DNA from: Styela clava | Lineage: Eukaryota | Reading direction: 5' to 3' | Length of the DNA: 64,000 bases | Assembly (NCBI RefSeq): GCF_964204865.1 | Contig: NC_135250.1 | Coordinates: forward strand, 17,670,001 to 17,734,000 | In this document: positions 1 to 64,000 of the stretch, one piece after another | Layout: each line of letters starts with the position of its first letter | Numbering within the stretch: position 1 is the first letter of the stretch | Program-made: the position numbers and the translations under genes | Notes under the pieces: generated by a model | Seen by the model: the letters and a program-made list of their open reading frames with translations, nothing else | Databases searched by the model: none | What the model was told of the DNA's origin: nothing

Positions 1-398
1 AAAGATGATTTGAATTTTTGCGATTTAGGTTTAAAATATCACCGTTTGCAAAATCCCAATGTCAGCCTTAAATCATATGAGTACAATGTGTTACAATAAA
101 GTAAAAGCATTACAATTCTAAACTGATGCGATAATCTGGCTCCACACAAACAAAATGTTTGGGAACTGCTGTACTCTACTCAGCTATAGTTTCCGATCGA
201 AAATTCCGAGGTAATATAGTTTACCGACATAATTCCGATGTTTCCGGCAAACAATCGGCGATTTCAACTTTATATTCCTCCCCGAGAATGCGCAATTGCC
301 TCTGTCGCCCGTGTTTTATCTCTTTTGGTCCCACTTTGAGAATTGCTGTACTTGAACTAGACAAAAGAAAAGAACAAATGTTGGGGCATTCACGAACG

Positions 399-1608
399 CA
401 CGAAAAAATTTGCAGGGTCAAATGCTGATATAGCTAGAGTTTTTGAATGCCATAAATAATTCGGATTGATGTTTTTGCTTATTATATTCAGGTGCTTATA
501 AAATGTGAGGAATTACGGTATTCACTTTAGCCGACGATCCATTATCGATATTTTCAATGGAATTCCTATTTATGTCATCGATATTTTTAATGGAAATTTA
601 TATTCATGAAAACTATAGTCATAATTTCGGCAGGCACAAGTGGGTCGGACGGTCGGCCGAAACACTCAGGGGGGCCGGATTCGACCCGCGGGCTATAATT
701 TGCCCAACTCTGGAATAGATCATGTAATTTCATTCCACTGGTTCCTGTTTGTATACAATGCTATGTTATCCGTCGCCAAGTGGCGTACTAGGGCCATAAT
801 ATTACTATGACCGTACATTTAATGCATGAAAATCATTTCTGGACCACGCTTGCCAGAGCATACCGGTAGTATGTGGATCGGATGCTTTGCAGACGTTGCG
901 TAATTGCAGACTGAGGTGTACTCCGTTTTTGCGTGACAATTTTGTTGTTTAGGATTTGGCCGCTCATTAGGTGAAAAAGGGAGGATTCATGACTTTTAAA
1001 TATTGAATTCATGTGCGTGAATAGGCACATAGTCTAGTTTAAATATTGGGTGATTTACAGTGCGGAGGATTGCAATCAGTTCAAACATCAATGAATATGC
1101 AGAAAGTTAATCCTCATCTGATTCCTATTAAGGGGTTATACTTTTTGTATTATGCAGGTAAGTTGGTTTAAGTTTTGTTGGTCATCTACTCATAATATCT
1201 CTGTGAACGAGGATTTGTAATGTACAATTTCTGAATGCATCTTATGGCAATGCAAACTTGTAAAAATTCATTTGCAAACAAAAAAAAAACTCTGGCAATG
1301 CTGGATTGAAGCGATCAGGGAAAAATGAAATAAGGCATTAGGTGATTTCACTTAGCCTAAAATTTGAGTGTGTGCACTTGTGCTGCTTTGTATAAATATT
1401 TTGCAGTGCCTTTGTACAGTTGTAGGAAATTAGAAAGGATAAAATGTATACCAAACTGATAAGTCATATATTTTGCAATTTCTTCTATCACAAGTACCAA
1501 TTGTTTTACAGGTTTATCCAGCTTCATTCCATACAAGTCAATATATCAGAAACAGCTTGGAATGTCATCTGGCCAAAATGGCTTTATACAAGCAACAATA
1601 CAACTCGT
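399..1608 (+). pseudogene. Truncated duplicate of the 5' part of the MFSD6-like gene (first coding exon 1091-1157 and start of exon 2 from 1512)
   Basis: Nearly identical to 2576-3753, with a few SNPs and one 32-nt indel. Identity stops after ...caactcgt, and the frame MNMQKVNPHL...GFIQATIQL then reaches TAA at about 1622. Confidence 0.88.
596..711 (+). mobile_element. hAT MITE 3' half (repeated at about 2773-2888), same family as 45241-45566
   Basis: atttatattcatgaaaactatag...cacaagtgg...ggccggattcgacccg...taatttgcccaactctg aligns by eye with 45457-45566. Confidence 0.65.
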
Positions 1609-1733
1609 GATATGTGTAAAATAATTGTGATTCATCGGCCATCCGTTCGGTTTTTAACTTTCTGGAAATATGTGCGGCCCGCTAAGACACCCCTAGTTTT
1701 GGCCCGCGGGCGACAAAAGGTTGCCGACCCCTG
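1609..1733 (+). mobile_element. 3' end of a hAT (Buster/Charlie-type) element
   Basis: Subterminal gcggccc/ggcccgcggg motifs and terminus ...ggttgccgacccctg (reverse complement CAGGGGTCGGCAA). Confidence 0.7.
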
Positions 1734-2190
1734 CTTTGAACCTAAGGGAAGTCTCATAATTCTGTATCTTTGAGAAGGTGTGCTGAATGTTGCGCGAAAA
1801 GATGATTCTTCACGCAAGTGAATCTGGTGGTAACCATGTTTAGCATCTACCTTCGTGAAATATCTAGCATCATTTAGACTGAAATCCGTTTAACATCTAC
1901 GGAGAAGACCCGGCCAATGTCTGGGCAAGTTTCTTCATCCAACAGTGGTGGTAAATAGATAGTTGAATTTAACTTGTATTATGGACAGGGGCGCAGCCAT
2001 GCAGGCTTTTTTAACGGGGGGAGGGGGTTAGCAATGGGGGGTACGGTAAAATTAAAACAGTGCGTCAAAAGTGCAATTCACGACGCCGTACATTTATGAA
2101 TGTACATATATCGCCGGATGAGAACAGAACAGGCCTAAGTAACAATTTTGAGTTTTGAGAAAAACGCAAAAAAATAATTTGAATTTCTAA

Positions 2191-2489
2191 GTATTCACAA
2201 TTAGTAAAGACCTGAGTTCTGGTTATTTTAATGTGGTTGAGAATATCTTCGGAATCAATATATTTTGGAAATTCCTTTCTGATTTTTTTATCCCGCATTT
2301 AAAAATGAAACGATAGAAATAATGAAAATGAATTTTGGATTAAAAGTACAAAAAAACAATTTTGAATTTTGATATTTTTTAATTTCTAGATATCACACTT
2401 AGTAAAGACCTGAGCTTTGGTTATTTTCATGTGGTTGAGAATATATTCGTAATCAATATATTTTGACACTTGTTTTCTGTTTTTTTTTT
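2191..2489. repeat. Direct repeat of about 100 bp, copies about 200 bp apart
   Basis: ttagtaaagacctgag...gtggttgagaatat...aatcaatatatttt occurs at about 2200 and about 2400. Confidence 0.75.
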
Positions 2490-3267
2490 CACATTATGAC
2501 GTTATTTGATAAATTCAAAGGTTGTATGGTGGCAAGAGAGTGAGAGAGACAATTTCGTCAGGTCAGGTCATCAATCACGAAAAAATTTGCAGGGTCAAAT
2601 GCTGATATAGCTAGAGTTTTTGAATGCCATAAATAATTCGGATTGATGTTTTTGCATATTATATTCAGGTGCTTATAAAATGTGAGGAATTACGGTATTC
2701 ACTTTAGCCGACGATCCATTATCGATATTTTCAATGGAATTCCTATTTATGTCATCGATATTTTCAATGGAAATTTATATTCATGAAAACTATAGTCATA
2801 ATTTCGGCAGGCACAAGTGGGTCGGACGGTCGGCCGAAACACTCAGGGGGGCCGGATTCGACCCGCGGGCTATAATTTGCCCAACTCTGGAATAGATCAT
2901 GTAATTTCATTCCACTGGTTCCTGTTTGTATACAATGCTATGTTATCCGTCGCCAAGTGGCGTACTAGGGCCATAATATTACTATGACCGTACATTTAAT
3001 GCGTGAAAATCATTTCTGGACCACGCTTGCCAGAGCATACCGGTAGTATGTGGATCGGATGCTTTGCAGACGTTGCGTAATTGCAGACTGAGGTGTACTC
3101 CGTTTTTGCGTGACAATTTTGTTGTTTAGGATTTGGCCGCTCATTAGGTGAAAAAGGGAGGATTCATGACTTTTAAATATTGAATTCATGTGCGTGAATA
3201 GGCACATAGTCTAGTTTAAATATTGGGTGATTTACAGTGCCGAGGATTGCAATCAGTTCAAACATCA

Positions 3268-6200
3268 ATGAATATGCAGAAAGTTAATCCTCATCTGATT
3301 CCTATTAAGGGGTTATACTTTTTGTATTATGCAGGTAAGTTGGTTTAAGTTTTGTTGGTCATCTACTCATAATATCTCTGTGAACGAGGATTTGTAATGT
3401 ACAATTTCTGAATGCATCTTATGGCAATGCAATCTTGTAAAAATTCATTTGCAAACAATAAAAAAAACTCTGGCAATGCTGGATTGAAGCGATCAGGGAA
3501 AAATGAAATTTGAGTGTGTGCACTTGTGCTGCTTTGTATAAATATTTTGCAGTGCCTTTGTACAGTTGTAGGAAATTAGAAAGGATAAAATGTATACCAA
3601 ACTGATAAGTCATATATTTTGCAATTTCTTCTATCACAAGTACCAATTGTTTTACAGGTTTATCCAGCTTCATTCCATACAAGTCAATATATCAGAAACA
3701 GCTTGGAATGTCATCTGGCCAAAATGGCTTTATACAAGCAACAATGCAACTCGTTTCTTTGTTTTCTCCCCCAATCGCTGGTTTTATTACAGACAAAACA
3801 AAGGCATATAAAGTGATGATGACTGTCTGCATGTTTTTCTCAATCGCCTTCACCATTCCATTTTATTTCGTGCCACCAATAGAGCGTGAGGTATTATCAA
3901 CAAAGATCCTGTGCTGTGAAGAAGAAGTTAATAGTCTTCTCCACTGTTTGCCAATTGACAATGCATCCAATGTTGAAAGTTGCTTAAATGATGTAAATGC
4001 ACCATTTGATGTTAACTTTACACATCAGCCAGATTGTCTTAGTCCAAATGTCACTTTAAACTGCAAATATAGTGATTCTACCGATGTATATGGATCAACA
4101 TTTGCAATATTAATTGCGTTAACAATGCTAATGTCTTTCTTCTTAGCACCAGTTACACCACTAGTTGATTCTTCTGCAATGGACACTCTTGGTATCGAAA
4201 ATGTAAAATATTTTGGAATTCAACGACTTTGGGGTGCTGTTGGGTTTGGCATTGTTGGACTAGCCGTCAGTTATTTCACAGATGTTATAAGCCCTGTGGA
4301 AGTTTATGGACTCGAAGCGAAGAACTATATTCTTGCTGTTGTAAGTGCAGGATTATTCTGGGGGGCAACCATTGTTCTTATCATTACATCTATCAAAATC
4401 ACTGCCCCAAAAGCAAAAGCTGTTCTTCGTGGTGTTGGGAAACTCCTTATTAAACCACAAGTCCTGGCTTTTATATTCGTTGTTCTTGTGAGTGGTTTCT
4501 GCACCGGCGTCCAGTATTCATACCTATTTTGGTACATGACAGAGCTCAATGGATTCAAACAATATATTCTTGGTCTCTCTCTAATTGTAACTTGTGCTTC
4601 AGAGATTCCAATGTTTTGGTTTTCTGGATGGATATGTCAGAAGTTTGGATATGTATCTGTTCTAGCACTTGGCCTCATTGCTGCTAGTGTAAGTATACAT
4701 TTCCCTTCAAAAAAAAATTTTGTGTTTATGCTAAAGCATGCTTTCATACAGAAATTATTGTTTTGTTTGTAACATAGCTATTGGATATTAAAATTTGAAT
4801 TCGATCATATAGGAATTCTAAATCTTTTAAAATGGTAAACTTCAGAAAATCTTCGGCAAGACAGAGATCAGGCGTTAGACATTATTAAGACATGATCCTT
4901 ACTCTTTTTCTTTTATGCAATTTCTTTTCCAGATTCGGTTTTTCACTTACACATTCATTACTGATGCATGGCAAGTTTTGTTAGTGGAAGGTCTTCATGG
5001 CATCTCATTTGCTTTACCAAATGCTGCAATATGTTCATATGCTGCTGTCATAGCTCCAAAAGATGCAACTGCAACTCTCATTTCTATAAGCCAAACTGCT
5101 TATTGGGGCTTGGGTATGTTACAGATACAAACTTATTTTATCCCTCCTTTCACCATTTGTCACGACAATTCTGAATGTTTTTAAAGGATAAAAATCAGTT
5201 ACCGTATTTTCCCGAAATTACGCCTATATCGCGAACAGGCCGACTCCCTAAAAACGGCCTTAAAACGGCGATTTTTTAAAAAATCGCACATAAGCCGGTC
5301 CTACGAATCGTTACACGCCGGACGCCTCAAGAAAAACATAAAAGGGGACAAAATTACTGTAACGCAAACATTTCTCACGTTTATCGTTTCTGCATGTTAG
5401 CGAAGGCCGTAGGTGGATTATTACCCGTAACTCTTACTTGTTACTTTATGTTAATAAAGTCTATATTGCTTTTCAATGCGTCGGGAGTTTTCCTGAATCA
5501 GCATAAAACAATTTCCTTTGAGAGCCACAACGGCGATTAATTTCGTTCCTTGTCCGTTCCAAGGAAAGAAATAACGCTGTATTAACACATTCTTATAAAT
5601 CGCTACGAATCTTAACACCCCAGACGCCTTAAGAAAGGCGCAGAAAGAAAACAAAATTGCTGTAACACAAATATTTCTCACGTTTATCATTTCTGTTTGT
5701 TAGCGACGACCGTAGATTCTTACTCGTAACTCTTACTTGTAAATTCATATTAATAAAGTCTATATTGCTTTTCATACGTCGTGATTTGTATTAATGGAAG
5801 AGATTGTTGTCGGGAGTTTAAGAGAGTCCCTGAGTCAGCATAAAACAATTTCCTTTGATCGTCCACAACGCGGTTAACTTCGATAAGAGTCCTTATCACC
5901 GCCACTTAACAGATAACATATCATAAAGGTGATTAAAAGTCGCGCGTCGTTAATTGCCACTGTTGCTGTTATGTAAAAGAAACACAAGCGAAAACAAACC
6001 AATCACAGACTGTACAAGCGTCACGTGTTGAACAACCAATCACAGACTGTACAAGCCATCAGCTGTATGATATGACAATCCACCTTCACAAGCTGTTGTG
6101 TGTGTGTGTGTGCACGCTTTTTATCGTGAGAACTTGGTATGGTTTGAAGCTTTTGGAATTAACGGCAAGTTAGCATAATATCATCTCGTTGCATGATCAA

Positions 6201-7039
6201 TTCTGATGCGCGAATGAGCCAATTTTTTTGTGCAATCTGAGTTGTGCGCGAATAAGACGGTCCCTTAGTTTGGCACCTTTTTTTTTTGAGTTTTAAACTC
6301 GGCCTATTCGCGATCATATACGGTAAATACCATTGTATTGTATCTTAATAAATCCATTCCCTGTTACTTATAAGTTCACAACACTGCCAATGCGTAACAT
6401 CGATATTGTTCCTAAAACAATTGTTTAGAACCGACACAGTTTCAAGGAATTGCTTCTATAAATGATTTGTTTGATTAATTTGGATTAGCATTTTTCCAAT
6501 AGTCAAATGATCAATATGATGACAGGTATACTTTTCAATGCTTTACTTTCCTCATTTCGTTTTATCTAGGCAACATGCTTGGAGCACTACTTGGTGGAAT
6601 ATTGTATGAAGCTTTTGGTGGGGTCAAGATGTTTCGCATAGTTGGCGCAATTAGTGTAATCACTGCAGTTCTTTATGAAATTATATTTGGACATTTGAAC
6701 CTGATATCGTACTGTTACTGCTGTAAAGACGAATCAAAGAAAGAAATAGAAGCTGAAAAACGTGGGTGTCATTTATTGTCATCACTGCAAATTATTTTGT
6801 CGACCTGAATTATTTGAAGTCCCATGGTACTGGTATTCACAGTACAGACCTCTTAAAGTCTTATTCATCAGTGTTTGCTTACTACATTTCAGTTAGTTAT
6901 TTTTTAACTTATTATTGGGTAAATGCAGACTGCACATACTCACATGCAAATACTAATTTCAGGTGATTCTAAAACGAAAATAGTCAAGACACCAGAGGAA
7001 GAACAACCACTGCATGAACAAGAGAATGGAGTTGTGTAG
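3268..7039 (+). CDS. MFSD6: Major facilitator superfamily transporter, MFSD6-like (MFS_1_like). Exons 3268-3334, 3658-4688, 4933-5113, 6570-6761, 6963-7039
   Basis: GT-AG introns with consistent phase. Motifs LIPIKGLYFLYYAG, PPIAGFITDK, YFGIQRLWGAVGFG, SEIPMFWFSGW, VEGLHGISF and GALLGG; many hydrophobic helices; stop TAG at 7037-7039. Confidence 0.88.
5202..6323. mobile_element. Non-autonomous Tc1/mariner-superfamily (Tc2/pogo-like) element in MFSD6 intron 3
   Basis: TA|CCGTAT...ATACGG|TA ends; subterminal cgcgaa(c/t)aggccg motifs; internal direct repeat (about 5320-5530 vs 5620-5870); (GT)n near 6100. Confidence 0.7.
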
Positions 7040-10000
7040 AGGAACTTAACAAATCTCTCATTTAATTCCCTCTGTCAACATCGCATTGTTGTTATTCTAC
7101 TATAGCTCTGTTTCACAACACAACAAGAAGTACACTACAATGCATTTTATCTGGGTTGGTATCAATAAATGATAACATGGGCATGAGGAAAATGCTTATT
7201 CAAATAGTCTGCTACATCGAAATTCAGTTTATTGAAAATAGACATGTATAGAATTGAGATTCATTGTAACTTGCCTATTTTTACCAATTTGATAATGAAT
7301 ATTTGAGTCTTATCACTCATTTAAAAAATACATTGAAATTTATATAGCTTATAAAAACTGTAGTATATACTGAACATCATTTATTTTTTTGGGTAAATTG
7401 GTAAACAGCTTTTCACTTCAACCTATTCTTATTTAGGTAGTTAGCGAAGGTGCGGGGCACTGTTGTGCATTGGTATCTATATCAGCTGGTAAAATGGAGA
7501 TTTCAAATTGAAGTTATATAATATTCCTGCCCCTTTCTAAAATTATATGACCCTCCAAAAAACGGTACATTTTATTTTCATACTGTAGGTAAATACTAAG
7601 TTTGAAGCTAAGTTTTGAAAATTATGTCAGTATTGCACTTTCTTTTATATTCTATTATAATAACACTGTATATTGCTAAATATTATCTAGATCAAATTAT
7701 CTTGCCTCTGGCTTCTATTCGGTGGATAGTAGTTCATAGTAGTTCAAAAAGTCTGTTTATAGGTATTTCATGCAATGATTATGTGGGAAGCCAAAACTTA
7801 TCACTTTAACTTGTTATATAATAAAAATCTGATTATGGTGCATATTTATAAACAGCACATAAAATTAGGCTCAGTCAATGATGATTGTGCCATCATTTTT
7901 TTAGTGAGCCTTATATATGTAACTGATACATGGTTGTATAACTTTGCAATTCTTTGTGATAAATTCATGGCAAAACGGGCATTCTGATATAATTAAATAA
8001 GGAAGCAATAATTGCGACAGATGGAAATCAAAATTTTCATTGGATGTTTGTATTGTTAAATTTGATTTTGATGAAAGGACTGGACTATTTCCAATTCATA
8101 CATTTCCTCATAATTTGTACCTCTCTATGTATTTGAGTATAACACTTGATCAAAAAAAAATGAAATTTTCATAAGACGATTGAATTGCTTAAATATCAAG
8201 AAGTTACCATTGTTTTGACCTGATTAATCGAATACTGATTATGATCTATGTCTGGAACTGCATGTTTAATTTTGTCTTTTGGATCTTTCATTGTTTTGCA
8301 CATTCTATATTTATCAGTGATAATAATTATTGCAATGTGTTGCTATAATTTTTATATGCAGTTCAACATTCACATATAATATTTGTAAAATACTAGCTAC
8401 TAATTTACCTATATTAATAATTTTAATGCAAAATTTCTATACTCGTTAGAAGACTAAATGCATTGATACAGTTGTACATATGCAAACATTTGTGCCAAGT
8501 CAATATTTACTAGTTGTAATAATGACCAAGTTAAATATTATTGCCAAGTTAATTTGTAATATAATGCTGATGTCTGTTAAGTTAACATCCAACATTTTCA
8601 ATGTGGTTTTAAAATGATTTAACCTGACCGATAAAGCCGGAAAAAGTATCTTTATAGTTTTTATTACATAGGGATATATGATCAATCTTTTCAATTTTAT
8701 GTATTTCCTTTACCAATTGGTTTCATGTTTCAGAATTATCTTCCCGTCTGCTGCTTTAAGTGATATCAGTCTTTAGATAGACATTGCAATATGTTAATAT
8801 AGGTTAACTGCTATGCTGACTTGAATATATAAAAAAATGCCTGTGGAATATTTTGAATCAAATTGGAAGGCAATTTATAGTGTTATTTTTTAATATGGTA
8901 TCGTGTATTACTATTCAATCATCTCAGCATATTAGTGTTGGTGGGGTTTATGACAAACAAATCTGATGCTTGCTTCATATTGTATTTCATCAAATCTTCA
9001 TGCCACCTCAGATTGCCTGTAAACAATTGTTTTATGTTAAGGTTTTTTGCAATAAGACTTGCTTCTGGTATTAAAGTGGCTGCTTGTTATTATGAAAATT
9101 AGGTAATCTCTCATTTAGATATATAGTAATATCTCTATATTTTAGACACTAGTACCATATATGCAGTGATATTAGGCTTTTAGGTACTTTTTTTACATGC
9201 AGTATTTTGAATCATAATATATATGGTACGTTTTATCATGAATGTCTAGTATAAATTGCTTCAAAACAAAATATGCTCTTTCACGACCAAATATAGTATT
9301 TGATTAGGAATTTATTGATTACATTTCGTTGTTAATTTGCCATAAATCTCATACTAACCATAAATAACTTTAATCTTTTTGATTACTTGGACATCTCACC
9401 TCATTGTGAATATGCATTTAATCGATAGCAACCAATTCAGCTTTCATTACTCTCAAGTGGAAATAGTCAAGTAAAATTGTATGGGCCAAACTTACTAATT
9501 TTTGGATATTTTCAAATGTGTGCCTTGTTTGTATTTTCTGTGTCAATAAATGTGCCTTCAATTAAATAGCCTATGTGATTTCATGAACAGTTGGGACTTG
9601 CATAGCAAACACTATAAGTCGGGGAATACTTATCAATTCTAATTTGTGGGAATAATGCCTACTTTTAAATAAATATACTTGGCGAGAGAGGTTGCAAAAT
9701 CTTGGGCCCTTCACAGTATATAAGATAGATGTGGAGGTTTCTTTATGTTTTTGTTTGTATCGATTTTTAGTCTGATTTAAATTGATTTGTATGACACAGA
9801 CATGTGATGTAATTCACAGCATCTAAGATGTATCTCTCATCCCAAAACATATTATCTGGTTTAATAACCTCCTTTTTTATTTAAAAAAAATATATATTTT
9901 ATCAATATGGTGCTCTCTGCACATATCACCAAAAATAAGTTAAATACAAAAATTAAAATAACGTGCAATCTTAAATAAAGACCATTCAGATTTATAAGCT

Positions 10001-11727
10001 TTCCGCTAGAATCGACTATGCAAAAACTTGAAAAATGCTTCCCTGCCTGTGGGATGCCACAATAGTCCTATGTTAACAATAATAATCCATTGTCATCACA
10101 CACAACTTCATTTTTATGCGTTTCGAAATTTTTAGGATAAAATGTGAGTTAACAGACAAAAAGTGACTTGAACAATTTGGTTGGAGCGTGACGATTTACG
10201 GTGCTCTGACAATAAATGAGCTTCGGTATCGCCCACCTTATCGCACGAAAATTTGCATAATTTCTAGAAAAAGCTGCTTGCAATTTATTCAGTCCGTTAT
10301 TTGCGTAAATATACTTGAGTGATTAGTTAGGGTTAGCGAAATACGCATAACAAGAATGTCAGCGAATGTACATTAAACTGTATTTCATCAGCGGCACGCG
10401 AGGACGTTAGGGTCTGTTTCGCACAAATTAAATCGCTGATCAAACGTTCCCCGCGGCGTGCTATATCCCTTCGCACGACACAAAATTTGACATTCTCACC
10501 AAGAATTATGTGCAATCGTGCGACGTTTTCCCTTGCGTGCGAGAGATATTAGAGGGTGATTTTTTCGTCGAATCGACGACCTCTGTGCGGTCAAAATAAT
10601 TTGAGCAAAAGATAATCAAAGTACGTATATACTATCTTGTGTGGTCCACGGTATAACGGTTCCCGCCATATGATCCAGTTAAGCACGACGTCAGTCGACG
10701 GGTTGGATAAGCGTTTCTCTTCTGAACAATTACAGACAAATTTTGGGTCGAAACAAGAAAAACAGGCTTTAATACTTTTTGTGTTTGAGTAAAATTAGGC
10801 ATCTCACCCTCGCGTGCAAGCCAAACCGGATATCGTCACGCAAACAGCTAATCATTTTATCTTATTGTCAGATAGATCGCACGACTGGAAATAGAAAAAC
10901 TGTAGGATTATTCACAATCATCTGTCGTGCTCGGATATCAGGTTCCTTCTTTGTAAGTTGAAAAATATTTTGTAAAATAATATTTTCTTGTTCCAATTCA
11001 CTCTGATATCAATTCTTGATTAATGGCTGAGATAGATTCTTATTCCGAGAAAAGTAAAAAAAATTCTTAGATAGACAACATTTGTATTGTTATGAAACTG
11101 CTTCCGCCTATTCCACTTAAAGATTGATATATAATACTCATCAAATACTACATTTTCAAATGCCATTCTAAATACCCGGCAGTCGACCCTTTGCTTTTTT
11201 TGGTCGTTGTGGATAATTTTCATGATTTATAGATTCTAAAAAAAAGAGGAAATTTATGGACAACGGCCCCAAAAAGCACAGGACAGCCAAACTTTATGAA
11301 GTTATATATAATGCATTTTATCAATATGTTGATGCACATTATGACATAATATTAGATTATTATGCCACAATACATTATTATGACATCGTTCTTGAAGAGA
11401 GACTTAACGTAGGGGTCTCTTGCCGCCTAAATCCGTCTCTGGTTATACTATATTTAGGAAAACTCTGTTTCGGCGTGTATTTCGAATATATCACAATCTT
11501 GGCGGGATTGCGAGAAAGATGCGCGATGCCATCGCAAATGAAAAATGTTAATAGTAGTGATCGACGCTGTGGAGCAGCTCGTCTGGTCAAAATCATATTT
11601 AGATTATGTTGTCGAATATATTCACTTAATGATGTAACTTCATCTATCAATTAAAAATGAAGGCGCAGTTGCGCACTGTGTGAAAGTTTATCGACATATG
11701 AGGCTTAATTACAGTTGAAAATAACTA

Positions 11728-12052
11728 CCGTGTTTCCCCGAAAATAAGACCTAGCCTGAATAGTAAAAATGAATTTATAAGCCCACCCCCTAAAATAAGT
11801 CCTAGTCAATAAAGCGAGATTTTTTTGACCTAGTTCATAGCAAGAAATCTCTCCTACACGTTTTAAATAATGTTTTGCAGTTGCTTGGAATAAAAACGTG
11901 TTATTTATAAGTAAATGGATAGGCCTATCGGTTTTCATATTTTGTATATTTAAAAATCTCGTTATTCTCTACTTTTTAATTCTGTTTTTGATAAATAAAA
12001 ACATAAGACATTTCCCGAAAAAAAGGCCTAGTGTTAATTTTCGGAAGAAAAT
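11728..12052 (+). mobile_element. Tc2/pogo-like MITE, 3'-truncated copy of the family at 39715-40072
   Basis: TA|CCGTGTTTCCCCGAAAATAAGACCTAG start; colinear with 39715-40035. Confidence 0.75.
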
Positions 12053-13029
12053 GTGTTCGGAAGAACTGTGTGTTTTGACCGCTTTTATAGACGGAGAATA
12101 AAATGACCCCCACTAGTGTACTGAAACGTAAGACTATAGAACAATACAGTGTAACATTACTAGTGTCGAAGTCCCTGACCTCGATATGCGGGTCAATTCG
12201 AGTGTAAATAAAATTATTCGACTCGAAGAACTTTTCAAACGAAAAACGACTTTAAACGAAGATATTTGTACTTTTATTCTGAATTCAGTCACGGTTTGAT
12301 TTACATTTCCAATCGTTGAATTTGAAAACCAAACTAGTATTTCATAAAAATTTGGGCAATTTCTACAAGCTATAGTAAACTTTCAATAGTACGTTGAGCC
12401 ACAATGACATACCGTAGCGAATCTCGAAAATTTGTTGCCATTTCCAGGAATCTCCCAAGATCATTTGATAGTGTTAAATAATGTCTCTCTGGTGATTTGT
12501 CGAGTCGAGTCATTTGTCTAGACCAGCGTTTCCCAAACCGTGTTCCCCGCAAGCGTCTTCCGAGTGTTCCACGGAAAATGAATCAAAAATACTTCTAAAT
12601 TGGTCGCCATGGCGATCTAGGGATCGTGAAGTTGTCGCCCAACTGACCGTTCAATTTCGCGTCACCGTCGGCCTAAAGCGGATTAACTTGACTTGACTAA
12701 AAGAATGCAGATTACAAAACAAATAGAAGAACAATCAATTGAGTGGGAAAGCCCTAGGACCGGTCCAGCACTCTAAAGCACATTGACAGTAAGATATTAA
12801 ATTCACTCTAAAGCTCCCATGAGTAGATGTAGTAGAGAGCCGCTATGTGCTACGATTGTTCAGCATAAAAAAGAGTAAGTTGTAAATGTTCTTATAGGTA
12901 CCCAATACAGTAATGATTTGTCAAGGAATGTAAATTTTGATAAGAGATATGTATATTTTCGGATCATAAAAAAGTTGCAGTGTGAGGATTTACGGTATGC
13001 TGTGTGATCAAAGCAGTAAGCAAAAATAT

Positions 13030-13375
13030 GGCGCGGCGGTGTGGCTCAACGGGCTAAGCGTTAGGAATACGCTCGCAACCGCACCTCTAATTACTTTGCG
13101 TGGGTTCGCAGGTTCGAATCCCATGCAGGGATGGTTATGTGCGAGAGGATTGCTGGACTCCTCGCCGTCGTTGGGTGGTTCACGTAACCGCTGGTCGGTT
13201 ACGGCTTCCTCCACCACCAAGTCCATGCTTCCGAAAACAAACAATACAGTAAAACTAATCCCATACCCGACTTGGAATGGTAACCGGACGAGAGGCCGTG
13301 GTTCGCCATATGGATAAGCCGTCTTATCGGCTTTCCTCTCCCCCGGGATAAATATGTAAATCCTATCCTATCCTA
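13030..13375 (+). mobile_element. tRNA-derived SINE, full-length copy 1
   Basis: Pol III A box TGGCTCAACGGG, B box GGTTCGAATCCC, unique body and (TCCTA)3 tail; highly similar to 16811-17160. Confidence 0.9.
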
Positions 13376-13787
13376 ATATAAATTGACTGATGGGTGATGC
13401 TTTATTTCAGAAATCAAAATTAGCTTACACCATATCAATGAAAATATTTTTGGTGGAGCAACTAAAACTGTCCGCACAAAAAGAAATGTGGTGAGCGATA
13501 CCACCCTGAAATTGTGACGTCTGTATGAAAAACATAAATTAAACACACAAATTTTAACTTCAATTAATTAATGTTTTATGGTGGAGTTCTACTGAACTTG
13601 ATGATTTTTTCCCAAACTCAATCTGTCATTGTATACGAAGTCAGCTGCTGCATATTACAACATAAGAGGCGTTTTACGTTTGCCATGATATTTCATTTTG
13701 CTTGATTTCAGGCTGGTACTAATAACTTTTTTCACATAAATTGGATACCTATTATTGCTATTATCTAAACATGGCTTCAACATACAG

Positions 13788-13813
<26 letters not shown>
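13788..13813. repeat. (TA)n microsatellite
   Basis: About 12 TA units. Confidence 0.9.
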
Positions 13814-13818
<5 letters not shown>

Positions 13819-15557
13819 AGATGTGCCAAAGAGTTTTGAATTATTTTGTCGAGTGTTTTTAAATTATTGATTTAATTGATTTTGATTATTGATCCCGAAC
13901 GTGGTACACATACTACGTTCCGGTGTCCTCATCTCTTGATACTTCAGGAGTACGGAAACTTGACTGTAATCACATATATCTTAATCTTCGTTCTAGCTGC
14001 TGTGTTTCTTCAATTGTTTTCGTATTCCATGAGTCATATTGTCCATCTTGTTGTTATTATTTTGGCTGCAGTACTTTGCGTATACATTTGCTCAAATTTT
14101 TCGAATACTTTCTCAGGTAGTGTTGTTACAACTTGACATTCAGTTACATTGTTTAATAGGTATTCGCTCATGAATGATTTGAAAATATTTTTCTTTTATA
14201 TCAAGTGTCGGATGTTCAATGATGTGATGATGGAAATAAATTTCAGCTGCTTGCATTTGTTGAAATAGCCTTTGTATAATCATTGACTCTTAAACAAGTT
14301 ATTTATAGATTGGTTTGATTAATTTCTTGAGCAGAGCCTTGTGTTTATGGGTTGCAGTGTTAACAGAAATTGCTGCTCTACCTATGGATTCCAGATTGTT
14401 GTCACATTCAGAAAAGCTACAGTGCGCAAATCACTGGCGTTTCGTTTGACGCCGTTGAATTCTTTCTCATAATCAGCACGGCAAATTTTTTACGTTTACT
14501 AATTTTATCTCTTATGAAGTTCAAGATCTGAACTTAATTCAAAGTTTAATTTACTGGTATATTCATTTATAGGGTAAAAAATAAGGACACATGTCAAAAT
14601 AAAGATGTTTCTTAGAAATAAGGACAAAAATATAGATAAAATATAGGCCCTGATTATAGGTCAAGTGGACAAAAAACTTCTGTAAAAGCTACAATACTTG
14701 AGATGGAGTGAGACCAAAAGGCTGTGCTACTAAGCGTTTTTTTTTTATACAAGGTGCAAATTATTCATTTTCGTCACCACTTTACCTACATCTGACTGAC
14801 ATTTTTGCAATGCATCGCATTTTTGATGCCTTGCTTTCTTTCGACAAGGAAGTTGTCACATCATCCTGGTCATTTGCAGGACAGACTGTGTCTACATTTT
14901 CACAATTATTTGTTCATTTTTATCAAATTCTCCACGTCCTTCAGCAAATATTTCGATCAGTCATCAATGAACAGGGCGAGTTTGCGAGCTGTGATGGAGG
15001 GAGGAGCGTCGTCGTCGTTAAGCATCTTGTCAGAACTAAATTGACCGTGACGCCCGCCACTTGGGGGTGCAACATCGCCTTTGTTTGTTTATTATACGGC
15101 GAGCGGAGTTGGACATCTAGTAGTAGTATATATTTACGGTTTAATAGAGAATAAGACAGATCATTCACAGCATCAACTTCTAAACTCCAGTGGTGGCATT
15201 ATCGTAGACTTCACAGCCAATGTTACGACATAAATATTTTGTTTGATTCATAAAAAGTGAGGTCGTTTTAGAGCCACAAAAAATTAAATCTCGTTCCGCA
15301 TTTGGCCCGCTGGCCGCAGTTTGTCGACACTTTTCTAAAGGAAAAACATTGACAAAAATGAACATTAGCGAATGACAATAACAAAAGTAAATGGGTATAA
15401 AGTAGGATACTCTTAATAATTGGTCCAGTAGTTGAGAAAAAAGCGATTTTTTCATAACAATGAGAACAAAAATTCCAACAACAACAACATAATACCAAAA
15501 CGACCTCGTTCTCATCGAAGCATGTTCACATACCGCACTAATTGTTATAGTTATCTG

Positions 15558-15808
15558 CAGTGGCGTATCTACATAAAATTGCGTCCATGGCAAAATTTGA
15601 AGATGCGCCCACTTGATAGTTAGCTGACAATTTTATAATAACTGTTGTTGAAATGAGATACTTATACGTTAGAATTTAAGTAAATATGAGAGATTACGTT
15701 GTTTTCAATTTGAATTTATTTTATTGAAACATTTTACGATTAAAACTTCGCCGTTTTTGCGCCCCTGTCGAAACGGCGCCCATGGCACGAGCCATAGCTG
15801 CCACACTG
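15558..15808. mobile_element. hAT-type MITE
   Basis: CAGTG...CACTG termini with a perfect 8-bp TSD gttatctg (15550-15557 and 15809-15816). Confidence 0.8.
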
Positions 15809-16328
15809 GTTATCTGCAGACTGCCTTAGATGATTCTCATTGATATTTTAGCAGTTATTATTGTTATTATTACTTTATATATATATATATAAAAGGCGCC
15901 AAAGTCTCAAATGCTTAGAGGCACTGGAAGGCGCTGCCTGCAGCTTAAAGGCAAATGTGTTGAAAATTGTTTGTGGCGAAATTTATCGCAATATTTAGCA
16001 ATCTTGTCCCACGTAATTATCTTCCCGCGGGATGCCAACCAGCGCAGGGTGCCTCCCTAACGTTCAGCCGGATGCGCCGTACCGCCGAGACCTTAATTTC
16101 CCTAAATACCCCTTAATTCTATTAGGAGGTGTAATCAGTAGTTTACTAGTGTACGAGTGAAGAATCGAAACTACACGACAAGAGTTTATATTGCTTTTTT
16201 TTTTATTTATTTCTCTTGTTATCAAAATCACAAAAAAAACGTCTGCATAATTTGTTTGAAATTCCGATCGGATTATTTTACAACTTTCAAGCAACTTTCA
16301 TTTATCCTCCAATTTTTTTTTCAGATGC

Positions 16329-16405
16329 ACGGACTTGGAAGGAAGCGGTTACGTGAACCACCTACAGAGGCGAGGGGGCCAACAACCCTCTCGCACATAA
16401 TTATC
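16329..16405 (-). mobile_element. Diverged antisense fragment of the same SINE body
   Basis: Reverse complement reads ttatgtgcgagagg...cctcgcc...ggtggttcacgtaaccg...ccaagtcc. Confidence 0.7.
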
Positions 16406-16600
16406 TCCCTCGGAATAAGAGCATATGAACCTTCGCAACACAGGCAATGTAACATTTATGCACGCCGGGTAATCAGAGATGCTCTGACAAGTCAATGAGA
16501 ACCAACGACTGATGAGAACGTCTAAGTTAAATTCTCATTGGGCAATCGAAATCGAAACGCTCCGCACGATGCGCCACAGCGCCCTCATTTGGTATTTTCT

Positions 16601-16614
16601 GTCACTAAGGCTAC
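16601..16614. promoter_or_regulatory. Possible RFX X-box upstream of LRGUK
   Basis: GTCACTAAGGCTAC resembles GTTGCCATGGCAAC and lies about 120 bp before the ATG of a ciliary gene; imperfect match. Confidence 0.3.
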
Positions 16615-16734
16615 GGCGACGCACCGTCTATGAGCGGGTTTTCCTTGTCTCAAGGCACTGAAGTTTGTAAATGTACTTGTAACGTTAAATATTTTTCTGA
16701 GCAGTTGCCTAAGCCTAAATGACGATTGGAAAAT

Positions 16735-19700
16735 ATGAAAAAGAAAAGTGCTAAGTCAAGAAGTAGAACGCCAAGCGCGGAAAAAAAAAGTGAGCATAAA
16801 TTAATATAACGGCGCGGCGGTGTGGCTCAACGGGCTAAGCGTTAGGAATACGCTCGCCACCGCACCTCTAATTACTCTGCGTGGGTTCGCAGGTTCGAAT
16901 CCCATGTAGGGATGGTTATGTGCGAGAGGATTGCTGGACTCCTCGCCGTCGTTGGGTGGTTCACGTAACCGGTGGTCGGTTACGGCTTCCTCCACCACCA
17001 AGTCCATGCTTCCGAAAACAAACAATATACGGTAACTAATCCCATACCCGACTTGGAATGGTAGGTAACCGGACGAGAGGCCATGGTTCGCCATATGGAT
17101 AAGCCGTCTTGTCGGCTTTCCTCTCCCCCGGGATAAATATGTAAATCCTATCCTATCCTAACAGTATAATGCAGTAGGATAGGTACCGGTATGGTATTAC
17201 TAGTAGCCAGTTATTTTGTTTTAGATGCATGGACATGATATCAATATCAAGGATGTTTGTATTGCCTATCATGATGACTAACTATAAAGTCTTTGTGTAT
17301 AAACACAGATAGCCTTACATGATAAAATCTGATCGATTATTGGATTTATCTTGGTTATTTATAATATTCTGAACTTATGTTTAGGAACTCCCGAGGAAAA
17401 CGAACCTCCACCTGAAGATCCTCTTCCTCCTCCTATTGATGCTCAAAAGCTAACTTTGAGTGATCAAGAAGTGTTAGATGTTGATTTAGAACTTACACCA
17501 ACTCGTATTCTTCCTGATGGAACAGTGGAAGGAATTCCATTTGTTCCTGATGATGCTTCGTCAGATGCAGAAGAAGAAGGAGATATGGAAGAGGTGTGCT
17601 GTGGCTATTGTAAATTCTTCATATTAGCTTATTGAGCAATAAAAAGGGTACTCCTGTAGTATGTATACCAGGTTACGATTATGCCATAATTTTATTCTGA
17701 TTTTCCTTACTTTGGTTCTAAAACGAGTTCGGGACTGTCTGTGATAGCCGAGTAAATATACCTCCAGGTGAATATTTTGTTAAGGAACCGGCTGATGGAA
17801 AATTTGAATCCCACCACTGGTCGTAGCCCATCTCTAGGTCACAATAGTGTCAATTATTCCAGTCCCAATAGCCCAAGTATCTTGAAATAGAGGGAAAATA
17901 AAATATAAAAATAGTAATGAGTATTCTTTATTTTGTTTATTCGATCCTGGGTAATCTGTAAACTATAAGCGATCAGCGATCTCATAAGATTATTATCGAT
18001 GGTTGATCGATTGCCGGCTTTTTGTTGTAGTTCATTTCCTTTGAGTGTATATCAATACTTATTTCAGGGAGGTGCTCAAACTCTGAACCATAAAATGATG
18101 TCAAAAGCTTTATCAAACTTAACTTGTTCTGCTGATGGAAGTAAAATCACTTTTCTCAATCTTTCACTTCCTGTGAGTTGACAAATTTTTTATTTATAAC
18201 ATTATTCAAACAGATTTTTGTATTTTTTGCATTCTTTATTGTTTGCTGTTTCACAAACTTAATAACAGTTTGGGATTCTTTAATTTAAATCAGCAATGAC
18301 GGCATGAGAATGTGTCCCTCTGTATTTTTACCCCCTGAATTACCTGGGGCTTTTTTGTCTCTCTACTCGAACCTGCAACACCAGAATCTTGATCTAAATC
18401 ACTTTCATTGCCTGATTGAAAAGAAATGCTATCTTTTTATTGAATTTTATTTAAATCAGTTACCATAGCCATCATTTGATACAATAAGTATGTTTCTAGA
18501 CATGATTATGTCACTTTTTGTACAAATATTTGCAAAATTTACTGAAAACATGTTTGCAGGAACTCACATGAAAATTCCCATTAAGACCTCGACGCTGCTA
18601 CCAAGCTGGAAATTCCCTGGAAGTTTTGTTAATGTGGGCTCTATTAATAGAAAAAATTATCGCCATTAAACTTGTGCTTATATCGGCAATCGCTGCCTAC
18701 AGCAGAACGTATACACAAAATGTATACCGTTGATATATTTTATTCTGTTAACCATTCTTCTTCTTTTTTTTCACAGGGTTTTGGAATTCGTGATGTTTCC
18801 ATTCTTAAAGAATATATTCACTTACAGAAGGTTGAACTACAATATAATAACATCAGTGATCTTTCTCCTTTGAGTGCCATTAAATATTTGATTGAACTTG
18901 ATGTTTCTCACAATGAAATTGAAAATTTGTTAGACTTTGAACCTCCTTTCAATTTGAGGGTAAATATACTTATAGTTTTTTACATTAGATTTGTCTGTGT
19001 TTTATATTTAACAATTTTTAATGTGTGGTCGTGAATTTTCCGAAAAATGACCAGTTAGGAAAAATAAATAGCAGTGGTAGTGAAGTATGATCTAGAGCCG
19101 GGGTGGGCACTGTTTTTAACCAGGGGCCAAAAATTCTTCCCACTCAGACTGGCGGGCCATGTAAGTGTGACGTAGAAAGTTACACATGACAATACATGAC
19201 AAGCACACCGAGTGAAAGAAAAAGGTGTGGAAATCACTCCGTCGAATTGAGTGAGCGAGAAAACGCAAAGTTTTGTTAACGTCCCCCTAACATGAAAGTC
19301 TGTGACCCTCCAAAATACTTACCGGTACATAGGATACGATCAGAATTTAAAAGGCCTCATGCATGGCAAGATTGAATCAGCCAGTGGGCCGGATTTGGCC
19401 CACGGGACATAGTTTGCCCGTGTCAGATCTAGAGTGTCCTAACAGTATCCAGTATCAATATTATTATTATTTAAAATTTTCAGGTTGCAAATTTCTCGCA
19501 CAATGAAATCTCTGAAATACCCGATATATCTCAATTCCCATTCATACAAACTCTCAACCTTGATCACAATCACATTACATGCATCAAAGGACTTGAAAAA
19601 TGCAAATCTCTTCAAACGCTGTGTCTTGCTTACAACAGAATTGAAAACATCTCGGGGCTGGATAATCTGAAGATATCATTCTTGTCTTTGGTAAGATCTG

Positions 19701-22700
19701 TACATTATGACATATGTCGATTTTGTTTATGAATATAACACATTCTGTTAAAACAACCTGGTGGCAATACATATAGGTATTGTAAATACTATGTAAAAGT
19801 AAAATGTAATTGGTTGCTTTAAGTTTAAACTAGCCTGTAAAATTTAAATTCAAGCTTCCATATTTTGAAATATTCACAACTCACTTTTTTCAATATATAT
19901 TGTTCACTTTTATCTCTGCTATTTATTTAAAGTAGATTTTGGTTCAATAATAATTCTCAATATGGCGTATGTTCAGTCGTGTCCAGAAAATTAGCCACAG
20001 GAAATTTCGCTATAGGAAATCTCGCCGCAGGGAGTATTCTTTAATATAAATGACGGCTATGTGTCATAGGCTTTTGAAAATGTTACCATATGGTTTTTGT
20101 AAACCAATCTCTTATTTTTAGGGCCATAATTCTATTCTTGAAATCTCTGGCATTGAGACATTGAAAAGGTTGCAAGCAATAGATTTATCAGGAAATCGAA
20201 TTGCAAGTTTATCAGGTTTGGAAAATCACGATCTCTTATCAGATATTGATCTTGAAGACAACCAGATTGGAAATATTGATGAAATTGAACATATCACAAA
20301 ACTGGAGTTGCTAAGGAAATTGAATCTAATGAGAAATCCAATTGGGGTAAGTCTGCTGTTATTTCCACTCCCTCTTCTTGGCTGAACTTTTAGACAAAAC
20401 ATAATTTACACAAAGCAAAGAAATCTGAAATCTTTTCAGTTCAATATTGCTGCTTTATATATTCAGCATAAGCATAGATTGGTTATTAGCAGTGTTTAAA
20501 CGAAATGATTTGAATCTACTAACCACCTGAAAGAATTTGACTTGAAACTCAAAAATCTTTTTGACCAAGTATTCGAAATAGCAAAAAAATTCCAGATGAT
20601 TTGAAAAAATAGAAAATTTATTCGCTTTTTGCAACATTAATAAATGTTAATTAATAGTGTCTGTTTCCAATTCATCTTGGTTTGGTTTTAAAATATCGTA
20701 ATGTTAAAAATTTCCAGTCTTATTTCAATGTAACTCCATGTCCATGTTTATTAAATCATTTATGACTTGTGGTAGACTTGTGACTCAAAACATCAGCAAC
20801 TTATCTTGGCTCTGGAAAGCAGCTGGTCACAACTCTGGAGTCGAACTATGAAATTTGCTAGGACCTGTATTTTAATTAAGATTCTGGATGACTCAGGGCT
20901 TAGCGACTTGTACCAAACAATACCAAGGACTTAACTGTCATAGTCTTATTCCATATTATGTGGACTGAAGCACGGAACACATATTATTATTTTTAGGGAT
21001 CAACAACTATTGGACTCATTAGTAAAGCACATTTCCCCATTTCCTATGGCTGAAGAACAGAGATTCAATTTTTTTTTTAAATCTGTGTGATATAATCGGT
21101 CTACACCTCTCAGTCGTAACAAAAACAAAATTAAAGATGCCAAAATTTGAATGGATAGATTTTGAGAACTCCTGCTATTCATTTTGATTTTGCTCAAACA
21201 TTGAAAATGAGTAATTCAGATTATACTAATTCTGAATAATAATAATTTCAATTTCGTTTAAAACTGAATTATCTGAGCATCCTCATTTAAAAAATTAAAT
21301 ATCTGCTCAATGGTAATTTACATCTATGTTCGTGACTCCAGACTCTGGAAGAATATCGTCTTCACGTTCTATTCCGAGTACCTCAACTCGTTGAATTGGA
21401 TCATTATCATGTTAAAGTTGAAGAAAAAATTTCTGCCGTCAATTTATTTGATTCACCACCTGAATTACAAGCTACGTTAGATCACATCACTCACACTGTT
21501 TACAATTTTCTCCAACCAAAGAAAATATATGAATGGTATGAGATGTATTGTTATGATTTGGTTTATTTTCCTGCTGTAAACAAGAGGTTAATGTTGCGTA
21601 ATAGTTGACTGCAGCAGACTTGAACTCAAGAGGTTGAACTTGCGACTCTGAGATAGATAGGCCAATCTTTAAGTGAATATACAAAGAGGAATTATAAATG
21701 ATAGCAAAGAACTCAGCGGCTCAGCAGCAATATTATGTTTATTATTAAAATAATATTTGCAAATGGTTTAGATGCCCCACATTTAGAAAATCTATTTAAA
21801 ATCAAATTACTTCCTTGGTTATTCAAATATCATGATAACAGGTATATTCATTTTTGATAATATTTTCATCAAATTTTCAAATATTTGTCTCTAGACATCA
21901 CCATACTCACATGTAGCTTAATTACTTTAATTTTTTACCTTTCATTACAAATTTTTTTTCTATTTTGAGATGGCTGTTTTCAGTCAATATTTCTTCTCAA
22001 AGCACAAAAAATCAATGTTCCATAAACAGCATCAAATTTGTTATGATTACTAAAGAATACCGAAGCATAAAACCAAAATCTTGAAATATGTTTTATTCTT
22101 GTCTTTTTCTAGCACGCTGCCAAATATTACCATGCCTTATCCAATGCTTGTACTGACCGGTCCTCAAGCATCTGGAAAAAGTGAATTATGTCACAGACTT
22201 GTGCAAGAATTTCCAGATTTCTTTGGATATGGAATATCACACACGACAAGAGTTGCTGGACAAAATGAAATGGATGGGAAAGATTATTATTTTATTAGCA
22301 AGGATGAGTTTCATAATCTTGTGAGGTGACCTACTAGTTATGTGATGTTACGTTTATCGAAGAATGCATAGAATTCAATGTATATTTAATGAGCTTGAAA
22401 TTGGGAATGCATCTGAGTTAAGATGAAAATAATTAGCTTCTTTATTGGCATTGAATAATTATTTGAAATAATTGATAAGTTTCAATTGTTCATTGTGAAT
22501 TTGATCCTTTTTTGCCCGCCTCTTGGATCTGATGACTGTAAAAAGTATTTTAGCTTGATTTCTTTCTTATTCCAGGCAAGGGTGTTTCATACAAACATGT
22601 AAAATAGGAGATGCTTATTATGGTTTATCTATGGATGCAATTGAGAATGTTGCGAAAGAAGGACTAGCTTGTGTAGTTCATATGGAAATTGAGGTATGGT

Positions 22701-25700
22701 ATTAACCATAAATAATATGAAAACGATTGTTTGCATTTCTGAATATACCTTTGAGTGATGGCTCGAAGGTTATTGTGTTAGTTTGTCATGAGTTCAAGCG
22801 CCATACCCACCATCCTAGCCAAAGTAGAAAGCTGTCATCGACTATCTTCTTCTTTGTGAAAATTTCGAATTCTTTTCCTTTTTCAGGGTGTTCGTACTCT
22901 TAAAAATACTCATTTCGAACCAAGATATGTCTTGATTATGCCGTTTGACCCAGATGTACACGAACAAAAATTGATGGAAAATGGAAATGTTACAGAAGTA
23001 GAGATTCAACAAATTTCAAAATCTCGGGCTAATATGTATAAAGATATAAATCAGGATAATCCTGGATATTTTGACATGACAATAAATGGAGGTATATTGT
23101 CTGATTGTTCTTCATTTGCAATTATTATATAAATGTATATTTTTAAATGATATCCTGCCTGTTCTAATTACTATTTTTATTATTTCAACTAGAAATTTTT
23201 AAATTAAACACAATTACATATTGCAATAATGTGATGATCGTTTATATTGAATTCAACTTTGAACAAACTTTTACGATTCTGTTTGATATGTGTCATATTA
23301 ATAAAAGCTATCGACCTTTTCATGAGATTATATAGGTTTATTGATTACCCTTTATATGTACTTGTTACTGCACAAAAAGTATGTGTTACAGCGTTACTGC
23401 ACAAAAAGTATGTGTTACAGCATGTCAACCTGCTTAACTTGGAGGTGTTTTGGTCTGAACATATATAGAAAAATACTCTGTCTTTTTTATAATTTCATAT
23501 GAAGAACTTGATAACTGTAATCTTGCCATAGTATTCAATTTGCATCAATAAAAGTCTGATTTGACCTTACATTTTGACATAATTGAATCTTCTCTCACAC
23601 AGATAAACTAGCAGAAGCATATGACAGACTACGACAACTAGTCATGGACTATCTTGGGATGTCTGAAGCTACAGATTTCTTGACACCAACAAACCAACCT
23701 ACTCAGTTATCTACAACAGCTCTTAAAGATGACACAAGTATTTTGAGTGTTTCCATCCTTCAATTCCATATTCTAATAAAATCTAATATTAATAATGGAT
23801 ATTAAACTTACTGATAAATATTACTACTCATTACGAAGGAGGCCATTCGAATAGAGACTTTATGAATATCTCAGTACCTAACTGACTCTTTACCATCACC
23901 CGCAATGATTAGGTGAGGATGTGTATAAAATAGACATGTGTTTTTATATAGGGTTTTTCAAAGCAACCTCAACAAAAACAGGGTGATTGCTAAAGAAGCA
24001 GAAAATTTGAAGGTCAGATAAGATCACAAATAAAATGGGTGCTTAGTCATTTCTTTTTCGACATGTTTATATTCCTTCCAGGTTCTAGGTTGTTTAAGGT
24101 TGATACCTTTTAGGTTGTATTTGATTTCTATTGTGACACCCACATCATGGAAGAAGGCAGGAAACAACTTTGTGAAGTTATTTTTTGTAAAAAGAAATGA
24201 ATGTTTGACAAATGTTCTGTTTTCTAGCGACCACCCTGTATATTTACATTAAAGCTGACTCTGTTGGTCAGTGTTGCAATTTTTCAACACCTTCTTCATC
24301 ACGATACTGACCGGGTAAAGTTTGATTTCTTCAAAAAATAAGGTTGCTGCTTACAGAATGTGAATGCTTGTATAGAACCTTGTCCTGTGTGACAACGCAT
24401 CATAAAAAGTAGTTGATAATGGTGCAATTATTGCCTTTTCAGCGACCCAGCATACAAATACATCAGGTAACATGAGAAGAACTTGGTCTCGTCCTTCTTT
24501 TATTGTTGATTCAACTGCTGGAAGTAATGATGCATTGTCATCCAAACAAGCTACCAAATCAGTGAAGACACCTGTGGTTGGTTCTTAAATTAATTTTTCT
24601 AATTTGGTACATAGAACACTCAGAAGTTGTTTTGGAATGGTTGTCGATACATGGCTATCACATTTCAGTGGGATACCTACCGTACATTATATTAGCAGCA
24701 AATCATTGCAGCTTTTAATGAAGATGATATAACAAAAGGTTGCTTATAGTCATCCAACAATAACAGCATGTAGAAAATAATACTTTTGCCAGTAATATTA
24801 ACAATACTTATATTATCATCATCATTCCTTTCCTCTCCCCCGGGATAAATTTGTAAATACTATCTTATATCATGTTCTGTTAAGCTTAATTAATGATAAT
24901 AGTAATTGTCTGTTTTAAATTCAAACAGAAATAATGTTCCAATCCATTCCATTTATGTTTTCAGAGATCATTTAAATATGAAATAAAAGATTTTGTAATT
25001 CTAAAATACCATTATTTTTATTAATGATTTCTGTTAAAAACAGGAAGAAGCATCGATTAGAAGAAGAGAGAGTGCTGCAAAAGAAGCGATTGAAGGCACA
25101 CCTTACGGTGGTCATTTTGATTATTTCCCCAGGTAAGTGAAAAGTGTTTTTACTTATTCTAATCCATAACGTCTAATTCCTGTTTTTGTAGTGGTTAGAG
25201 CGTTGGATCACAGATTAAAGACCTCAGTTCCAATCTCCCCGCTGACCCAGAGTGCAATAAACTGGGTTGCTATTTTGGGACTAGTTTTGAAATCCCAGGG
25301 TCAGGATTTCCGAGTCATGTGATTAATTATAAAACTGACGCAAAAACATGTGAGCATCGAGAGTATCATCATTAGGACGATTTCTGATTTTGCTGGCCTA
25401 CACTTGACCAAATCTCAACATCATGCGTTACTTAATACAACAGGAGTAAATGAAATTTTCCAACATGTGGAGAGCAGAGACGTGTCGCCTTTTTTTTTTT
25501 CAAAGCGTTGCATTTGAGCTAAACTCGAAGGCAATCCACAGCTCTCGATGTCCATCTGTTGGGAGATTCTTGTAGTCTACGAATTTCTGAGTGTGAGGGT
25601 ATTTTTACAGAGTCTGTGCGACATGTGTTTTATCGGTTACATGGTAGTTTAAACATTCGGAACTTGGCCAATTTTTCGGAGGATGGCAGTGTTTCTGGTG

Positions 25701-26601
25701 TCCTGAAGAGTTAAATCCCGTAATTCTACTCAAAACAAACCTGGGATAAAAAAAAAGTCGTAAATCCCGGGCTTGAGGGGAAACAACCCTCAAGCTTGCT
25801 TGAGAGTTGGTTCATGGTGATAATGATAAATGACAGTGACATTCTATCATTGCATCAGTGGATCATAAGAGTAACTGGTCTCTCCAATCCATGCGAGATA
25901 TTGAACATTATTAGGTTATTTCACAGGCCAATACATAGGTTTCTAATAATAAACTAAACCAATACAGACTTGGTGTTCAAGCGATATGTTGTTGATTGCC
26001 AAATGATTCCAATTAATTCAATTTTGTCATTGCGAAAATCCAAATCCCCAATCTTAAGTCAGTATTGAATAATATCAGGGAGCTACTAAATATTGTTGAT
26101 TTATTCTTTTCTAGACCGATGGTACCCATGACAGCTCCGGCTATATTGGAAGGTAGTCCACTCACTCAAGCTGCCTCTATGTATCAGGATCCATCATTTG
26201 TTGCCTCAACACTTTACCCGATTGCTGGAACCAACTTGAAGCTGGGTGACATTGATTCAAGTTCCGATACCTCTTCGGACACTGCTCGAGACAGTACTTC
26301 TAGTTTATCGGGTCTTTCTTCTGCACGAGATTTCTCTGAAGCTGATGATAACCCAATTGAGAAGAATAAAGGCGGTGGCATAAAAGTCCCTGGGTTACCA
26401 ACATTGTCTTCCACTGATTTCGCCAATGAACCTCTCGACCTATCTGCGCTATCGGATGCTCTTGAAAGTTTTAAGGGGTCATTGGAGGGAGCTACTTCAC
26501 CCCATGTTGTAACTCCATTAACTCCAAGACCGTTTGAATCTGAAACTCTCAACACGAAACCCGTGTTGCCCCCTATAAACCCACAAGTTCTCACCACGTG
26601 A
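16735..26601 (+). CDS. LRGUK: Leucine-rich repeat and guanylate kinase domain protein. Exons 16735-16789, 17385-17593, 18068-18172, 18777-18959, 19484-19690, 20122-20346, 21342-21535, 22113-22325, 22576-22693, 22887-23091, 23603-23737, 24443-24577, 25044-25132, 26115-26601
   Basis: SDS22-like LRRs (LIELDVSHNEI, LQAIDLSGNRIASL, LRKLNLMRNPI), LRRcap (YRLHVLFRVPQLVELD), then a guanylate kinase domain (LVLTGPQASGKS, ISHTTR, DGKDYYFIS). All junctions are GT-AG and in phase. Confidence 0.93.
16811..17160 (+). mobile_element. tRNA-derived SINE, full-length copy 2, in LRGUK intron 1
   Basis: Same A/B boxes, body and (TCCTA)3 tail as 13030-13375. Confidence 0.9.
17647..17770 (+). mobile_element. 5' part of a Merlin-like MITE (family also at 33573, 35258 and 44066)
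   Basis: ggtactcctgtagtatgtatacca TIR-like start; interior acgagttcgggactgtctgtg..agcc matches 44126-44160. Confidence 0.55.
19098..19426. mobile_element. hAT (Buster-type) MITE
   Basis: Perfect 8-bp TSD atctagag; ends ccggggtgggca...tttgcccgtgtcag; gggcc subterminal motifs. Confidence 0.8.
23948..24240. mobile_element. Degenerate Tc1/mariner-like MITE
   Basis: ta|tagggt...caccctg|ta ends. Confidence 0.4.
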
Positions 26602-27102
26602 GTGCTTTTTTACTTTTACGTCAAGATTAATTCAAATGTTTGGCCTAAATAAAAGTTTATGATATATATTTGTATTAACTCGGCCAACTATCATCTGAGA
26701 GTTATGTATAATGTCTGTATATTATGTTTGATAAAAATATTATTGAAAAGCACTTTTAGTTAAATATAATGTAAGTAAAACTTTTAATACTTTGTTGTTT
26801 GATTTCTTTGTGCAAATTTCAAGATTTAAGCAATAATTTAGTAAAAAAAATAATTCAATTAACATTGATGGTAAACTGTCATCTCAAGTAGCACAATTTA
26901 TTTTTGTCTGGTTAATTACCTAACAGACAATAACTAGATTCACAAAAACTATTTGATATTAAAACAGAAACATCCGATAAAAAATCGATTTTATTTTCAG
27001 AAAATCATAAACATAAGAAATGGTTCCTCGGCTCCAAGTCCACAGTTGCACTCCCCAGCTCATTCACCACGGCTTTACAGAGTCAAGTAGATTTGAGCAA
27101 AT

Positions 27103-27175
27103 TATAAAAAAAAATTCTTAGCAGCGTTCACCTCGACACAATAAAAAATTCTTAGCAGCGTTCACCTCGACACAA
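27103..27175. repeat. Tandem duplication of about 35 bp in the SMARCA 3' UTR
   Basis: aaaaattcttagcagcgttcacctcgacacaat occurs twice. Confidence 0.85.
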
Positions 27176-27904
27176 TCCATTTCACATTTTTCTGACTGCC
27201 CGATCCAATATACAGAGAGATGACATAATGTACAATCATCACTTTATTCCAAATATGTACAAAATCATGCAGTTGGAACATGACAAAAATGACACAAACA
27301 GATAAGACAGACACAACACACAAAAAAAACAATGATACTCAAACAATCTTTTGAATGCTTTACTCCCTGCAAATTTCCATCATGAAAGTTACTACTTATT
27401 ATGCCAGAATATTCATACAATATTGGCCCTATAGAATTTTACGACTTACAAAATGCTGCTAACCTATCTATAATGCTTTCAATTTCGTGTTCTTTGCTCA
27501 ATCTGGGGCTTAGTGAACGAACATGAGTCACTTTTCTTGAAAGTGGCTAAGAAGGGAAACCTCACCTAACCAATCTTGAATATGCAAATGAACTAAAAAA
27601 AGTCAGGGTTCTACTGCATAAATCAACCTATACAATTAATGGATATTTCTGCAGGAAAAAAAACAAGAAAATAATCATGTCTCTTCAAAACAATAACAAT
27701 ATGATTGACTTGGTACAAATTATTTCATAGCATAAAGTTAACAAATACAAACATTACTTAACAAAAGTCACATTACGGCACAAGAGACAAAAATAGGGTC
27801 CCGTAAAACACATGAAAGACAGAATTGTTCAGTCCTTTCCACCCAAAGGGTAAATCTCCTCTTCATCAATTATCAAAGGGCCGCAAGCTTCAGGTAGATT
27901 ATCA

Positions 27905-52215
<24,311 letters not shown>

Positions 52216-53540
52216 GACCTTTAATAATCAAGTAGATCTTGTCTGCTAGTAAAGGCTAAGCTAAAACCTGAAAAACAAAGAAAGGAAATTTGCATAATCA
52301 CACAACTGAACAAATACTAGAACTGAACAAATACTAGATAGACTGAATACCTAATAAGTTACTGTTTCCGAGACAAATACAGTGTTTGTATTATTGCACC
52401 AAATGTCAAGACATCTCGGAAGCACAGAACTGTGCCCTACTGACTGTACTGAAACAGAAAAGGCCAAAACTGTATACTTTAAATGTGAAAGAGAAAATAT
52501 GTTCCAAAATAGAGCAAGTTCAACATAGAACACAATAAACAAAGAACCCTATGGACTTGGTATATCTGACAGTCTGAGGGTTAGGTCAGTGCTTTACCAA
52601 CCATGAGACCATAGAGAAATTCCTTTCCCCGGGAAAGAATATTGCTGTTTTAACCCTAGGGTTTCGGCCCGGTCATAAATGGCTGATCTGTGTCATAATT
52701 TGGGTTTATGACTAAATTAAATTTATTTTGGGGGGTCAATAGTATTTCATAGTGGTCTGCATGTGAACAAAACCAATTTCAAAACTCAAAATGTTTGAGT
52801 TTAAATACCCATGCTTGATCCGAGTGTTCTTAATTACGGTGATGTCATCATATTTTTTTTATGTATAATTTTTATTTTGCAACAAGGTCAATTTTATTTG
52901 TATGAGTATTTCAAAGCTTAAAAATAACCAAATAATCTATGGTTAGTTGAAAACGAAGTATTTTGAACGCGCGAGCAACGTTCTTCGGCTCATAATAAAC
53001 AAACAAAGATACCAGACAGCACGCGATCAAATGCTCTTCGATAAAACGAATATCACTTCACTTACAAATCCCAGTCTTGTTTTATCTTGAAAGTGACGTA
53101 TAGCTCTTCTAAAAGAGAACTCTTTCTCTCGCATATCAATCACGTGTCGACCACAGCGTTAAAAGTGAGAAACTTTTTCTCGAAATTTTTTGAAATTTCT
53201 CTCTTCTTACTGGCATATGGTCGGACGCATTTACGCTACGTAATGTGGGCGCGTTTTAGTGGAAAGCGACGAAAATAAGCTTTTTAGGGACACATTAAAG
53301 ATGTCTTTGGCATTTTTGGTTGGTGAAATATTAAAAAAATTATAGAAGGGTGTCAAAATGACCCAGGAACACCAGGGGTCATTAGGTTGGAGGAAATATA
53401 GAAATATTATTTTGTATAAAAAATTCCTATAATAAAAACATTTGAGAAATTTTAGGTGACAGTAAAAGCCCTGATAAAACATATTTTACAGTTGGCAAAT
53501 TCAAACAACAAACTGATTTTACATAGTGATAAAAAAAACA

Positions 53541-53692
53541 GATGAAAAAACATTATACAGGTAAAAAGAAATGAGGGTGCAAATATATACGAGGAAAAAA
53601 CATTATACAGGTAAAAAGAAATGAGGGTGCAAATATATATGATGAAAAAACATTATACAGCCACAGGTAAAAAGAAATGGGTGCAAATATAT
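53541..53692. repeat. Tandem repeat, about 3 x 50 bp
   Basis: ga(t/g)gaaaaaacattatacaggtaaaaagaaatgagggtgcaaatata starts at 53541, 53591 and 53641. Confidence 0.9.
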
Positions 53693-54200
53693 TAGGAATG
53701 ACCACAATTTATTTACAGGGAAATCATATTGTGAGACAAATTATGCTTTCATGATAAAACTGACAAATTTTACAGAAAACATAGTTATGTCAAAAATACA
53801 ATTTCTCAAAATAAACATTATTCAAACACATAAATGTTGATGAAACAAAACTCATGGGTCATTCCGTGATACCTGTAAAACTTTTAGGAATTGTCTAAGC
53901 ACATATAAACAATAGAAAACATTCTTGATACATATAAAAGTTCACAAAGTTACCACATAGTCTTATTATTGAAAATCTTATCTTAATTAAAATACAAATC
54001 CACTAGCTTGTCGGCAAGTTCAGTGAACACCTGAGTCTCCTGAGATCATGTTGAATATCAGGTAAGATTGAGGTTAACTGATCATTTGTGACATGATATT
54101 GATATATTTCTTTGATTGATTTCCTCTGAAATAATATTTTTTCAAGTCTGCAATTGGTAGATCATGATTGGGCTCAAATGATCAGACCAGTAAATGCAAC

Positions 54201-54560
54201 TTAGATACCCTTGATGCGCACCACAGCACGCCAGTTCTTGACCATCAAAGTTTGTCTCTTTGCATGAAGATTGGCATCTTCAAAAATATCAACCAATCGA
54301 GATTCTGCTGCTTCCTGTAATGCCATTATCGCTAAAGATTGCCAAAAAATGATATTTGGAGTTAATTTCATGCTGATTTCACGTACCAGTCTTGAAAAAG
54401 GCAATTTTCTTATAAGTAACTTTGTGCTCTTTTGATATTTTCTAACTTCATGTGATGTGTTTATACCAGGTATTCCCCTTTTTCGTGGTGTAGACTTTCT
54501 TCGCATTGATCCATGGGATGCATTTTGACGGTTAGATTGATGCAAAGACTTTCTCGTCAT
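54201..54560 (-). CDS. CENPA: Intronless, divergent histone H3-fold protein with CENP-A/CenH3 hallmarks; could be a paralog or a young pseudogene
   Basis: H3 fold [23 protein letters not shown]...WQ...ALQEAAE...[10 protein letters not shown]. CenH3-type changes: Q68>S, F84>W, T107>A, loop 1 one residue longer, and a non-H3 N-terminal tail. Confidence 0.7.
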
Positions 54561-56606
54561 GCTTGAGTATATTATTAAATAAAGCAGAAATAATGAACGT
54601 AGTAGGCTATATGTCAGTCAGGGATAGCCAATTAGAATAAAGTATTCAAATATCTCGTCATTCCAATATCGGAATTAACGTATATAAGAATATCGGATTT
54701 TTGCGTAATGTCACACATTTGCGACGTCTTCATTGAATGAGGACTTATCGATAGAAACTTGCGCATCGCACAAACAATCAGCACATGCTCACTCTCTTTG
54801 CAAAAATCTAGGTCATACATGTTCTTTCGCTTTGCAAAATTTTTTTTCTCTTCATTCTCCGTCTCGATTTTATTTTCAGTCCTCGCATGCTTTCTCACAA
54901 CAATCCAGTGCAATATATATTATTTCATTCCCTTTCCCAATTCAACGCCGCCTGCATGCTTTTCACTGTGCATGAACACAGCAGAATAACAATATGGTAC
55001 ACATAAATACTAGAGGCTTAAATATTAGCATTTGTATAAAGGCATAATGAATATTCGATTGTTGTGGCTTGCTTCAATTGCCTGTAGAGTGGCTTACCCA
55101 CTTTGCGACCACGACATATTTGCGGCCATCAACTTCATCGATCTAATTAATGCCGAAAAAATTAACGAATCGCGACGATATTTCTGACCCGTTATCGTCC
55201 TCTTGTTCCTCATAGCTCTGCGAAATTACACTGAAATGCGGCCACAAACAAAAAAGTTACGACCGAAAACCCGACCGAAGAAAAAAACAGGACCATTTTT
55301 TCATGTCGCCAACTACCCCTTGTCCCATCAAAAGAACTTGAAAATCCATACAAATATAAGAGATAAAAAGATGAAACTTGGCAAGGGGGTAGAGTTGTGT
55401 TCCTTCTAACCGTCTTTCGCCTTTCTACATTTAAAGGAGGGGGAATAGGGGGGTGCGCATTTCCAATACGTCGATAATATCTTTGTCGGCCAATTTGCGA
55501 CCACCATGTTTTTGTCTGTTTGATTGCTGTGATGCGGTGTTTTGAATATAATTTGACGAGTTTTGTTCGAAAGGACAGTGTTCTTAAAATATATGACGAT
55601 CAGAAATGCAATTAGAAGAAGGCTAGAAGCCCAATTTTCCATGCATGGCTGCGTATGCTCTAGTCTCGAGGCAGCAGAAACAATGTTCAAGGCTTGAAAT
55701 TCGTGGTCGCACACTGGTCGTTCGGTCGCAAATACGTCTTCCGAGTGTCGTACTTTGGGTGGTTTGTATAGCTTTAACCCCTGGTCGTAGAAAGGTTATT
55801 CGAGGTTTAGCGTGTAGAATAAATGCCAATGCGCCTACGGTGAAAAAATTAACGGGTTAGAAATATTGGTTTCTGTTTTATAGCGGTTTGAATGAAATCG
55901 TCCGCAGACTGGCTACACCACCCTATTGCCCATGAATTTTATTACTCTCAGAAAATATACAAAATTATCCGAATATAAATAGTACTTATGTCAATAGACT
56001 ATTATCGCAATACCATGTCCATGGGGATGGTACTGTAACATTGACAGAATCGGTCACAGAATTGCTTGGCTATCTTTTCATGTGGCCGATTGTACAAAGT
56101 GTACAATTAAAATAAATTTACTGTGTCACAAGTTGCTATTATTTCTATTGAAAGCTGTAAACTATTTACAGTATTAAGTATTTTTTGCATGGTGTGATAA
56201 ATTTTTCTCTGTCCCAAGCAGAATGTCATCATAGATCATCTATCCATCGCTATATAATGACAATACATCCCATTTAATTAAACAATTATTTTTTGCCTGT
56301 AATAAATAGTTCAGCGCATTCCCCTTCACCCAATCATTGAAACATCTAGCGTCTAGCCTACTCGCAGTTTTATTTTTTGTTTTTCAGGTTACTTCAAAGT
56401 GATTAAATGAAGTAAAACACATAAGGAAAAAATCAAACAAAGACATCGATACGGTATCCTGTGAAATAACAATCTTATTCCTATATCCTTGTCTGAAATC
56501 AATACCCAAGAATGAAAAACCTCACTTACTTTTTTTTTTTGCCAAATTCAAATCCATTGCCAAATCGGATTTATACAAATTATAGTTTTGGTGTATTCAA
56601 ATATAT

Positions 56607-57259
56607 CGACGCATGAAATCCAAATTGGGCTAAGTCCATTTTTCTAGTTTTGAGAAAAACGCAAAAAACGTTTTTTTTTTGTTTCTTTTTTTTATTTCTC
56701 TAATACCTTACATCGAGGATGTCTAGTTTTTATGGTCCACCAAAGTTACAATGAAGGCCATATTTAGATGGTATAAAAAAATTTGTGCTCCGCCCCAATT
56801 TTTTTTGGGGGGGTTTTTTTTGGACTTAACCCTTTTTGGCTCTCAATTTTCTTGACCAAAAACAATTTTATTGGACTTAGGGCCCCTTTATTATGTTATT
56901 ATAGAGGCTGGTATGGACTTAGCGCTTTGTATTATATTTTTTGAGAGGAGCTATGTCCAAAAAATGGACTTAGCGCTTTGTATTATATTTTTTGAGAGGA
57001 GCTATGTCCAAAAAACGGACTTAGCCCCAACTTACAATGCAGTTATCCAGAGATAAGTCCACTATAGTAGACACAGCTCTGTTTAGTTCTCAAATGCCCT
57101 AAAAAAAGCAGGGTTATGTCCATAGCTGTCTTGAGATCTAGAGCACCTAGAGATAAGGCAAATAGACCAAAATGTAGAGCTAAGTCCAGGAAAATCAGCA
57201 ATTGAAAAATGTCATTTTTTGGAAAAGTGGACTTAGCACTGTTTGGTTTTGAGGTGTCG
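56607..57259. mobile_element. MITE with about 40-bp TIRs and ATAT flanks (Sola1-like)
   Basis: Left end cgacgcatgaaatccaaattgggctaagtccatttttc; right end reverse complement cgacacctcaaaaccaaacagtgctaagtccacttttc; internal ~53-bp tandem duplication at about 56913-57016. Confidence 0.7.
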
Positions 57260-57485
57260 ATATATTTCAATATTATTGCATGAGGTCCGAATTTTATTTT
57301 TGTGATGTAATTTAGGTGATTTCATACAATGAAAGGTAAGACAAATATTAAATAATTCAGACCAGATACATTTACTATTTAATTCCATATGTCAGTATGT
57401 CCATTTGTGCATGAAGTTGAGACATTATTTTCCCATTATCATCAGTTATAATATATAATATAAATATTAATTAACCTATCATTAG

Positions 57486-60400
57486 CATTTTTATTTAAAA
57501 AAAAAAATTTTTTTGAAGAATTAGATAAATAATCAGAAAAACACCTATCATGCCATAGGTGATTTCTACATTTTCCATCTATGTAATCATTTTACACAAA
57601 TTAGTAAATACGGTAATCTGTTACAATGAAATCTGTTACATATTGTCATGAGATGGCCAGTGGTTGCATTGGAAACTTGATATTATAGCATGATGGATTT
57701 ATTTAAAACCTCATCAATGTGTTGATCTTGCATAATATCATTTCTGCATCCACTGTCCATCAAACCCATGCACCCCAATACCTTACATTTAAAAACTGCT
57801 CTCAAATTGCATTGCATCCCATAAATACCATCATATTTTATAGAGTTTCGATATTGCCAGATTGCTGACTTGCCACAAATCACAGTCAACAACACAGATT
57901 TGTTTTCAATGTTGTTGGCTATGATTTGGTCTGGATTAAGACGCCCTACATTGCACCAATCCCAAAAATTCTGTGCCCAATCACAATTAAAAAACGGATG
58001 AAAACACGTTTCCTCTACATTATCGCATAATACACATATGCCTGATTCGTCTCTGAACCAATATTTTAGTTTATCTGCGGTAGGCAGTCCATTATGTATG
58101 ATTTTCCAGCTGAGTTCTTTATACTTATTGGGTATTTGTATTTGCCAAAATTTTGTCCATGGGATAGGTTGGGTAAGATGTAGTTTGTTTGCGACATATA
58201 TATTATGATCATGAATTTGGTTATCCAATTGGTTTGATTTTAAGCGCTTATAAATATTTTTGGTTGTTAATTCTTCTGAAACCATATAACGATCAATTTC
58301 TGTTCTTGCCGGGGATGTATTTTGATTCTGGGCTAGAATTTCTTTCCAATTTGTTGGAATGTATCGCCAAATGTTGCGAATTTCGAAGTTGCATTTTCTA
58401 TTCAATGCAATTTTCCTCTCATATGATATATCTCTACCTGGTCTATAGTAAATTTGATTCACAAGGTCTCCTGAATTTTGTTCCACAATTTGTCCTAAAG
58501 TTAAAACTTTGGCTTGAATCCATTTAATTTCAAATTCTAAATTTGGCAGTTTTGTCTCCAAAGATAAAAATGAATTAAACCAGAGGCTTTCTAATTTTAC
58601 TTCCGCTGGGGAATTTGGTTGACAGCGTGTGAGATTGAGTTCCTTGAATGCATTAACTAAGTTTAAATAAAATTGTGGTATGAGATAGTTTCTTGTGTTT
58701 TTAACGTCTAAATACAAGCATTCCAAATTACCTCTGAAAATGAATGAGCAATAGTTATTTATATAAAATTTGGCCCGTTTACTCCAAGGTTTCTGTTCCC
58801 CTTTAAGTAATTTAATAATCCATTTCAATTGTATAGATTTCATCTTAGTGTTGATATCCATCATGTTTAATCCCCCCTTATTTATTTTTTCCTTAATGAT
58901 TTTTTGAGCAATCAATTGTGGTTTTCCATTCCATAAAAAGTAGAAGAGTTTAGTTTGTAATTTTTTCATGAAACTTTCCGGCATAATTTTGAATCCTGCT
59001 AAATACCAATTTTTTGATAACATTAGTGCTTTTGTAACCGTAATTTTTCCTATTATAGAAAGATTTCGGGCCTTCCATTGATTTATCAAGCTCTGGACGC
59101 TATTAAGAACCTTATTCCAATTTTTTTCAATGGAACAAGTGTTATTCCCTATGTATGCCCCCAATATTTTAATTTCATCTTTTTTTACTTCAATACCCTT
59201 GTAGTCTGGGCCAATGTTCCAATCAATTGCATTACCACACAATAAAATTTTACATTTCTGTTTGTTAATTTGTATTCCCGTACCCATTTTAAAGTGGTTT
59301 AATATTGCAAGACTTTCATCAATAGAGGCCAAATTTGTTACCGTTAAAGTTGTATCATCTGCATACCCTTTATACACCTCAGTATCCCCACTACAATTCC
59401 TAAATCCTAAAATATTTCTATTAGATTTGATATTAGTTGCTAATAGCTCAGCTATAAACAGATATAAATATGGTGCTAAGGGGCATCCTTGTCTCACTCC
59501 TCTTGTTAGCAAAAAATCTTCAGACAGGTATCCATTGGTAATAATTTTTGAACGAGTGTTACGATGCAGAATTTGAATCCATTTTTAAAAATATTCGCCG
59601 AAGCCCAATTTTCGTAAAAATCGTATTACTAATTCACGGTCGACCGTGTCATATGCTTTCTCTTGGTCGATAGAAAATATAATAAGAGGTATATTTTGTT
59701 GATTAGCCCAGAAGATGTCATCCCTAAGAGTTATCAAATTTTCATGAATCACCCCGCCAAAAATAAATCCAGTTTGATCTTGTCCAATTAGTTCCGGCAA
59801 TACATTTTTTAATCTATTTGCTAATAATTTTTCTATGAGTTTATATTCAAAATTTAACAAGGATATTGGGCGCCAGTTTTTCAAATCATCTTTGTCTCCA
59901 CTTTTACATAAAAGTGTTATGACACCTAAAGCTGAATCGTGAGACATTTCACCTATATTATGAAAGCTTTTATAAAGAAGAAGTAGAATCGGTTTGAGTT
60001 GTTTCCAAAATTTAGCGTAAAACTCTTTCGTCAAGCCATCTATGCCCGGTGATTTGTTATCTTTCATATCTCGGAATGTTTCATCCAATTCTTTATCCGT
60101 AATTTCTCTTTCTAAAGAGTCTTTTTCAAGATTTGTCAACTTTTTTTCAAATTTTTGGATTAAGCTATTTCGGGATGTTTTATCAATACTTCTATTCTTA
60201 CTGTATAACTTATGATGAAAAGAAATCTGAGTATCTTGAATTTCTTTCAGAGAGTAAACCAAACTTACATTCGGCTTTCTCAGGGCTCTAAACATACGCT
60301 TCTTTCCATTTGATTTCTCTAAATTCAAAAAGTATTTGGTAGATTTTTCACCTTTTTCTGCCCACTTTATGCGCGACCTTATAATTGCACCATTGGTTTT

Positions 60401-60601
60401 AGTTTTATAATGCAGTTTAATTTGTTTTTCTAGTTCCTGTACCTTTTTCGATATTTCGTCATCTTCAATGTACCTTAACATTTCATCATATGCTATCCTG
60501 TATTTGAGTAATAGTTCTTGCTCTAATTCATTTTCCTGTTGGTATTTTATTTTAGCACAGTGTATCGCCCATGTTTTGACTTTCTTTTTACAAATATCCC
60601 A
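57486..60601 (-). mobile_element. 5'-truncated non-LTR retrotransposon, Tx1/L1 clade (ORF2: RT plus C-terminal zinc finger)
   Basis: Motifs GAIIRSR..W.EKGEKSTKYF, KSPGIDG, NWRPISLLN, DQEKAYD, RGVRQGCPL, YADD and CxxC..E..H...C. The two ORF-track pieces share one frame, split by a single TAA at 59585-59587. No endonuclease domain. The 3' end position is approximate. Confidence 0.9.
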
Positions 60602-61803
60602 ATAAGAACCTCACCCCTACTTTGTACCGTAACCAATTTATGGGACGGACTAAAAGTAGGCACTTGCAAATTAGGCACTTTCGTAGGCACTTATTTAAGC
60701 ACTTTGTAAAAAAAAGTAAAAAGGGCGTAATACCTTTCAAAAACATAATTAATTAGTTAAAATGGTCAAATTAAATGTTGAAAACGCAAATTGCAACGGG
60801 CAAACTCAATAGCAATATTTAAAACGCAGTATTAAAGGCAGTCGCACGCGCTTGGTCACCACATATGCTAGGCACATATTTAGGCACTTCGAAAAATAAA
60901 TAAAATGGAATATTCACTAATAAAAGACAGAGAAATAAACATATTACCCACACTGATTAGCCCGAGTAAATATCTAAAAGATGCACTTGAGTCTAGTACT
61001 GGAATTTATAAATAATAGATTGTTACCGGTAGGCACTTTTTCAGGCACTTATTTAGGCACATTGAAAAAAAGGTGAAATGGACGTAGTAACTCCCAGAAA
61101 GATAATGAATTAGTTCAAAATATTTAAATTAAATGTTGAACGCGAAAATTGCAACAGTTAAACCCAATAATAATTTTAAAACGTAGTACTAAAGGGAGAC
61201 GCACGCGCTCTGTCACCACATATGCTAGGCACATATTTAGGCACTTCGAAAAATAAAGAAAATGACAATTATCATTAATAAAAGACAGAGAAATAAAAAT
61301 ATTACCCACACTGATTAGCCTGGGTAAATATCCAATAGATGCACTTGAGTCTAGTACTGGAATTTAGAAATAATAAATTGTTACCGGTTGGCACTTATTT
61401 AGGCACATCGAAAAAAAAGGTGAAATGGGCGTGATAACTTTTAAAATGATAATTAATTAGTTAAAAATTGTCAAATTAAATGTATAGCACGCAAATTGCA
61501 ATGGGTGAACCGAATAACAATATTTAAAACGTAGTATTAAAAGGAGTCACACGCGCTCGGTCACCTTATATGCGAGGCACATATTTGGGCACTTTGAAAT
61601 ATAAAGAAAATGGTAATTATCATAAATAAAAATACAGAAAATAAAAATAGTAGTCAAAATAATTAGCCTATTTGAATATCGTAGAATATAGTAGTGATAT
61701 TTGAGAATAATAAATCGTTACCGGTAGGCATTTTTTAGTCACTTATTTAGACACTTCTAAAAATGCGTAAAATGGGCGTAATAACTTTTAAAATGATAAT
61801 GAA
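60602..61803. repeat. Tandem array of about 3.2 units of ~350 bp with a unique terminus (possibly Helentron/pearl-like)
   Basis: cacttattta(a/g)(g/a)cac recurs at about 60688, 61046, 61393 and 61740; gttaccggt recurs at about 61022, 61380 and 61716; many aggcac(a/t)t motifs. Confidence 0.8.
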
Positions 61804-62329
61804 TGGACTTTTCCCCGAGCATTGACTTCCATGTTTACTTCGTGAAATTGGCGAATCAGCAAGATGCAAAAAGTGACGTAACAATGCTCCCTTTTCGCAT
61901 CCGCTCAGACACTTTTCTCACTCAGACAGATTTTCAAGCGTGGTCGTAAACATTACCTCGTTTTCGCGTTTTTGAACTCTATTCGTTAGTTTTTAGTTGC
62001 GTTTCGGAAACTTAAATATAAATCGGATAATTCAATGATAACTCTGTCTTCCTAGGAGTTTTGATTTAATTGCAGTAATAAAAATTTAGTGTAGAAATAG
62101 CTGTGATAGACTAGGCTGAAGTTCTCTACCGGTACTTTTAAAAATCAGATTGTTGTATGCGATGAATCATAATGATGATTTAAAACACGCACCCCATTTT
62201 ACAGGCGACAACTCGAAAAAGCGCTCTTGAGAAAGCTCCGAAAATTTTGCAATGGTAAAGTATAGGAAGAATGTTTCTGGGGTCAAAGGTCGGGGAAAGG
62301 TCCATTAGTTTAAACAATGACATTAAACA

Positions 62330-63370
62330 ACATGATGCGCAACTCCGACATTTTTGGCCGAAGATCGTATCCGATAGCACGCTCCAATGCACATACTTGA
62401 CGAGACGAAAACGAGCGGATGTGTGCTGCTTTCAAGGCATAACACGAATGGTGTTCGTGCCTGCTTTGACAGTTGTTTGGTTTTTAATGATATTTGGAAA
62501 ATTGAAGGTAAAAAGAAATTGGAAGAAAGTAAGGTAAACACTATTGTTGTATATCACACCCGGGCATCGCACTGTTAAGTACATGTGGAAAAGCCAGCTT
62601 TTGTCAAATACTACGAAGTTATTAATTCAGTACGGTACGTAGTTGACCATTTGCCGAAATTGCATATTTACTTACCCCTTATGGTTTCAAATAGTTCATG
62701 CACCTCCATTTAGATTTTTTTAATCAGTGAGGATATATACTCATTGCTGATTGCTGTTCATTGTAACATACTATTGCGCATTCACTTTTATTTGCGTATT
62801 GAATCAAAGTGTTAACAAGTTCACCTAACATTCCACTCATGCCGGTCTATATTGTATAGTCTGATCTCTCAAGTATTTGGAGCCACGAATGCTTGTAATT
62901 TTCTGACCAAACCCTTTTATTAGTTGGTTTATATACCAAATTCAGTAAAACATTTTTTACATAAAACATGGGATATTGGATTTATTAGCTTTTCCATTCT
63001 AAATCATATAGACTGCTTTATTTATTCTTAACGAAAATAAATAAATCTCCTCTCTCTCTTCAGATGTGAAAGTTGTGGACAAACCTGTCTAAGCATTGTG
63101 AGACCCCTGCAGCACAAGAGGCAATAGCAAATATAGTAAGTATATCAATCAAGAAATTAAGCCGACATAAAGCAAAACTTTCAACTATTCGTTTAATCTC
63201 AATTTCCTATTATTTATTCACAGGACAACTATAGCAGAAGGGGAGTTATCAAAAGTCTGGCGACATATCAGTGACAGTGTGATTCCAAGGAATATAATTA
63301 GAATACTCCATAAATGTTTGCAATAGAAGAACAACCTATGGAGGCATGCAAAGAAATTTGACCCTTCGGT
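62330..63370 (+). pseudogene. Possible decayed spliced gene of unknown identity
   Basis: Exon-like blocks (donor at 62534; 63064-63135; 63224-63368) with good AG/GT sites and compatible phase, but with in-frame stops. No recognisable domain. Confidence 0.22.
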
Positions 63371-63651
63371 AAAGTTGTGTATATAGCCCCTACATCCTGC
63401 AGGGCTTGAGGGAAATAACTAAAAATTCCAAAGCGTAAGATTACATAAGCGGTCTTATTTGTAAAAAGTCACAAAACATGCCAGACATACCTAAAACAGC
63501 TTTGAAAAATGAGGATTACGGGTCACTGACTACACCTGTGTTATATTTGGTTCATCAACTTTTGGTAGTACTATAGAAGAAATTCAGGAAAGGGTATAAT
63601 CATGATTTATGATAAAATACTGTTATATATTTTGGACAGCTTCAATCTAGA

Positions 63652-64000
63652 CCAGGGATGTCAAACTCGCGGCCCCAGAGAACTTCCAGTGCGGCCCTCG
63701 AACGCTTAACAATAATTGTAATAGTATTTTGGAAGTTTTTTATGTAATAAATTTTTCAAACCTTTCAAAGTGAAATTGAATATTCACACAGAAAACAATT
63801 TACTGAAAGTAGTTTTGAAAATATTTTTTTTTTGTTAACATCAAGCTAGCAAAAGAATACTTAAATAAAACATTTGAGTGATTAAATTAAACGCAAAGTA
63901 CATGAAGAAGGTGGCATTTTCAAAGAAAATGGGAGTTGCAATATTTCTGCATTTCACAAAATTCTGAAGCACATTGTGTCATATTAATTTCTCATATTTC
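63652..64000 (+). mobile_element. 5' part of a hAT (SPIN/GTF2IRD2-like) transposon with a frameshifted transposase start
   Basis: atctagac|CAGGGATGTCAAAC terminus and gcggccc motifs; 63888-63985 reads KRKVHEEGGIFKE / KWELQYFCISQNSEAHCVI across one frameshift. Confidence 0.72.

What the first reader, a model, noticed from the sequence alone, without database searches (positions are those of the whole stretch)
54201..54560. Intronless CENP-A-like ORF missing the H3-H3' tetramer interface
Seen: an uninterrupted 119-codon ORF with CenH3 diagnostics (LPFSRL, WQ, EDAN, longer loop 1, unrelated tail). It also has an in-frame 3-aa deletion (NLHAK vs H3 NLCAIHAK), D123>N, I124>W, Y99>R and a divergent alpha-N helix. 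Known: C110, H113 and D123 form the four-helix bundle joining two H3-H4 or CENP-A-H4 dimers. Inference: this is unlikely to be the normal centromeric CENP-A. It could be a decaying paralog, or a variant that binds H4 or the chaperone but cannot tetramerise (dominant-negative or germline-specific). No histone stem-loop or poly(A) remnant follows the stop codon.
Basis: partly seen in the sequence, partly recalled or inferred. Interest (0 to 1): 0.75.

Follow-up and report, generated by a model that had tools for sequence, protein, structure and literature searches.

The report
Retrocopy of the centromeric histone gene
This intronless ORF is a young reverse-transcribed copy of the sea squirt's real, intron-bearing centromeric histone H3 gene, which sits on another chromosome, and it is most likely an ordinary processed pseudogene that still reads open in the reference genome.

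Summary

**Origin.** It is not a free-standing odd CENP-A. The genome is Styela clava. It has one intron-bearing CenH3 gene on contig C3 (3 exons, 122 aa, XP_039268190.1). The window ORF is its processed retrocopy:
- both introns are missing exactly;
- homology covers only the mRNA (38 nt of 5'UTR, about 790 nt of 3'UTR);
- it lies on another chromosome.

The parent keeps NLLAIHAK, KD and ALRE. So the 3-aa deletion, D>N, L>W and the altered alpha-N arose in the copy.

**Selection.** dN/dS against the parent is 0.82 (bootstrap 0.40-2.23). That fits neutral decay and does not fit purifying selection. An open frame at this divergence is expected in about 37% of neutral trials.

**Expression.** Three spliced RNA data sets cover the copy. 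It sits within a transcribed stretch running into the 5' exons of the neighbouring SMARCA2/4-like gene. At least 19 upstream ATGs precede its start codon. One RNA data set carries a 7-nt frameshift allele.

**Verdict.** A young transcribed processed pseudogene is most likely (about 0.7). A functional tetramer-deficient variant is not excluded (about 0.15). The scan had not noted this before. Interest is low.

The parts
54201..54560 (-). 119-codon CenH3-like ORF of the retrocopy (ATG 54560-54558, TAA 54203-54201)
   Evidence: 100% self-match, and the only such copy in the genome.
54561..54598 (-). Stretch derived from the parent's 5'UTR. Homology to the parent stops here.
   Evidence: blastn HSP window 54598-54464 against C3 12231349-12231209, 88%; flank alignment.
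53415..54200 (-). Stretch derived from the parent's 3'UTR (about 790 nt). Mismatch is 8-13% where aligned, with many indels.
54268..54269 (-). Site of the in-frame 9-nt deletion relative to the parent (removes L-A-I of NLLAIHAK)
   Evidence: exon 3 alignment; protein alignments.
53405..53415 (-). Weak A-rich patch (8 of 11 A) where homology to the parent ends; a possible decayed poly(A) tail
   Evidence: Inconclusive.
53545..53700 (-). About 48-50-nt unit repeated three times inside the 3'UTR-derived part (the parent has one). One unit is missing in run X2.
   Evidence: alignment; 50-nt skip 53543-53594 in X2.
54298..54304 (-). 7 nt absent from the retrocopy contig of RNA run X2. This is a frameshift at codons 86-88.
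   Evidence: table 4 (X2 depth 11.9 of 11.9) and table 8 record 16. Not seen in X1, X5 or X10.
52654..53388 (.). 735-nt high-copy repeat inserted in the reference just 3' of the retrocopy. It is skipped by a contig in all 4 runs laid, the DNA-sized run included, so it is an insertion polymorphism and not an intron.
   Evidence: tables 2, 5 and 8
52349..52653 (-). Transcribed stretch continuous with the retrocopy in RNA contigs; it ends at a GT donor (83-nt intron)
   Evidence: X1 record 1
52037..52265 (-). Spliced exon holding the likely start codon (ATG at 52215) of the P/Q-rich SMARCA2/4-like gene
51598..51718 (-). Next spliced exon of the same transcript. It is joined onward to an exon ending at 49943.
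   Evidence: joint 51718-52037; loose end at 51598
54599..55280 (.). Upstream flank with no homology to the parent, covered by RNA contigs that run into the retrocopy. It holds 19 ATGs on the minus strand before the ORF's ATG.
   Evidence: X1 54471-55242, X2 54364-55280, X5 54485-55146

Best explanation
The ORF is a processed retrocopy of the Styela clava CenH3 gene. An mRNA of the 3-exon gene on contig C3 was reverse-transcribed, presumably by LINE machinery. It was inserted on contig C1, in sense orientation, a few hundred bases upstream of the start codon of a SMARCA2/4-like SWI/SNF ATPase gene.

Since then the two copies have diverged by about 10%. The copy acquired a 9-nt in-frame deletion at the end of helix alpha-2. 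It also changed nearly invariant H3-fold residues (A35T, L36S, D109N).

It is transcribed as part of a long leader or read-through RNA of the host locus, and I saw no sign of a promoter of its own. It is most likely a young processed pseudogene whose frame is still open in the reference haplotype by chance. The frame is already broken in at least one other allele.

Shown: the retrocopy origin, the divergence figures, the RNA coverage and its link to the spliced exons, and the frameshift contig. Inferred: LINE-mediated insertion, passive transcription, and absence of a protein function.
For: **Origin**
- The parent has exons of 94, 80 and 195 nt and GT..AG introns of 1067 and 569 nt. Both introns are absent exactly in the window copy.
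- Homology is limited to the mRNA, window 54598 to about 53415.
- A DNA search of the whole genome finds only this copy and the three parental exons.
- A protein search gave 91 matches: 1 is the ORF itself, 3 are the C3 exon pieces, and 87 are at 48-58% identity. The 7 of those outside the regular array that I fetched are all H3/H3.3 or broken H3.
- Copy and parent are sisters at 100/100 support.

**No sign of constraint**
- Sd 9, Nd 27, dS 0.127, dN 0.104, dN/dS 0.82, bootstrap 0.40-2.23. A dN/dS of 0.2 is rejected (P 1e-4). Values of 0.5 (P 0.12) and 1 are not rejected.
- An ORF of this sequence survives 18 random substitutions in 37% of trials.
- Copy-only departures from columns at least 90% conserved in 97 H3/CenH3 sequences: A35T, L36S and D109N. 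The 3-aa gap is a further copy-only change.
- X2 carries a 7-nt deletion at 54298-54304. It lies 9 nt from a copy-specific base, so it sits on the copy and not the parent.
- The exact protein is absent from a collection of 15 billion proteins, while the parent is there as XP_039268190.1.

**Passive transcription**
- X1 contig 1 joins 54319-53389 to 52653-52349. It then runs across two minus-strand GT..AG introns to 52265-52037 and 51718-51598. Those two splice joints are absent from the DNA-sized run X10.
- RNA contigs run at least 680 nt upstream of the copy's 5' end.
- That stretch holds 19 upstream ATGs.
Against: - The frame is open in the reference and in X1.
- Differences are far from evenly spread: 5 in 162 nt of the fold core against 31 in 192 nt elsewhere (Fisher 3e-5). 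The core is more conserved than the 3'UTR (P 0.008 or lower at the full pairwise UTR rate). If the copy were neutral and the parent's core frozen, P is 0.36 at the low UTR rate and 0.044 at the high rate. So some constraint on the copy's core cannot be ruled out.
- The copy's tip branch on the protein tree (0.13) is not longer than the parent's (0.19).
- The copy keeps three nearly invariant residues that the parent has lost: P31, R115 and G118.
- The 3'UTR has about a dozen indels in about 790 nt (my count by eye). The ORF has only one, and it is in frame.
- No target-site duplication of 7 nt or more and no clean poly(A) tail were found.
- The frameshift allele rests on one contig at depth about 12 in one run.
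- Contigs cannot show strand, transcript ends or expression level. A separate mRNA starting near 54600 is therefore not excluded.
Confidence: 0.7

Rival explanations
1. A functional young retrogene. The copy is translated into a CenH3 variant with an altered or disabled CenH3-CenH3' four-helix bundle (shortened alpha-2, D>N, L>W). It could act as a germline-specific variant, or as a modulator that binds H4 or the chaperone without forming tetramers.
For: - The ORF is open in the reference and RNA covers it in X1, apart from 54320-54363.
- The fold core is strongly conserved relative to the periphery and the 3'UTR.
- The only indel in the ORF is in frame.
- Nonsynonymous changes cluster in alpha-N, loop 1 and alpha-3, which is as expected for adaptive change.
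- AlphaFold2 still predicts alpha-N, alpha-1, alpha-2 and alpha-3.
- C110 and the H113-D123' bond belong to the H3-H3' bundle (PMC11001638, passages).
- CenH3 paralogs with separate roles are known in flies (PMC9577544, passages).
Against: - dN/dS is 0.82, not below 0.5.
- Nearly invariant A35, L36 and D109 are lost.
- X2 carries a frameshift allele.
- No promoter of its own was seen, and there are 19 upstream ATGs if the RNA starts where the contigs do.
- The protein is not in any annotation searched.
- No ortholog above 57% identity apart from the parent was found among 5.8 billion protein clusters.
Confidence: 0.15
2. A non-coding role. The inserted sequence matters as RNA or DNA and not as protein. 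It could be part of the 5' leader or outron of the SMARCA2/4-like gene, acting as a long upstream ORF that lowers translation or as promoter-proximal sequence. It could also pair with, or compete for factors with, the parent's mRNA.
For: - The copy is physically continuous with spliced SMARCA-like exons in X1.
- It lies about 1.17 kb (in the repeat-free, spliced form) upstream of the likely ATG at 52215, with 25 ATGs in between.
- Stretches of 37-57 nt are identical or nearly identical to the parent.
Against: - There is no evidence of any effect.
- Such a leader would be a poor mRNA for SMARCA, so it is more likely removed or a minor form.
- The region tolerates a 735-nt repeat insertion and a tandem-unit copy-number change, which argues for little constraint.
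Confidence: 0.1
3. A DNA-level (segmental) duplicate of the CenH3 gene that later lost both introns. Alternatively, the window copy is the original and the C3 gene gained its introns.
For: No target-site duplication and no clean poly(A) tail were found.
Against: - Both introns are absent to the base, and homology stops within about 40 nt of the ATG and at the end of the 3'UTR. No promoter or downstream homology appeared in 7 kb against 9 kb.
- The C3 copy keeps the H3-like states at the deletion, at D123 and at ALRE.
- The C3 copy is the one annotated.
- A parent-lettered contig in X1 has depth 104.6, so the parent is expressed.
Confidence: 0.03

Closest known systems
Processed (retroposed) copies of CENP-A/CenH3 genes, e.g. 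the cow CENP-A gene family (Li and Huang 2008, known to me only as cited in PMC9577544; content recalled, paper not read)
   Same: An intronless copy of the centromeric histone gene on another chromosome, made from the mRNA, with an ORF that may or may not still be used.
   Different: This one is in a tunicate. It carries a 3-aa deletion at the end of alpha-2. It is embedded in the 5' leader region of a SWI/SNF ATPase gene. No tissue-specific expression is known.
Retained CenH3 paralogs of Drosophila (Cid1-5), mosquitoes, plants and Caenorhabditis (PMC9577544, passages read)
   Same: Duplication of CenH3 with divergence concentrated in the tail, loop 1 and the C-terminal part.
   Different: By the passages read, the paralogs analysed there are expressed and judged functionally retained. 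The Caenorhabditis ones have pairwise dS of 0.15-0.74. Here dS is 0.127, dN/dS is 0.82, the copy arose by retroposition, and a frameshift allele is present.
Canonical H3 and H3.3 of the same genome
   Same: H3-type histone fold; 48-58% identity.
   Different: The N-tail differs, loop 1 is one residue longer, and WQ replaces FQ. There is no 3' stem-loop. The H3 genes form a separate clade.

Membership tests
Processed retrocopy | All parental introns absent exactly | tested here: met
   Introns of 1067 and 569 nt (GT..AG) in the C3 gene. The copy is continuous across both junctions.
Processed retrocopy | Homology confined to the mature mRNA (5'UTR to 3' end) | tested here: met
   Only three HSPs in 7 kb against 9 kb. 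Homology runs from window 54598 to about 53415.
Processed retrocopy | Location unlinked to the parent | tested here: met
   C1:17.72 Mb against C3:12.23 Mb.
Processed retrocopy | Poly(A) tail at the 3' end | tested here: inconclusive
   Only an 11-nt patch with 8 A at 53405-53415. The parent's AATAAA lies about 35 nt beyond the end of homology.
Processed retrocopy | Target-site duplications | tested here: not met
   No shared word of 7 nt or more between the flanks, with or without the 735-nt repeat. Shorter or decayed duplications would be missed.
CenH3 / CENP-A | H3-type histone fold | tested here: met
   PF00125 at 8.9e-22; best solved match is the H3/CENP-A chimera 5z23.
CenH3 / CENP-A | Loop 1 longer than in H3, and an N-tail unrelated to H3 (criteria recalled from the CenH3 literature) | tested here: met
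   One extra residue against H3, the same length as 3 of the 6 animal CenH3s aligned. The tail is unalignable.
CenH3 / CENP-A | Distinct from H3/H3.3 in a tree | tested here: met
   The Styela H3s form their own clade (100/99). Copy and parent sit on a long separate stem. Grouping with other CenH3s is unresolved.
CenH3 / CENP-A | Centromere localisation and essential role | not testable with these tools
   Needs a tagged protein or ChIP.
Functional retrogene | Open frame kept in the species | tested here: inconclusive
   Open in the reference. No change was seen where X1, X5 and X10 cover it. X2 carries a 7-nt frameshift.
Functional retrogene | dN/dS against the parent below 0.5 | tested here: not met
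   0.82, bootstrap 0.40-2.23; P 0.12 against 0.5.
Functional retrogene | An mRNA of its own, and translation | tested here: inconclusive
   RNA contigs cover it but run on at both ends. There are 19 upstream ATGs. Contigs show neither transcript ends nor strand.
Functional retrogene | Conserved in related species | not testable with these tools
   No other tunicate genome could be searched. The protein search found no relative above 57% identity other than the parent.

The most novel reading that the evidence does not exclude
A young, expressed CenH3 retrogene rides on the promoter of the SWI/SNF ATPase gene. It encodes a centromeric histone whose alpha-2/alpha-3 dimerisation surface has been remodelled (one helical turn shorter, D>N, L>W). 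The protein would pair with H4 or the chaperone but could not form the (CenH3-H4)2 tetramer. It would thereby tune or antagonise centromere assembly. It would be still polymorphic for a null allele, that is, a CenH3 paralog caught at birth.
Probability: 0.1. Interest if true: 0.7.

Novelty: new member of a known kind. Interest (0 to 1): 0.25.

Why it matters
The main value is clean annotation. The window ORF should not be taken for the species' CenH3. The true gene is the 3-exon locus on C3, which NCBI names 'histone H3.4-like'.

The copy also works as a dated snapshot of the parent mRNA. It keeps P31, R115 and G118, which the working CenH3 has since changed. So the functional centromeric histone of this tunicate has altered three nearly invariant fold residues within a synonymous divergence of about 0.13. 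That bears modestly on rapid CenH3 evolution.

If the copy proved to be translated, it would be a natural tetramer-interface mutant of CenH3.

Tried and rejected
**Target-site duplications and a poly(A) tail.** None were convincing.

**Structure.** AlphaFold2 of the copy gave pLDDT 69.5. Foldseek against PDB gave H3 chains on top with TM only about 0.35 and rmsd about 9 A. An isolated histone monomer is not informative about the dimer-dimer interface. I used only the helix boundaries and did not fold the parent.

**Gene conversion.** X2 record 17 shows 9 parent-like letters at 54421-54470. I rejected gene conversion as the reading. The cluster lies between stretches of 57 and 44 nt shared with the parent. 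Contigs of X1, X5 and X10 break at exactly such stretches. X1 shows the mirror case, with parent letters at 54327-54363. A de Bruijn bubble resolved in favour of the more abundant parent mRNA explains all of this. Gene conversion is not excluded.

**The 735-nt skip as an intron.** Rejected, because the DNA-sized run X10 skips it too.

**Other CenH3 paralogs.** None were found.

**Histone stem-loop.** None at the copy or the parent; the positive control was found.

**Closer outgroups for polarising changes.** None are in the protein database. The next hit after the parent has 57% identity. I used 6 animal CenH3s plus Styela H3 and a 97-row alignment.

**Papers.**
- 'CENP-A' + 'retrogene': 18 papers, 15 listed, none on tunicates by title (listing only).
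- 'Styela clava' + 'centromere': 2 papers, both unrelated by title (listing only).
- 'CENP-A' + 'H115A' + 'L128A': 0 papers.
- 'CenH3' + 'paralogs' + 'retrotransposition': 13 papers. I read passages of PMC9577544.
- Passages of PMC11001638 were read for the H3-H3' bundle.
- Supplements were not opened.

**Parental exons not joined.** The spliced parental model was never joined for a search. dN/dS was pooled from per-exon codon pairs, and the split codon at the exon 1/2 junction was dropped. The parent protein was taken from the database entry P0001.

Full report
**Observation.** The ORF exists as described, on the minus strand of window 54201-54560 (119 aa).
- It is an H3-family histone fold (PF00125, E 8.9e-22).
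- The best solved relatives are H3/CENP-A chimeras, followed by H3.
- The HMMER alignments and the MAFFT alignment confirm a 3-residue gap (NL---HAK), N and W at the D123 and I124 columns, R at the Y99 column, a loop 1 one residue longer than H3, WQ, and a divergent alpha-N.

**Organism and parent gene.** A protein search returned one close relative (76% identity over 100% of the query). It is a 122-aa protein of Styela clava on a contig of 25,587,678 bp. Its accession is XP_039268190.1 and NCBI names it 'histone H3.4-like'. That is the length of contig C3 of this genome.

A six-frame search of the whole genome gave 91 matches:
- 1 is the window ORF itself.
- 3 are pieces on C3 minus strand: query 1-32 at 81%, 32-60 at 79%, and 50-118 at 66%.
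- 87 are H3-type matches at 48-58% identity, most of them in a 5.75-kb tandem array on C8.

I fetched the 7 matches outside the regular array. All are 93-98% identical to H3/H3.3, or are broken H3 copies. A DNA search with the whole copy found only itself and the three C3 pieces. So the genome has exactly two CenH3-like loci.

**Retrocopy origin.** The C3 gene has exons of 94, 80 and 195 nt (369 nt, which is 122 codons plus the stop). Its GT..AG introns are 1067 and 569 nt long. By reading, the exon translations equal P0001.

Comparisons were made exon by exon, or with the database protein.

- The window copy is continuous across both exon junctions.
- In 7 kb of window against 9 kb of C3, blastn finds only three HSPs. 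Exon 1 plus 38-44 nt upstream gives 88%. Exon 2 gives 97% over 66 nt, or 71 of 80 nt over the whole exon. Exon 3 plus about 790 nt downstream gives 75% with gaps counted.
- Where the 3'UTRs align, mismatch is 8% (the four cleanest blocks) to 13% (all blocks). The rest is indels, including a roughly 48-nt unit present three times in the copy.
- Homology ends at about 53415 in an 11-nt A-rich patch.
- No target-site duplication of 7 nt or more was found.
- Neither locus has a histone 3' stem-loop. The canonical H3 has one.

Precise intron loss, mRNA-shaped boundaries and a different chromosome make retroposition the only good reading. The missing poly(A) tail and target-site duplication are the weak points.

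**Which copy changed.** The parent reads NLLAIHAK, KD and ANALRE. So the 9-nt deletion, D>N, L>W and the TSH of alpha-N are derived in the copy.

In an alignment of 97 H3/CenH3 sequences:
- The copy alone departs from columns at least 90% conserved at A35T, L36S and D109N. The gap is a further copy-only change.
- The parent alone departs at P31A, R115L and G118D.
- Both depart at six further columns.

On a maximum-likelihood tree the two are sisters (100/100) on a long stem. The tips are 0.13 (copy) and 0.19 (parent). The working CenH3 is therefore itself evolving fast, and the copy preserves some ancestral states.

**Selection.** Nei-Gojobori counts were pooled over per-exon codon pairs. That made 118 codons, with the split codon, the 3 deleted codons and the stop left out.
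- Sd 9, Nd 27, dS 0.127, dN 0.104, dN/dS 0.82, bootstrap 0.40-2.23.
- dN/dS = 0.2 is rejected (P 1e-4). Values of 0.5 (P 0.12) and 1 are not.
- Random substitution of the ORF leaves it open in 52%, 37%, 27% and 15% of trials for 12, 18, 24 and 36 changes. The open frame is therefore unremarkable.

Against a simple neutral picture:
- Differences are clustered, 5 in 162 nt of the core (codons 38-65 and 73-98) against 31 in 192 nt elsewhere (Fisher 3e-5).
- The core is more conserved than the 3'UTR. This is compatible with a neutral copy plus a frozen parental core at the low UTR rate (P 0.36). It is marginal at the high rate (P 0.044).
- The ORF has one in-frame indel, while the 3'UTR has about a dozen (my count by eye).

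**Transcription and context.** Thirteen public runs from 4 studies hold the stretch. I laid 4 of them: X1, X2 and X5, which have RNA-sized contig sets, and X10, which is DNA-sized.

Evidence that X1, X2 and X5 are RNA:
- X1 contig 1 (1810 nt) runs 54319-53389, skips 52654-53388, and continues 52653-52349.
- It then crosses an 83-nt and a 318-nt gap whose ends are GT..AG on the minus strand.
- It continues to 52265-52037 and 51718-51598, with 224 more letters that match window 49914-49943.
- The 318-nt joint is also in X2, and the same onward loose end is in X2 and X5.
- Neither splice joint is in X10, whose contig is continuous there.
- So these runs are RNA, and the transcript is on the ORF's strand.

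The 735-nt skip is also in X10. It covers a repeat with word depth in the thousands. It is therefore an insertion polymorphism, not an intron.

The downstream exons belong to a SMARCA2/4-like gene. The evidence is a QLQ domain at 2.5e-12 and an HSA domain at 1.4e-9 in further exons. The P/Q-rich first coding exon has its ATG at 52215.

Upstream, RNA contigs cross the copy's 5' boundary and reach 55242 (X1), 55280 (X2) and 55146 (X5).
- That 720-nt stretch has 19 ATGs before the ORF's ATG.
- 25 more ATGs lie between the ORF's stop and the SMARCA-like ATG.
- The simplest reading is that the copy landed in the 5' leader or outron region of the host gene and is transcribed with it.

Contigs cannot show transcript ends, strand or level, so a separate mRNA is not excluded.

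Copy-specific letters are covered as follows:
- X1: 53389-54319 and about 54421-55242. At 54327-54363 only a parent-lettered contig (depth 104.6) lies.
- X2: 53389-54393 and 54471-55280.
- X5: 53389-53573, 53610-54319 and 54485-55146.

**A broken allele.** X2 contig 16 (53389-54393) lacks 7 nt at 54298-54304, which falls in codons 86-88. It has one further change at 54332, and its depth is 11.9 of 11.9 at that site. X1, X5 and X10 do not show the deletion. The contig carries copy-specific letters on both sides, and the nearest is only 9 nt from the deletion. So the deletion sits on the copy and not on the parent. This is one contig in one run. A more abundant intact path would have been kept instead, so the sample may be heterozygous at most.

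**Structure.**
- AlphaFold2 with the 97-row alignment predicts helices 33-51, 55-66, 73-99 and 107-117 (pLDDT 69.5). The fold is predicted, with alpha-2 ending at the histidine that aligns with H113.
- Foldseek gives H3 chains but poor superposition. This is expected for a lone histone and says nothing about tetramers.
- C110 lies in the H3-H3' bundle and H113-D123' is a stable bond there, by the passages read in PMC11001638.
It remains untested.

**Comparison with what is known.** CenH3 duplications are known in cows, flies, mosquitoes, nematodes and plants (PMC9577544, passages). A retrocopy of CenH3 is therefore a known kind. I found no paper on a tunicate case (listings).

**Limits.**
I could not see the public annotation of this locus beyond the fact that the protein is not on record.
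- No other tunicate genome could be searched.
- Only contigs, not raw reads, were available.

**Verdict.** The ORF is a young retrocopy of the CenH3 gene. It is most likely a transcribed processed pseudogene. Function as a protein is unlikely but not excluded.

Noticed in passing
G000 C3:12229301-12231305 (L031 3302-5306), minus strand: The true CenH3 candidate of Styela clava is only 122 aa, with a tail of about 30 aa. It ends right after alpha-3 (…LIKDI), without the C-terminal xxGLG-type tail seen in 3 of the 6 animal CenH3s aligned. It has changed the nearly invariant P31, R115 and G118. NCBI names it 'histone H3.4-like'.
   Followed up: partly
window 44300-52265, minus strand: A SMARCA2/4-like SWI/SNF ATPase gene. 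It has a P/Q-rich first coding exon (ATG 52215), a QLQ exon at 47927-48343 and an HSA exon at 45610-45741. Its 5' exons are spliced with introns of 83 and 318 nt. X2 and X5 have contigs that keep the 83-nt intron.
   Followed up: partly
window 52654-53388: A 735-nt high-copy repeat (DNA word depth 5,000-9,700) present in the reference. A contig skips it in 4 of 4 runs laid, so it is an insertion polymorphism next to the retrocopy's 3' end. No clear terminal inverted repeats were found.
   Followed up: partly
window 53545-53700: A 48-50-nt unit repeated three times in the copy's 3'UTR-derived part, against once in the parent. One unit is missing in run X2, so the copy number varies.
   Followed up: no
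window 57686-60481, minus strand: A LINE-type reverse transcriptase relic split into two ORFs (298 aa with RVT_1; 609 aa with RVT_1 and zf-RVT). It lies upstream on the same strand as the retrocopy, in a block of high-copy repeats (55243-57400).
   Followed up: partly
G000 C8:7.29-7.84 Mb (e.g. L002): A tandem histone array with a period of about 5.75 kb and more than 70 H3 matches, in blocks of both orientations. The unit holds H4, H3, H2B and H2A. H3 has the 3' stem-loop 19 nt after the stop (RF00032, 38.5 bits).
   Followed up: partly
G000 C17:17082900-17085200 (L035): A broken H3.3-type copy with an in-frame TAG, a garbled stretch after PHR and a 21-residue gap. It lies about 19 kb from an intact intronless H3.3-type gene (L034).
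   Followed up: no
window 54421-54470 in run X2; 54327-54363 in run X1: Contigs show parent-type letters in clusters bounded by stretches shared with the parent. This is most likely assembly bubbles resolved toward the more abundant parent mRNA. Gene conversion is not excluded.
   Followed up: partly
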